Assembly (NCBI GenBank): GCA_965222575.1
Contig: OZ244958.1
Span: forward strand, 608,001 to 672,000
Source of the DNA: Alphaproteobacteria bacterium
GTDB lineage: Bacteria; Pseudomonadota; Alphaproteobacteria; G965222575
Direction: 5' to 3'
DNA length: 64,000 bases
Positions 1-64,000 of the stretch are shown here, piece by piece. Under the pieces are notes generated by a model. The model ran no database searches, had not been told where the DNA came from, and saw only the letters and a program-made list of their open reading frames with translations. Both the position numbers and the translations under genes were made by a program. The stretch's first letter is position 1. Each line of letters starts with the position of its first letter.

Positions 1-295
1 GCCCGGGGGGCTTCACAAAGGGGTTGATTTGTTTGGAAAAGAGGCTCTGAGAGGCGGTTTGTGTCTGTGGGCGGCAGGGAGAGAAGGGGCTATAGGGTAC
101 CTTGAAGCCTTTGATAGGGATGAAGCCTTTCTGAAGAGCTGCCCTGTACAGGCGGGGGATTTAATGGAGAAGGGCTTGAAGGGAGGTGCCCTTGGGGAGG
201 CTTTAGAGGTTGTCAAGCGGCGGTGGGAAGCCACAGATTGTCAAGCTACTAAGGAATCCTTACTGCATTTTCTTGGAAAAGCTGGTTATTTTTAA
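1..295 (+). CDS. cca: C-terminal fragment of CCA-adding tRNA nucleotidyltransferase (truncated by window edge)
   Basis: C-terminal pattern PVQAGDLMEKGLKGGALGEALEVVKRRW resembles the end of alphaproteobacterial CCA enzymes. Confidence 0.6.
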   Translation, partial: PGGLHKGVDLFGKEALRGGLCLWAAGREGAIGYLEAFDRDEAFLKSCPVQAGDLMEKGLKGGALGEALEVVKRRWEATDCQATKESLLHFLGKAGYF

Positions 296-305
296 GCGGA
301 GACTC

Positions 306-971
306 ATGAAGAAGCTACAAAAAGACCAAACGGAACCTCTTATGCGTCGGGTTGCTGTGAGTGCTAAAAAAGGACAGTGGCATCGTGGGTATTTCAATGA
401 CTGGTATGTTCAAGGGGCGCATCAGCATGGGTTACGTGCTAGGTCTGCTTGGAAGTTGTTAGAGATACAGAAGAAGTACGATTTGTTTCAAGGGCGGGGT
501 GAGTCTATCTTGGATTTAGGGGCAGCGCCCGGTGGATGGAGTCAGGTCATTAGCCAGTTAGGGCATAAAGTTTTTGCGGTGGATGAGCGCCCTATGGAGC
601 CTCTCGAGGGCGTTCGAATATTACAGATGAGCATACAGTCCCATGAAGACAGCATCAAAGCACTTAAACAATGGATAGGTACGAGAGTAACAGGTGTAGT
701 CTCTGATCTCTCCCCTTCTCTTACTGGTCACAAGGCGACGGATCATATACGCCTGTTGAGGTTGGCGTCTTTGTCTTTAGAAGTTGGCAAGTGTCTTCTG
801 AAAAAGAGGGGGTTTTATGTGGTGAAAATTTTTCAAGGCAGTCAAGAGGCGGATTTTGTGAAGGTTCTGAAACAAAGCTTTGAGCAAGTACGGTGTTTCA
901 AGCCTAAAGCCTCCAGGAAGAATTCTTGTGAACGCTATCTTATTGGGCAATCTTTTCGCTATCTGTTATGA
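306..971 (+). CDS. rlmE: 23S rRNA Um2552 methyltransferase RlmE/FtsJ
   Basis: Motifs RARSAWKL, LDLGAAPGGWSQ, VSDLSP and KPKASRKNSCE; ATG at 306. Confidence 0.93.
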   Translation: MKKLQKDQTEPLMRRVAVSAKKGQWHRGYFNDWYVQGAHQHGLRARSAWKLLEIQKKYDLFQGRGESILDLGAAPGGWSQVISQLGHKVFAVDERPMEPLEGVRILQMSIQSHEDSIKALKQWIGTRVTGVVSDLSPSLTGHKATDHIRLLRLASLSLEVGKCLLKKRGFYVVKIFQGSQEADFVKVLKQSFEQVRCFKPKASRKNSCERYLIGQSFRYLL

Positions 972-1987
972 CTGTGGTTGCTTCAGAACTTGGTGCATTC
1001 TTTCCGCGTGCCATGGAACAGGTTGACCGATATATTCTGGAGGAGCTGGATTGTATTCCTTTTGTAGGGCCTGTAGCACGTCGGCTTCTTTTTGCGGGAG
1101 GGAAGCGGTTGCGTCCTCTGTTAGCGTTAGCGTTCTGTTCTCTTGAAGCACAAGAAGAGCAGGAAACCTTAGTCTATCCGTTTTCTACGATGATTGGGGC
1201 TGCTGTGGAGTTGATGCATTTAGCCTGTTTGCTACATGATGATGTGTTGGATGATCAAGCACTCAGACGTGGTCTTGCTACAGCTAGTAAGCGTTTTGGC
1301 AATTCTGTGGCAATTTTGTGCGGCGATTTTTTATTTGCTCAAGCCTTCAAGCACGTCTTAAAAGTGTCTGATAAAACTTGTAGTCTTAGCATTTTAAGCA
1401 GAGCAGCACAAAATATGGCGTGGGGGGAGCTACTACAACTGCAACAGTCTTGTGACTTTATTCCTCAAGATTTGTATATGGAGTCCATTGAGAAGAAAAC
1501 GGCTACTCTTTTTTCCGCTGCCTGTTCCATGGGGCCTACGCTTTTGGACAAGCCGCCCGTTTTTATACAAGCAGCTGAGAGGTTCGGAAGAAATTTTGGG
1601 GTCGCTTTTCAGATTTTGGATGATATTGTAGATTACACAGGAGGCGTTGGCTATACCAAGGAATGTGGCAGGGATTTTGCGCAAGGGACACAAACCTTGC
1701 CTGTGATTTTAGCCATTCAAGGGGCTTCCAGTGTGGAGAAAGACTTTTGGCGTCAACAGATGCGAAAAAAGAAGAGCAATAAAAAGCTGGACCCCCAAGA
1801 CTTTCAACAGGCTTTGACGATTCTCAGGCGTCACAGGGCTTTCCACGAAGCTGTTCAAGTGGCTAGGGCTTATGAAAAAAAGGCGCTAGTTGCCATAGAA
1901 TCTTTTCCATCCTCGCCTCTTGTGGGAAAAGTCTCACGGTGTCTCAGTGATATTTTTACCCGCCTTGTGGAAGGGCAAGACGCCTAA
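968..1987 (+). CDS. ispB: Long-chain polyprenyl diphosphate synthase
   Basis: GGKRLRP, LLHDDVLD..RRG (first Asp-rich motif), KTA and FQILDD (second Asp-rich motif). Confidence 0.88.
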   Translation: MTVVASELGAFFPRAMEQVDRYILEELDCIPFVGPVARRLLFAGGKRLRPLLALAFCSLEAQEEQETLVYPFSTMIGAAVELMHLACLLHDDVLDDQALRRGLATASKRFGNSVAILCGDFLFAQAFKHVLKVSDKTCSLSILSRAAQNMAWGELLQLQQSCDFIPQDLYMESIEKKTATLFSAACSMGPTLLDKPPVFIQAAERFGRNFGVAFQILDDIVDYTGGVGYTKECGRDFAQGTQTLPVILAIQGASSVEKDFWRQQMRKKKSNKKLDPQDFQQALTILRRHRAFHEAVQVARAYEKKALVAIESFPSSPLVGKVSRCLSDIFTRLVEGQDA

Positions 1988-2068
1988 TCTCCTTCACAAT
2001 CCCCCGCTTGTTGTCTTTCTCTAATTGGCAACCCTCTCACGATATCTTGTCCCCCCCGCCTGTCCTTC

Positions 2069-2569
2069 CTATTGGCAATGCTTTGTCATTTCGTCAAAAG
2101 CCTTAGTGAAGCCTCTGAGAGAGTAGGTATCTTTCGTGACAGTGCCTCTTTGAGAAGTGGCTGTGATACTGAAGCGATTCCCTTTTTTCATAGCACTCAC
2201 CAGCTGTTTATCCATAGCCACCGTTTCAGCCCATATGGTTTCATCTCGTGCAATGAAGCTAAAGGTTTTGTCACTGATAACGCCCATGATATCTTTTTTC
2301 AAATCAAGAGGGTATCCCATATAGCTACTGACTTCTCCAAAGAACCCTTTTTCGGGATTATGGGTCACCAAAAGTGCAATAGTTCCTCTTTTGACATGGG
2401 GAGGGGTGCTGTATTTAGGAGAGCTTATAATGTAACAAATTTTATGGGGTTGATTTATCACTAAAACCTTCCAATCATGAAAGATTTCTGCTTTAACGGG
2501 AGAGGGAGTATCTGCGCCTAGTAAAGGTTGACAGAAGAAGAGCAGGAGGGGGAAAATTGTAAAGCGCAT
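2069..2569 (-). CDS. Exported IalB (invasion-associated locus B)-family protein
   Basis: Signal peptide; FHDWKV, CYIIS and AMKKG..S.RGT.T.DTYSL.GFTKA are typical of the alphaproteobacterial IalB family. Confidence 0.75.
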   Translation of the reverse strand: MRFTIFPLLLFFCQPLLGADTPSPVKAEIFHDWKVLVINQPHKICYIISSPKYSTPPHVKRGTIALLVTHNPEKGFFGEVSSYMGYPLDLKKDIMGVISDKTFSFIARDETIWAETVAMDKQLVSAMKKGNRFSITATSQRGTVTKDTYSLRGFTKAFDEMTKHCQ

Positions 2570-2600
2570 GACTGATGACCGAAGGAATTGACTTTTTTTG

Positions 2601-2630
2601 AGGATAGGAAAACCATGAGGGGTAAGTCAA
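2601..2630 (-). promoter_or_regulatory. Putative sigma70 promoter for the IalB-like gene
   Basis: Minus strand TTGACT-N18-TATCCT about 30 nt upstream of the ATG. Confidence 0.45.
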
Positions 2631-2733
2631 TGATTGATTTTAAGCACCGGGCTTTTTTCCTATGAGAGGCCTGATTCGTTATTGGCATAAAATCTTATTC
2701 TTTATCTGAGGGGGGTAGTGGGTCTGAGGAGGG

Positions 2734-4749
2734 TTAGTCGTCAATGCCTAAGCGCAGGGCTTTTTCGCTATCAAGGAATCCTGAGCCATAAGCGGCATCA
2801 AGTCCTTTTTCCCCTAAGTCGAGGGCGCTTTTTGTCATAAGGGCGGTGATTTCCTGTGCTGTTTTTTGAGGAAAAGCCTGTCGCAAGAGGGCCGCCACTC
2901 CAGCTGCTACGGCGGCGGCGGCGTCAAGATGGTACTCGCTGTAACCGCGGGACTCAAAACGCCCGTCTCCGCGAATGCCTATCATACCTTGAGGTGCTGT
3001 GAGTTTAGAGGTTTTCTTTGTGGAAGAAGAAAATGGTTCCCCTATTAGCTCTATTGTGTCTTCTACAAAATCGTATTGAAAATGGTTCATACTGGTCTGT
3101 TTTTGAAGCCGTCCGCGCACAATTAAAATTTTGGGAGAATCAATCTCCGGCGGTAGATAGTAGCTAGATGAAACCACCACTACGATATCTTTTTCTAACA
3201 GTTTTTGTATTTCTTCTGCTGTATGGTTGCTTCTTGTAGGCAACAACAAAACCTTGACATTAGCTTTCTCTAGCATTTTTAGGCCTGAAGGGCTTAAAGA
3301 GGGGAGCATGAAAACAGAGGAATCAAAGGCGACGCCATGGAGGTATCCTTGTTGTTTCTCCTTCTCTTTTGCTAGAAGCATTTCTCTTCCGCGACTCGCT
3401 ACCATAATGCTGGTGAGAAAGGTTTCTCCTTGGGGTTCTTTTCTTGTGATGGATTGGTGTAAACTTAGAGGATGTAATTGGGTTTTTAGCTCTCTTAGGG
3501 TGTCATTCACCGCTCCCCCCACAATACCGATAGTAATGCCTTTCCCAGTCAAGCCATAAGCGTAAACGAAGGGCAGTTTAATAGAAGAAAGAGGGTGTTT
3601 ATTGTTTTGGTATTCAATGGTTTCATAGAATTCTGTTGGTTCGTATTGTTTGTAGAAGTCCCCGAGGATATTAGGAGTCCTGTTGTTATACTTTGTTCTT
3701 TCTGTGTGGTAATCTGGTACTGAAGAGGTAGGTGAAGCATGTTCTGTGTGGAGGATATGGCGTTGAGCGAGGTATTCGAAAGCGGCTAGTGCGTCGGGGA
3801 ATCCGCGTCCTGTTTGCCAATCGGTTCCTGGTTGTCCTATATCCACGGCTGTTTCCAGAATGGCTTCAACGACTTCGTGATTTTTCGCCTCAGGGTAAGC
3901 CTGACGCAAGAGTGTGATAATACCGGCTACCATAGGGGCTGAAAGAGATGTGCCTGTGTTGGGGGAGGGGCTATCCTCTGTATCAAGGGTGTTTATGCCT
4001 TCTCCGGGGGCAATGACACAAAACTCTGCTACCTCTTTGCAGGGCGTTGCCCACTGAGAAAAGGAGGCATATTGCCCAATATCTTCGCGTTCAATCCTTG
4101 GGGAGAAGTCCAATTCGTCCCTGATAGCATGCTTTTGCTTTTTAGAGATTGTCGCAGAACTCACAGCAAGAATAGCCCCCCTTGCTTGTAGAGCATAAGA
4201 GGCGGGAAAATAAACGCCGCTGTCCGGCCCCCAGTTGCCAGTAGAACAAACAATCACCATATCATTTTGAATGAATTTCTGTATGCCCCGTAAATAAAAA
4301 GGGGGGTGATTACGGGTATTCCATACGACACTGATATTAATCACTTTGACGCCGGCATCAATGAAAAGCTCTGGATTGCGAAAAATCCGTTGAGGCCTAT
4401 CTGAAATCACCAAGGACTTATAAGCAATGCCTTGCATGTTGATGTTGTTTTTATTCCCTACTAAAATCATAGCAACTGCGGTGGGGTGTCCTGTGGTGTC
4501 TATAACGCCGCTGCGCAGATGCACTCTTCCTTCAAAGTCCGGTAAGGAAACCTGTAGGCCTCCATCAATGTTGCCTAGTACGACATTTTCCCCTGTGAGA
4601 TTTTTTTCATATAAATAATGAATGTTCAACAGGGTAAAAGGAATACCATTTGCTTTGTATTCCATATCATCAAGGATGTCGTAGATATTTTCACTTTTTC
4701 CACACAAGGGATAAAGAAGCAAGAGGAAGAGGAGAAAATAGAATTTCAT
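2734..4749 (-). CDS. Secreted S8 subtilisin-like protease with tandem domains (first intact, second degenerate)
   Basis: Signal peptide MKFYFLLFLLLL. Domain 1 has NIDGG, GHPT, STGN and GTSLSAP. Domain 2 repeats the GLTGKGITIGIV and LLRQAFP..DLG..G.D..YG.G scaffold but lacks the triad residues. Confidence 0.85.
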   Translation of the reverse strand: MKFYFLLFLLLLYPLCGKSENIYDILDDMEYKANGIPFTLLNIHYLYEKNLTGENVVLGNIDGGLQVSLPDFEGRVHLRSGVIDTTGHPTAVAMILVGNKNNINMQGIAYKSLVISDRPQRIFRNPELFIDAGVKVINISVVWNTRNHPPFYLRGIQKFIQNDMVIVCSTGNWGPDSGVYFPASYALQARGAILAVSSATISKKQKHAIRDELDFSPRIEREDIGQYASFSQWATPCKEVAEFCVIAPGEGINTLDTEDSPSPNTGTSLSAPMVAGIITLLRQAYPEAKNHEVVEAILETAVDIGQPGTDWQTGRGFPDALAAFEYLAQRHILHTEHASPTSSVPDYHTERTKYNNRTPNILGDFYKQYEPTEFYETIEYQNNKHPLSSIKLPFVYAYGLTGKGITIGIVGGAVNDTLRELKTQLHPLSLHQSITRKEPQGETFLTSIMVASRGREMLLAKEKEKQQGYLHGVAFDSSVFMLPSLSPSGLKMLEKANVKVLLLPTRSNHTAEEIQKLLEKDIVVVVSSSYYLPPEIDSPKILIVRGRLQKQTSMNHFQYDFVEDTIELIGEPFSSSTKKTSKLTAPQGMIGIRGDGRFESRGYSEYHLDAAAAVAAGVAALLRQAFPQKTAQEITALMTKSALDLGEKGLDAAYGSGFLDSEKALRLGIDD

Positions 4750-4883
4750 GGAGGATAGTTTTGACTTTGTAGACTTAAGGCAGTACATAATACATAATTG
4801 TAAAGGAAAATCAGAAAAAAACTAGTTTCTTATGGTAAAGAATTTTCAGGAGAGGGGTATGGGGGGTGAGGTGGTAGGGGCTT

Positions 4884-5657
4884 GTGTCTAGAAAGAAGCT
4901 TTGTGAGGGGAAAGGGAAAGTTCTGTTTCAAGGGCCTTATCCGCACACGGCGGTGCAAGTTTTCAAAGATACGGTGACGGCATTAGATGGCAAGAAGAGG
5001 TCTAGCATCAAGGGGAAGGGTCGTGTGAACAATGGGATTTGTGCGCATATTATGGAGGGGTTATCGGCTTGTAGTTTTCCGACGCATTTTCTCAAGAAGC
5101 TTTCTTCTACGGAGCAGTTAGTGAGGTATGTGAAGATGATTCCGTTAGAAGTGATTGTCCGCAATGTTTCGGCTGGCAGTTTTTCGAGGAGGTTCGGGGT
5201 ACAGCGCGGAGAGAATCTGTTGCGTCCTGTGGTGGAATTTTGTGTTAAGAGAGGAGAGGAAGACCCTTTTATTGGGGAGGATGTGATTGTAGCCCTTGAG
5301 ATTGCCTCTTGGGAGCAAGTAGATGAGATGATGGAATTGGCGTTGAGGGTTAATGATTATCTCAGTGGTTTGTTCAAGGCTGGAGGGATAATTTTGGTAG
5401 ATTTTAAGGTAGAGTTTGGGTGTCGTGTTGATGAAGAGGAGGAGGAGGAGAGACTGGTTTTAGCTGATGAGATTACGCCTGATAGTTGTCGTTTATGGGA
5501 GAGTGTGACGAAGAAGTCTTTGGATAAAGATTTGTTTCGATTAGGGTTGGGGGATGATATGCTTGAAGGGTATGAAGAGGTTGCGCGTCGTATTGGGGTG
5601 TTGAAGCGTCCTTTGTATTTGGTGAGGGGTTTGGGAAAAGAAGAGAAGAAGAAGTGA
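4884..5657 (+). CDS. purC: SAICAR synthetase
   Basis: EGKGK, IPLEVIVRN, LVDFKVEFG, LADEITPDSCRLW and DKDLFR. Confidence 0.96.
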   Translation: MSRKKLCEGKGKVLFQGPYPHTAVQVFKDTVTALDGKKRSSIKGKGRVNNGICAHIMEGLSACSFPTHFLKKLSSTEQLVRYVKMIPLEVIVRNVSAGSFSRRFGVQRGENLLRPVVEFCVKRGEEDPFIGEDVIVALEIASWEQVDEMMELALRVNDYLSGLFKAGGIILVDFKVEFGCRVDEEEEEERLVLADEITPDSCRLWESVTKKSLDKDLFRLGLGDDMLEGYEEVARRIGVLKRPLYLVRGLGKEEKKK

Positions 5658-5663
5658 GAGAAG

Positions 5664-5906
5664 ATGGTTGTGGTGCGGGTAATTGTGACACTTAAGGCGG
5701 ATATTTTGGATCCTGCGGGGAAGGCTATTTGTGCTGTTGGGGTTTCCAAGGAAGAGGCGTTAAGGGAGGTACGCGGGGGGAAAATTTTTGACTTGAGTAT
5801 TGAGGCGGAGGCGGAGGAAGCCTTAGCCATTGCTACGCGTCTTGCTGAAGATTTCTTAGCGGATGCGCTTTCGGAGAATTTTTGTGTAGAATGTCTATCG
5901 TCATGA
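5664..5906 (+). CDS. purS: FGAM synthase subunit PurS
   Basis: VTLKADILDPAGKAI and VRGGKIF; lies between purC and purQ. Confidence 0.9.
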   Translation: MVVVRVIVTLKADILDPAGKAICAVGVSKEEALREVRGGKIFDLSIEAEAEEALAIATRLAEDFLADALSENFCVECLSS

Positions 5907-6586
5907 GGACGGTTGCGCTGATTATTTTTCCCGGTTCCAACTGTGATTGTGATACGGAAAAAGCCTTACGGATGGTAGGGGCTAGGGTTAGGAGGGTGAG
6001 TTATAAGGAGAGGGATTTGGGGGGGGTATCTGGGATTATTTTGCCCGGCGGTTTTTCTTATGGAGATTATCTTCGGGCTGGGGCTATTGCATCTTGCGTG
6101 CCTATTATGGAGGAGGTGCGTCGTAAGGTGAAGCAAGGGGTGCCTCTTTTGGCTATCTGTAATGGCTTTCAGATTGCAACGCAAGCGTCCTTATTGCCCG
6201 GGGTTTTACTCCCTAATGATACTGGTCGATTTATTTGTCGCTGTGTTTCTGTACGGATTGCTAGTGAGAGTCCTTATTTTACATCGGCTTGTTCGACAAA
6301 GCATCTGAGCATTCCTATAGCCCATAAAGAGGGTCGTTTTTATGCCCCTGTTGAGGTTATTAAGGCTCTGCGTGAAGAGGGACGCATTGCCCTTACCTAT
6401 ACGAAAGCGTCAGGGGATTCGGATAATCCTAACGGGTCTTGTCATGACATTGCTGGCATTTATGATAAGGAGAGACGCATTTTAGGGATGATGCCTCACC
6501 CGGAGAGGGCTATGGGGGGGCATATGGTGCGTGAGGGGGGGAGAGGAGTCCTTGAGTCTTTTGTGCAGTCACTAGTGGGAGGGTGA
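5903..6586 (+). CDS. purQ: FGAM synthase glutaminase subunit PurQ
   Basis: [24 protein letters not shown] and GMMPHPER. Confidence 0.96.
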
Positions 6587-6593
6587 GGGCAGG

Positions 6594-8756
6594 ATGTTTG
6601 GGTTGACTGAGACGGAACGTGTGCGGGTTTTGTCTTTATTGAAGCGCGAACCTAATGGCGTAGAGTGGGCTATTATTGGGGCTTTGTGGAGTGAACATTG
6701 TTCCTATAAAAGTTCTAGGAAGTGGCTTAGCATTTTACCGACGACCTCTTTGGCGGACCCTGAGAGGGTGGTGTTGGGTCCGGGGGAGAATGCTGGTATT
6801 GTGCGGCTACAAGATGGGGTTGCGGTGGCACTAAAGATAGAAAGTCATAATCACCCGTCTTACATTGACCCTTATCAAGGGGCGGCTACGGGAGTGGGGG
6901 GGATTTTGAGGGATATTTTCACCATGGGGGCTAGACCGGTGGCGTTGATGAATGCGTTGAGTTTTGGGTCTTTTGAGTCGGAGTCGACGAAAAGGCTAGC
7001 AAGAGGGGTGGTAGCGGGCATAGGAGGGTATGGGAATTGTATTGGGGTACCGACGGTGGGGGGTGCCACGGGGTTTTATCCTTGTTATGAGCGCAATATT
7101 TTGGTTAACGCTATGGCTTTAGGCGTGGTAGACCCGGAGAAGATTTTTCTTTCTAAAGCGTCTGGTGTTGGGAATAAAGTGGTGTATATTGGGGCGAAGA
7201 CGGGACGTGATGGCATTGAGGGGGCGGTGATGGCTTCAGCCCCGGAGGGGAGTGGCGAAAAAAGCGCTGTACAGGTAGGAGACCCTTTTGTGGGGAAGAT
7301 GCTCATGGAAGCCTGTTTGGAGATGATGGCCTTGGAGTTAATTGTGTGCATTCAGGACATGGGGGCGGCGGGATTGTCTTGTGCGGCTTCTGAGATGTCT
7401 AGTCGTGGAGGTGTAGGCATGCAGTTGGATTTATCAAAGGTGCCGATACGCGTTGCTGATATGGCGCCAGGGGAGATTATGTTGTCTGAAAGCCAAGAGC
7501 GTATGCTAGCGGTGGCAGAGCCTCATAAGGTGAAGGCGCTTTTAGAGCTGTTGGAGAAATGGGATTTAGAGGCGGTGGTGTTAGGGGAGATTACCAATAC
7601 CGGGGACTTAGACATTGTGTGGGGTACAGAAAATGTTGCCTCTTTACCGGTGAAAGTCATCATTGAGCATATGCCCCTTTTAGAGAGGGCCTATTGCTCG
7701 CAAGTCGCAAAAAAGGGTGCCGCCCCTGCTCCTTGTCTTTCTGTTAGGGAAGCACTCCCCGCTCTTTTACATCACCCCAATGGATGTTCTAGAAAAGCGA
7801 TTTGGCAGCAGTATGACCACATGATACAGACCTCGTCTCTTGTGCTACCGGGAGAAGAAATAGCCGCTCTTGCCATTGATAAAACCGCTCTTTTGATGAG
7901 TACGGACTTCAATCCTCATTGGTGTCAGGCTAGCCCTAGGGATGGTAGCATTGCTACTGTTGCGGAAGGGTGGCGGCATATTATTGCTGCTGGGGGTAAG
8001 CCTTTAGCGCTAACGAATTGTCTGAATTTCGCTAGTCCTGAAGACCCTGTTGTCATGGGGCAGTTTGTGGAAACAGTGAAAGCCCTGAAAGAAGCCTGTG
8101 AGATTCTTGATGTACCAGTTGTGTCTGGCAATGTCTCCTTTTATAATACTTCTGGTCATCAGCATATTACCCCTACGCCTATTCTCACAATGATAGGGTC
8201 TTGTCCTTTGGATTTGTTTCGTCGCTCGAATCTCGTAGCAGGGTTGGATATTCTCTGTATCGGACAAACAAAGGGCTGGTTAGAAGGGTCTTTGTATCAC
8301 CAAGTTTGTGCGTTGGAAACGGGAGAATCTTTTGAGGGGGGGCCTCCTTCCACAATTGATTTAGCCTATGAGAAGCGTCTTGGGGAGATGATGAGAGAAA
8401 TACTGAGGGCATATCCTAAGGTTAGTGCTAGGGCTGTAGGCAAAGGAGGTCTTTTGACGACTTTGTGTCGTTTGTTGATAAGGAATCAGGAGGGGAAAAG
8501 AGCAAAAGGGGCGTTTTTGACTTTGCCTGTTGGTCAGGAGCCTGTATCATGGTTATTGGGAGAAGACCAAGGGCGTTATTTTGTGTTTTGTGAGCCGGAA
8601 GTGTCTCCTGCTGTGCTCAAGAGAGTACGCGCCGTAACGGAGGCGATAATCATTGGGGGGACAACACAGGAGTCTGTTTTGTCTGCTGGAGAAGACAGAT
8701 GGTCTATGGAGATTCTCAAAGAGAGGTTTTTTACAGGATTTCATCAACTCATGTAG
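6594..8756 (+). CDS. purL: FGAM synthase subunit PurL
   Basis: [33 protein letters not shown] and [10 protein letters not shown]. Confidence 0.97.
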
Positions 8757-8764
8757 GAGGTATC

Positions 8765-9109
8765 ATGACATCAATACAAGAAAAGATTCAACAACTGGTT
8801 CAAGATCATCAGGTGGTGTTATTTATGAAAGGAACGCCTAAGGTGCCAAGATGCGGCTTTTCTGCACGCGTGGTCAACATTTTAGACTATTTTTCTATCT
8901 CTTTTATAGGAGTGGATGTCTTGGAGAATGACACCATGAAGGAAGCCCTTAAAGTCTTTTCCGATTGGCCGACGATTCCGCAGCTCTATATAAAAGGCAC
9001 TTTTATAGGAGGATGCGATATTGTTGCAGACATGATGGAAAAAGGAGAGTTAGCGTCCTTTTTTTCTCAGCAAGGCATTCCCATTTCGAAGCCGTCTTCT
9101 TCTCTTTAG
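8765..9109 (+). CDS. grxD: Monothiol glutaredoxin Grx4
   Basis: LFMKGTP..PRCGFS, WPTIPQLY and GGCDI; RBS AGGAGG upstream. Confidence 0.95.
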   Translation: MTSIQEKIQQLVQDHQVVLFMKGTPKVPRCGFSARVVNILDYFSISFIGVDVLENDTMKEALKVFSDWPTIPQLYIKGTFIGGCDIVADMMEKGELASFFSQQGIPISKPSSSL

Positions 9110-9193
9110 AGCCTCTATCCTCTAGGGATTGGTTGAGAGAGGTCAGCTGTAGAGTAGCGAAGACTATAGGAGGATTATAGTAGCGTTGTTTTT

Positions 9194-9556
9194 CTAGCGC
9201 CTTTCTTTGATACGTGCGGCTTTGCCTCGTAGTTTACGCATGTAATATAACTTTGCTTGGCGTACTGCCCCTTTGCGTACAATTGCAAGACTGTCAATCA
9301 GAGGCCCATAAAGTGGGAAAACGCGTTCTACTCCTACTCCTGATGAGAGCTTGCGTACGGTAAAGGTAGAGTGTAGGCCTCTGTTACGACGCCCTAGACA
9401 TAATCCTTCAAAGATTTGGATTCTTTCTCGTTTGCCCTCTTTGATTCTCACGCCGACTTTGAGAAGGTCGCCGGGACGAAAATTTTTTGCCTTTTTGTCT
9501 TCTTTCCCTGAAAGGAGGGCTTTTTGTTCTTCTTTGAGTGTTTGGAGTAAGGACAT
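9194..9556 (-). CDS. rplS: 50S ribosomal protein L19
   Basis: [26 protein letters not shown] and AKLYYMR. Confidence 0.97.
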
Positions 9557-9590
9557 ATTTTAGGAATAGAGGTTGGTCACTTAGAAAAGT

Positions 9591-10313
9591 TTATTGTGAC
9601 TTGGGTGTGGCTGTTTTTGCAAGATAAATTTCCCATAAATCTGGGCGGGTTTTTTTGGTGAGCCGTTGTGCCTCTTGAGTCTTCCACTGAGCGATTTTTT
9701 TGTGGTCTCCTTTGGTCAGTACCTCAGGGACAGATTGAGTTTCCCAAACAAGAGGGCGTGTGTAAAGAGGATGTTGTAAGAGGCCGGACGGGGAAAAACT
9801 TTGTCCTTTTAAGGACTGTTTGTTGCCTAGAATGCCCGGAATATAGCGCAAAATGCCATCTGTTAAGGTAAGAGCCGCTATGTCTCCATTGGAGAGAATG
9901 TAATCACCAAGTGATATCTGTGTGATGCGATAATTGTGAAAGAGTCGTTCATCAATGCCTTCAAAGCGTGGGCAAATGAAATACGCACCCCCTTTGCGGG
10001 CTAGAGACTGAATAACAGATTGTTTCAGTACAGGGGCTGTAGCACTAAAGCAAATAATAGGCCGCTTGCCATCAGTAATAGAATCAAGACATTGTCCCAA
10101 AACATCAGCTCTCATGACCATGCCCCCCCCTCCTCCATAAGGGACATCATCCACCGTGTCACTGAAGTCTCTTAAGAAAGTTGTTTGAAAAGTCCATAAG
10201 CCTGCCTGTAAGGCTCTCCCTGTAATGCCAAAGCCTAAGGGACCGGGATACAAGTTAGGAAATAGTGTAATGTAGTGTGCCTCAAATCCTGTGCTTAGAG
10301 AAGCTTTAGGCAC
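9591..10313 (-). CDS. trmD: tRNA m1G37 methyltransferase TrmD (probable own GTG start at 10313; appears fused to S16 in the assembled frame)
   Basis: ITLFP, VDDVPYGGGGGMVM, RFEGIDER, ISLGDYIL, YTRP and VPEVL..GDH. Confidence 0.93.
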   Translation of the reverse strand: MPKASLSTGFEAHYITLFPNLYPGPLGFGITGRALQAGLWTFQTTFLRDFSDTVDDVPYGGGGGMVMRADVLGQCLDSITDGKRPIICFSATAPVLKQSVIQSLARKGGAYFICPRFEGIDERLFHNYRITQISLGDYILSNGDIAALTLTDGILRYIPGILGNKQSLKGQSFSPSGLLQHPLYTRPLVWETQSVPEVLTKGDHKKIAQWKTQEAQRLTKKTRPDLWEIYLAKTATPKSQ

Positions 10314-10332
10314 TGGTTGGGGAAGATTTTCC

Positions 10333-11435
10333 TTACTTGCCCCTCTCTTTGGAGACAGGAGGTGTGGTCTCATGAGTAGTGGGGGTTTTTGCTTTTTTAG
10401 AAGAAGAAGCAGAGGCTTCTGCTTTAGAAGTTGAAGGTGTCCTGTCCTCTGTTTTTGCTTTAGGAGTTGGGGGTGTTGTGTCCTTTGCTTTAGGAGTTGG
10501 GGGTGTTGTGTCCTTTGCTTTAGGAGTTGGGGGTGTTGTGTCCTTTGCTTTAAGAGTTGGGGGTGTTGTGTCCTTTGCTTTAGGAGTTGGGGGTGTTGTG
10601 TCCTTTGCTTTAGGAGTTGGGGGTGTTGTGTCCTTTGCTTTAGGAGTTGGGGGTGTTGTGTCCTTTGCTTTAGGAGTTGGGGGTGTTGTGTCCTTTGCTT
10701 TGGAGTTGGGGGTGTTGTGTCCTTTGCTTTAAGAGTTGGGGGTGTTGTGTCCTTTGCTTTAAGAGTTGGGGGTGTTGTGTCCTTTGCTTTAAGAGTTGGG
10801 GGTGTTGTGTCCTTTGCTTTAGGAGTTGGGGGTGTTGTGTCCTTTGCTTTAGGAGTTGGGGGTGTTGTGTCCTTTGCTTTAGGAGTTGGGGGTGTTGTGT
10901 CCTTTGCTTTAGGAGTTGGGGGTGTTGTGTCCTTTGCTTTAGGAGTTGGGGGTGTTGTGTCCTTTGCTTTAGGAGTTGGGGGTGTTGTGTCCTTTGCTTT
11001 AGGAGTTGGGGGTGTTGTGTCCTTTGCTTTAGGAGTTGGGGGCGTGGGTTTCTTTGTTTTAGAAGGTGTGATTTCCTTCTTTATTTTCTCTTGAGTTTTG
11101 CGTTTTTCTTCCTTTTCCTTAAGACGTTCTTGAGCTTTTGCTTTTGGCTTGGCTTTTTGAGGATTGTGGTGTGTTTCAAAAGAGGCAATCAGTCCGGCGC
11201 TGTACAATAATCGGGCGACGCGGTGGGTAGGTTTTGCTCCTTCTCCGAGCCAATACATTGTGGCTTCTTTATCGAGGTGCACATACTGTTCGGAGTCTTT
11301 GTTCACCAGAGGGTTATGAGTTCCTACTTTGGCTACGAAGCGTCCGTCTCTAGGGGCTTGTCGTTCAGCGACGACAATTCTGTAAAAAGGCTTATTTTTA
11401 GCCCCTCTTCTTGTTAATCGTATTCTGAGTGCCAT
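10333..11435 (-). CDS. rpsP: 30S ribosomal protein S16 with long PTPKAKDTTP-repeat tail; a 1-nt deletion near 10702 shifts the frame into trmD
   Basis: N-terminus MALRIRLTRRGAKNKPFYRIVVA..RDGRF. Restoring the missing base gives ...ETTPPVSKERGK* with the stop at 10333-10335. Confidence 0.9.
10451..11040. repeat. Coding tandem repeat, 30-bp unit TCCTTTGCTTTAGGAGTTGGGGGTGTTGTG, about 20 copies
   Basis: Directly visible. Four units carry TAAG instead of TAGG, and one unit (10691-10719) is 29 bp. Confidence 0.98.
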
Positions 11436-11518
11436 AGGTATTGAAGATATCTTTGAAGGGTTTTCCGAGGATTTCCCTGTTGGATTCTCTGGTTTGCCCC
11501 TGCCCTCAAAGAGAGCTT

Positions 11519-11558
11519 GTCACAACCACAGGTCACAACCGCAGGTCACAACCGCAGG
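11519..11558. repeat. 3 x 13-bp direct repeat GTCACAACCRCAG upstream of rpsP
   Basis: Directly visible. Confidence 0.85.
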
Positions 11559-11559
11559 C

Positions 11560-11596
11560 AAAAAAGAGGGAGAGAGAGACGGGTTCCCTCTTTTTC
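11560..11596 (-). terminator. Intrinsic terminator downstream of hup
   Basis: AAAAAGAGGG...CCCTCTTTTT inverted repeat flanked by A/T runs. Confidence 0.65.
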
Positions 11597-11621
11597 CTAG
11601 ATTGAGAACTGAGCAAGAGCG

Positions 11622-11903
11622 TTAATTAACAGAATCTTTGAGTTTTTTAGCGGGGCGAAACTTTGGTTGCTTAGAAGCAGGAATCTTCAAAGGTTCTCCT
11701 GTTTTAGGGTTGTGACCAGTGCGTGCGCTACGCTTCACAACTTCAAAAAATCCAAACCCTGCAATACGTACGCTGTTTCCTTTGCCTAATTGAACAGCGA
11801 TGGATTCTAACACGGCATCTACTGCTTGCTTAGCATGCGCCACTGATACACCAAGTTCACTGGCTACTGCATTGACCAGATTGGCTTTATTAATAGCACT
11901 CAT
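11622..11903 (-). CDS. hup: Nucleoid protein HU
   Basis: NKANLV, VRIAGFGFF, RSARTGHNPKTGE and PKFRPAKKLKD. Confidence 0.94.
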   Translation of the reverse strand: MSAINKANLVNAVASELGVSVAHAKQAVDAVLESIAVQLGKGNSVRIAGFGFFEVVKRSARTGHNPKTGEPLKIPASKQPKFRPAKKLKDSVN

Positions 11904-12172
11904 AGTTATCTCCTTAAATTTAGTTTACTGTTGACTTGATTCTTCTATAGAAGATTCTTAATCTGAGTACACCCGCCTGATGCGGTAGTGTGTAACACTT
12001 TACGCATATAACAGGGGTACACAAAATCACTTGTATCATAGGAAACCTTGAAAGACAAGGATTTCTTAAGAAACTTTTCATTTTCTCTTTGTTAGCAATC
12101 AGGAGAGAAAATCTTTGTATCTTCTAGATTTTGTTATGCGTGGGAACACTCGGGACAAAGACAGTAGCTCAG

Positions 12173-12246
12173 TCGGGAAGAGAGGATTTGAACCTCCGGC
12201 CCCCACGTCCCGAACGTGGTACTCTACCCGACTGAGCTACTTCCCG
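12173..12246 (-). tRNA. tRNA-Pro(CGG), CCA not encoded
   Basis: Reverse complement CGGGAAGTAGCTCAG...CCACG-TTCGGGA-CGTGG...GGTTCAAATCC..CTTCCCGA folds as a cloverleaf. Confidence 0.95.
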
Positions 12247-12276
12247 TGTTTCTTAACACTAAGACTTTTTCTCCTT

Positions 12277-13004
12277 TTATACAAGCTCAAGGGCGCTTAA
12301 GAGCATCTGCCGTAAGGCTAGCAAGTCTGTCCTTTCAGAAGGGAGATGTTTTTGAAGAAAGTATCCAGTTAAGTTCCCCCCATTTCTATAGTCTTCCTCA
12401 CTGATAGCTGCCTCCTCTTCACCCCTTAAAAAAGCAGGAATGGGAAGAAGTTTACGAAGGTATTGCTGTCCCACTGCCTCGCATACTATAGCGCCACTGC
12501 GGGGGGATATATGCGTTAAGTTTTCTCTTGTCCCCGTTACAACGCATTTTGATGTATCCAAGCCATAACCTGCTTCTTTCAATAGATGCATTTCCCACTT
12601 GAGATAGAATTTGAGCCAATAAGGTACCTCTTTGTTTTTCTTCAGAATCTCTAACAACAGGACCAGTTGCGTGAAAATGTTGCCGCAAGGGGCTTGTTCA
12701 GGAAAAAAACTCAGCAAAAGACGACAAGCACAACACAGGGCTAAAGATTTCTTGGTGCAATTGAGCAGGGCAATGCCCGGTACCCTCACCTGTTCAAAAG
12801 TCCAATTCCCCAAGTGAGAAGCAAGACGCCCCCGCCAAGTCACATCTGCTATACTACCTTCCATGCAATAGGCTACCGGTACCCGTTTCGATACGCGTAA
12901 TAATCCGCTTGTAATCCCTCTCTTCTTCGTCAAAATCCTTACAATACGGCTGTTTCCCCGTATTTACTTGACGATAACACTACCCCTTCATCTTGCCAAT
13001 CCAT
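12277..13004 (-). CDS. recO: DNA repair protein RecO with a 1-nt frameshift near 12955 (possible sequencing error)
   Basis: The start MDWQDEGVVLSSSKYGE at 13004 is out of frame with the body (WRGRL..HLG, WEMHLL..GYGLD..CVVTG, SPRSG). Adding one A to GGGGAAAC restores YGENSRIVRILT. Confidence 0.88.
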
Positions 13005-13013
13005 CTCTTTTAA

Positions 13014-13910
13014 TTACCGGCCAGTAGGCAGACTCACTGAAAAGGAAAAAACCTCAGGCAATGCCACTACCTCAAGAGTCACAGGAGAAAAAGGCTCAAG
13101 CCACTCATGAGGACTAGGACAGATACCACTGATACTTAACACACTATTTTCAAAGCGTATCTCATCAATGACTGTGCCTTGAGGCGCCTTTTCTAAAACC
13201 TGTCTTAGGAAACTGGTGAGTGGAGTGTGCGGCTTTTGAAAGGCGTGTAGGTCACTCAAAGAAAAACCGAGCCTTTCCGCTATCCGCAATTGATTCTTAA
13301 GAGGCCTATATCGCTCTTCTAAAAGCGCCAACTGTTTCTTCTTAGCCCCTAAAATATAGTGCCTTTGGTGGCTGGAGAGACCTAGGAGACCTGCTGTTAA
13401 CAGCACAATGACGAAACTTGTGATGGCGGTGAAGAAGATAGTCGGGGGAAGCAGGGGAATGAAAGCGGGTTGTAAATCTGCTAAGCGCCCTCTCTTTAAG
13501 CGGTAGTGGAGGGCTTTGAGCAGATGAGTTGAGCTTCTGCTAACGCTAGGGGTAATGCCTTTGATAGAGACCTTGTCAAGACCGAATTCTTTTGTGAGTG
13601 CGGCAAGAGTTTCCTGTTCTAGGGCGTAAAAATATCCTTCTTCTCCTGAGTAGGTATAACAATACATGGCTTCCTCACAGGCGAACAGGTCATGAGCAGC
13701 TTTTAAGGTCTCTGGGGTTTTGGGGATAAAGTTCGCTCTTCTGCGGAGTAGGAGCTTTTGGTCAATGACCAAGAACGCTGTTTTTATAGGCTTTTCCGAC
13801 TGCTTCAAGGGGATTAAGGCGAGCTTGCCATTGAAGTGACGGTGAATTTTCCATGTCATTTTTTTGCCGGGCGAAAGGGCAATGAGGGTAACAGGAAGAA
13901 AATTGAGCAT
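13014..13910 (-). CDS. GspL/PilN-like type II secretion inner-membrane platform protein
   Basis: Single central TM segment followed by a coiled coil and a ferredoxin-like P.GTVIDEIRF..LSISG tail; directly downstream of the secretin. Confidence 0.55.
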   Translation of the reverse strand: MLNFLPVTLIALSPGKKMTWKIHRHFNGKLALIPLKQSEKPIKTAFLVIDQKLLLRRRANFIPKTPETLKAAHDLFACEEAMYCYTYSGEEGYFYALEQETLAALTKEFGLDKVSIKGITPSVSRSSTHLLKALHYRLKRGRLADLQPAFIPLLPPTIFFTAITSFVIVLLTAGLLGLSSHQRHYILGAKKKQLALLEERYRPLKNQLRIAERLGFSLSDLHAFQKPHTPLTSFLRQVLEKAPQGTVIDEIRFENSVLSISGICPSPHEWLEPFSPVTLEVVALPEVFSFSVSLPTGR

Positions 13911-13915
13911 GAAGT

Positions 13916-16042
13916 TTATGGCGTAGCAGGTGGCGGCGGTGGGGGAGTCGTAATAGGCGGAGGAGGAGGAGGAGGCGTAATAGGCAGCAGTGGGGGAGGA
14001 GGAGTCGTCGTCTGTAAGATAGTGGAGCGCTTGAGTGCTTCTGTGAGCATTTGCGCTGCATCAGAATCAAAAATAATATACGCCGTTACAAATAGCAGTA
14101 ACTCTGTTTTTTCCCCTATATTAGAAGTGCTTGAGAAAATTTTATTCAAAAGAGGCAGGTCTCCTAGCAGGGGAATTTTCTTCTTAGCCTTTCGCACGAC
14201 ATACCGCATAAGACCTCCTAGCACAACAGTCTGACCATTGGTAGAAGCCAGTTTTGTTTCCAAAGACCTCTTGTTAAAAGTCGGTTGACCCGTATCCGCC
14301 CCTACTGTGCCATCTCTTGAGTCCTCCACTTTAATATCCATCATAATGGTATCAGTACCTCGAACTTGAGGAGAGATACTTAATTTTAAGCCTATCTCTT
14401 TGGTTTCAAATTCTTGCTTGGGAATGGAGGTGCCGGATTCTTGGACGGAAGTGCTGAGTACGGACTTGATAATCCGTTTTTCATCTATACTGGAAATGGT
14501 AGCTGTTTGACCATTGCTTACGAAGATACGAGGCCGTGAGAGGATTTGCACATTGGTTTCGCTTGCGAGCATTTTAAGAGTCGCGAAGGTTTTATTAGCA
14601 GGGTCTGATTCTGCGTTGTTGAGAATGTTAAACTGGAATCCATCTGATATACCGCCGGAAGGGAAGGCATTGAATCGGAAATCTGCAGACTGATTGCCCT
14701 CATCTTTCCCTCTTAAGAACCACTCTACTCCGAATTGTAGGGCTTCTGATAGTTGTACCTCTACGATGGTGATATCTGCGAATACTGTAGGTTCGCGTTT
14801 ATCTAGGGCCTGAATAGCGCCCCGGATTTTGTAGTATTGACTAGGCGTAGAGAGGATAAAGAGGCTATTATTTAGTTCATCGACCTGTAAGAAGGGGGGA
14901 GAGGGGTCGTTGTCAAAGAATTTATTGATTAACGGGATGAGCAACGTGGAGAGATAAGAGACGCTGCCTTCTTGCATTTTGTACAGGAAGAGTTCAGGGA
15001 CTTCTTCTCCCGGTTGGTCTACTTCATTGAGGAAGTCTATTAAAGCCCCTTTGTAACCAGCTGTAGGGAGCACAATGATTAAGCGTTTATCATTGGGAAT
15101 AATAGCGCTTTCGAAAGGCTTAGCGGCGCCTTTTAAGTTTAGTTTGGTTGGCAAGGTGTCTAGGAGTGCGGACAGCACTTGAGCGGAACGATAGCGCGGG
15201 GTGTACAGCAGCACGGAACGCCCTTGAAAAAGGGAGACATCAATGGAGCGCAGGAAGCTCTCTGCGCGATTAATGGTACTTGTCGTCCCAAAAATTAACA
15301 GCGTGTTGGTGCTGTCAAGGGGATAAGCCATGTCCGGTTGGGTTAAGAGATTTTGTAACAACGGCAACGCCTCTTTGACTTGAAGATACTGAAGGCGAAA
15401 CATGCCAATGACTAAAGAAATCGGGTCTTGAGAAAAGGCGGAGGAATCCGGTAGGGAGGACTCCTTGTGCTCAGGAGATGGTTGAAAAAATTCTGCTCTT
15501 GACCCGATGACATACATCCCATTGTGATACCCAATGTAAATCTGGTGAATCTCTAAGAAGGAGGCAAGAACATAAAAGGCATCCGCCGCTCTATACCACC
15601 CCTTTAGAACCCAGTTGACCTTCTTATCAGGAAAAGTGTTGGTGAGAGTATAGGAGTAAGAAGAGAGATAGGTATCAAAGAAAGCCGTGATAATCTCTTT
15701 GATAGAAGCCTCTTCCACGCGAACATCGACCTCTAGGAGAGGGGCATTGCGCGCAGTATCAGAAGAGAGAGGATTGTTACGGATTTGTTGAGAGGGAGAA
15801 GAGAAAACATTCTTGAGGTTCTCTTCTACGGTGTTGTCTTTTCTGAAGTCTTTCTTCAGTAAGGATTTTGTTGTGGGGTTTTTTTGTTGAGAGGAAAGAA
15901 AATCTGCGGGAAGCTTTAACTTGCCTTGGGCTTCCATTTCCTCGAGACTAGGCAGCTGGTTGCGGTTTTCGGAAGGCCTTTTTAAGCTACAGCCGGAAGC
16001 GGCTAAAGAGGCGATGATGAGGAAAAGACAGGCGTTTTTCAT
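13916..16042 (-). CDS. gspD: Type II secretion secretin GspD, lipoprotein type, with C-terminal polyproline tail
   Basis: Lipobox LAASGC, N-domain repeats (TNTLLIFGT, NNSLFILST), and secretin motifs IVEV..FGVEW, ILSRP, GQTVVLGGL, KIPLLGDLP and TELLLFVT. Confidence 0.9.
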   Translation of the reverse strand: MKNACLFLIIASLAASGCSLKRPSENRNQLPSLEEMEAQGKLKLPADFLSSQQKNPTTKSLLKKDFRKDNTVEENLKNVFSSPSQQIRNNPLSSDTARNAPLLEVDVRVEEASIKEIITAFFDTYLSSYSYTLTNTFPDKKVNWVLKGWYRAADAFYVLASFLEIHQIYIGYHNGMYVIGSRAEFFQPSPEHKESSLPDSSAFSQDPISLVIGMFRLQYLQVKEALPLLQNLLTQPDMAYPLDSTNTLLIFGTTSTINRAESFLRSIDVSLFQGRSVLLYTPRYRSAQVLSALLDTLPTKLNLKGAAKPFESAIIPNDKRLIIVLPTAGYKGALIDFLNEVDQPGEEVPELFLYKMQEGSVSYLSTLLIPLINKFFDNDPSPPFLQVDELNNSLFILSTPSQYYKIRGAIQALDKREPTVFADITIVEVQLSEALQFGVEWFLRGKDEGNQSADFRFNAFPSGGISDGFQFNILNNAESDPANKTFATLKMLASETNVQILSRPRIFVSNGQTATISSIDEKRIIKSVLSTSVQESGTSIPKQEFETKEIGLKLSISPQVRGTDTIMMDIKVEDSRDGTVGADTGQPTFNKRSLETKLASTNGQTVVLGGLMRYVVRKAKKKIPLLGDLPLLNKIFSSTSNIGEKTELLLFVTAYIIFDSDAAQMLTEALKRSTILQTTTPPPPLLPITPPPPPPPITTPPPPPPATP

Positions 16043-16046
16043 GAAC

Positions 16047-16520
16047 TTAGGGGGTTGGCGCAAGAGGCGGCGGCGGATCGGGAGCGGGTTTTTGTAACTT
16101 GCGGAATGAGGGATTGAGCGGAATCTTGTGATGGAGTCCGTTTTTCTTGAGGGCAAGGGGGGGTTTTGAGAGCGTTAAGGTCTCTCCTTTTTTGAGGGTG
16201 CGCACTGTTGGTTTCGAAGCGTTAGGGAAGAGAATATAGTGTTGGCCAATGCGTATAAACCCTTTGATTTTCTCTGCTTCTTGTGCTGGCTCTTTTGACC
16301 AAGAGCGTCCCTTGGGGTCAAACACATTGAACGTCATGACATAAGGCAAGGGGATGGAAGAAGAAGAAGGAGCCCCTTTGAGGACTTCTTGTGACGGAGC
16401 AGCGAGGTGTATGGAAGGCGGCGTATCAGAGACTTGAAAAACAGGCAAAAAGAAAAACGCTGCCAATTGTAAAATGACTAGGAGACACAACCCATACAAA
16501 AATGTGTTGATATGATGCAT
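16047..16520 (-). CDS. Membrane-anchored T2SS-associated protein (GspC/GspN-like position)
   Basis: N-terminal TM segment, NVFDP.GR motif and Pro-rich end; directly upstream of gspD. Confidence 0.4.
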   Translation of the reverse strand: MHHINTFLYGLCLLVILQLAAFFFLPVFQVSDTPPSIHLAAPSQEVLKGAPSSSSIPLPYVMTFNVFDPKGRSWSKEPAQEAEKIKGFIRIGQHYILFPNASKPTVRTLKKGETLTLSKPPLALKKNGLHHKIPLNPSFRKLQKPAPDPPPPLAPTP

Positions 16521-17101
16521 TATCCTTCTATAGCACTGATGATAATACTACGAAACCGCACAATACTGTTCAAAGACTGTTTATTTTTTTGAGGGGAAAT
16601 ATCAAAAGAATGAATACGTAAGCCAAAGGCTTCTGTATCTAGGTAATGCAAGGCTTTCAAAAGGGCTTGTTCAGAAAAACAGGTAAACGAAACCGTGCCG
16701 TCAATGAACGAAGTCGTCTCTGCTTTCCCCTTAGATAAAGAGGTTAAGGATACCACAATATTTTCTATTTGCCCAATCTCTTGTAAACGTTGTTGTAAAA
16801 GAGAGGTTAGAAATTCTTGAGGCTTTTCCTGCCCACTATAGGTCTTAAGAGGCTTGATATACTCCAAGAGAGCCTCCAAAGACTCTGTATAGGTTTCCTC
16901 TATGTTTTGTTCACTTTTAAGCAATCCCCGATACCAGTTTATTGTGTGAGAAGTGCTTTGGAATAAGGGGGTATCCTCTTGACGATACAGCTCTATATGG
17001 GCCACGGCAATCCATAAGATAAGAGCACTAACCGCTACCCCTGTGATAACCACACTGTTAGTGAGTAAATAAGACACTATTGCAGGAAGATTTCTTGTCA
17101 T
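16520..17101 (-). CDS. GspM/PilO-like T2SS membrane protein
   Basis: N-terminal TM segment, helical stalk and LLKALHYLD..LRIHSFDI tail; operon context. Confidence 0.5.
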   Translation of the reverse strand: MTRNLPAIVSYLLTNSVVITGVAVSALILWIAVAHIELYRQEDTPLFQSTSHTINWYRGLLKSEQNIEETYTESLEALLEYIKPLKTYSGQEKPQEFLTSLLQQRLQEIGQIENIVVSLTSLSKGKAETTSFIDGTVSFTCFSEQALLKALHYLDTEAFGLRIHSFDISPQKNKQSLNSIVRFRSIIISAIEG

Positions 17102-17129
17102 CAGCCGTTGAGGGTCCTCGTTTGCGGGT

Positions 17130-17205
<76 letters not shown>

Positions 17206-17232
17206 TTCAAACCCCTTCTCTAAGAGGGATGT

Positions 17233-17262
17233 ATTCTACAGGAGAGTCTCAATTGGAGTCAA
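17233..17262 (-). promoter_or_regulatory. Sigma70 promoter for tRNA-Thr (possibly reading into the T2SS genes)
   Basis: Minus strand TTGACT-N18-TAGAAT. Confidence 0.6.
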
Positions 17263-17467
17263 GCTCAACAGGCAACGCCTTGACACAAGAGAGTCTTAAT
17301 TGAAACTCAAGAGTACCCCCCTCCCAACACAAAAGAGCTTTTGGGGTCAGTATGAGAAGATAGGCAATGCAGACTGTAAAGGAGACGATTCCCCTAGCAA
17401 AGAGGGCTAAGGGGGGGGGAACTCTTCTGAAAAGAGGCGGTAAGAGGCGGGACTTTCCTAGAAGGGG

Positions 17468-17764
17468 TTAGAGGTTGGAAGACGAAATTTTATGGTGAAA
17501 GTTCCAGTATTTTTCTGCTACTGCGATTCCGTTTTCTAAGGCTTTGACAATGGCTTCCTGATTTTGGAAGCTTTCTGGAGGTAGTCCTTTGGCAATGGAG
17601 GCTTTGGCTTCCGTAAGCGAGGTTGTGAGTGTGTCTTTTATGTGTTGTAGGGCAGTGCCGTCTGGGTCTTTAGCTAGGGTTTCTTCAAGGACTAGCATGT
17701 GTAAGGGTTCTTTTTTATCGGTTGCGGCTTGGGGGGAAATTTTTGGAGAAGACGAAGAGAGCAT
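17468..17764 (-). CDS. EscE/YscE/SsaE-like type III secretion needle co-chaperone
   Basis: Small two-helix protein with pattern LEETLAKDPDG..L..AK..GLPPESFQ..IVKALE..V..YW. Confidence 0.6.
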   Translation of the reverse strand: MLSSSSPKISPQAATDKKEPLHMLVLEETLAKDPDGTALQHIKDTLTTSLTEAKASIAKGLPPESFQNQEAIVKALENGIAVAEKYWNFHHKISSSNL

Positions 17765-17808
17765 AGGACATTTTGTGTGTAGAATGAGAAGGTATCAGTG
17801 AAGATACA

Positions 17809-18777
17809 TTAGGATAAGAGGGTTGTTTTTTGATTAACGCGGGATAATTTTTCCAGTAAGGTTTGGATATCCTGTGGGAGAGGGGAGTTGAGGGTTAAGA
17901 GTTGTCCTGTTATGGGGTGTGGGAAGGAGAGGGAGGAGGCGTGGAGGGCTTGTCTTGTGAAGCGGCGTCCGATGGTCATTTGTTCAGAATTATGAGGGAA
18001 GGGGTGGGGAGATTGATAGGTTTGATCTCCTACGAGGCTGTGTCCTAAGGAGGTGAAATGCACGCGTATTTGGTGTGTTTTCCCTGTGTGGAGGAGGCAT
18101 TGTACTTTTGTCATAGTGTTCCATCTTTTCAGAACGGTGTATTCTGTTTGAGCCTTTTGTCCTTTTGGAGTGACACTCATGCGTTGGCGTTTTTTAGGGT
18201 CTCTACCGATGGGGGCGGTAATGATTGCATGGGGGTTTTTGATTCTTCCCCACACAATGGCTTGATAGCATCGTTTTATCTGGCGGCGTTTTAGGGCGTT
18301 ACTGAGGAGGAGGTGAGTCTGTTCTGTTTTGGCTACCATGAGGAGGCCGGAGGTATCTTTGTCCAGTCGATGCACAAGGCCGGGTCTTAGAGGAAGGCCA
18401 ATAGGAGATAGGGAACAGTGATGCAACAAGGCTTGTACGAGGGTGCCTGTTTTGTGACCTGCGCCGGGATGAACGACCATACCGGCAGGCTTGTTGACCA
18501 CAATGAGGGACGAGTCTTCATAGACGATATCTAGGGGAATCTCTTCGGCTATCAGGGTGGTATCTTTTTTTTCTAGGGGGTCTATGGTAAGGACATCTGA
18601 GGCTTTGATTTTATAGGCCCCACGCGTGATAGTGTCTCCATGAATACGCACGCCACCTCCACTCAGATGCGCCTTTAAGGCCGCGCGCGAAACCGGAGAG
18701 AGAATTTCTTTCAGCACATGATCCAGCCGTTTCCCTACATGATAAGGGGTACACTGTATTTCAAGAACAGAGGACAT
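17809..18777 (-). CDS. rluD: 23S rRNA pseudouridine synthase RluD
   Basis: S4 domain RLD, VNKPAGMVVHP, VHRLDKDTSG, TGKTHQIRVH and RQALHA. Confidence 0.93.
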   Translation of the reverse strand: MSSVLEIQCTPYHVGKRLDHVLKEILSPVSRAALKAHLSGGGVRIHGDTITRGAYKIKASDVLTIDPLEKKDTTLIAEEIPLDIVYEDSSLIVVNKPAGMVVHPGAGHKTGTLVQALLHHCSLSPIGLPLRPGLVHRLDKDTSGLLMVAKTEQTHLLLSNALKRRQIKRCYQAIVWGRIKNPHAIITAPIGRDPKKRQRMSVTPKGQKAQTEYTVLKRWNTMTKVQCLLHTGKTHQIRVHFTSLGHSLVGDQTYQSPHPFPHNSEQMTIGRRFTRQALHASSLSFPHPITGQLLTLNSPLPQDIQTLLEKLSRVNQKTTLLS

Positions 18778-18835
18778 GACTTCTTTAAGAGTTTTCTAGT
18801 AGTTTTTTCCCTATGGCTTCTTCATAATAGCAGAT

Positions 18836-19645
18836 ATGGCAAGATTTTCTCCAGCTTCCTCCTTTTTGCCTTCCTTAGAGGCTGTCTCCTCCATTGCGAA
18901 AAAGGCGGGGGAAAAAGCGCTCCTTGTGCGCCAAAAAGGCTTGAAAATCAAAACAAAACAAGATGGCAGTCGCGTGTGCAATGCGGATATTCTCTGTGAA
19001 CAGGAAATTTTAAGCGCTCTTGAGGAACTTTCTCCATCCATTGCTGTGATTTCTGAAGAACAGCAGTCAACCCTGTCTTCCGTGTATCAAACCTTGCCCT
19101 CTCTTTACTATCTTGTAGACCCAATTGATGGCACAGAGGTCTTTATCAATGGGGAAAAGGAGTTTTGTATCAATATTGCCCTCATTTGTGAAGGGTGTCC
19201 CATTATGGGGGTTATTTACCAGCCTGCGACAAAAAAGCTTTATCAAGCTTTTAACCAATCTCCCCGGCGGGATGATGACAAAATCGCTTACACCGAGTAT
19301 TTACAATTTTGTTCTGTGGTTGTGTCCGGGTGGAAGCTTAAGCGGAGTAAAGTCATAGAGGACTTGCTTGCGTGTACAAAGACTGTAGAACAGTACCTTT
19401 GGTGTCATGCCGCTTGTAAATTTGGGTTTTTGTTGGAGGAGCGTGCACAGGTGTATCCTTCCTTATATCCCTTGCATTATTGGGACACGGCGGCTGGGAT
19501 AGCGCTTCTTGAAGCGGCAGGCGGGGTGAGTGTGCATCTCCACACAAGCCTTCCTGTGCGGTATCATACGCCCTCTCTTATCACCCAACCCTTTTTAGCT
19601 TTTTCTCCTGCTGTTGTTGCTAAGAGGAGAAATGCTCTTTCATAG
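18836..19645 (+). CDS. cysQ: 3'(2'),5'-bisphosphate nucleotidase CysQ
   Basis: K.DGS, ISEE, LVDPIDGT..F, EFCINIALI and WDTAAG. Confidence 0.85.
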   Translation: MARFSPASSFLPSLEAVSSIAKKAGEKALLVRQKGLKIKTKQDGSRVCNADILCEQEILSALEELSPSIAVISEEQQSTLSSVYQTLPSLYYLVDPIDGTEVFINGEKEFCINIALICEGCPIMGVIYQPATKKLYQAFNQSPRRDDDKIAYTEYLQFCSVVVSGWKLKRSKVIEDLLACTKTVEQYLWCHAACKFGFLLEERAQVYPSLYPLHYWDTAAGIALLEAAGGVSVHLHTSLPVRYHTPSLITQPFLAFSPAVVAKRRNALS

Positions 19646-20381
19646 GGCCTTCTGTTTTTCCATGAAGAAATTGTTGCACATAGGGGTTTTTTGTTTGGTG
19701 AAGGTCTTTGATGGAGCCTTGCCATAACAAGGAGCCTTCATACATCATGCCGACTTTGTCTCCGATGATAGAAGCACAAGCAAGATTGTGGGTAATGGAG
19801 ATACCGGTAGCCCCTAGAATCTTGACACATTTTACAATGAGCTGGTTGATTCGTGCAGAGGTGATGGGGTCTAGTCCTGTTGTTGGCTCATCGAAGAGCA
19901 GGACGGAGGGGTTGGGGGCGATGGTTCTTGCCAGGGCGGCACGTTTTTTCATACCGCCTGATAAAGACGCTGGATATAAAAGTGCTGTTGCTTCATTCAG
20001 TCCTACCCTTTCTAAGGTGGATAACGCCATGGGATAGGCGTCTTTCTTAGAGGCTTTTTTTTGAGCGATTATACCGAAGGCGACATTTTCCCAAACCCGC
20101 AAGCTATCAAAAAGCGCACCGCCCTGAAACAGCATGGAAACATGGCGGTAAAGAAACGGGTGATTTTTCGCAAGACTCACCTCTACGCCGTCCAGATAAA
20201 TATGCCCGCTATCCACCTGTAAAAGACCCAACAAACATTGCAGTGCCACCGTTTTCCCCTGACCAGAGCCTCCTAAAATCACAAAGGATTCGCCTGCCTT
20301 AACTTCAAATGATAGCTTGTTCAGAACGATTTTGTTTCCGAAACGCTTACACACACTATCAAAAATAATGGATTTTCCCAT
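19620..20381 (-). CDS. mlaF: MlaF-type ABC transporter ATPase
   Basis: GGSGQGKT, FQGGALFDS, LSGGMKKR and DEPTTGLDP. Confidence 0.9.
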   Translation of the reverse strand: MGKSIIFDSVCKRFGNKIVLNKLSFEVKAGESFVILGGSGQGKTVALQCLLGLLQVDSGHIYLDGVEVSLAKNHPFLYRHVSMLFQGGALFDSLRVWENVAFGIIAQKKASKKDAYPMALSTLERVGLNEATALLYPASLSGGMKKRAALARTIAPNPSVLLFDEPTTGLDPITSARINQLIVKCVKILGATGISITHNLACASIIGDKVGMMYEGSLLWQGSIKDLHQTKNPYVQQFLHGKTEGPMKEHFSS

Positions 20382-20392
20382 GGGAGTCGTTT

Positions 20393-21184
20393 TTAACTAA
20401 AAAATAAAGCGGAAACCAAGTAATTCGCTGCGAGAATCATAATAGAGGCGGTGACAACAGAGTGAGTCGTTGCCTTTCCGACGCCTTGTGAGCCTCTTTG
20501 GGAGTAAAACCCGAAATAGCAGCCGCATAATGCAATAATCATCCCAAAGACACAGGCTTTAGTAAGTCCAGATAGCACATCTTGTAGCACGAGAAATTCC
20601 AAGCTTTTTTGGATATATAAGGCATTGCTAATGTTGAGTTTTTGGGTACTCACCAGCATACCGCCAAGGATACCCATGGCGTCAGCGACAATGGTGAGCA
20701 GGGGCATGGAGATGGTTGTAGCGATGAGACGTGGGGCTACGAGGTATTGTAACGGGGGTGTCGCAAGAGTTTTGAGGGCATCGATTTGTTCTGTGACGCG
20801 CATGGTGCCGATTTCAGCGGCTTGAGCGGCGGCAATGCGTCCTGCAATCATCAGTCCTGTTATCACGGGGCCTAGCTCGCGGGTAATGCCGATGACGACA
20901 ATGGCGGCGACGGTATCTTCTGCGTTAAAACGCGTACTGCCGATGAAAATCTGGAGGGCTAAAACCGCACCGGTGAAGAGGGCGGTCATTCCAACTACAG
21001 GCAAGGAGTTATAGCCGGTAAAAATCAACTGGTGCAGGGTATTTTGTAGATAAAAAGGCGGACGAAAGATCGCTATAACTCCGCGTAGACCAAAGAGGCA
21101 AAAATGTCCTATCTGGTATAGTACTGATAGGACATAAGCACCAAGAAGAGCGAGGGGGTTTTTAGAGGGTGAGCGAAAGGGCAT
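20393..21184 (-). CDS. mlaE: MlaE ABC transporter permease
   Basis: RELGPV, AEIGTMRVTEQIDAL and GVGKATT. Confidence 0.94.
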   Translation of the reverse strand: MPFRSPSKNPLALLGAYVLSVLYQIGHFCLFGLRGVIAIFRPPFYLQNTLHQLIFTGYNSLPVVGMTALFTGAVLALQIFIGSTRFNAEDTVAAIVVIGITRELGPVITGLMIAGRIAAAQAAEIGTMRVTEQIDALKTLATPPLQYLVAPRLIATTISMPLLTIVADAMGILGGMLVSTQKLNISNALYIQKSLEFLVLQDVLSGLTKACVFGMIIALCGCYFGFYSQRGSQGVGKATTHSVVTASIMILAANYLVSALFFS

Positions 21185-21185
21185 G

Positions 21186-22277
21186 TTAGGAGAGATAGCA
21201 TTTTTTAGCCCCCCCTTGTCCTAATCGTAACAGTAACTCATAGGGCATGGAAGAGGCTTGAAAGCTTGTGTTTTCTAGTGAAAGCTTGTTTCCTATCAAG
21301 GTGACGCAAGCCCCTCGCAGGGAAAAAGGGTTGGGAATATGAGAGACATCTAAAATGGACAGGTTCATGGACACTCTGCCTAAGATGGGGACAGGTTTAC
21401 GCTCGAAGTTGTCTAGGTGGAGCAGGGCTTTCGGCGGGTGTCTGCTCAGGGCGAAGGGGTATCCTTCTGCATATCCTGCTGGAATTGTTGCTACTATCTT
21501 ATGAGACTTGCACTCATAGGTACAGCCATATCCAATTGTGTCACCGGGTATCAGGGTACGGACTTGTAAAATATTTGCCTGTAGTTCGACCACGGGCTTG
21601 ATAATTTTTTTCGCTTTTGGACAACACGCCACGCCGTAAATAGCGATACCGGGTCTTAAAAGGGCGCCGTGGAAGTCTTCTCCTAGAAAGATACCGGCTG
21701 AATTGCATAAAGACCATGGTAGTCCAAAGGTTTTAGAGATGTTCACCAAATCGTCCCTTTGTTTTCTATTGAGGGGATTGTTTTCTTCTTCGGCGCAGGC
21801 AAGATGACTCATGAAGCATCGAATATTGAGGGTTTTGAGGAGTGGTGCGCACTCTTTGAGCATCTGTGATTGCAGACCTTGTCTATTCATGCCTGTGTCT
21901 ACATGGACAATGCAGGGTGGGGGGTGTGTTTGTGTTGCGGTGATGGTTGCCCATTGTTGTATTTCCATGCGTGTGGTGAGCACGGGATAGATTTTGTTAT
22001 GGAGAGCTTGTTGTTCTGCGCCGATTGGAATGCCGTTAAAGGTAAAAAAGACTGTATCAGAGGGGAGGTGGTTACAAATGTCTAGGGCTTCTTGCAGGTG
22101 AGAGACAAAAAAGATTCGACACCCTATGGCGCTGAGTGTTTTTGTGACGGACTCTGCGCCGAGGCCATAGGCGTTGGATTTCACAACAGCCCCGCAAGTA
22201 GCGTGAGGGCTTAAATCCCTTAGGGCTTTCCAGTTAGAAGCTAGAGCGCCAAGGTGAATGGTCACAATGGCTTGCAT
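21186..22277 (-). CDS. alr: Alanine racemase
   Basis: AVVKSNAYGLG, HVDTGMNR, SHLACA, RPGIAIYG and GRVSM. Confidence 0.95.
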   Translation of the reverse strand: MQAIVTIHLGALASNWKALRDLSPHATCGAVVKSNAYGLGAESVTKTLSAIGCRIFFVSHLQEALDICNHLPSDTVFFTFNGIPIGAEQQALHNKIYPVLTTRMEIQQWATITATQTHPPPCIVHVDTGMNRQGLQSQMLKECAPLLKTLNIRCFMSHLACAEEENNPLNRKQRDDLVNISKTFGLPWSLCNSAGIFLGEDFHGALLRPGIAIYGVACCPKAKKIIKPVVELQANILQVRTLIPGDTIGYGCTYECKSHKIVATIPAGYAEGYPFALSRHPPKALLHLDNFERKPVPILGRVSMNLSILDVSHIPNPFSLRGACVTLIGNKLSLENTSFQASSMPYELLLRLGQGGAKKCYLS

Positions 22278-23746
22278 TAAGCGGTCTGAGAATGGTCTAC
22301 GGGCGGTAAGGAGAAGGAGGTATCATCTGTAGTAGAAGAGAAGTGTGTGAATTCCGGGGTGAAGGCGACAATGATTTCCCCGGTATCGCCATTTCTGTTT
22401 TTTCCGACTATTAAGGATGCTTTATTGTGGACTTCATCACATTGCTTTTGCCATTTTTGCAATTTTTCCGTTTCGTTTTCCGGGGGTTTGGCATTTTTGA
22501 GGTAATACTCTTCTCTATAGATAAACACGACGATATCGGCATCCTGTTCAATGGCACCTGAGTCGCGTAGGTCTGCGAGGTTGGGGCGTTTATCGGCGCG
22601 AGATTCCACGGCTCTGTTGAGCTGTGAGATAGCAATCACGGGGATTTTTAGGTCTTTCGCTAAGAGTTTGAGGTGTCTGGAGATTTCTGATATTTCTTGG
22701 GTGCGGTTCTCAATGGAAGACGTTATGCTATTGCTTGCTCGTAGGAGTTGGATATAATCCACAATCAACAAATCCAAGCCTGTTCGTCGTTTGAGTCGTC
22801 TTACGCGTGCAGACAAGCGTGCAATGGAGCTTTCGGCAGAATCATCGATATAAAGCGGCAAGGATTCTAAGGATTCCACAGCGGGAATATACTGTTCTTT
22901 TAGTATCTGTGTTGATTCCTTAGGGTTTTTATGAAGGTTTAGGATTTTTTCTTTTGACAGCTGTGACTTGTGGCAAATCAGCCTCTGTGCGATTTCCGCC
23001 GCGCTCATTTCCAAGGAACAGAAAGCCACTCTTCCGCCTATTTTGCCTTGACTTTTGTAGTACAATTCTGAGGTATTCAGTGCAATGGTGGTTGCTAGAG
23101 CGGTTTTGCCTATACTAGGGCGTGCGGCTACAACGATTAAATTTTGTGGTAAAAGCTTTCCGATTTTTGCGTCTAAGCCTTGTAATCCCGTTGTGACGCC
23201 TTCATTTTTAGAGATTTTTTCTATTAAATCTTCGGCTTCTTTAATGGAATCCTTCATGTCTTTCGCGGCGCGGTGCCGCTCGCCTTTTTCACACAGAGCG
23301 TACAGCTCTTGCTCTGCTTCGTCTAGTTGTTCTTGTGCTGTTTGCAGGGAATCCATGTTATAAACGTTAGAAGAAATCTTCTCAGCGAGCTTTAACAGGG
23401 CTCTCTTTTTACTTAAATCCCATAAGATTCTCGCATATTCCTGAGCAGCGACTCCTTCTGTAGCATTCTTTGATAAGGTGTGAAAATAATGCGGGTCTTG
23501 AAGTTCTTGATAGCTTTCATTGTTCAGGAGTGTATTGTGCAAGATTGCCGGCGTGACCCCCATGGATTTTTCAATCAGTTGCTTGCAAATGCTAAACACA
23601 TGGCGATGAAAGGGGTCGAAAAAGTCCTCCTCTTTGATATAGGCTATTTCATCATAAAGACTATTATTGAGGAGAATTTTTCCTAGCAGTTGCATTTCTG
23701 CTGCGGGATTTTGTGGGAGTTGTAAGGAAGAGGAGGATTGCGCCAC
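22277..23746 (-). CDS. dnaB: Replicative DNA helicase DnaB (likely GTG start near 23746)
   Basis: LPQN..AE..LLG, AARPSIGKT, SLEMS, VDYIQL, SQLNR and DLRDSGAIEQDAD. Confidence 0.95.
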   Translation of the reverse strand: MAQSSSSLQLPQNPAAEMQLLGKILLNNSLYDEIAYIKEEDFFDPFHRHVFSICKQLIEKSMGVTPAILHNTLLNNESYQELQDPHYFHTLSKNATEGVAAQEYARILWDLSKKRALLKLAEKISSNVYNMDSLQTAQEQLDEAEQELYALCEKGERHRAAKDMKDSIKEAEDLIEKISKNEGVTTGLQGLDAKIGKLLPQNLIVVAARPSIGKTALATTIALNTSELYYKSQGKIGGRVAFCSLEMSAAEIAQRLICHKSQLSKEKILNLHKNPKESTQILKEQYIPAVESLESLPLYIDDSAESSIARLSARVRRLKRRTGLDLLIVDYIQLLRASNSITSSIENRTQEISEISRHLKLLAKDLKIPVIAISQLNRAVESRADKRPNLADLRDSGAIEQDADIVVFIYREEYYLKNAKPPENETEKLQKWQKQCDEVHNKASLIVGKNRNGDTGEIIVAFTPEFTHFSSTTDDTSFSLPPVDHSQTA

Positions 23747-23814
23747 GAAAAACGATTCTGTTGGTGATGAAGATTTTATTAGGGGGAAATAGTCTACACC
23801 GAAAGCATTTTTCT

Positions 23815-24183
23815 CTAAAGAGAAAACTGCCACTTTTTTTTCAAGGCGATTTTGAGTTTTTCTCGAAAGATAGTCATGAGGCTTAGTCCAGTGAGAAAGC
23901 GAATATCTGTAGAGGTCATGTGCGTTTCCTGTAAGAGGACTCTCGCATGAGAGAGGCTTCCGCGTTGGCTGGTATTTTTTCTGATTGTTTTGTACCATCG
24001 TCTTGGTTTTTCTGGGGGAGGTGTGTTGTGTGTGTGGGAGCGGGGGCGTGGGTGCGGTTTCACGGGGGGAGGTGTTTGCAGGCGTTTTAGGGCAAGGGCT
24101 GCATTGTTTCTTTCGCCTTCATAGGGGCTTTCAGCGGCTAGGCGCGCAAGTGTTAAGAGGCGATTCTTTGAAGGATTGAGCAT
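23815..24183 (-). CDS. Small hypothetical protein with DUF2786-like N-terminal hairpin and possible C-terminal HTH
   Basis: RLLTLARLAAESPYEGERNNAALALKRL, a Pro-rich linker and TDIRFLTGLSLMTIF. Confidence 0.5.
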   Translation of the reverse strand: MLNPSKNRLLTLARLAAESPYEGERNNAALALKRLQTPPPVKPHPRPRSHTHNTPPPEKPRRWYKTIRKNTSQRGSLSHARVLLQETHMTSTDIRFLTGLSLMTIFREKLKIALKKKWQFSL

Positions 24184-24201
24184 GTAAAGTGACCTCGCAA
24201 A

Positions 24202-24492
24202 TGCCGGCCTTCTGTTGCAAGGTGGCCGGCGACCCCACTTAACCGCGTGCTTGCGGTTAAGATTTCACGTTTTCAAGCGAGGCTTGTGCTAAGCAGCAAG
24301 ACGCGCTTGTGCCATTGTATTATTGGCTCGTTATGATTGACCCTAAGCGGTGGAATCGTACCGAACGAAGCTATCACTCTTTAGACGCGCATCGAAGCTA
24401 TTTCACCCCCCTCGGTGGAGGTGCCGGGTACTGCCCCCGGGTCTGCTCGCTTATGACAGTGCAGGTTTATCGTTATAGTGATGAACCATCAC
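24202..24492 (-). ncRNA. ssrA: Two-piece (circularly permuted) tmRNA; tag (A)ANNTMAQARLAA
   Basis: On the minus strand, the acceptor piece GACCCGGGGGCAGTACCCGGCACCTCCA precedes the coding piece GGGGGTGAAATAGCTTCGA. The tag ORF at 24327-24289 ends LAA*. A terminal GCCGGCC..GGCCGGC hairpin follows. Ends are approximate. Confidence 0.93.
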
Positions 24493-24499
24493 AGCACGC

Positions 24500-24529
24500 A
24501 GTATAGCACAAGGACTTTACCATTTTCAA
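24500..24529 (-). promoter_or_regulatory. Sigma70 promoter of ssrA
   Basis: Minus strand TTGAAA-N18-TATACT. Confidence 0.7.
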
Positions 24530-24666
24530 ACCCAATAAACTAAACAGGTGAGACTTCAAAAAGAGACCTGCTCTTGCGAGAATCCTTTAAGTAAAGATTA
24601 TTCTCCTTGTTTTTTTCAGAAAAACCCCCTATCTTGAAATAAATATCAGTAATTTTTGTTAGTTCC

Positions 24667-25506
24667 GTGATGTTTTTTAGGAGATTACCTTTTCGTTATT
24701 GCTTTTTGTATCGCTTTCAACAGACTTTTTTTTCGGGATTTGTCTGCTTTCTAGTTCTTCTAGGGGGGCAAGCGGCGCAAGGGAGAAGTGAGTCGTATTT
24801 TATGATTGGAGCTGGACAACTTTTTTTGGATGGGAACTATAGTAACACTCCACCTGTAGTAGTGTACCGCGAGTGATTGAGCTTGAAGCCGGTGGTTTTT
24901 TGGACAATTATATGTTTGAAGCGGCTGTAGGGTACAGATTCCTCTTAGGCGATACGGGCAGTAGCATAGGGGTGGAAATTTACCGCACACAGCAACTTTT
25001 GCTCCCCTATAGGAATGAGAGCATATTCATCTCTAGTAGTCGCCGAATACAACGGTTGAATACTGAGGATGTCAAACTGGACATATATGGGATTTCTTTT
25101 CCTGTTGGGGTTCGACTCAAGGAGGCGGCTTTGGGGAATTGGGATTTAAGGACTTATATCCTAGTAGGGTATATGGTTTCGCGCATTGAAGGGTTTTTTG
25201 CTGCTTTTGGTCTCGCCGGATGGCAACTCGGCGAGTTGAAAGAGAGGCATGTTTCCTTTGGGGGACGGCTTGTTTTACGAAAAAAAAGAGAGCTGTTCGC
25301 TTTAACCTATACGCAATCTTCCGTACGCTTTCCCTATGATATGGCCTATAGCTTTAAGCTTTGTAGTAGTGGTAATCTAGGAATCCAAAAGTTTGGAGCA
25401 AAGGTGTGATCCCTATGAGGAGGTTTTGGAATCAGAATACGATAAGAAAATAGGGCCTAAACGGGTTATCCGTCGTCTTCTGGTACAATATGGTTTTGTG
25501 AGATAG
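24667..25506 (+). pseudogene. Outer-membrane beta-barrel paralog 1, with frameshifts near 24855 and 25400
   Basis: Signal peptide with YFMIGAGQ, then an out-of-frame AVGYRF..GISFPVG segment; a third frame ends RRLLVQYGFVR* at 25506. Confidence 0.65.
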
Positions 25507-25510
25507 ACTG

Positions 25511-26164
25511 ATGCTGTTGTGTCCCAATAAAAAACTTTTCAGAAGGGTATGCTTCCCCGCTCTTGCGAGTTGTTGGGCTTTGTTGTCTCCTACTATGGCT
25601 CTTGCTAAGAGTGTTGATGCTTTTCATTTTTCCATTGGGACCTCCCTCACGTATATAGGAAAAGAGCAGGGGATGTCTTATGGCCTGCAAGTGGGATATA
25701 ATCGTCCGTTAGGCAACGACATATACATAGGCCTTGATTTCCACTTTAGGAATTTAGGGCAATTTAAGAGTACGGGAGTGATTCCTGTCAACATCAAGAT
25801 GGGGGCTGTCTCCCTGCCCATTGGCGTGGTCTTGGTTGAAAATTTAGCAAATTGGCAACTCCTCTCCTATTTCCGCTTTGGTTTCGTAAAACTCAGCTTT
25901 TCCACTGCTGATGAGATCCCCTTCAGTAATAAAACTAATGAAAAGGTGTGGAATAAAAAAATGTGGGGAGTAGGGTTGCGGTTTACGGCCCATAAGACAG
26001 GCTTGATGGCAGCCTTGGAGTATACCAGAATAAAAGCGTATTTCCCCGATATGTCGGAGATTTCCCGAGTAAAGCTTCTGAACTATTCTTCTAGTAACCC
26101 TTCTATTGACTTTGAGGATGTGGTCTTACACCAATTTATGGTACAGGTGGGGTATAGATTCTAA
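25511..26164 (+). CDS. Outer-membrane beta-barrel paralog 2
   Basis: Signal peptide (AMA/ALA cleavage), amphipathic strands, AVSLPIG and terminal QVGYRF beta-signal. Confidence 0.8.
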   Translation: MLLCPNKKLFRRVCFPALASCWALLSPTMALAKSVDAFHFSIGTSLTYIGKEQGMSYGLQVGYNRPLGNDIYIGLDFHFRNLGQFKSTGVIPVNIKMGAVSLPIGVVLVENLANWQLLSYFRFGFVKLSFSTADEIPFSNKTNEKVWNKKMWGVGLRFTAHKTGLMAALEYTRIKAYFPDMSEISRVKLLNYSSSNPSIDFEDVVLHQFMVQVGYRF

Positions 26165-26841
26165 ATGTTGTATCGGTTTCCACTCTCTTTAGTTAGGCAG
26201 GGTCTTTTCCCTGTGGTGGCATGGCTTGCGTTACTCCTCTGCCCTAGCGTTGCCTTAGCAGAGGGATTTGTCACCTTTGGATTGGGACGTACAAACTTTG
26301 GTGAAGAGGAAGGCCTGAGGTTCCCGAGGTTTTCAAAGGCAGTAGTTCTCACAGCACGCTTTCTTATGAAGTAGGGATAAGGACTTTTGTCGTTGTGGAC
26401 AGTCAACTGGTTTTAGGATTGGATGCCTTATATTATGACTTTGGTAAAGTGCCTTTTAGTAGAGTTGGTTAAGGGAAAAAAAAGCCTTTTGGTAGAGGGG
26501 ATAGTACTAGAACAAAAAAAGTGAGTAATTACAGTATAGCCCTTACTCTAGGACGCCGTATGTCTTATGGCGGCAAAGCCCTAACCCCTTATGTGAAAGC
26601 TGGAAATGCTAGATATTATTCGGCAGGCGGACACAGAAGTGTTATTTTCCAGGGCAAAACGACAACGATTATAGCGGGGGACAATTTTTCCTATACGTTC
26701 TTTGGGCTTGGTGTGCGCCTAGAAATTACCGACAGACATTTCATAGGATTGGAGAGGATTACCTCTCGTGTACACTTCACTGATAGGAAAATGATACCGT
26801 ACCGGCGTCTTTCTTTTTATTATGCTTATAAGACTTGGTAG
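26165..26841 (+). pseudogene. Outer-membrane beta-barrel paralog 3, multiple frame disruptions
   Basis: Signal peptide with FVTFGLGRT; middle segment LSYEVGIRT..LGLDALYYDFG in another frame; 3' part PYVKAG..FGLGVRL..YAYKTW. Confidence 0.65.
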
Positions 26842-26843
26842 AG

Positions 26844-27647
26844 ATGCAACAAGCTATTAGGATTATCATTGCTCTTTTGTTGATGCTCCCGTATTTTGAG
26901 GTACGTGCGCAGTATCTGTATGCTGGATTTGGTATTGGGAGGACCTTTGCAGGCGGTATCACGGTTCCTTTTGAGAGTCAAATTGAGGGGTCGGACTTAA
27001 AGGCTGAGGGGGATATCCAAGTGGCTGAAAAAAAAGAAGAATTGGTCTCTTTTTCCCTTGGGTATGAAGTGTATAAAAATCGTCTGTTTTGGGGGCTTGA
27101 CTTTACTGTTTTATCTTATGGCATCATGGATCAGATGATGGTGTTGCGTCAACTAAAAGACAATGAGATACTTGTCTCAGGGGATTTAGATAGCGCCCTG
27201 AAGATACCCTTAGAAAAAGTGGAAGGGCATTCTTTCACCTTCATGATGCCCATTGGATTTCAGATGGTGCGGTTTCAAAGCTGGAGTATTATCCCTTACG
27301 GAAAATTTGGCTATAGCCGCACAACGCTTGTTGTCAATCCTCAAGATGTTGATGTAAGGGAGCATGCTGGGGCAGATGTTGTGTTGCCTGAAAACCCTGT
27401 CTTGACGATACAACTCAAAAGAGAGGTCTACAGTAAAATTACTTATGGAGTGGGGGTATATTTTAATAACCATAGGTCTGGGGTAGGGATAAAGATTGAT
27501 TATATGGCCTTTCCTGCTGTACTGCCTCCGCAGATAAAGGGGAGCTTTGTCCAAAATAGTGGTACATTCTCGGCACTGGGGGTAGAAAAACAAGAAAAAA
27601 TCTTCCATACTATCATGGTAAGATTTGTTATACGATTTAGCCCCTGA
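26844..27647 (+). CDS. Outer-membrane beta-barrel paralog 4
   Basis: Signal peptide, YLYAGFGIGR, SLGYE, MPIGF, PYGKFGY and YGVGV. Confidence 0.8.
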   Translation: MQQAIRIIIALLLMLPYFEVRAQYLYAGFGIGRTFAGGITVPFESQIEGSDLKAEGDIQVAEKKEELVSFSLGYEVYKNRLFWGLDFTVLSYGIMDQMMVLRQLKDNEILVSGDLDSALKIPLEKVEGHSFTFMMPIGFQMVRFQSWSIIPYGKFGYSRTTLVVNPQDVDVREHAGADVVLPENPVLTIQLKREVYSKITYGVGVYFNNHRSGVGIKIDYMAFPAVLPPQIKGSFVQNSGTFSALGVEKQEKIFHTIMVRFVIRFSP

Positions 27648-27672
27648 ATGATGAAATTGAGCGAGAATTAAA

Positions 27673-28517
27673 ATGAAGAGTTCCTTTATCCCTATTGTTG
27701 TGTTTGCTATCCTCTTGTTGACAAGTGCTAGTGTGTGCCAGGCGGCGCCATTTTTACAAGGGGATAAAAAATTGTATGTCTTGTTTGGGATATCGTCTCC
27801 TTCTATAGAGAAGAAAACCATTGCCTTGAGTCGGTTAGATACGGGGGACTTTGCCGGGGATATCAGCATGAAAAGCAATGAGCTTTTAGCACCCGGGGTG
27901 ACAATAGGGTATGCTTGGCGGTTAGGCAGTTTTGAGGTAGGCGTGGATGTTTCTTATGACTTTTTAAGTGCGACGCAACAGACCTTAGTGCTTAGCAAAT
28001 ATGGAACAGAGGAGGCAATTGCCTATTTTGACGGTACCGCTCACAGGACAGAAGGCTTGAATATCCTTTGAAGGATATCAAGATGAGGAGTTTTTCAATT
28101 TCTTCTCCTTTTGGCGTGAGTGCTGGGCGGCTTCGAACGTGGGATGTCCTGTTCTTTGGTCGCGCCGGTACGCAATATACAAAGACAACCGTCACACAGC
28201 AAGTTTTTTCTCCTGCTTCTTTCAAAAGAGTGAATGAAGCCGATGTAATTGGCACAGAAGGATGGGTCAATTTAGATAAAGATGATGACGACGCCATAGG
28301 AAGCACAACTTTGGGGGGAACCTCCATTTCAAAATTCACTTTGTTGATAGGCGGCGGCGTGAAGTTCTTTGAAGATAGAGGAATCATTGTCAGTCTGGAA
28401 TACCTTTATACACATGTCTTTATTCCTAAGCAGCCTGACAAGGCAGGCTATTTTTCATATGAAGGGTTTAAGGTGCGCATGAAACGGTTGGTGTATTCTG
28501 TAGGATACCGCTTTTGA
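27673..28517 (+). pseudogene. Outer-membrane beta-barrel paralog 5, single frameshift near 28066
   Basis: ORFs 27673-28071 and 28068-28517 join if one C is added (NIPLKDIK, compare KIPLEKV in paralog 4); ends SVGYRF. Confidence 0.75.
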
Positions 28518-28603
28518 GGTTGGGTTCGTATTAAGAGTTTGTTAATTCCTGCTTAATAGCCTATTACCCAATGGGTTTTGTTGTGGATGGGAGATAGCAT
28601 CTG

Positions 28604-30627
28604 ATGATGTATGAGGCTCTTGTAGCTGGTATTTTGGTGTTCCTTGTGGGGTTGTTGTGGGGCTATAGGCAAGGATGGCGGCGTAGGGGAAGAGAACAGC
28701 TTTCTGCTTGTCTTATTTTGGAGAAAAAAAAAAGTATTTTTTCACGACTAGCGCCCTTAAAACGCTTTTTCCTTCTTGTCGCCCCCATGGCCTGATAGAG
28801 AAAAACCATAGGATTGAAAATATTCTCACGGAAGTTGGTATAGCTTGTACCTCTGTTCGTACGGTAGGCAAGAATACCTATGAGATGCGCTATGGAGATG
28901 GGGCGGTTTTAATTACCAGAGAGGACAGAAAGGAGCAGAGTCTCTTTTTGTTTATTCCCTTTAATTTTTATCACAAGGACTATGAAGAGTCTCTTCGGGA
29001 TGTGGTTCACCAGATAAAGACTCCTTGCGTGATTTTGAATAGGTCTTTTCAGATTATCATGGGGAATCAGGAAGCGGCTTTTCTTTTAGGGCATCAAGGC
29101 AAGGAGGAGTTGATGGAGGCTCTATTGTTTCGATTTTTCAATTTGAGTCACCAAGATAAGCTAGCCTGCATACAAAAGATAAGGCGCAATGGGTTTTATA
29201 GCAGGACAGTGCCCTTGCATGGCGAGGATAAGAAGTCGCGTTCCGCGCAAGCTGTTTTTAAGTCTTTAGCGGACAAGAAGATTTTGTGTCTGTTTTATCA
29301 ACCGACGGTGCATATGGGCAGGCACCTGTTTGTGAGGGATAAAATTCACTCTCTTGGGATGCTAGCGGGACAATTAGCGCATAATTTGAATAATATTCTA
29401 GCCTCTATTGAAGGGTATGGGATGATGCTCAAAGAGATGTTACAGGGCGATGCTTTTGAATTTGCTAAACAGATTTTGGAGGCCTCTTCTCAAGGGAAGG
29501 AAATGGTCAAAGAGGTGTTGTGTGTTGCGCAAAAGGACGCAGTGTCCTCGCCAACAGGAGTCAAAGTGGAGAGAATTGTGAGAGAGTTTCTGAAATTGAT
29601 AGAGCCGACTTTGCCTAAGGAGATATCTCTTTGCGTGGAGATTAGAGGGAGCGGTGAAGTTGGGGTATCGAAGGTAGAGATGATCAATCTTTTAATGAAT
29701 GTGTGTGTGAATGCGAAAAATTCTATGACCATAGGACGCATTAGTATTGAGATTTCTGTGGAGGCGCTAGGCAAAGAGATGGAGGGGAAGTTTGGGGATT
29801 CTAGCACGATTTCTGTGCCTATGAATTTAGAGGAAGATGGGAAAGGGATGAAACACCTGTTTGTCTGTTCTGTGAAGCACAAAGGTCCTTATGTACGGCT
29901 TGTGATTAGGGATGACGGGAAGGGGATAGAAGAGGAGATTTTACCGTATATTTTCCAACCGCTTTTTTCCACTAAAGGGAGCAAGGAAGTGTGTGGGCTA
30001 GGCTTGATGCAGGTGTTAGATGTTATGGTGAAAGCCTGTGGTCTGATTCATGTGTGCACGGCGCGGTCTGTTGGGACGACGATGACATTTTATTTTCCGT
30101 TGAAGAATCGGTCGAATGATGCGGTTGTACCGTATTCAGAGGAGGAAAAGTCCCCGTCTGTTGTGTCACGCAAGAGTTGTATTATGGTGGTGGATGATGA
30201 GGTGTTGGTGACCACGATGCTGGTCTCCTTTTTGAAGCGGCAGGGGTATGGAGCGAAAGGGGAAATTTGTCCTATGGCTGCGCTGAGTCAGTTTGAAAGG
30301 CTTTTTCGGACAAGTGGTCGTCGTCCGTGGGATTTGGTCATTGTAGACCAGACCATGGAGGGCATGACAGGTCTTGAGTTCATAGAAAAGATTAAGGCGT
30401 TAGACCCCATGGTGCCGACGATTTTATGTTCAGGGTACTCCGCTGTCATAGCCGCTAATCAAGGTCTCACCTCTTATGCTGATGGATTTTTACCGAAGCC
30501 TTTTGATTTTAAGAAGTTATCTCGTCTGATAGAAGAGCTGTTAAAGCCCTCTCCAAAGGATAGTTTATGGGAGGTTCCTTCTCATAAAAGGGGCGTACGA
30601 AGTATAGGCCACAAGGGGGAACGTTAG
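28604..30627 (+). CDS. CckA-like hybrid sensor kinase (TM-PAS-HisKA-HATPase-REC); 5' TM segment is out of frame
   Basis: LAGQLAHNLNNIL (H box), NVCVNA, IRDDGKGI, IFQPLFSTK, GLGL and receiver VVDDE..DLVIVD..LCSGY..LPKPF. The shift lies at the A10 run (28724-28733) or the C5 run (28782-28786). Confidence 0.85.
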
Positions 30628-31336
30628 GGCCTGCGGCGGTGCGGGATTTTTGGTGAAAGATAGCGGGAATTTGTTCTGGTTTCCATTGGTGTTTGCCGAT
30701 TTTCAATAAGGTTCCTACTAGGCACCGCACTTGGTGGTGTAAGAAAGAAGGGGCGCAAGCCGTGATGAACAGGCTGTCTCCTTTAGAGATGAGGTTGAGG
30801 GAAGAGAGGATTTTTTGAGGGGAAGGGGCTTGACAATCTGTGTCTCTGAAGCTTGAGAAGTCATGGTATCCTTCTAGGAGGCGACAGGCTTTTGTCATCA
30901 GTGCGGTATCAAGAGGGACTCTTACCAGCAGGGCGCGATTGCGGTTGAGGCAAAGATGGGCGCGGCGATTGAGGATGTGGTAAACGTATTGTCTCTCTAA
31001 AGCGTTGAATCGCGCATGGAAGTCGGAGGGGACGCTTTGTACATGTAAAATGGAAATTTGTCCGCTGAAGGGGAGGCTTGTGTGGAGATAGTGGTTACAT
31101 CCATCCCGCAACCGTATAGGGGAATGAGGTTTTGAGAAGTCGGCATGGGCGATTTGACATAAGGCATGAACGCCTGCATCCGTACGACCAGCTCCGAAGA
31201 AAGTTGAGGTCTCTGCCGTTAGAGCTTTGGCTGCCTGTTGCAGAAGGGACTGAATACTTATGGCGGTTTTTTGCTTTTGCCAGCCTGCTAATCCTGTGCC
31301 GTCATACTCTATGATAAACAGGTAACGAAAAGACAT
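30509..31336 (-). CDS. truA: tRNA pseudouridine(38-40) synthase
   Basis: IEYDGT..GWQ, GAGRTDAGVHA, FHARF, HDFSSFR and FLHHQVR. Confidence 0.96.
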   Translation of the reverse strand: MSFRYLFIIEYDGTGLAGWQKQKTAISIQSLLQQAAKALTAETSTFFGAGRTDAGVHALCQIAHADFSKPHSPIRLRDGCNHYLHTSLPFSGQISILHVQSVPSDFHARFNALERQYVYHILNRRAHLCLNRNRALLVRVPLDTALMTKACRLLEGYHDFSSFRDTDCQAPSPQKILSSLNLISKGDSLFITACAPSFLHHQVRCLVGTLLKIGKHQWKPEQIPAIFHQKSRTAAGPNVPPCGLYFVRPFYEKEPPINYPLERALTALLSDEITS

Positions 31337-31365
31337 AAGGACAATGTTGGTAGAGAGGTAAGTCT

Positions 31366-32286
31366 TCAGAGGAGGGTTTGTCCTAGGAGAGGGAATCCGC
31401 GGAGAAACTCCTGAATATTTTGAGGGTTTTTAGAAGCCCGTTGTAGGGTTTTGAGTTGTAGAGAGCCTTGTCCGCAGGCCACTTGTCCTCCTTGTAGCAC
31501 TTCTCCTACATTAGCCTGTACGTCTCCTTTGAGAGAGCAATTCAAGACTTTAATCACCTCCTTCCTAGCTTGGAACCAGACGCCCGGTTCTTTTCCGAAA
31601 GCAAGGAAGAGGTTATAGAGATTCTGTGCTGGTTTTCTGAAGTCTAGGCGGGTTTGTTGAAAGGTAACAATGGGAGCGGTGGAACTTTCTTCTTCTCTTT
31701 GGGGGGTAGGAATCAGATGCCCTTGTTGGTAGGAGTTTAGGGAATGCAGCAAAAAAGTTGGGGCGGCTTGAGCTAGGAAGTCCGTGATTTGTTCAGTGGT
31801 AGCGGAGAGAGGTCTTAAGAAGGATTGCTGTGCGATGATAGCCCCTGTGTCAGTACCTTTATCCATAATGATGAGGGTCTGTCCTATGGTGCGGTCTCCG
31901 TTTAGGAGTGTGTGTGGGATGGGGCAAGGGCCGCGCCAACGGGGGAGCAAGGAGGGGTGGAGATTGAGGCAGTGTTTTGTCGGCAGGGCTAGAAAAGAGG
32001 GAGGTAATAAAAGACCATAGGCTATGACGATGACCAGTTCGGGTTTTAGGGAGGCAAAGGTTTGAAAAGCGTCTTGGGTTTTGAGACTTGGGGGGGTAAA
32101 GAGAGGAAGGTTGTGTTCTTGGGCAAATCGGTGTACAGGAGTGGCAAGGTGGGCGTTTTTCCTTGTTTGGGGGGGGCGGCTATAGACTCCTTTGAGATGG
32201 TAAAGAGGCGAAAGATGAAGGGCTTTCAGAGAGGGGATGGCAAAGGAGGCACTGCCCATGAAGAGAGTGCTGATAGCACTGGTCAT
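31366..32286 (-). CDS. fmt: Methionyl-tRNA formyltransferase
   Basis: FMGSASFA, AYGLLLP, NLHPSLLPRWRG and MDKGTDTG; ATG at 32286. Confidence 0.93.
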   Translation of the reverse strand: MTSAISTLFMGSASFAIPSLKALHLSPLYHLKGVYSRPPQTRKNAHLATPVHRFAQEHNLPLFTPPSLKTQDAFQTFASLKPELVIVIAYGLLLPPSFLALPTKHCLNLHPSLLPRWRGPCPIPHTLLNGDRTIGQTLIIMDKGTDTGAIIAQQSFLRPLSATTEQITDFLAQAAPTFLLHSLNSYQQGHLIPTPQREEESSTAPIVTFQQTRLDFRKPAQNLYNLFLAFGKEPGVWFQARKEVIKVLNCSLKGDVQANVGEVLQGGQVACGQGSLQLKTLQRASKNPQNIQEFLRGFPLLGQTLL

Positions 32287-33044
32287 AGCAATCTCTCCCC
32301 TAAAGTGATACAAAAGGCAGCAAAACTGATGCCGGGTGCGAAGGGGAAAGGCGTTGTGAAAGAGGTCTTGCGTTTTCGGGACAGAAATACCCCTATTAGA
32401 GTGCTGGTGGAGGCTAGAAAAAACAACAGCGGTACCTGATAGGGGTGTATCCAAAGAGAGACGAAGGCTAAGAGATAAATATCTCCTTCTCCTATGCCTT
32501 TTTGTCTTCTGAGGAGGGCGTATCCACTGGATAAGACAATGACAAAGATGAGGGCTAGACCTGTACTGGTGAAACATAAAGGCACTTGGGGAACTCCTAT
32601 GGTGAGGGCGCTACTTAGGCTTATGCCTCCGAGTCCTATCAGATAGAGAGGAGAAATCATCCCGCACTGCCAATCTTCGACAGCAATGGCTAGTAGCAGA
32701 GAGCCGAAAAGAGCGAAAACCACACTCTCTTTTCCTCCTATGAGAAAGAAAAGGGCTATGAAAATGCCCAAGCATCCTCCTTCAAATAGGAGGTAATATC
32801 CTTGTGGATAGGGCTTTTGGCAGTGGCGGCATTGGCCGCGAAGAAGGAGTGTTGAGAGGAGGGGGACAAGCTCCCATAATCGGAGTGACTTTTGGCAAGT
32901 GGGACAATGGGAAGGCTTGAAGAGAATCTTGTAAGGAGAGTTTTGAGCTATCTTCAGGCGGTAAGAGAGGCAGCCTAAGAAACTTCCTAAGGAGGCGAAA
33001 AACAGACTACCTAGAAGGGCTAATATTATGGAAGAGGAGAACAA
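32283..33044 (-). CDS. pilD: Prepilin peptidase GspO/PilD
   Basis: GSFL, PSHCPTC..L..WELVPLLS..LRGQCRHC, GEGD and PFPFAP. Confidence 0.9.
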   Translation of the reverse strand: MFSSSIILALLGSLFFASLGSFLGCLSYRLKIAQNSPYKILFKPSHCPTCQKSLRLWELVPLLSTLLLRGQCRHCQKPYPQGYYLLFEGGCLGIFIALFFLIGGKESVVFALFGSLLLAIAVEDWQCGMISPLYLIGLGGISLSSALTIGVPQVPLCFTSTGLALIFVIVLSSGYALLRRQKGIGEGDIYLLAFVSLWIHPYQVPLLFFLASTSTLIGVFLSRKRKTSFTTPFPFAPGISFAAFCITLGERLL

Positions 33045-33079
33045 TTTGTTTTGGGTGTGTGTGTGTGATGGTACTAGTT

Positions 33080-34264
33080 TTAGAAGAGGGCAACAATTTG
33101 TTTGGTTGTGTTATCGTAGATGGCTTTTAGGGTTGCGCTGTTTTTCTTGAGGGTGAGGCTTATATAGCGGTGGTTGTAGGGGTCTCCTTTGAGGTGTAGG
33201 AATTTTTTAATTGTGTTGGCGTGTAAGGTGCCGACGGAAAAGGCGAGGTGGTCGTAAGTCCTGTCTATTTTGAGGGCGTTCAGAGCGGTACGACAGACAT
33301 TGGGGGGGAGATTTGTTAGTGCTGATAGGAGAGAGGGAGAGAGGGTATTGGGTTGTAATTTGTTGAGATTATAGGGGCTGAAGTGGGTTTGTAGGAAGGC
33401 CACTAGGTCTATGGAGCTATTTTTGAGAAAGAGAGCCTGTCCTATTGAGGAGAAAGCGGTGTTGTGGCTTTGGTGGTGGAGTTGTTGTTGGTGGAGGTAG
33501 GTTCCTTCTGTGTTGAGTCCTCGGGGGAAGATATCTGGGTCTTTCCAATCGGCGAGTGTTGCGGCGAGGGCGGGGGCTTTTTGAGGAGAGAGACCGAGAT
33601 GGAGGAAGAGGCGTTTGAGTGTTGCTTCCTCTAGGAGATTGGGGTTGAGTTTTCCTTTACCTGCGTATTGTACGGTGACGGAGATGGTAGATTTGTCGTT
33701 TAAGGAGAGTTGATAGGGGATTGGGGAGGGGTTATATTGTTTGACGAACAAGGAAGAAGCGAAGAGGTTCAGAGTGAGTTTTTCTGTTTTCAGCAAGGAG
33801 GGGTCTATTTGGAAGGGTTGGTCTGTGGGGAGCAAGTCGTCAAGGTCTATAATATTTTTGAGTAGTTCTTTGAGGCTGTTGAAGAGACGGTTTTTTTCCG
33901 TTTGATATTTTTCGAGCTTGATGACCATTTCTTTGTGATAGGAGGTGACCCAATCTTTATGGACTACTAGGGCGGCGTTTTGTGCTATAGCAATCAGGTA
34001 GGCTAGTCCGTCGTAGAGTTCTCTTTTATGGAGGGGGTAGCTTCCTAGCTCTTGGACGACTTTTTTGTTATCGAGAGAGTGCAGCAGTTGTGCTAGGAAG
34101 ACGGAAGCCCCTATGGTGATCCAAAGGACGAAGATAAGGATAAAACCCCGACCTCTAGGAAGAGGTCTTCTTGTTTGCCTGCGCGCACCATTTGGAGGCG
34201 TAGTACTACAGGTCGCGGTTGGGTGTGTTGAGCGGTTGGGTGTGATGTCCACTGAGATGTCCAT
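33080..34264 (-). CDS. gspK: T2SS minor pseudopilin GspK-like (start uncertain)
   Basis: RG|FILIFVLW prepilin-like segment without E5, GKLNPN, LADWKDPD and N..FSS. Confidence 0.72.
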   Translation of the reverse strand: MDISVDITPNRSTHPTATCSTTPPNGARRQTRRPLPRGRGFILIFVLWITIGASVFLAQLLHSLDNKKVVQELGSYPLHKRELYDGLAYLIAIAQNAALVVHKDWVTSYHKEMVIKLEKYQTEKNRLFNSLKELLKNIIDLDDLLPTDQPFQIDPSLLKTEKLTLNLFASSLFVKQYNPSPIPYQLSLNDKSTISVTVQYAGKGKLNPNLLEEATLKRLFLHLGLSPQKAPALAATLADWKDPDIFPRGLNTEGTYLHQQQLHHQSHNTAFSSIGQALFLKNSSIDLVAFLQTHFSPYNLNKLQPNTLSPSLLSALTNLPPNVCRTALNALKIDRTYDHLAFSVGTLHANTIKKFLHLKGDPYNHRYISLTLKKNSATLKAIYDNTTKQIVALF

Positions 34265-34791
34265 TGGTGATTGTTGTAATAGGAAAAGGCTACCTTATCT
34301 ACTTGGTTGAATACAACCCCTTGCCATTGTCCTGGGGAAGAAAGAGGCATAGTGTCTAGGGTTTCCATCATAGCGAGGGCTTTTTGGTGTTGGTTTAGGA
34401 GGGCGTGGGGGAGGGGGTCGAGGGAATTTTGAGGGGCAAGCCAAGGCGGGGGGAGAGTCGTTTCTGTGTAGACGAGAGCCTTTTTTTGAGGGGTAAAAGT
34501 GTAAGAGACAAGAACGGGGATGGGGGTTTCGCCGTATTGAGCGCTGATGGGAGAGATGAAAGTAATCTGGTGAGGGGTTCCTTCCCAAAAAGACCCTAAG
34601 GGAGAGGAAGAAGGCACATAGAGTTGATGCCGAAAAAAGGACAAAGCCGTCATGAGTGGTCTGTGTTCTTGGGTATACTGTCCGCTTCTTAACACAAAGC
34701 TGTAAAGCTGTATCCCTACGAGTATCACCAAAGACGCCAAGAGAAAGGCGATGAGAATTTCCATGAGGGTAAACCCTTGAGACTGTTTCAT
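34111..34791 (-). CDS. gspJ: T2SS minor pseudopilin GspJ-like
   Basis: Class III signal QG|FTLMEILIA and the AFSYY...W.SQW...P motif. Confidence 0.75.
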   Translation of the reverse strand: MKQSQGFTLMEILIAFLLASLVILVGIQLYSFVLRSGQYTQEHRPLMTALSFFRHQLYVPSSSPLGSFWEGTPHQITFISPISAQYGETPIPVLVSYTFTPQKKALVYTETTLPPPWLAPQNSLDPLPHALLNQHQKALAMMETLDTMPLSSPGQWQGVVFNQVDKVAFSYYNNHQWTSQWTSHPTAQHTQPRPVVLRLQMVRAGKQEDLFLEVGVLSLSSSFGSP

Positions 34792-35053
34792 ACTGACTAT
34801 TTTATCGGTATTATGGGGGCTTCTTCAAGCCCTCTTCATGAAGGCTTGCTTTGTTTTACGGCTAATTGTCATGAGGATATTGAAGACTCTATTTTTTTTG
34901 AGGACAAGGGCGGCGTCTTTAAGGTTTTTTAGTTATTGTCCTGTTGAGTGAGTTGTGTTATGATGTGCTGAGGGTTTTATTGAACTTGTAAAAGGACGTG
35001 TTAGGGGAATGAGGGAAGGAGACCATAGAGAGAAGAGAGCGAAAGGGAATAAA

Positions 35054-35872
35054 ATGATGAAGTACTGTATCGGTCTTATGTTAGGAGTTTTTCTTTTCTT
35101 TGGTACGAGTTTTGAGGTACAGGGAGGCGGGTTTTTGTATATTGGCACCAGTTTTAGTGATGTGAAGCTTAAGCGGAATTTAAGTGTAAAAGAGGTGGCA
35201 GACCCTGTGTCAAGCTCTATTTATTTTGAGGGCGTTGATAAATTTGAGGAGAAAAGAGTACTAGGGTTCTTTACAGGTGGGCACTATTATGTGATGTCCA
35301 ATAAGATATTCAGTGCTGGGGCTTATGGAGAGTATAAGAAATTGGGGAAAGTTGCTCGTTGGCTTGATTTGGAGAATGCCTCTAGTGCTGCTAATGGTGA
35401 GTTGTATAATGAAACAGGCTCTGAGAAAGCTTCTATGAGAATCAATCTTCAGGAAGGAGAGTTAACAACCTTAGGCGTAGGGGGTATTGTGGATGTAGGG
35501 GCTTGGGTTTTTGGAGGTGGGGCGGTTTCTTTTTATGGAAAATTTGGCTATCAGTACACGACCTTGCGCTTGAAAGAGCATAGCCTGAATTGGGAAGGGG
35601 CTATTACGTCTCGAACGGTAAAACCTGACACCGCTACACTCTTGACGACTGGGGTGCGTAACATTGCGGAATCTTCTGCTTCCATCCTTAGGATTGCTAT
35701 AGCGGGTGGCGTGACTCTTTATAGCAAAGGCGGAATGGTGGCTTTCTTAGAATATGGAGGTCTACAAATCCCTGTGCCAGCCAATAAGGAAGGTGATAAA
35801 TCTCTGGGAGAATTGAAAAAAATAGAAGGATGGATTACAATAATTTCCCTTGGCGTGGGGTATAAATTTTAG
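35054..35872 (+). CDS. Outer-membrane beta-barrel paralog 6
   Basis: Signal peptide, FYGKFGYQ, FLEY and terminal LGVGYKF. Confidence 0.8.
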   Translation: MMKYCIGLMLGVFLFFGTSFEVQGGGFLYIGTSFSDVKLKRNLSVKEVADPVSSSIYFEGVDKFEEKRVLGFFTGGHYYVMSNKIFSAGAYGEYKKLGKVARWLDLENASSAANGELYNETGSEKASMRINLQEGELTTLGVGGIVDVGAWVFGGGAVSFYGKFGYQYTTLRLKEHSLNWEGAITSRTVKPDTATLLTTGVRNIAESSASILRIAIAGGVTLYSKGGMVAFLEYGGLQIPVPANKEGDKSLGELKKIEGWITIISLGVGYKF

Positions 35873-35902
35873 AGAGTTCAGCAGTTTGAGGAATTATTAT
35901 TA

Positions 35903-35931
35903 TTGACTTTCTTGGTGATGTGGGTTAAATA
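35903..35931 (+). promoter_or_regulatory. Putative sigma70 promoter for OMP paralog 7
   Basis: TTGACT-N17-TAAATA; AGGGAGG RBS before the start. Confidence 0.5.
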
Positions 35932-35995
35932 TGCTAAAGCTTTGTAGGAAGTTAGTTCTCAAGGATTTTTAATTTTTCAGGGAGGTGTATCTCTT

Positions 35996-36928
35996 GTGAT
36001 GAAGTATTTTTATAGTCTTATTTTTTGTCTTTTTTTCCTAAACTCTCATGGGAGTGCGGAAGTGATGCCTGAAGATACATTGATTATTTCTTTGGGGACG
36101 GGCTGGTCGAAAATTGATGCCGAGAGAAGTTTTCGTATGCAGGTTCGTGAGTGGGATTACAATGAGAGGTATTCTTGGTATGCTTTGCGGGGTACTGAGA
36201 AATTGGTACTGAAAGACAAGAATAAGAGAGGCAGTATAGGCTATGACCTCTCTTTGGGGTATGAGATGAAGTTTGGGGATAACATGATGATAGGGACGCA
36301 GTTGTATTATGTCATTTTAGGGGGCTTTCAACATAATTTTTCTGCCACGGATATTACAGCTTTTGAATCTGCTCCTGCTTATTTCCGTTCTTTCTCTCTT
36401 TCAGAGGGTTCTGTGACGTTGAAAGAGGGCAAACTATCAGCCATAGGGTTAACGATTCCCATTGGATTTATTTTTGAAACTTATGGGGGTTTCTCTACTA
36501 TTTTGGCTATAAAGATTGGCTATCAACGTACAAAGACCATTCTTGAGTCGAATACTGAAGGCGGCAATAGTTTCGGTTTGTCTGATGATGCGAAATATGA
36601 AATTCCGGGGAAAAGTTTTTCCCTAGCCTTAAAGGAGGTGAAAGCCATTAAATACGCCTTTGTGATAGGGGGAATGGTATCCTTTGTCATGCCGTCAGGG
36701 ATTTTTTTGGGGCTAGAATACGATATCATGAAAGCCTCTCTACCAGCCTATAAAGCGGAAGATTTTGCGCTTTCTCTTGTGTTTGCTGATATGGATGTGA
36801 GAGGAGACAAGCGCGCAATGAATGACCCGCTGGCAATAGAGGGCAATACGTCTGTTAGTTCGGAGATGACAGAGGTAAAAAACTTGAATCTTCAGCGGTT
36901 GTCTGTACGAGTAGGCTATCGTTTTTAG
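35996..36928 (+). CDS. Outer-membrane beta-barrel paralog 7
   Basis: Signal peptide, SLGYE, TIPIGF, IKIGYQ, GLEY and terminal RVGYRF. Confidence 0.8.
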   Translation: MMKYFYSLIFCLFFLNSHGSAEVMPEDTLIISLGTGWSKIDAERSFRMQVREWDYNERYSWYALRGTEKLVLKDKNKRGSIGYDLSLGYEMKFGDNMMIGTQLYYVILGGFQHNFSATDITAFESAPAYFRSFSLSEGSVTLKEGKLSAIGLTIPIGFIFETYGGFSTILAIKIGYQRTKTILESNTEGGNSFGLSDDAKYEIPGKSFSLALKEVKAIKYAFVIGGMVSFVMPSGIFLGLEYDIMKASLPAYKAEDFALSLVFADMDVRGDKRAMNDPLAIEGNTSVSSEMTEVKNLNLQRLSVRVGYRF

Positions 36929-36938
36929 AGCAAGCGGG

Positions 36939-37589
36939 ATGGGTGCCCCGGTTGTAATCACCATAGATGGAAGGGGGGCTACAGGGAAAAGCACTCTGGC
37001 GAAAAATCTTGCTTCTAGGATGGGGGGAGTTGTGATACATACGGGTGTTTTGTATCGCTATATAGCAATGTGTGTGCTAGAGGCCGGGGGGGCGGTCACA
37101 CAAGAGAGTGTATTGGCTTGTGCGCTACTAGAGTTGAAGCAGTCAGTACAGAAAGTAGAATCCCTTGTGTTGGGGCAGTTGTCACTTTCGAAAATGGAGA
37201 CTGAAGCGGTAGCGGAAGTGGCGTCACAGATAGCTGTTTTTCCATTGGTGCGCACTTTACTTACGCGTTATCAACGAGAGTTGATAACGCGCTATTGTCA
37301 AAAGAAGAAGCCTGTGATTTTAGAGGGTCGTGATGCAGGGAGTGTTGTTTGTCCGGAAGCGGGGGTGAAATTCTTTTTGGAAGCCCCTCTAGCAGTAAGA
37401 GTGAAGAGGCGGGATGTTACTATGGAGCAGCAGTTGAGGCGGGATTCTCGGGATGAAAAGCGCACCATAGCCCCTCTTGTCTGTCCTAAAGACGCTTATA
37501 TACTTGATACAACGGGCAATAAGGAGTCCATGACAAAAGCGGCTATGGCGTATATTGCTTCTGTATTTCCCCATGAGACTCTCTGGTAA
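36939..37589 (+). CDS. cmk: Cytidylate kinase
   Basis: ITIDG..ATGKST, TGVLYR, EGRD.G.VVCP and RD.RD; upstream of rpsA. Confidence 0.92.
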   Translation: MGAPVVITIDGRGATGKSTLAKNLASRMGGVVIHTGVLYRYIAMCVLEAGGAVTQESVLACALLELKQSVQKVESLVLGQLSLSKMETEAVAEVASQIAVFPLVRTLLTRYQRELITRYCQKKKPVILEGRDAGSVVCPEAGVKFFLEAPLAVRVKRRDVTMEQQLRRDSRDEKRTIAPLVCPKDAYILDTTGNKESMTKAAMAYIASVFPHETLW

Positions 37590-37671
37590 GAAGTGAAAAA
37601 ACTCTTTTCATCCTTTTTGTTTTCCCTGTATACTAGATGCTTTGAAGAAGAATGCATAGGGGTAATAAGTC

Positions 37672-39645
37672 TTGGTAGAGGACACTAATAATATTGTGAT
37701 ACCCCATGAAGCTGATGAAGAGGCGCGCAAGGAATTTGTGTCTCTTTTAGGGGAGGGGAGCGTAGAGAGTCTCAAGGGGTCGGTTGTGCAGGGGGTAGTG
37801 GTGATGGTGGAAGGGAATCAAGTATCGGTGGATATTGGTCTTAAGATGGAAGGATTGATTCCTTTAGAGGAGTTTACCTCTGCGGGGGAGGAGGTATCGC
37901 GAGGAACCCTTGTGGAAGTTTTTGTGGAGCATATGGAAACGCGTCGTGCGTTGTGCGTATTGAGTCGCCAACGTGTTCGTAATAGGAAAGTTTGGGCGGA
38001 GATGGAGGAGCTTTTTGAGGCTGGGAAAGCGGTTGAGGGGAGTGTAGAGTCTTGGGTTAAGGGGGGATTTACTGTTAAGGTGAGAGGGATTTTGGGATTT
38101 CTTCCTGGGAGTCAGTCTGATCTTTTGCCTGGGGCGGATTCGGAGAGTCTTGTGGGGACGACTCATTTGTTTAGGATTTTGAAGATGGATAGGGCTTGGG
38201 GGAATATTATTGTTTCTAGGCGTGCTGTTTCTGATGAGGGGATGGAAGAGGAGAAAGCGACTTTTCTATCGGAGCTGAAAGAAGGACAAGTCTTGCAAGG
38301 CGTGGTGAAAAATATAACGAATTACGGGGTATTTGTAGACTTAGGGCGCCTGGACGGACTGGTACATATTACGGATATGTCTTATAAGCGGTTATCGCAC
38401 CCTTCAGAGCTTGTGGAAGTGGGGCAGAGTGTAGATGTACAAGTGCTTTATATTCAGTCGGATAAGAAGCGCATTGGGTTAGGGATAAAGCAGCTCAAGG
38501 AAGACCCTTGGGATTGTATAGAGGAGAAGTATAAAGTAGGAGAGAAGTATACAGGGCGCGTGACCAACATTATAGATTATGGGGCTTTTGTGGAGTTAGA
38601 GCCCGGTATTGAGGGGTTAATTTATGTTACGGAAATGAGCTGGGGGCGGCGGGCTGAGCCTTCTAAAATTGTCTCAACATCGGAAGAGGTAGAGGTAGTG
38701 CTTTTAGGCATTGACAAAGAGAAGCGGCGTATTAGCATGAGTTTGCGCCAAGCTGTTAACAATCCTTGGATGAAGTTTCAGGAGGAAAATCCTGTGGGGA
38801 CAAAAATTAGGGGGCAAGTGCAGTCTATTAGTGATTTTGGTTTGTTTATTGCTTTGGAGGGGGAAGAGGATATGGTGGGCATGGTGCATATGTCGGATTT
38901 GAGTTGGGATAAGGACCCGGAGCAGGCGTTGAATGACTATAGGAAGTCGCAGGAGATCGAAGCTTGCATTTTGGAGGTAGATTTGGAAAGGATGCGGATT
39001 AATCTTGGGGTGAAGCAGCTGACGGAAGACCCCTTTCAGAAGGCTTTAGACCTTGAGTTGCACAAGCGTGTGACGGGGGTTGTGGCAAGTGTCAACGATG
39101 CCGGCATTACCCTGACTTTGTCTAATGGGATGAGAGGATTTGTCCGCAGAGGGGATATTTCTTCCTACAGAGATAACCAGAGGACGAATCGATTTGCTGT
39201 GGGGGATAAAGTTGATGCGAAGATTACAAGCATTAATGAGAAAACCAGAAGGATTTTTCTCTCTATTAAGGCGGTGGAAATAGAAGATGAGAAAGAAGCG
39301 ATGAAAACTTATGGGTCTAAAGCGTCTGGTGCCTTGCTAGGGTCGATTCTAGGGGAAGCTTTGGGAGGAGAAGGGAAAAAAGAAGAGGAGGAGGAGGACT
39401 CTTCTGAGAAGCCTGCTGTGGATGATGCGCAGAAAAAGAAAGAGGGGACACCCTCTTCAGAGAAGCGAGCTGTGGATGATGCGCAGAAAAAGAAGGAGGG
39501 GACACCCTCTTCTGAGAAGCGAGCTGTGGATGATGCACAGAAAAAGAAGGAGGGGACACCCTCTTCTGAGAAGCCTGCTATAGATGATGAGAAAAAGAAG
39601 AAGAAAGGTACAGCTAAAGCTACAGAAGAAAAAGGGACGGGCTAG
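37672..39645 (+). CDS. rpsA: 30S ribosomal protein S1 with repeat-extended C-terminus
   Basis: Six S1 domains (FLPGSQ, KNITNYGVFVDLG, DYGAFVEL, DFGLFI). Confidence 0.96.
   Translation: MVEDTNNIVIPHEADEEARKEFVSLLGEGSVESLKGSVVQGVVVMVEGNQVSVDIGLKMEGLIPLEEFTSAGEEVSRGTLVEVFVEHMETRRALCVLSRQRVRNRKVWAEMEELFEAGKAVEGSVESWVKGGFTVKVRGILGFLPGSQSDLLPGADSESLVGTTHLFRILKMDRAWGNIIVSRRAVSDEGMEEEKATFLSELKEGQVLQGVVKNITNYGVFVDLGRLDGLVHITDMSYKRLSHPSELVEVGQSVDVQVLYIQSDKKRIGLGIKQLKEDPWDCIEEKYKVGEKYTGRVTNIIDYGAFVELEPGIEGLIYVTEMSWGRRAEPSKIVSTSEEVEVVLLGIDKEKRRISMSLRQAVNNPWMKFQEENPVGTKIRGQVQSISDFGLFIALEGEEDMVGMVHMSDLSWDKDPEQALNDYRKSQEIEACILEVDLERMRINLGVKQLTEDPFQKALDLELHKRVTGVVASVNDAGITLTLSNGMRGFVRRGDISSYRDNQRTNRFAVGDKVDAKITSINEKTRRIFLSIKAVEIEDEKEAMKTYGSKASGALLGSILGEALGGEGKKEEEEEDSSEKPAVDDAQKKKEGTPSSEKRAVDDAQKKKEGTPSSEKRAVDDAQKKKEGTPSSEKPAIDDEKKKKKGTAKATEEKGTG
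39400..39612. repeat. Coding tandem repeat, 54 bp x about 4 (SSEK[PR]AVDDAQKKKEGTP)
   Basis: Units start at 39400, 39454, 39508 and 39562. Confidence 0.95.
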
Positions 39646-39714
39646 AGGGGAAGAGGAAGGGGGTCATTGGGTTAGGGATGAAGGGGGCATACTCTTGAAT
39701 GAGAAGGGAGAAAG

Positions 39715-39975
39715 ATGAAGAAAGGTGACAAGAATCCCTCTTTTGAGGAGGCATTGAAGGAGTTAGAGAAGATTGTTGAGAAGTTATCGGGTTCTTTAGC
39801 TTTAGAGGAGTCTGTTCAGTTATATGAGCGTGGGATGGTTTTGAAGGGTTTTTGTGATAAGGCGTTGAAGGCAGCGGAAGATAGGATAAATGCGATTAAA
39901 GTGGTGAGGCCGCGTGAGGAGGGAGTGGAGGAAGTGTTAGTGGATGCTTCTGAAGGGGATGATGTCATCTTTTAA
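39715..39975 (+). CDS. xseB: Exodeoxyribonuclease VII small subunit
   Basis: SFEEALKELEKIV..LEES..LYERG..C...L..AE. Confidence 0.93.
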   Translation: MKKGDKNPSFEEALKELEKIVEKLSGSLALEESVQLYERGMVLKGFCDKALKAAEDRINAIKVVRPREEGVEEVLVDASEGDDVIF

Positions 39976-40822
39976 GGCAGCATTTCGGGCGTTTCTTCCG
40001 TCTTTTGAGCGTTATTTGGAGGAAGTGGTTGAGTCGTATCGTTTGCGAGCGCCGTCTTCATCTTTGTATGGGGCGCTACGGTATGGAATTTGTTCTAGGG
40101 GGAAGAGGTTTCGTCCTTTTTTGGTATGGATTTGCGGAAATTTTTGGCAAGTAGAGTCTCGACAGGTTCAACATTTGGGGGTTGTGATAGAGATGCTACA
40201 TGCTTGGTCATTGATGTGTGATGATTTGCCGTGTATGGATGATGAGAGTGAGAGGCGGGGTTTGCCTACGACTCATGTAGTGTATGGGGAGGCTCTGACG
40301 GTTTTAGGGGCGCATTGTGTATTGATAGGAGCGTTAGAGCAAGTGGTACGGGGGCCATTTTCTGAGGGGGTTAAGGGGTTAATTTTAGAGGAGATTCTCG
40401 AGGCGACGGGATTGAGGGGTTTGTGTGGGGGGCAGGCGTTGGATGAAGAGTGGCGTCATGGAGGTGGGAGTAAAGAGGAGTTACAGTTAGTTCGGCGGTT
40501 AAAGACTGGCAAACTTTTTGAAGTGTGTTGTGTTTGTGCGGGGGGATTAGCGGCGTTGCATGGGAAAGATTTAGAGATTTTGAGAACTTTCAGTATGCTA
40601 TTGGGGGATTTGTTTCAAGTTACTGATGATTTATTGGAGAGGGGGGATAGGAAGGCGGGCAGGAGGGAGTCTACGCTTTTAGAGGTTATGTCTTTAGGGG
40701 AAGCACAAGCGGAAGCGCAGCGTCTTTATGAGGAGGCCTGTGCGTGTCTTAGGTCTCTTTCTGTACCGAGGCCTTCTCTTTTGGAGGAGGCGGCTAGTTT
40801 TGTATTAAAGAGAAGGCAGTGA
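39959..40822 (+). CDS. ispA: Farnesyl diphosphate synthase
   Basis: GKRFRP, DDLPCMDD..RRG, GGQALD, KTG and FQVTDD; follows xseB. Confidence 0.9.
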   Translation: MMSSFKAAFRAFLPSFERYLEEVVESYRLRAPSSSLYGALRYGICSRGKRFRPFLVWICGNFWQVESRQVQHLGVVIEMLHAWSLMCDDLPCMDDESERRGLPTTHVVYGEALTVLGAHCVLIGALEQVVRGPFSEGVKGLILEEILEATGLRGLCGGQALDEEWRHGGGSKEELQLVRRLKTGKLFEVCCVCAGGLAALHGKDLEILRTFSMLLGDLFQVTDDLLERGDRKAGRRESTLLEVMSLGEAQAEAQRLYEEACACLRSLSVPRPSLLEEAASFVLKRRQ

Positions 40823-41562
40823 GGGTGGTACGGTTATTTGTTCAGCAGGATTTAGGGGCGGGGGTAGAAGTTGTGTTATCCTGTGGTCAAGGGCACTATG
40901 TTCGGACGGTCATGAGGGTGAGAGAAGGGGAGCAGGTGGAGATTTTTAATGGGAGAGATGGTCAGTGGGGGGGTCGGGTTGCTTATAGGGGAGGAGGGAC
41001 TATTTTGTTGTGTCAAAGATTGTTGCGGGTTCAGCCTTGTTGTGTTGTGCCTTCTGTGGGGGTAGTGTTTGCTCTTGTGCGGTCTGTGAAGATGGGATTC
41101 CTAGTACAAAAAGGGACGGAGTTAGGGGTTGGGGTTTTCCAGCCGATTTTAACGCAGCGCTGTACAGTGCGCAGTCTAAGAAAGGAGCGTCTCAAAAGCC
41201 AAGCCAAAGAAGCGGCAGAACAGTGTGGAAGGTTGACTGTACCAGAGGTGTGTTCTTTGTTATCTCTTGAGGAATTTTCCCTTTCTCTTTGTGCGTCTTC
41301 GCGTCTTTTCTTTTGTGATGAGATGGGAGGGGAAGATTTTGTGGACGTTCTTAGGGCTTCTGATATGAAGCGGATAAGGAACGTATGGGTTTTAGTTGGA
41401 CCGGAAGGAGGGTTTTCTCCGGCGGAGCGTGCCTCTCTTTGTAAGCGAAAATTTGTGACACCTGTGTCTTTAGGTACAAGGCTGTTAAGGTCTGATACTG
41501 CGGCCTTAGCGGCTTTGGTCATTTATCAATTTTTTTCCCTAAACGCCTCTTCCTCATGTTAA
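40819..41562 (+). CDS. rsmE: 16S rRNA m3U1498 methyltransferase
   Basis: HY..VMR, QKGTELGV, EAAEQCGR, VGPEGGF and LG.RLLRSDTA. Confidence 0.95.
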   Translation: MRVVRLFVQQDLGAGVEVVLSCGQGHYVRTVMRVREGEQVEIFNGRDGQWGGRVAYRGGGTILLCQRLLRVQPCCVVPSVGVVFALVRSVKMGFLVQKGTELGVGVFQPILTQRCTVRSLRKERLKSQAKEAAEQCGRLTVPEVCSLLSLEEFSLSLCASSRLFFCDEMGGEDFVDVLRASDMKRIRNVWVLVGPEGGFSPAERASLCKRKFVTPVSLGTRLLRSDTAALAALVIYQFFSLNASSSC

Positions 41563-42827
41563 CAAAAGAGATGCTACTGGAACCTTTTGTTAAGGGTATT
41601 AAGAGTCGTGATGCTTTTCGCGTTGGCATGGAGTATGAGTTTTTTTTGTGTCATGAAGAGACAGGTAAGCCTATCGGTTACGATGTGATTGAGAGTCTCT
41701 TTGGTCTTTTGTGTGATGTTGATGGCTGGAGTCCTGTGCGGGAGGGAGTATATGTGATTGCTCTTAGCAAAGGGGGCATGTCACTGACTTTAGAGCCGGG
41801 CGGGCAATTTGAGATTTCCACCCCTCCTTACCGAACGCTTCATGAGGTACATGAGGAGTTGGTAACGGTATTGCGTGTGCTGAGCGGTATTTGTCAGAAG
41901 ATGGGTATTAGGCCTGTGTTTCGTGGGTTTCACCCTACGGCGAAACGCGAGGAGATCGCCTTTATGCCAAAAGTGCGCTATGACATTATGAAGCACTATA
42001 TGTCAAAAAAGGGAGACTGTGGCTTGGATATGATGTTGCGTACCACAGGCTTGCAGGTGGCCATTGATTACGAATCGGAAGAAGATATGGTGCTGAAATA
42101 TCGTCTGGCTTTATTGCTTTCTCCGTTTTTTCGCGCGGTTTTTGCCTCCTCCCCCTTTTGCAATGGGGAGAAAACCCCTTTTGTTAGTTATAGAGGCTAT
42201 GTATGGGATAATACGGACGCTGAAAGATGTGGTATCCCTTCTGTTGTGTTTTCGAAAGGGTTTGGATTTTGTGCTTATGTGGACTATCTGTTAGGAGTGC
42301 CTATGTATTTTGTGATGGATAGAGAGACTGGGGTTTATCATGATGTAGCGGGGAGTGATTTTTCAGAGTTTTTATCTGGTAAGCTCTCTGGTTGTGAAGA
42401 CCTTATCCCTAAAGCGGAGGATTGGGAAGACCATATTGCTGCGGTGTTTCCTGAAGTAAGGTTGAGGCCTTATTTAGAGTTACGTTCTGCTGATGGAGGG
42501 ACTCCGTTAGTAGCATTAGCTTATGGGGCTTTTATTGTGGGGATTTTTTATCATGAAGAGTCTTTACAGGAGGCTTGGGATATGGTGAAAGGATGGCAGG
42601 AAGGGATTAAAGAGATTTTGGTTGCGTCTTCTAAAGAGGGACTTGATACCTCTTTGTCGAGCGGCACCTTGAGAGAGGTGGGGAAAGACTTAGTAGGTCT
42701 TGCGGTGCAAGGATTGGAGAAACGGGGGAAGGGGGAAGAGGTTTATCTGGAGCCAATGGAGTTTTTATTAAAGCGGCAGCGGGGCGATATTGGTGAGAAG
42801 CAAGGCGGGGGCTGGGAGGAGCTGTAA
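41556..42827 (+). CDS. gshA: Glutamate--cysteine ligase (alphaproteobacterial/plant type)
   Basis: GMEYE, LEPGGQFEIS, MPKVRY, DMMLRT, VPMYFV and FPEVRL..YLELR.AD. Confidence 0.93.
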   Translation: MLTKEMLLEPFVKGIKSRDAFRVGMEYEFFLCHEETGKPIGYDVIESLFGLLCDVDGWSPVREGVYVIALSKGGMSLTLEPGGQFEISTPPYRTLHEVHEELVTVLRVLSGICQKMGIRPVFRGFHPTAKREEIAFMPKVRYDIMKHYMSKKGDCGLDMMLRTTGLQVAIDYESEEDMVLKYRLALLLSPFFRAVFASSPFCNGEKTPFVSYRGYVWDNTDAERCGIPSVVFSKGFGFCAYVDYLLGVPMYFVMDRETGVYHDVAGSDFSEFLSGKLSGCEDLIPKAEDWEDHIAAVFPEVRLRPYLELRSADGGTPLVALAYGAFIVGIFYHEESLQEAWDMVKGWQEGIKEILVASSKEGLDTSLSSGTLREVGKDLVGLAVQGLEKRGKGEEVYLEPMEFLLKRQRGDIGEKQGGGWEEL

Positions 42828-42830
42828 GAG

Positions 42831-42879
42831 GAGGGATACCCTCTAAAGGGATACCCTCTAAAGGGGTACCCTTTTTTTG
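42831..42879. terminator. Probable terminator built from tandem 15-bp quasi-palindromes between convergent gshA and gmk
   Basis: (AGGGATACCCTCTAA)x2 then AAAGGGGTACCCTTTTTTT. Confidence 0.6.
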
Positions 42880-42892
42880 TAGCTGTGGAGTG

Positions 42893-43519
42893 TTAGGTAA
42901 AGTTTTGAACGAAAGGTTCTAAATAGCCTTGTACGGTTTTGTGGTAGGAGAATCCTCTGATGAGGGATTCTAGGATTTGTTGACAGGTTTGCAGATGGTC
43001 GTTAATGACGACATAGTCGTATTGTGTATAGTGTGTGATTTCTTGTTGTGCTACGGACATGCGGTTTTTGAGCGTGTCCTGTGAGTCTTGGTTACGGGCT
43101 TTGAGTCGTTGGTGGAGGACTTGCAGGGAGGGTGGTAGGATAAAGATAGTCATTAAGGGTATGTTGAGGGGCTGTTGTTGGATTTGGAGTACCCCTTGCC
43201 AGTCTATATCGAATAGGACATCGTATCCTTTGTTGAGGAGGGAGAGGACTTGTTGTTTTTCTGTTCCGTAGAAGTTCCCGAAGACTTTGGCGTATTCTAG
43301 GAAGTCCCCTTTTTTTTGTTTTTTGTTGAAGTTGTCAAGGGAGGTGAAGTGGTAGTCTATGCCTTGTTGTTCGTTGGGTCTTTTGGGTCGTGTTGTGGTA
43401 GAGATGGAGAGACGCAGTTTAGGGAAGGTCTTGATGAGGTGTTGGCACATTGTGGTTTTTCCGGCTCCTGAGGGGGAGGAGAGGAGTGTCATGAAGGGTT
43501 TTCGTTTAGGGAGGGGCAT
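42893..43519 (-). CDS. gmk: Guanylate kinase
   Basis: SSPSGAGKTT, SISTTTRPKR, FGNFYGT, DIDWQG and FILPPS. Confidence 0.96.
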   Translation of the reverse strand: MPLPKRKPFMTLLSSPSGAGKTTMCQHLIKTFPKLRLSISTTTRPKRPNEQQGIDYHFTSLDNFNKKQKKGDFLEYAKVFGNFYGTEKQQVLSLLNKGYDVLFDIDWQGVLQIQQQPLNIPLMTIFILPPSLQVLHQRLKARNQDSQDTLKNRMSVAQQEITHYTQYDYVVINDHLQTCQQILESLIRGFSYHKTVQGYLEPFVQNFT

Positions 43520-43626
43520 GAGATTTTGTTAGGGTAATCGTGGTAACAAGGGGGAAAGTTTAGTATATACTATCAAAGAGAGGGGGTATGAAAAAGGGCT
43601 TTTCTTTTTTAGGGAGGGTGAGTTTT

Positions 43627-44427
43627 ATGGGAGAGATTATTCTTTATAGTGGGGAGGAGTTTGCATTTATGAGGCGTGCTGGGAGGCTAGCGGTGCAAAC
43701 ATTGGATTATTTAGAGCCAAAAGTAGAAGTTGGTATGACCACTGATGAGGTCAATAGAATCTGTCATGATTTTATTGTATCTCATGGGGGGAAGCCGGCG
43801 AGTTTGCATTATAGAGGGTTTCCGAAATCGGTGTGTACGTCTGTTAATCATGTGGTTTGCCATGGGATACCGGGGCAGCAGGTTTTGAAGGAAGGAGATA
43901 TTATGAATGTGGATGTTACAGTTATTGTGGAGGGTTTTTATGGTGATACAAGCCGTATGATAGGAGTTGGGAAGATAGGGATATCTCCCCGACGACTAGT
44001 TGAGGTGACGGGTCAGTGTCTTTGGAAAGGGATTGAGGCTGCTAGTTGCGAGGGTGCGACATTAGGCGATATTGGATATGCTATTGAGCATCATGCTAGG
44101 AAGTATCGTTATGAGGTGGTACGCGAGCTATGCGGTCACGGTATTGGGAGGAATTTTCATGAAAGTCCAAGTGTTTTACACTTCGGTCGTCCAGCAGAAG
44201 GGATACGGCTGAAGGCGGGCATGTGTTTTACCATAGAGCCTATGATTAATGCTGGGCGCAAGGAGATTAAGCTGAAACAGGACGGCTGGACAATTGTGAC
44301 GAGAGACCTGTCTTTATCGGCTCAATACGAACATACCATTGGGATTAGGGAGGAGGGTATTGAGATTTTTACTTTAAGTCCAAAAGAGAATGTTCCTCCC
44401 ACTGTGCGGCTACACAAAGGCCCTTAA
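43627..44427 (+). CDS. map: Methionine aminopeptidase type I
   Basis: CTSVNHVVCHGIP, GDTSR, GHGIG..FHE, FTIEPMIN and SAQYEHT. Confidence 0.96.
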   Translation: MGEIILYSGEEFAFMRRAGRLAVQTLDYLEPKVEVGMTTDEVNRICHDFIVSHGGKPASLHYRGFPKSVCTSVNHVVCHGIPGQQVLKEGDIMNVDVTVIVEGFYGDTSRMIGVGKIGISPRRLVEVTGQCLWKGIEAASCEGATLGDIGYAIEHHARKYRYEVVRELCGHGIGRNFHESPSVLHFGRPAEGIRLKAGMCFTIEPMINAGRKEIKLKQDGWTIVTRDLSLSAQYEHTIGIREEGIEIFTLSPKENVPPTVRLHKGP

Positions 44428-45457
44428 TTTGCCTTCTACGGCACCTCCCTTTGCCTTCTTTTTCTTAATTCTTGCCTTCTCTTAATGCGGCACCCCCCCC
44501 CTTTGCCTTCTCTCTCTTAATGCGGACTCCCCCCTTGCCTTCTCTCTCTTAATGCCCTTCCCCTCTTTGCCTTCCCTCTCTTAATGCGACTCTTCCCCCT
44601 TTGCCTTCTCTCTCTTAATGCGGCACCCCGCCTTCCCCCCCCCCCCCCTTTGCCTTCTCTCTCTTAATGCGCACTCCCCTTTGCCTTCCCTCTCTTAATG
44701 CACTCCCCTTTGTCTTCCCTCTCTTAATGCGGCACTCCCCCTTTGCCTTCCCTCTCTTAATGCGGCACCTCCCCTTTGCCTTCCCTCTCTTAATGCGGCA
44801 TCCTCCCCTTTGCCTTCCCTCTCTTAATGCGACCCCCCTTTGTCTTCCCTCTCTTAATGCGACTCCTTCCTCTTTGCCTTCCCTCTCTTAATGCGGCACC
44901 CCTCCTCCCTTTGCCTTCCCTCTCTTAATGCGACTCCCCCCTTTGCCTTCTCTCTCTTAATGCGGCACCCCTCCTCTTTGCCCCCCTCTTAATGCGCCTT
45001 CTCTCTCTTAATGCGGCACTCCTCCCCTTTGCCTTCCCCCTTTGACTCCCCTTCTTCTCTCTTAATGCGGCACCCCCCTTTGCCTTCTCTCTCTTAATGC
45101 CTCCTCCTCTTTGCCTTCCCCTTAATGCCCCCCCCTTTGCCTTCCCTCTCTTAATGCGACACCCCCCTTTGCCTTCCCTCTCTTAATGCGGCATCCCCCC
45201 TTTGCCTTCTCTCTCTTAATGCGGCATCCTCCTCTTTGCCTTCCCTCTCTTAATGCGACTCCCCCCTTTGCCTTCTCTCTTAATGCGGCACCCCCCTTTG
45301 CCTTCCCTCCGCACCCCCCTTTGCCTTTCTCTCTTAATGCGGCCCCCCCTTTGCCTTCTCTTAATGCCCCCCATGGAAGGACAGGAAGGAGCTTATTGAA
45401 GGATTAGGGAAGTGTCTTTAGAATTTATTAGTAATCAGCCTTCCCTCTCTTAATGCG
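44428..45457. repeat. Non-coding degenerate tandem array: core CTTTGCCTTCYCTCTCTTAATGC plus variable C-rich linker, about 28 units
   Basis: About 28 CTTAATGC occurrences counted by eye, period about 29-35 nt; one detached copy at about 45438-45457. Confidence 0.95.
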
Positions 45458-45541
45458 TTAGTCTCAGGCGTTAGTCGAAGGCTTTAAGGCTTTAGTCTCA
45501 GGCGGCTCAGGCGTTAGTTTAGTCGAAGGCGTTAGTCTCAT
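45455..45541. repeat. Short degenerate 13-bp repeats GGCGTTAGTC(TCA/GAA) upstream of mdh
   Basis: About 5-6 imperfect copies directly visible. Confidence 0.75.
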
Positions 45542-45638
45542 GCGAGGATTTTTTGAAAAAAAAGCTGTCAACAGGAGTGGAATTTTGTAAAGTGGAAAGA
45601 GAGATGAATTAGCCTTCTGGGGTTAGTCTTACTATAGG

Positions 45639-46616
45639 TTGGTGCCTGTGGAGAAAGTTTTTAAGCGTAAGAAAATAGCCCTTATTGGTGGTGGCAATAT
45701 AGGGGGTAGTATAGCTTATCAGTTAGCATTAGAGGGGATAGGTGATGTAGTGATTGTTGATATTATGGGTGATGTAGCGGTGGGGAAGGCTTTGGATATA
45801 CAGCAGGGTAGTGCGGCGGTTGGTGTTGATGTGCGGGTAGAGGGGAGTGATGAGTACCGCGCCATTGCGGGGGCGGATGTAGTGATTGTGACGGCGGGTG
45901 TTGCCCGTAGGGAGGGCATGAGTCGCGAAGATTTATTGTCTATTAACAGGAAGGTGATGTTGGAGGTAGGCAAAGAGATAGGGGCGTATGCTAAAGAGGC
46001 ATTTGTCATTTGCATCACGAATCCTTTAGATGTGATGGTTGGGGTATTACAGAGGGCATCGGGTCTTGAGACCTGTAAGGTTGTGGGCATGGCTGGGGTA
46101 TTGGATAGTGCTAGGTTTGCGACGTTTTTGTCTCAAGCGTTGGAGGTATCTGTGCGGGAGGTTTTTGCTTTAGTGTTAGGGGGGCATGGGGATTTGATGG
46201 TACCGTTGGTGCGGTTTACAACGGTATGCGGTGTTGGGCTTCCGGTGTGGATTGAGAGAGGAGACTTGAGTGCGGAGACTTTATTAGGGATTATAGAGAG
46301 GACTCGTGAGGGAGGTCTTGAGATTGTGCGTTTATTACAGAAGGGGTCTGCGTATTATGCCCCTGCCGTGGCGGCTGTTGAGATGGCAAAGGCGGTGTTA
46401 TTTCATCGCCGTAGGATGATGCCTGTAGCGGCTTTTTGTCGTGGGGAATATGGCGTACAAGGTGCTTATGTTGGTGTACCTGTGATTCTTGGTGGTGGTG
46501 GCGTGGAGAAGATTGTGGAGCTTCCTTTGAATGAAAAGGAGCAGGAAGAGTTTCGAGCATCTTATGAGTCTGTTGCGTCTTTGGTAGAGCAATGTGACCG
46601 GTTGGAGTCTTCATGA
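45639..46616 (+). CDS. mdh: Malate dehydrogenase (LDH-like)
   Basis: IGGGNIG, GMSREDL, ITNPLD, GMAGVLDSARF, GGHGD and GSAYYAPA; start approximate. Confidence 0.96.
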   Translation: MVPVEKVFKRKKIALIGGGNIGGSIAYQLALEGIGDVVIVDIMGDVAVGKALDIQQGSAAVGVDVRVEGSDEYRAIAGADVVIVTAGVARREGMSREDLLSINRKVMLEVGKEIGAYAKEAFVICITNPLDVMVGVLQRASGLETCKVVGMAGVLDSARFATFLSQALEVSVREVFALVLGGHGDLMVPLVRFTTVCGVGLPVWIERGDLSAETLLGIIERTREGGLEIVRLLQKGSAYYAPAVAAVEMAKAVLFHRRRMMPVAAFCRGEYGVQGAYVGVPVILGGGGVEKIVELPLNEKEQEEFRASYESVASLVEQCDRLESS

Positions 46617-47806
46617 AGATTCACGAATATCAAGCGAAGGCTTTGTTAAAATCTTACGGGGTTCCTGTGTTAGCGGGAGGTGTTGTTTTTCGTGGGGAGG
46701 AGGCGGAGGCGGTTGCGCGTTCTTTGGGGAGTGAGACTTATGTTGTGAAGGCGCAGATTCATGCTGGAGGGCGTGGTGCTGGGCGGTTTTTGAGAAATGG
46801 AAAACTGGATAAAGAGGGCGGGGGCGGGGTGCGTCTTGTGTCCAGTCTTGAGGAGGTAGGCAAGGCGGCTCGTGATATGTTGGGTGCCCCTTTAGTGACA
46901 AAACAGACCGGTAAAAAAGGCAAGATAGTCAAGAGGCTTTATATTGAAGAGGGGACTACTATTGAGCAAGAATTTTATCTTTCTCTTCTGTTGGATAAAA
47001 AGACGCAAAGTCTTACTTTTGTTGCGTCTTCTGAGGGGGGGGTGGATATTGAAGAGGTAGCCCTGCAGCGCCCGGAAAAGATTCTCAAGGAATCTGTTCA
47101 TCCTTTAGAGGGCATAGAAAATTACAAGGCTAGGAAAATCGCTTTTAGATTAGGCTTAAACCCTGATACAATCTCTCCTTTTGTGGCGCTCTTGAAGAAA
47201 CTTTATCAGGCTTTACTACAATTGGATGCCACATTGATAGAGATTAATCCTTTAATTTTAACGGAGGAGCGGTGGACGGCGTTGGATGCGAAAATGCTCT
47301 TGGATGACAATGCGGCTTTCAGACACAAAGAGTGGAAAGAGTTGCGCGATGATAATGAAGAAGAGGTAACAGAAAAGAAAGCCTCGGATTATCAACTGAA
47401 CTATGTGCGCCTAGATGGCAACATTGGCTGTATGGTCAATGGGGCGGGATTGGCTATGGCGACTATGGATGTGATACAGCTTTATGGTGGGAAGCCTGCT
47501 AATTTTCTTGATGTTGGAGGTGGTACGACTAAGGACCGCGTGAAGGCGGCTTTTGATATTATTCTCTCTGATAAGAAGGTGAAAGGCATATTGGTGAATA
47601 TTTTTGGGGGGATTGTCCGATGCGATGTTTTAGCGAGCGGTATTTTAGCAGCTTTAGAAGAAAAGCCCTTGCATGTTCCTTTAGTCATACGACTAGAGGG
47701 GACGCATAGACAGGAAGGCATAGAGATGTTGAACTCTTCATCGTTTCCTCTTAAGGTTGCGAATACGCTTCGGGAAGCGGCTTTGAGCATTATTGAGTGT
47801 GTGTGA
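46613..47806 (+). CDS. sucC: Succinyl-CoA synthetase beta subunit
   Basis: [30 protein letters not shown] and NIFGGI. Confidence 0.97.
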
Positions 47807-47807
47807 G

Positions 47808-48680
47808 ATGGCGATACTAGTAGGGAGTGATACGCGTGTGATTTGTCAGGGATTTACAGGGTCTCAAGGGACTTTTCATAGTCAGGGGTGTTTGGATTAT
47901 GGCACCCGGTTGGTAGGGGGTTGTACGCCCGGAAAGGGGGGACAGACGCACATGGGGTTACCGGTTTTCAACACCATGATGGAGGCGGTGGAGGAGACTG
48001 GTGCTACGGCTTCTATGATTTTTGTTCCGCCTGCTTTTGCGAAAGATGCCATTTTAGAAGCCGCTGATGCTGGCATTGAACTGGTTGTCTGTATCACGGA
48101 GGGGATTCCTATACTGGATATGATGCGGGTTAAGAAGTTGCTACAGTCTTACAAGACGCGGTTAATAGGGCCTAATTGTCCGGGTATTATTACACCCGGG
48201 CAGTGCAAGATTGGCATTATGTCTGGAGATATTCACCAAGAAGGGTGTATTGGGGTGATATCGCGCTCTGGTACACTCACTTACGAGGCGGTTTTACAAC
48301 TGACTGAGAATGGGTTAGGTCAAAGTACCTGTATTGGGATAGGAGGAGACCCGTTACCGGGCACGAGTTTTATTGATTGTTTGGAGCTTTTTCTCAATGA
48401 TGAGGGAACGGAAGGCATTGTGATGATTGGAGAGATTGGCGGCACGGCGGAAGAAGAGGCGGCGCTTTTTATTGAGCGTTGTGCGGTGAAGAAGCCGATT
48501 GTGAGTTTTATTGCGGGTCTTACGGCGCCTCCGGGGAAGCGCATGGGGCATGCTGGGGCTATTGTGGAAGGGGGGCAGGGCACGGCTAAGAGCAAGATAG
48601 AGGCACTTAAGAAAGCGGGGGTACGTGTTGTGGATTCGCCTGTAGAAATAGGGGATGTGATGAAACAAGTGTTAAGCTAG
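47808..48680 (+). CDS. sucD: Succinyl-CoA synthetase alpha subunit
   Basis: [25 protein letters not shown] and RMGHAGA. Confidence 0.97.
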
Positions 48681-48681
48681 T

Positions 48682-51492
48682 ATGGGTGGGTCTCCTAATG
48701 AGATACTAAGCGCTATTCTGTCTGGGGATAGTGTTGAATGGGTTGAAGGGTTGTATAGGGGGTATCAGGAAGACCCGTCTTCAGTTTCTTCTCAATGGCA
48801 AGAGGTTTTTTTAGCTCTTGGAGGGCAAAAGGACGGGGTGGGGCGAAAAGAGAAAGAGGCGCGCGGGTGGCACCGGGCGGTAGAGAAGGCTTTATATGGT
48901 GCTGAGACTGAGGTAAAGAGCGCCATTTCTTCCACGCAGTTAAAAGTGGCTATTCAAGATTCCATACGGGCATGGATGCTGATTCGTGCTTACAGAGTGA
49001 GGGGACATCTCTCTGCTTCTCTTGACCCCTTGAAGTTGCATCCTCCTGTGAATCATGGAGACTTGGACCCTAAGACTTATGGCTTTGAGACCAAAGATAT
49101 GGAAAGAGAGATTTATTTAGGAGGGGTATTAGGTCTTGAAGTGGCTTCTATAAAAGAGCTTCTGAGTGTGTTACAACGTCTGTATTGCGGCACTTTAGCT
49201 GTGGAATACATGCATATACAGAGTCTACAGCAAAGAGAGTGGATACAGAAAGCCATAGAGTCCCCGCCGCCTGGTTTTGATGAGGAGAAGAAAGGGTTTA
49301 TTCTTGAGCAGCTGTTGCAGTCGGAGAATTTTGAGCGTTTTTTAGGTCTTAAGTTTATTGGCACGAAGCGGTTTGGACTTGATGGCGGAGAAGCCACGCT
49401 TCCAGCCTTGCGCGAAGCCATAGAGCGTGGGGCTGCCCATGAGGTGGAGGAAGTGATTATTGGCATGGCTCACCGGGGGCGCCTGAATGTGCTAACGCAT
49501 CTGTTACAAAAGCCCTATGCCTCTATTTTTCGGGAATTTCAGGGACACTTTGATGCTGATCACCATGCCTTAGGTTCTGGTGATGTGAAGTATCACCTCG
49601 GGAGTTCGGCTGATGTGAAAATAGGACAGAAAACCGTGCATTTATCGTTGACGGCGAATCCCTCTCATTTAGAATCTGTTGACCCTGTGGTGTTAGGGAA
49701 GGCTAAAGGGAAGAGTGATTTACGGGGTGGTCGCTTAGGCTATAGCAAGGTGTTGCCGATTTTGATTCATGGAGACGCTGCTTTTGCGGGACAGGGGGTG
49801 GTGTCTGAGTGTTTTACCCTCTCGCGTCTTGAAGGCTATGAGACGGGAGGGACATTGCATTTTGTGATTAACAATCAAATAGGGTTTACTACTGTTCCGC
49901 GGTATGGTCGTTCGTCACCTTACTGTTCTGATGTGGCAAAGATGGTTCAGGCGCCGATTTTTCATGTAGGCGGGGATGATCCGGAGGCTGTTGTGCGGGC
50001 TATGGCGCTTGCCATGGACTTTCGGCAAACTTTTCAGACTGATGTCGTGGTGGATATGTTCTGTTACCGCCGTCATGGTCATAATGAGGCGGATGAGCCG
50101 CTGTTTACGCAGCCTCTGATGTATAAGGCGATTGCGAAACATAAGAGCTGTGCTGTTGTCTATAGTGAGAAGCTACTCAAGGAGGGCGTGGTTTCTGAAG
50201 AGAGCGTTTTAGAGAGTAAAAAGCTCCATACTGAGCAGCTGGAGGAGGCCTTTTCTTCTGCTAAGCAATATGTTCCCACGCCTCCTGATTGGTTGGATGG
50301 CCAGTGGGAGAAGTTTCAGAAAGCGCCGCACAACTATTGTTATACGCAGACAGGCGTGTCAAAAAAGAAATTATTGTCCATTGTTCAAGCGATGAATGAG
50401 ACCCCGCAGGGGTTTGATGTTCATCCTAAGGTGAAGGCTCTCATGGAGAAGCGTCTGTTGATGTTGCGAAAAGGGGCGGGGATTGATTGGGCCACGGGGG
50501 AGGCATTGGCTATTGGGTCTTTATTGTTGGAAGGCGTGCCGGTGAGGTTTTCTGGTCAGGATAGTAGGCGTGGGACATTTAGCCAACGTCATGGCGTTAT
50601 TGTTCATCAGTCTACAGGAGAAGATTATGTGCCCTTGGGGTCTCTTGGGGCGCGGTTTGATCTTTTGGATTCTCCTCTTTCGGAGGAGGCGGTTTTAGGA
50701 TTTGAATATGGGTACAGTTTGACGCGTCCTGAAGTTTTAGTGATATGGGAAGCGCAATTTGGGGATTTCGCCAATGGGGCGCAGATTATTTTTGACCAAT
50801 TTATTTCTTCTGGGGAATATAAATGGTTAAGGATGTCAGGTCTCACGTTATTATTGCCCCATGGGTATGAAGGGCAAGGGCCTGAGCATAGTTCGGCGCG
50901 TCTTGAACGCTATCTTCAAGCGTGTGCTGAGCATAATCTTCAAGTGGTCAATCCCTCAACGCCGGCGAATTTTTTTCATCTTCTAAGACGCCAAGTCGTC
51001 ACGAATTTTCGCAAGCCTCTCGTGGTGATGACGCCAAAGTCTCTGTTGCGTCATAAAGGCTGTGTTTCCTCTTTGAAAGATTTTACAGCCGCTACGCGGT
51101 TTCAACGCATAAAAATGGAAGAAACCCCTGTCTGTTCTTTGGAGGAGGCAGAAAAAGTTGTGCTTTGCTCCGGCAAGGTTTATTATGATTTGTTACAGCG
51201 GCGTAAACAGGAGAAAAAGTTGGGACGCTTGACTTACATTATCAGGATTGAGCAATTATATCCTTTTCCCTTGGATGCTCTTGTGAGAGCAGGGGTTGGG
51301 AAGAAAGCGTTGAAGTGGTGTCAAGAGGAGCCTGAGAATATGGGGGCGTGGCGTTTTGTTGAACGGATTTTGAGGGAAGAGTTTGGGTCACTTACCTATG
51401 TTGGTCGCAAGGAAGCCGCCTCTCCTGCTACAGGACAAAGGCAGGTACATTATCAGGAACAGGAGGCGTTTTTAAAAGAGGCGTTGTCATAA
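48682..51492 (+). CDS. sucA: 2-oxoglutarate dehydrogenase E1
   Basis: [34 protein letters not shown] and GPEHSSAR. Confidence 0.97.
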
Positions 51493-51518
51493 TCAAAGGA
51501 AAAACTAGGGAGGGAATC

Positions 51519-52736
51519 ATGGTAGAAATATATGCTCCTGAAGTAGGGGAATCGGTTACGGAAGCTACTGTTGCTAAGTGGTATAAGAAGGTGGGGGAAG
51601 AGGTTAGGGAAGATGATGTTTTGTGTGCCTTGGAGACTGATAAGGTCACAATTGAAGTGCCGGCGCAAGTTGGGGGGGTATTGGAGAAGATAGTGGTGGA
51701 AGCAGGCGGCACGGTGATGGTGAAAGGCGTGCTAGGACACATTAAGGAGGGGGCGCGTGCCCGGGTTTCTCAAGAGAAAAAGGGGCAGCGTCGTGAGGAG
51801 AAGGAGGAGAAGGAAGAAAAGGAGGGAAAGGAAGCGTTGGTGATGGAGTCTGTGTTGGTGCTAGCCCAGGAGAAGGGGGTGGACATTTCCTCTATTAGCG
51901 GCACGGGGAAGGGGGGGCGTATTTTACGTGCTGATGTGTTGGCGGTGGCTGGAGAATCTGTAAAGGCGGCGGTATCGGCGGCGGTATCGGTGCCAGTGGA
52001 TACGCCGATTTTTTCCTCTGAAATGCGGCCGTTGAAAGAGGGGGAGCGTGCGGAGCCTATGACAAAGCTTAGGAAGACGGTGGCGAAGAGGCTGAAGGAA
52101 GCGCAACATAAAAGTGCGATTCTTACCACATTTAATGAAGTGGATTTGTCTTCTTTGAAAGAAGTGCGCCAAAAGTACCGTGAAGCTTTTGAGAAACGCC
52201 ACGGTGTGCGGCTAGGCTTTATGTCCTTTTTTGTCAAGGCAGCTACTGTGGCTTTACAACGCGTACCCTTAGTGAATGCTGAGATTAGCGGTGAGTCTAT
52301 TATTCTGAAAGATTTCTGTCATATTGGTGTTGCGGTGAGTACGCCTGCGGGATTGATGGTGCCGGTTCTTAAGCATGCGGAGAAACTGTCTTTAGCGGGA
52401 ATAGAGGCGTCCATTGCGAATTTTGCGAAAAAGGGCAGGGACGGCAACATATCCATAGAAGATTTAAGTGGCGGTAGCTTTACGATTTCCAATGGAGGGA
52501 TTTTTGGGTCTTTGCTATCGACGCCTATTTTGAATCCGCCTCAATCGGCTATTTTGGGGATGCATCGCATTGAAGAGAGAGCTGTGGTGGTGAAGGGGGA
52601 GGTAGTTGTACGTCCTATGATGTATTTGGCGTTGTCTTATGACCACCGTCTTGTGGATGGGCGTGAGGCTGTGACGTTTTTGGTGATTATTAAGCAGTGT
52701 TTAGAAGAGATTGAACGTTTGATACTGGACCTTTGA
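51519..52736 (+). CDS. sucB: Dihydrolipoamide succinyltransferase E2
   Basis: Lipoyl motif [18 protein letters not shown] and [10 protein letters not shown]. Confidence 0.96.
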
Positions 52737-54115
52737 AGATGCGATACGATGTAGTGGTGATAGGGAGTGGTCCAGCGGGATATATGGGGGCTATAAGAGC
52801 TGGGCAATTGGGTCTTCGGGTGGCGTGCGTTGAAAAGGAAGAGACCTTGGGAGGCACTTGTTTGAATGTGGGGTGTATACCGTCTAAGGCGTTATTGACC
52901 TCGACGCATTTCTATGATGAGGTTATACGTCATGGGGGAGTGCATGGGCTAATGATGGAGGGGAGCGTAGACCTTAAGAAGATGTTGTCTCGTAAGGATG
53001 CTGTGGTGAAGTCTTTGACGGAGGGGATTGCGTTTTTATTTAGAAAGTACAAGGTAGAGAGGTTGAGAGGGGTAGGGACTCTGTTAGATGCTGAGACTGT
53101 TCGGGTTACGGGAGAGAAGACAATCCGTGTAGAAGCGGATACTATTATACTTGCCACGGGTTCTGAGTCCGTGTCTTTGCCGTTTTTGCGGTGTGATGAA
53201 AAGGCAGTGGTGTCTTCTACTGGGGCATTATCTTTTCGCAAGGTTCCAAAGTCTCTAGCGGTTGTGGGTGGAGGGTATATAGGTCTTGAGCTTGGTACTG
53301 TGTGGGCACGTCTTGGGTCTGAGGTGACGGTGATAGAAGCCCTAGACGGGATTATGATGGGGGTAGACAGGGATATAGCCCAACAGATGCAGGTATTGAT
53401 GGAGAAGCAGTGGGGTGTGAATTTTCGTTTATCGACCAAGATTACGGGGGGAAGGGTATCAAAGGGCAAGGTATTGTTATCGTTAGGGAAGGAAGAGTTG
53501 CGTGTAGAGAAGGCGTTGATAGCGATTGGTCGGCGTCCTGTGACGGCGGGTTTGGGTTTAGAGGCTGTTGGGATAGCCTGTGATGAGGGGGGGTATGTGA
53601 AGACGGATGCTTGGTACCGGACTTCTTGTCCTAACATTTATGCAGTGGGGGATGTTCAGGGCGGACTTTTGTTAGCGCATAAAGGAGAGCATCAAGCCAT
53701 AGCGGCTGTTGAACATTGCGCTGGTTTATCTGTGGAGGGTGTAGGAGACAATATTCCTTGGGTTGTGTATACATGGCCTGAGGTTGCGGGTGTTGGGTTG
53801 GGAGAGGAGATATTGAAGGAGAAGAAGGTTCCCTATAGGGTGGGAAAATTTCCCTTTATGGCTAATGCGCGAGCGCGAGCGAGCGGTCAGGGCATGGGGT
53901 ATGTGAAGCTTTTAGTGCATGGGGAAACGGAGGCGTTATTGGGGTGTCAAATTATAGGTCCTGAGGCGGGGGGTCTTATTCATGAAGTGGTGGTAGCACG
54001 TGCGGCTGGTATGAGTGTTTCGGCGTTTTCCCGTGTTTGCAGGGCGCATCCTACCTTAAATGAAGCCCTTAAGGAAGCGGCATTGGCGGCACAGGGGTGG
54101 ACATTGAATTTGTAG
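52733..54115 (+). CDS. lpdA: Dihydrolipoamide dehydrogenase
   Basis: [23 protein letters not shown] and HPTLNE. Confidence 0.96.
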
Positions 54116-54119
54116 CGGT

Positions 54120-54329
54120 ATGACTTTTGTTACGGTCTGTCTCAATGGAGAGCAAAGGAGGCTTGAAAGGGGCATGACGGTAGAAGGATTGTTAAAAAGC
54201 CTTAAAGTAGAGAGCGCCCTGGTGGCTTTAGCCTGTAATGGATGTGTTGTGCCTCGTTCTACATGGTCTCGGGTGACCATAAAGGAAGGGGATACCTTAG
54301 AAGTGATTCACTTTATTGGAGGAGGGTAG
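54120..54329 (+). CDS. thiS: Sulfur carrier ThiS
   Basis: 69 aa ubiquitin-like protein ending FIGGG, upstream of thiG. Confidence 0.92.
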
Positions 54330-54331
54330 TC

Positions 54332-55099
54332 ATGGATTCTCTGGTGATTGGGTCTTATACAATTGGGTCACGATTGATAATGGGGACGGGCAGGTTTCAG
54401 GATTATGCGGTGACGGCTAAGGCTTTAGTGGCTTCTGGGGCTAGGGCTGTGACTGTGGCTGTTAGGCGGATGAATTTAAGCCATGACAATGGGCCGACAT
54501 TAACGGATTATATTTGTCCACGTACCTATCGTTATGTGCCTAATACAGCAGGCTGTTATACGGCAGATGAAGCGGTGAAAACGCTGTGTTTGGCAAGAGA
54601 GGCGGGGGGATGGACGTTGGTGAAGCTAGAAGTGATAGGAGACAAAAAAACCCTCTATCCTAATATGCAGGAAACCTTCAAGGCTGTGCGGGTGCTGATA
54701 AAAGAAGGATTTGAAGTCATGGTGTATTGTAATGATGACCCTGTAGCGGCTTGCGCTTTAGAAGAGATGGGCTGTGTAGCGATTATGCCTATGGGAGCCC
54801 CTATTGGGTCTGGATTGGGGATACGAAATCCACTGATGATAGGATTGATAAAAGCTTCTGTCAAGGTTCCCGTACTGATAGATGCGGGGTTGGGGACAGC
54901 TTCTGATGCGGTTGTTTCTATGGAGCTTGGGTGCGATGGCGTGATTTGTAATACTGCTATTGCCCAGGCTAGTAATCCTGTTGTCATGGCAAAGGCTATG
55001 GCGCGGGGGGTGGAAGCTGGTCGTTTGGCTTATTTAGCGGGGCGTATGAAAAAGACTCTTGCCTCTCCTTCTTCTCCTTTGAGGGGGCTTGTTGAATAA
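54332..55099 (+). CDS. thiG: Thiazole synthase ThiG
   Basis: [33 protein letters not shown] and DAGLG. Confidence 0.96.
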
Positions 55100-55117
55100 A
55101 GAAGAGGGTGCGTGCTT

Positions 55118-56077
55118 TTACAAGACGCCCTTGATTTCTTGTAGCAGTGTTGTAGAGGAAGACTTTTGGGATTGTTTGATATCTTCTTTTATGATGTCCT
55201 CTAGGGTAAGACGTTCTTGTTCTGTGATGACTCCTAAGATGAGGGGCCATTTGAGTTCACTTAAGGCGAAGGCTAGGGTTCTATTTTTGGTATCATGTTG
55301 AGCGATTTTGAAGTGTTTCCAGTTAGAGGCTTTGTCTATGGGGATAGGGGTGAGTTGTCCGTTGTGGAAGCGCAAGCCGAAGGGTTGGTTATCAGAGGAG
55401 AAGAGGAGGGGTTTGCCGTGTTCTAGGAAGAGGGTTTCCATTTTTGCAGGGGGTCGGTTGTTAAAGACGATACAGTTTTGTAGGATTTCTACTACGGCGA
55501 ATCCGCGGTGTTTTTGAGCGGCTTTGAGGGTTTGCATCAGGTGTTCTTGAGCGGTATCGACGCTACGTGCGAAGAAGGCGGCTTGGCTTCCTAAGCTGAG
55601 TGCTAGAGGGCTTAGAGGGGTTGTGCGTTGTCCATAGGGAGAGGAGGGGGTTTTCAGTCCTAGGGGGGCGGTGGCTGAGGCTTGTCCTTTGGTGAGGCCG
55701 TAGACGCCATTGTTAAAGAGTAGGAATGTCAAGGTTGGGTTTTTGCGTATAGTGTGTATAAAGTGGTGAGCGCCAATAGATAAGGCGTCGCCGTCTCCGC
55801 TGATGACCCATACATCGAGTTTAGGGTTTGCTAATTTTGTACCGATGGCTATGGGCAGAGCCCGCCCGTGGAGGGTATGAAACCCGTGGGTTGGCATATA
55901 GTAGGGGAGTCGTGCGGCGCATCCGATACCGGAGATGAAGACTGTGTTATCCACCGGGGCTTGTTGTTCTTTTAGGAGGTTTTGCAAGACCTTGAGGATG
56001 GCGTAATCTCCGCAACCTGGGCACCATCGAATATCTTGTGGGGAGCGATAGAGATTCTTGTCGGGGGTTGTTGTCAT
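55118..56077 (-). CDS. korB: 2-oxoacid:ferredoxin oxidoreductase beta subunit
   Basis: WCPGCGD, SGIGC, HGRALP, GDGD and NNGVYGLTKGQ. Confidence 0.92.
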   Translation of the reverse strand: MTTTPDKNLYRSPQDIRWCPGCGDYAILKVLQNLLKEQQAPVDNTVFISGIGCAARLPYYMPTHGFHTLHGRALPIAIGTKLANPKLDVWVISGDGDALSIGAHHFIHTIRKNPTLTFLLFNNGVYGLTKGQASATAPLGLKTPSSPYGQRTTPLSPLALSLGSQAAFFARSVDTAQEHLMQTLKAAQKHRGFAVVEILQNCIVFNNRPPAKMETLFLEHGKPLLFSSDNQPFGLRFHNGQLTPIPIDKASNWKHFKIAQHDTKNRTLAFALSELKWPLILGVITEQERLTLEDIIKEDIKQSQKSSSTTLLQEIKGVL

Positions 56078-57870
56078 GTGATATGGGTGAGGAGGAATTG
56101 TTCTAAGGCTTGTTGGGAGAGGAGGCGTCCATCTGCTTGGGTGTAAGAGATGAGGGGGCGACTTAGGGTGGCTTTGAGGAGGTGTGCTAATTGTCCTTTA
56201 TTCATTTCTGCTATGATGAGTGTGTGGAAGTTTTTGGTAAGGACGTGGAGGTTAGGGGCTAAGGGGGAAAGCCACTCTAGGCATAGGTGAGCGATGTCAT
56301 GGTCTTTTGTTCTGAGATTGAGAGTTGCTTCTTGGCAAATACCAAATCCTGAGCCCCAACTGATGAGGAGTGTTGAGTTTTCTGTTGAGCCGGCGGCTAA
56401 GGTTGCTGGCTTGATGGTTTTGGCGATGAGGCAAAGTTTATCGGCGCGTTTTTTATTCATGAGGGCGTGATTTTTCGGGTCTGAAGACACAGCGGTTGTG
56501 TTGATATCCTGTTCTAGTCCTCCTATTATGTAGGGTGCGGAGTTTTTGGTCCCGGGCAAGCGGTGGTAGGACTTAAGGGGGAGGGAAAAAGAGGGGAGTG
56601 TTGCGGGGGGCGTCCAGGGGTAAGAGGCGTGGCAAGTGTAGGAATCTGTGAGTAAAATCACAGGTGTGGAGAAGGTTAAGGCGATGCGTGCGGCTTCGCC
56701 TATTTTATAGAAGCCATCATCTGGGGTTTTCATGGATAAAACGGGCAAAGGGGCGTCGCCGTGTCGACCATAGAGGGCTTGTAGGAGGTCTCCTTGTGCT
56801 GTTTTGGTTGGCATACCTGTGGAGGGGCCGGGACGTTGGGCGTTGATGACGATAAGGGGGATGTCTGCCATGAGTGCAAAGCCTAAGGCTTCTGTTTTCA
56901 AGGACATGCCCGGTCCGGCGCTAGCGGTGACCCCTAGTCCACCGGCATAGGAGCATCCTATGGCGGTGCAGATAGCGGCAATTTCGTCTTCTGCCTGAAG
57001 AGTTGTGACGCCGTAGTGTTGGTAACGACTTAATTGGTGAAGGAGCAACGAAGCGGGCGTGATGGGGTAAGAGCAAAAAATAACGGATTTTTTGAGTTCT
57101 TGCCTAAGGGCGCATAGTCCTAAGGAGAGAGCCTCTGCGCCGGTAATCTGACGTGTGGCGCGGTTTTTTTTGCCTTTCTTCAGAGGAGGAATATCTGAGA
57201 GTAGTGGCAATTCACTCACCTCAAAAAAGGCTGCCCCTGCTGTTAGTGCGCGCAAATTGTTGCGGTACAAGGAAGTTGAGGGCGGAAACTTTTTCTCAAG
57301 ATGGGCTTTTGCATCCTTCAATGAGTGATGACAGGCACTAAGCAAAAACCCTAGAATCCAAAAATTTCGGCACGTTAAAGCCTGAGAACGCGATACCTTA
57401 AAAGACGAAAGTGCATTGAGAGTGTGATGGGTGATGTCTAGCTCTATGGTCTGCATGGCGTTAAGACATCCGTCTTTTCTTGGGTCGGCGTGAAATCCTG
57501 CTTTTTCTATCTGACGCGGCGTAAACTGCCCGGTATCAAGCACTACAAGCCCCTCCTTTTTGATGGCTTTTAAGCCTTCTTTGAGACCGGCTGGATTGAA
57601 CGCTACGAGGATATCTACCTCTTCTCCGGGGGTGTGAATCGTTTCTACACTCATATGCACTTGAAAAGAAGAAACCCCATGAGGACTGCCGCGCGGCGCC
57701 CGTATCTCTGCCGGAAAACTTGGAAAGGTTGAAACAAAATACCCTCCCTTAGCACAGTGAGAGGTGAAATGATGCCCTAGTAACTGAATGCCATCTCCGC
57801 TGTCCCCGCAAAACAGTATGACAGAGTCTGTCCTATCCGTAGTAGTAGAAGAAAGAGGTGTTGAAGACAT
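56074..57870 (-). CDS. korA: 2-oxoacid:ferredoxin oxidoreductase alpha subunit
   Basis: GDSGDGIQL, FPAEIRAP, SYPITPAS, QAEDEIAA and GPSTGMPTK. Confidence 0.92.
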   Translation of the reverse strand: MSSTPLSSTTTDRTDSVILFCGDSGDGIQLLGHHFTSHCAKGGYFVSTFPSFPAEIRAPRGSPHGVSSFQVHMSVETIHTPGEEVDILVAFNPAGLKEGLKAIKKEGLVVLDTGQFTPRQIEKAGFHADPRKDGCLNAMQTIELDITHHTLNALSSFKVSRSQALTCRNFWILGFLLSACHHSLKDAKAHLEKKFPPSTSLYRNNLRALTAGAAFFEVSELPLLSDIPPLKKGKKNRATRQITGAEALSLGLCALRQELKKSVIFCSYPITPASLLLHQLSRYQHYGVTTLQAEDEIAAICTAIGCSYAGGLGVTASAGPGMSLKTEALGFALMADIPLIVINAQRPGPSTGMPTKTAQGDLLQALYGRHGDAPLPVLSMKTPDDGFYKIGEAARIALTFSTPVILLTDSYTCHASYPWTPPATLPSFSLPLKSYHRLPGTKNSAPYIIGGLEQDINTTAVSSDPKNHALMNKKRADKLCLIAKTIKPATLAAGSTENSTLLISWGSGFGICQEATLNLRTKDHDIAHLCLEWLSPLAPNLHVLTKNFHTLIIAEMNKGQLAHLLKATLSRPLISYTQADGRLLSQQALEQFLLTHIT

Positions 57871-58016
57871 GTGAAGAGAACAACCTTAAGGGGAAGGCAC
57901 CGGCGGAGACTTCCGGTCATGAATTCCTATCATATCTTGCTTTGAAGAAGATGTATAGACAAAATCCCGTAGAGAATTAAGAGAATCGCAAGCCAAGAAT
58001 TCCTTTTCAATAAGAC

Positions 58017-58045
58017 TTGATACTTGGTGGGTTTTTGTCTACAAT
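58017..58045 (+). promoter_or_regulatory. Sigma70 promoter placing the TSS at the start codon of the PL8-like gene
   Basis: TTGATA-N17-TACAAT ending 6 nt before GTG 58052. Confidence 0.6.
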
Positions 58046-58051
58046 ACCGGT

Positions 58052-59884
58052 GTGATGCTATATATTTTTAGGACAATCTTGCTAGGAATGGGGTTTTTTT
58101 GGGGTCTCTTCTCCGGGGTGGCCATGGCGATACAAATGCCCTATCAAGCGGTATTTTCTCCTCCTCCTCAGAGTATTGATGATATTGAGGGGCTAGCGAA
58201 ATATCAAGCCATTGAAGGGATTTTCCCTGATAGTTCTTGGATGGAGGTGGGGGCGGTGGATAGTTGGCTTCTGAAGGGGGTGAAATTTTTACCTGACAAT
58301 CTTGGGGAAGTCATTAGCTCTTACCAAAGTGGCTTAGACCCCTCCTTTCTGATAGATGCTTTTCTTGATGGGTATATCTGGCGGATTTTCAGAAGTGATC
58401 CGCTTTGGTCTTTAGAGGGTCACGCGATGAATAGCAAAGTGACACAATATCCTATCTTGTTCGATAGGCGTATACGGGGGGCTTTGAATTTAGAGGATTT
58501 TGTAGAGGGACTTCCCTCTTTTGTCCTTATCAATGGTAGTGCTCTGAGTGCTTTTGCTGTGCATTTGAAGTTGGGAGAACCTGAAATTGAGCAAGGCACA
58601 AAGTATTTTTGGAATGCGCAGCTTTTGGTGCATCGTTCTAAGAATCATTATTTCGGGGTGAGAATGCTCTCCTTGCGTAATCGGTCTATTATTCCAAAAT
58701 CCAGTAGTTATAGCGCTTTTCTAGCACGTGATGGCTCGGCTTTGGTCATGCAAGTCGGCGATGAGTATCAATACATTAAGTCCTTTGTGCCTAAAGTTGC
58801 AAAATTTCCGGGCGTGACAGCAAAGGCTGTCTCTTTGGAGGGACTGTTCTCTTTTCCGACCTCTGATTACCAAGGAAGGAGCCTGTTTGCCGGCGGCGTT
58901 GCAGATGGAAAACGGTTTTCTCATGCGGCCTTCCACTATCACCGCCTCAATCCTAAAGCCTCCCTGAAAGCTAAAAAAGCCTACTTCATGGCAACTTTCA
59001 ATGAAAACCATCATGTCATGGCGTGTTTAGGCAATTCTATTGAAGACCTCGTACCTGAACGCAAAGAAGCCATTTATACCACCTTAAATCAAACCTTATT
59101 GCAAGATGATATCTTCTATATCCAAGGTGGCAAGAAACAGATGATACCAAAAGAAGGATATGGAGACTATGTCTTTGACCTGACAGAACCTGCTTATTTT
59201 ATCCATGGGGGATTAGCGTATGTTGTCATTCCTTTTGAGGAAAAAACACGGGTGGTATTGAAAAAAATTCAGGGCGGACTCAAAGTAGATTTTGCCACTG
59301 ATGATAAAGTCCAAGCGGATATTTTTGAACTTGCTATTGAGCATAAGGTGGTGGGCACAAAGGATAAACCGGCGGGAGGGTATCAATACATGATTGTGAC
59401 GAATGTCTCAAGATACTCTATCCCATGGTTTCTAGAGTCATTGCAAGACCATGTGATTGTGAATAATCAACAAGCCCAAATCATGTTGTTCCTTACAAAG
59501 AATGGCAGTGCTGACCAAGCGGTTTTTCAGGGCACAATTTATGAACCGGGACGTATACAGCTACCCGGTAACCGATTCCTGCAAGTGGACAAACCCGTTG
59601 TCTTCCTCTTGGAAATGGATGGCACCTTAGGGACCAACACGCTTTATGTCTCTGACCCTTACCAAACCATAGACAATACTGTCACCTTTTCTATAGGAGA
59701 TTCCACCACGGGGGAACTCCTGCTCTCCACCACTGTAGATTTTCCGCAAGACTCTTTAATCGGTAAGCCTATTTCCTTCAGATTCCTCTCTGAGCCTGTT
59801 GTCAATCGTAAGTTCTTTATCAAGTATCACCATTTGTTGATAGATCGTAAGCAGCACCACGAAAATCTTCATTATCGTGAATAA
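58052..59884 (+). CDS. Secreted polysaccharide lyase family 8 (chondroitin/hyaluronate lyase)-like protein, N-terminally truncated and probably non-catalytic
   Basis: Signal peptide; PL8 supersandwich motifs [46 protein letters not shown] and LYVSDP. Confidence 0.72.
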
Positions 59885-59888
59885 AGTG

Positions 59889-60146
59889 ATGAAAGAGAAA
59901 ATTCACCCTCCTTATCATGAAATTACTGTACAGATGACAGATGGTACGCGGTTTGTTACGCGTTCTACTTATGGGAAGAAAGGGGATGTGTTAAAGTTGG
60001 ATGTGGACCCTACGACTCACCCTGCGTGGACGGGGCAGAAAAAAATGACCCTTACGGATAAAGGGCGCATGGCGCGGTTTAACCGCATGTTTGGGACTCT
60101 TGGGAAAGGGGACATGTTAGAGACCACCAAAGCGGATGATGAGTGA
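59889..60146 (+). CDS. rpmE: 50S ribosomal protein L31 (Cys-free type)
   Basis: [25 protein letters not shown] and GR.ARFN. Confidence 0.95.
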
Positions 60147-60318
60147 TAAAGAGTTTTTATCTCTTCTAGCGTGTCCTAAGACAGGAGGGGCCTTGCGTTA
60201 TGATAAGGAGTTAGGGATGCTGATGAGTGATAAGGGGGAAGTGATGTATCCTGTGGTGGAAGGTGTTCCTATCCTGTTGGTGGAAGAAGCTAAGCCTTTC
60301 AAGGGTAAGAAAAAATAG
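60139..60318 (+). CDS. Trm112/YcaR-family protein
   Basis: [25 protein letters not shown]. Confidence 0.88.
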
Positions 60319-60325
60319 ACCCCCC

Positions 60326-61372
60326 GTGTTTCTTTGGCGTAAGACATGGGAAGTGGTGAGGCCTCTTCTTTTTCGTCTTCCTCCGGAGCAAGCACATAAG
60401 CTAGCCTTAAAGGCGTTGTCTTTGCCTTATAAGGTTTCTCTTCCTGATAATGAGGCGTTACATGTTTCTGTTTTAGGGATGAAGTTTTTGAATCCTTTGG
60501 GTTGTGCGGCGGGGATGGATAAGGATGGGGTTGCGCTCAACGGGCTTACTAGCTTAGGGTTTGGGTTTATTGAGGTAGGCAGTATTACGCCGACTTCTCA
60601 AGCAGGGAATGCGTTGCCGCGCGTGTTTAGGGTAGAGAAGGAACAGGCGTTGGTGAACCGTCTTGGATTTAACTCTCAAGGTCTTGAGGCGGTGGTACCG
60701 CGTCTTAGAGCGTGGCAAGGGCGTTGTCCTCTGTGGGTTAATCTTGGGGTGAATGCTGTGACGGTGGAGAAAACGGAGGATTATCTTGTAGGGTACCAGG
60801 CGGTTATTCCTTATGCCCAGGCACTAGTGTTGAATGTTTCCTCTCCTAATACAAAAGGATTGCGTCTGTATCAGGGGGCAAGAAAGTTGTCAAAACTTCT
60901 TCAAAGAATCAGCAGGATGAGAGAGAAACTAGGGTTTGAACAAGTGCCTTTGGTGTTGAAGATTTCTCCTGATTGGGAGCTAGGGGACTTGGATGAGATG
61001 ATAAAAGTTGTCTTAAGTTTTAACATTGAAGGGATGATTGTGTCGAACTCTACCATGCAAAGGCCGAAAGGAGTAGGGGAGGATTTGGAAGGAGGGTTGT
61101 CAGGGCGGCCTCTTTTTGAGCTTTCCACAATGATTTTGAGGGAAGTGAAAGCGAGGGTAGAAGATCGGTTGATTTTAATAGGGTGCGGAGGGGTTTTTTC
61201 TGCGCAAGACGCATTTGAAAAGATTCTCTCCGGAGCCCATTTGGTACAATTGTACACAGCTTTAGTGTATCAAGGGCCGCGTGTGGTAGAGAAGATTATC
61301 AGGGGGCTTGGAGATATTGCGTTATCTGAAGGACTAAGTTCTCTTACGCAAGCCGTTGGGCGCAAGGTTTAG
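60326..61372 (+). CDS. pyrD: Quinone-dependent dihydroorotate dehydrogenase
   Basis: PE.AH, AAGMDK, NRLGFN, NVSSPNT, KISPD and GGLSG; start approximate. Confidence 0.95.
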   Translation: MFLWRKTWEVVRPLLFRLPPEQAHKLALKALSLPYKVSLPDNEALHVSVLGMKFLNPLGCAAGMDKDGVALNGLTSLGFGFIEVGSITPTSQAGNALPRVFRVEKEQALVNRLGFNSQGLEAVVPRLRAWQGRCPLWVNLGVNAVTVEKTEDYLVGYQAVIPYAQALVLNVSSPNTKGLRLYQGARKLSKLLQRISRMREKLGFEQVPLVLKISPDWELGDLDEMIKVVLSFNIEGMIVSNSTMQRPKGVGEDLEGGLSGRPLFELSTMILREVKARVEDRLILIGCGGVFSAQDAFEKILSGAHLVQLYTALVYQGPRVVEKIIRGLGDIALSEGLSSLTQAVGRKV

Positions 61373-62297
61373 TGGTGTGTACCCATCCCTGTCTTGGAAA
61401 AGACAAGGTACGATTGTTGCGGTCTTTTGCCACGACGCCGTTGCCTTCTGTGACAGTGCCGATGGCAGTGAGAGGGATGTTGAGCTGTTGAGAGAGTTTT
61501 GGTATCAGGAGGAGGTGGTGAGGTGGCACGCAAAAGAGCAGTTCATAGTCATCTCCGCCACAGAAGGCGCAAGTGCGTCTTATCTTGGGGGTTAGCAGTG
61601 TCTGTAGTGTCGGTGCAATTGGTAGGGAGGATTCCTGTAAGGTGATGTTGACCTTAGAGCTTTTTGCTATTTGTTCGGCATCTGCTAGGAGGCCGTCTGA
61701 GAGGTCTATGGCGGCGCTAGCGAGGCCTTGTAGTGCTTCTCCTAAGGGTTGGAGTGAGGGCGGGCGGGCGTAGCGCTCATACAAAGCGGCAGGAGGGGGA
61801 GAGGCTTTGGTTTCTATCAGATAGCAATATGCTGCTGCTTCTCCGAGGACACCAGAGACGAAGACTGTATCTCCTGCTTTGGCTGATGAGCGTAAGAGGG
61901 GTTGCTTGCTGATGACGCCGAAGACGGTGATGGTGATAGAGGTCTTGCCGGGCGTACAGGTTGTGTCTCCGCCGAAGAGCTTCAGGGACAAAGCCTTTTG
62001 TGTTTTTTTAAGACCTGTTGCGAAATCTGCGATCCATTTTTCTTCATATGTCTTGGGAAAACTCAAGGCGAGAGTATAGCCTACTCCGCTGCTACCGCAG
62101 GCGTACAGGTCGCTTGCTGCAATCCGCAAAGTACGGGCGGCAATGTCACAAGCTGGCATGGAAGGAAAAAAATGGACGCCTTCAATGGAGGTATCTGTGG
62201 AAATGCTCACCTTCTCCCATATCCCACAATCATCGCCCTTGACATCAGAAGAAGACAGAGGCAAAAAATACTTGTTTATCAGTTCAAACTCATTCAC
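61344..62297 (-). CDS. thiL: Thiamine-monophosphate kinase
   Basis: EFELI, GDDC, EGVHF, GGDT, DLSDGL and GGDDYEL. Confidence 0.94.
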   Translation of the reverse strand: MNEFELINKYFLPLSSSDVKGDDCGIWEKVSISTDTSIEGVHFFPSMPACDIAARTLRIAASDLYACGSSGVGYTLALSFPKTYEEKWIADFATGLKKTQKALSLKLFGGDTTCTPGKTSITITVFGVISKQPLLRSSAKAGDTVFVSGVLGEAAAYCYLIETKASPPPAALYERYARPPSLQPLGEALQGLASAAIDLSDGLLADAEQIAKSSKVNITLQESSLPIAPTLQTLLTPKIRRTCAFCGGDDYELLFCVPPHHLLLIPKLSQQLNIPLTAIGTVTEGNGVVAKDRNNRTLSFPRQGWVHTTKPCAQRLA

Positions 62298-62733
62298 TTT
62301 GCCCTCGAAAAGTCTGACAGGCTTTGTCTAAAACCCCATGGATAAAGCGCCCCTCTGCCCCTGAGAAAAACGCATGATACATATCGAGATATTCACTGAT
62401 AATCACACGAAGAGGAATATCAGGGCTGTGCTTTATTTCAACCATAGCGCAAACTAACAGTGCTTTTAAGAGAACAGAAAGCGAGTCAAAATCCCTATGA
62501 CACAATGTTTTCAAGTCTTTCTCTAAGGTCTTTTGGTTTTTCGTAAGGATGGAAATTAAAGACAGGGCAAAGTGCATTTTTTTGGGATTTGGCTTTCTTT
62601 TGTCCAATAAAAGAGAAATATTCTTCAGTGCCTCTTTTGGCTCTATTTTCGTGAGATAAATTTGATACATAGCCTGAACAGCCGTAAGACGTCCCCAAAA
62701 TCTTGTGTCTTTAGGACCGCTTGTGGTATTCAC
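62290..62733 (-). CDS. nusB: Transcription antitermination factor NusB
   Basis: R..AVQAMYQ, VIISEY and FIHGVLD; ribH-nusB-thiL order. Confidence 0.88.
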   Translation of the reverse strand: MNTTSGPKDTRFWGRLTAVQAMYQIYLTKIEPKEALKNISLLLDKRKPNPKKMHFALSLISILTKNQKTLEKDLKTLCHRDFDSLSVLLKALLVCAMVEIKHSPDIPLRVIISEYLDMYHAFFSGAEGRFIHGVLDKACQTFRGQSE

Positions 62734-63152
62734 AGGGTTTTGATTGTATTTTCTAAGGACAGCATATTTACCAAAGCCAAAGCGCTACTCCGACCCTTTT
62801 GGATTCTTTCTAAGGCTTGTTCTTTATTGTGCACAGTCAAGAAGCAGTTGCACAAAGAGAGCGCATGCTTGATACCAAGAGACATAATGCCTCCTATGCT
62901 TTCCTGGCAGACAATATCGTAATGATCTGTTTCTCCTTTGATGACGCAGCCTATGCAAAGGTAGCCTTTGTAGGTCTGAGGAGGCCTATGCTTGAGAATC
63001 ATGGAAAGGGCTAGAGGAATTTCTAAAGCGCCCGGTACTGGGTAGGTGTCATAGGAGAGGTTGTGGAGATGGAACACTTCTTGTGCTGCTGCTTCAAGAG
63101 CTTTGGCAAGTTCTTTGTAATATTGGGAGGTAAGGACGCAAATATCTGTCAT
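62730..63152 (-). CDS. ribH: 6,7-dimethyl-8-ribityllumazine synthase
   Basis: VPGALEIP, GCVIKGETDHYD and QALER. Confidence 0.94.
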   Translation of the reverse strand: MTDICVLTSQYYKELAKALEAAAQEVFHLHNLSYDTYPVPGALEIPLALSMILKHRPPQTYKGYLCIGCVIKGETDHYDIVCQESIGGIMSLGIKHALSLCNCFLTVHNKEQALERIQKGRSSALALVNMLSLENTIKTL

Positions 63153-64000
63153 AGGATTGGGTGGCGCTTGAGGATTGTCAGTCCATATCCTTTTAGAGCG
63201 ACAAGAGGTCTTTCGCTGTTGGATAAGAGTTCTAGGGAAGAGGCTTGTAGGTCTATGAGGATTTGCGCACCGATACCGTAAGAGCGCAAGGGATTTTCGG
63301 CGTCGGGTGCGGGGGCGGTGTGTGTGTTGTGTGTGGGAGGTGCTACGATATGGCCTGCTGTTGTTTGTAAAATGACGACAATGCCTGATTTTGCCTGTTC
63401 AATCATTGTCATGGATTTATGTAAGAGGCTATTTTTTGGTGGCGATAGGACGTCTTTTAAGACATTTAAGGGATGCATACGTACCAAAGTGGGTTGTAGG
63501 ACTTTCCCTTTGATTAAGGCTACATGCTGTAAGGATGAGCCTTTCACATGATAGGGAATCAGTTTCCAAAGGCCGGCATGGGTTTCGATGATGGTTTCTT
63601 CTCCTCGTTTGACCAAGTAATCTCGTTGACAGCGGTAAGTGATAAGGTCTTCAATTGTGCCGATTGAAAGGTTGTGCTTGTGAGCGAAGGCGCGGAGTTC
63701 GGGAAATTTTGACATTTCTCCATCATCGTTCATAATTTCACAGAGCACTCCCCCGGGGATGAGTCCGGCTAGGCGGGAAAAATCCACTGCGGCTTCTGTA
63801 TGCCCTGCTCTCTCCAAGACGCCTCCTCTGCGTGCTTGAAGAGGGAAAACATGTCCCGGTGTTAAAAGAGACTCTTTTGTGTGCGACGGGTCTGTGGCAA
63901 TTTTAATTGTATGACACCTGTCAGGTGCGGAAATACCCGTTGTAATCCCTTCTTTGGCTTCAATGGAAATGGTGAAGGCTGTGTTGTCTCCCTTGCTGTG
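63149..64000 (-). CDS. ribB: DHBP synthase fused to a degenerate GTP cyclohydrolase II domain (5' end outside window)
   Basis: TAFTISIEA, TGISA, PGHVFPL, GHTEA and CEIMNDDG. The C-terminal domain VRMH..YGIGAQIL lacks the Zn-binding cysteines. Confidence 0.9.
   Translation of the reverse strand, partial: HSKGDNTAFTISIEAKEGITTGISAPDRCHTIKIATDPSHTKESLLTPGHVFPLQARRGGVLERAGHTEAAVDFSRLAGLIPGGVLCEIMNDDGEMSKFPELRAFAHKHNLSIGTIEDLITYRCQRDYLVKRGEETIIETHAGLWKLIPYHVKGSSLQHVALIKGKVLQPTLVRMHPLNVLKDVLSPPKNSLLHKSMTMIEQAKSGIVVILQTTAGHIVAPPTHNTHTAPAPDAENPLRSYGIGAQILIDLQASSLELLSNSERPLVALKGYGLTILKRHPIL

Follow-up and report, generated by a model that had tools for sequence, protein, structure and literature searches.

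A near-perfect array of 30-bp repeats follows the ribosomal protein S16 core in a small, repeat-rich alphaproteobacterial genome

Introduction

According to the accessible part of PMC6821194, few bacterial proteins have as many low-complexity regions as ribosomal protein S16 (bS16), and 157 of its 187 such regions exceed 70% Ala+Glu. S16 tails are usually rich in Ala, Glu and Pro, and they are acidic. Here we analysed the rpsP gene, which encodes S16, in a 64,000-nucleotide stretch of an alphaproteobacterial genome (hereafter the window, to which all coordinates refer). The tail encoded there resembles the usual ones in its place, after the S16 core and an NPxKAKPKAKAQERL linker, as well as in its short tandem units, its lack of predicted structure and a length that varies between lineages. 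By contrast, it is a Pro/Thr/Lys tail with one Asp per unit and is mildly basic, its DNA units are almost perfect copies of one another and, if unbroken, it would bring S16 to 367 aa, more than the 317 aa of the longest S16 among the matches listed in our survey.

C-terminal additions to bS16, observed in ribosome structures, are also described for Cutibacterium acnes and mycobacteria in the accessible part of PMC10085706. The C. acnes extension comprises 65 aa, contacts uS4 and has a far end without density (PMC10085706, same part). Both that addition and the tail analysed here are C-terminal and, as far as the analogy holds, they share a solvent-side location on the 30S body and a flexible distal part. 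However, the C. acnes extension is non-repetitive and makes a proximal contact with uS4 and h17, while the tail analysed here is repetitive and has no known contact.

Bacterial nucleoid proteins with histone H1-like Lys/Ala/Pro repeat tails include AlgP, Hc1 and mycobacterial HupB. The S16 tail likewise consists of short tandem units containing Lys and Pro and is disordered, but it has no [ST]P[KR][KR] motif, contains only 20% Lys, partly offset by Asp, and is carried by a ribosomal protein; its membership in the H1-like tails is not supported by these features. A likeness also exists to Pro/Thr-rich linkers and mucin-like repeats, with which the tail shares a content of 60% Pro+Thr and, here, a 10-residue period. 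Such linkers and repeats are extracellular, glycosylated spacers, whereas S16 is cytoplasmic.

Results

The S16 core was found in a single genome copy, with one tblastn match in the genome and a PF00886 match of 78 bits (cut-off 27) covering profile positions 1-62 of 62. The core is followed by the linker NPQKAKPKAKAQERL, which is also present in other alphaproteobacterial S16 proteins, and then by the repeats, trmD and rplS (Table 1). TrmD has a full-length domain (PF01746, 129 bits, profile positions 2-195 of 195). Its likely GTG start lies 13 residues before the conserved ITLFP of TrmD; in 19 relatives, the nearest trmD start lies 1-25 residues before ITLFP, mostly 5-11.

Table 1. Features of the rpsP-trmD region, in window coordinates (strand given relative to the window; full units are numbered on the coding strand).
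Feature	Position	Strand	Remarks
HU gene	11903-11622	-	Upstream of rpsP (start 11435)
13-bp x 3.1 direct repeat	11519..11558	.	In the 186-bp spacer upstream of rpsP
S16 core, residues 1-93	11157..11435	-	Pfam PF00886 at residues 9-70; single genome copy
Lys/Glu-rich linker (KAKPKAKAQERLKEKEEKRK...)	11070..11156	-	Common to other alphaproteobacterial S16; helix in a low-confidence fold
Leading degenerate unit TPSKTKKPTP	11040..11069	-	21 of 30 bases as in the unit
Full 30-bp units (n=19)	10471..11039	-	Coding PTPKAKDTTP; unit-by-unit layout on the coding strand
Unit 12, 29 bp	10681..10709	-	One T missing between + strand bases 10701 and 10702
Degenerate P/T/K/S-rich stretch behind the array, with stop TAA (10335-10333)	10333..10470	-	In the S16 frame only when the deletion is disregarded
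ORF as assembled, 614 aa	9591..11435	-	S16 core, linker, two-frame repeats and TrmD
trmD, 240 aa, single copy	9591..10313	-	Likely start GTG 10313, AAGGAA 13 nt upstream; alternative ATG 10373
rplS (L19)	9194..9556	-	Last gene of the conserved rpsP-(rimM)-trmD-rplS cluster

Tandem Repeats Finder reported a 30-bp array of 589 bp (10454-11042; 19.7 copies, 98% matches, score 1143). A sequence-only reading of this DNA had described near-identical 30-bp units after the S16 core, and the 19 full units agree with that description. Fourteen of the 19 were identical to CCAACTCCTAAAGCAAAGGACACAACACCC (PTPKAKDTTP). Four units (9-11 and 17) had a common C>T variant that replaces Pro by Leu (PTLKAKDTTP), and the remaining one (unit 12) was without one base. 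The identity of 14 units, together with a variant shared by three adjacent ones, is consistent with the recent expansion that the same reading had proposed from near-identity. In a whole-genome search at the DNA level, the unit gave 18 matches with up to 5 mismatches, all inside the array. The exact unit was absent from the metagenome and genome contig collections, in which records of this genome itself are possibly excluded.

The S16 frame was open into the array, with no stop 5' of the first unit; a stop there had been named as the observation that would count against a translated tail. Tail composition was 30% Pro, 30% Thr and 20% Lys, with no hydrophobic residues. Each 10-aa unit has two Lys and one Asp (net charge +1, approximately +19 over 19 units). 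Moreover, with one Ala and no Glu per 10 residues, PTPKAKDTTP lies outside the Ala+Glu-dominated S16 tails. No [ST]P[KR][KR] motif was present in either of the native-frame segments (244 aa and 123 aa) and the net charge is only +1 per unit, so the proposed resemblance to histone H1 is not supported. Residues 122-244 had no secondary structure in a single-sequence AlphaFold model, the whole of which was poor (mean pLDDT 52).

The base missing from unit 12 changes CCTAAAG to CCAAAG. As assembled, the S16 frame therefore comprises 11 PTPKAKDTTP-type units, the start of a 12th and then eight copies of QRTQHPQLLK. The QRTQHPQLLK frame is the trmD frame and is open straight into TrmD, with no stop over 614 codons. 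Pfam domains in this 614-aa ORF were PF00886 (residues 9-70) and PF01746 (TrmD, residues 406-598). The single-frame ORF from 11435 to 10333 assumed in the sequence-only reading is thus absent from the assembled sequence, in which the frame shifts at unit 12 and continues into trmD; the TAA at 10335-10333 is in frame with units 13-19 only. Without the deletion, S16 would comprise 367 aa and end in ...VSKERGK at this TAA, 19 nt before the ribosome binding site (RBS) and GTG start of trmD, in a canonical operon junction (TAA, AAGGAA, GTG). Consequently, the earlier description of a tail of approximately 200 aa that triples S16 stands if the unit-12 deletion is an error and fails for the sequence as assembled.

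The deletion site is outside any homopolymer, and an identical local context was called cleanly in the 18 other units, which argues against a systematic error. The seven full units behind the deletion are identical or nearly so, at the DNA level, to those ahead of it. Together with the intact out-of-frame stop, RBS and start, this indicates that any real deletion would be very young. The assembly consists of one contig of 1.216 Mb (97.6% complete, 485 ORFs of at least 300 aa). In a scan of 60 of the 64 window ORFs (the other four were scanned separately), none of those with Pfam hits was split across adjacent ORFs, and a genome-wide screen for frameshifts by overlapping open frames gave 396 pairs, mostly normal operon neighbours. 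Two 15-bp arrays, one of them with a 2-base deletion, were considered as comparators and rejected; both are located upstream of small ORFs with signal peptides and are probably non-coding, so they are uninformative on errors in coding arrays.

Four public sequencing runs from two studies, with no RNA run among them, were available, and the run contigs were compared with nine array units and the trmD flank. In two runs, the flank contigs break inside the array (ends at 10483 and 10449). The array was also covered by 44 and 55 further contigs in these two runs (the 14 shown have 46-67 bases), and 19 and 23 contigs respectively were less than 99% like the window, with no indel rows. Since the contigs are built from short words and break in the array, and canonical contigs fit the other units perfectly, the missing indel rows speak neither for nor against the deletion or the copy number. 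A run of the other study (X3) gave only two near-identical trmD fragments, and nothing matched in run X4. On balance, we lean towards the unit-12 deletion being a consensus error or a non-fixed variant.

We searched the genome for rimM, a search that the sequence-only reading had proposed, by three approaches. PF01782 gave no match over the cut-off (one stray match of 13.7 bits elsewhere), TIGR02273 gave nothing at E<=10, and tblastn with the RimM proteins of 14 relatives gave a best E of 0.02, in low-complexity DNA. Therefore, rimM was not found in this 1.2-Mb genome, either at its usual spot between rpsP and trmD, where its absence had already been remarked, or elsewhere. In the class relatives, RimM was over the cut-off in 36 of 40, mostly right beside rpsP. 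The four without it were G012 (with a sub-threshold match), G013, G026 and G031; G013 is 99% complete, G026 91% and G031 only 63%. There was no RimM match in G013, yet its S16 has only 118 aa (locus L007). No RimM-like remnant was present in the rpsP-trmD interval with PF01782, TIGR02273 or tblastn. A connection of rimM loss with the tail is not supported. The genes rbfA, mutS and recA were present, so loss of these genes is no explanation for the arrays. One unpublished genome (G040) is included in the tallies of the 40 relatives, of RimM and of the long-frame survey below, and is one of the 14 RimM queries (L003); a second one (G239) is counted in the long-frame survey only, and no statement in this work depends on G040 or G239 alone.

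S16 tails were analysed in several collections. Of 29 loci of relatives, 23 were readable by pattern; their S16 proteins measured 114-233 aa and carried AEEAP-type repeats, and Lys-rich, AKKA-type ends were observed in a few alphaproteobacterial S16 proteins (L023, L036). The long-frame survey comprised the eight longest open frames among the matches listed (150 of 392, from a 400-genome sample). Seven of these loci had an S16 of 139-317 aa, and in the eighth the S16 was normal and its open frame was shared with ffh; 317 aa is the longest among the 150 matches listed, and longer S16 proteins are possible among the other 242. In the clustered collection, the best 120 of 840 matches did not exceed 217 aa, and AEEAP, EETPT and similar repeat tails occurred among the 11 proteins viewed from them. 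A search of 5.8 billion clustered proteins gave, among 229 candidates, no S16-core protein of 337-1075 aa at E<=1e-5.

Among representative proteins, the best 150 of 8796 matches included S16 proteins of 283 aa and 258 aa, and no Pro/Thr/Lys tail was seen in them (10 were viewed). The only non-S16 protein in the best 150 was P0163, a lectin/mucin-like protein of animal type with KDTTEPTIVQ repeats (53% identity over 110 residues). This similarity is compositional and is no evidence of common origin. TrmD-based metagenome loci (n=80) had at most 47% identity. They contained 14 S16 proteins of 81-152 aa, and none of the 12 longest had a Pro/Thr/Lys tail. As all 40 genome relatives share only the class with this genome and the TrmD loci do not exceed 47% identity, there are no close relatives by which the array or the deletion could be dated. 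The literature searches yielded no published Pro/Thr/Lys or long perfect-repeat S16 tail. S16 repeat tails are thus the rule rather than the exception in Alphaproteobacteria. The earlier remark that S16 is often tailed in this class, but seldom with a long perfect array, agrees with the size ranges obtained (114-233 aa and 139-317 aa, none of 337-1075 aa). Judged by its sequence, the tail described here is a known class of feature that is unusual in composition, perfection and length.

Tandem arrays were frequent across the genome (269 non-overlapping arrays, 62.6 kb, 5.1% of the genome). Their period was divisible by 3 in 201 of the 269, and 187 of these 201 were open in at least one frame. 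Arrays of 99 bp of the ankyrin type were numerous and some arrays extended over several kb. In the same window, 28 kb away from rpsP, the C-terminal end of ribosomal protein S1 consists of an 18-aa unit repeated 3.8 times. One further ORF has ...PPTPKAKPPTP... at its end, and P/T-rich or P/T/K repeats occur in others.

Discussion

We consider it somewhat the more probable reading that the array arose when a disordered S16 tail expanded recently, that this expansion is tolerated and that the real protein has approximately 367 aa. The gene belongs to an alphaproteobacterium with a 1.2-Mb, repeat-rich, symbiont-like genome, whose many ankyrin-type arrays would fit an intracellular life. Its lineage would have lost rimM, so that rpsP now abuts trmD. 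An older low-complexity S16 tail, situated beyond the Lys-rich linker, may already have been Pro/Thr/Lys-rich, because degenerate units are present on both flanks of the array. A single 30-bp unit would then have been amplified very recently to 19 copies, likely by replication slippage or unequal recombination; since units 9-11 share one variant, a block duplication may have contributed. By analogy with the bS16 of C. acnes, the product would form a long, unstructured extension that leaves the 30S body on its solvent side and has a mobile far end. From its context, this extension may be tolerated rather than needed, as one case of arrays growing at permissive protein ends, for which the whole genome shows a tendency. 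Several points stand against this reading. The deletion is present in a finished single-contig assembly whose base quality looks good. The composition (30% Pro, 30% Thr and 20% Lys vs. the usual Ala/Glu tails) leaves room for a lineage-specific role, and so does the length of 367 aa, which exceeds that of any S16 found.

An alternative, possible but rather unlikely in our judgement, is that the deletion is real and fixed and that the cell makes a 614-aa S16-TrmD fusion in which TrmD, a tRNA m1G37 methyltransferase, is flexibly tethered to the 30S subunit. This protein would consist of the S16 core, 11 proper units, eight QRTQHPQLLK units, a short spacer and full-length TrmD, the junction stretch ...PVPKASLSTGFEAHY... 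being part of one protein. Free TrmD could still arise from the internal RBS and GTG 10313. The fusion would be sterically possible, as the S16 C-terminus is probably solvent-facing, judging from the bS16 described in the accessible part of PMC10085706. The assembled sequence is open over 614 codons with both Pfam domains complete, and neither rpsP nor trmD has a second copy, so the cell has nothing but the 614-aa ORF. Furthermore, assembly quality is good around the locus and the deletion is not in a homopolymer. However, the search for related S16-core proteins of 337-1075 aa was negative (229 candidates from 5.8 billion clustered proteins). The only chimera seen in the best 150 of the 8796 representative matches (P0230, S16 with a RimM-like part) degenerates into nonsense, like a sequencing error. 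The seven full units after the deletion are still near-identical DNA, which would make the event very young, and the canonical junction of stop, RBS and GTG, although out of frame, is still intact. TrmD is a dimer and, in E. coli, is made at far lower levels than S16. A stoichiometric S16-TrmD protein would therefore probably be harmful.

Selection for a function of the tail, of the kind proposed in the sequence-only reading, is improbable. In that case, the Pro/Thr/Lys tail would act as a mildly basic bristle, with rRNA, mRNA or DNA as its ligand, with the spacing or tethering of ribosomes as its effect, or as compensation for the lost 30S assembly factor RimM. Its net positive charge (approximately +19 over 19 units) and its unusual composition among S16 tails are consistent with such a function, as are the coincidence with a loss of rimM that few members of the class share (36 of 40 relatives keep it) and the Lys-rich AKKA-type ends of some alphaproteobacterial S16 proteins (L023, L036). 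The C. acnes extension contacts uS4 near the mRNA entry side (accessible part of PMC10085706), which points in the same direction. By contrast, SPKK-type motifs are absent from the tail and its charge density is low. The DNA units are perfect even at synonymous sites, which indicates recent amplification and not long-term selection, and similar P/T-rich arrays are found on unrelated proteins in a genome of which arrays occupy 5%. RimM exerts its effect on the 30S head via S19, while S16 binds the body. These separate sites leave a replacement of RimM by the tail with no mechanistic basis, and the S16 of G013, the genome with no RimM match, has only 118 aa. From the sequence, the view that the tail binds nucleic acid, tethers ribosomes, drives condensation or replaces RimM thus finds no support here.

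It is improbable that assembly artefacts account for the number of copies, or for the whole pattern of variants, and that the true array is much shorter or longer than 19 units. In two public runs, none of the short-read-type contigs extends through the array, all of them breaking within it, and the extra contigs (44 and 55, with 19 and 23 less than 99% alike) show that the reads contain more variants than the assembly. On the other hand, the genome was assembled into a single contig despite 5% of arrays and ankyrin arrays of several kb, so the reads were probably much longer than the 589-bp array, and the variants form an ordered internal pattern.

Programmed -1 frameshifting requires a slippery heptamer (X XXY YYZ) and a stimulator at the proper distance. 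We give little credence to a real deletion in a recoded rpsP, from which one gene would yield both the fusion and an ordinary long-tailed S16 via a -1 slip at CCA-AAG: a slip of tRNA-Lys from AAG onto AAA would indeed read GCA-AAG-GAC and so restore the canonical TPKAKD and the normal stop, but the site (T CCA AAG) lacks the classical heptamer, with only an A_AAG tetramer slippery, and the closest Shine-Dalgarno-like AAGGA is 18 nt upstream. If recoding did occur, most ribosomes would carry an S16 tethered to TrmD by approximately 250 flexible residues.

If the array is as assembled, this would be the longest S16 among those compared, with an unusual Pro/Thr/Lys tail, and a recent, tolerated expansion would illustrate how much newly grown repeat DNA a core ribosomal protein can carry where the genome is small and prone to repeats. 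The locus is also a natural test of whether S16 tails matter. In the assembled sequence, gene callers will find a 614-aa S16-TrmD "fusion", a result to be treated with caution; if true, a TrmD tethered to the ribosome would be new. The gene rimM has been argued to belong to the minimal ribosome-assembly set (PMC9035817, accessible part), and its loss from a genome that keeps rbfA is a data point for that debate.

As a minor observation upstream of rpsP, the HU gene is followed by a terminator-like hairpin (11591-11571), and the 13-bp direct repeat lies downstream of this hairpin.

Repeat arrays in the window and in the source genome

Ribosomal protein S1 is, besides S16, the second ribosomal protein in the window with a young repeat tail, as a 54-bp unit, coding for 18 aa that resemble SSEKPAVDDAQKKKEGTP, is repeated 3.8 times at its end. 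Repeats were also present outside the ribosomal protein genes. The spacer upstream of rpsP harbours 3.1 copies of a 13-bp direct repeat (GTCACAACCGCAG), located directly after a terminator-like hairpin that itself lies 3' of the HU gene; no sigma-70-like promoter was found within window positions 9000-12300. A large 32-bp array (approximately 27 copies, 72% matches), apparently intergenic, contained nested periodicities of 51, 53, 99 and 109 bp, and its region held only two short ORFs, both without a Pfam match. These arrays are listed below together with the other features of the window.

Repeat arrays and other features in the window
Feature	Position	Strand	Remark
13-bp direct repeat	11519-11558
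tRNA-Pro(CGG)	12172-12246	-
Secretin	13919-16156	-	Pro/Thr-rich C-terminal end (TTTPPPPLLPITPPPPPPPITTPPPPPPATP)
tRNA-Thr(UGU)	17130-17205	-
Small ORF near secretin	17471-17764	-	match to type III needle E component
Alphaproteobacterial two-piece tmRNA	24200-24532	-	174 bits
ORF	33083-34264	-	weak match to T2SS protein K
S1 gene	37672-39642	+	terminal array at 39399-39600
32-bp array	44478-45361

Elsewhere in the single contig of the source genome (G000:C1), Pro/Thr/Lys repeats were detected in two further ORFs (340360-341760 and 1037725-1038849), one of which has ...PPTPKAKPPTP... at its end, while the other carries approximately nine copies of a RRNAGVTPPPTEGKPAAPPL-like unit. Two near-perfect 15-bp arrays resemble each other in their flanks: the first (150870-151103) has 15.6 copies, and the second (273172-273507) has 22.5 copies and lacks two bases in its second unit. 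Downstream of each array is a small ORF whose start resembles a signal peptide. Arrays with a 99-, 198- or 297-bp unit were numerous (e.g. 91723-94190, 870526-876878, 942235-947888 and 1139080-1142451); judging by their appearance, we take their consensus units to resemble ankyrin repeats, and such ankyrin-like arrays agree with an intracellular lifestyle. In addition, six successive open frames of approximately 890-1216 codons, all on the same strand, were found at 39990-60462. An exact 42-base overlap recurred between adjacent frames at five of the six junctions, and therefore suggests that the run consists of tandem paralogues.

Sequences resembling S16, its tail or trmD

The S16 query also matched P0163, a 781-aa animal-type protein of the representative library with lectin-like and mucin-like parts and KDTTEPTIVQ repeats. 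It was 53% identical to the S16 tail over 110 residues, a likeness that we interpret as compositional convergence. Joined S16 frames were observed twice: in another sampled genome (G121, locus L032, G121:C2:283800-287000), a single open frame spans ffh and rpsP, uninterrupted by any stop between the two genes, and in the library protein P0230, S16 is followed by a RimM-like part and then by nonsensical sequence. Each appears to be an artefact, from either read-through or sequencing, in a high-GC genome.

Two low-depth contigs of X3, a public sequencing run from a study other than that of the runs covering the rpsP array, were at least 99% identical to parts of trmD (window positions 9900-10014 and 10157-10238). 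One of them extends upstream of 10157 by 141 letters that are dissimilar to the window.
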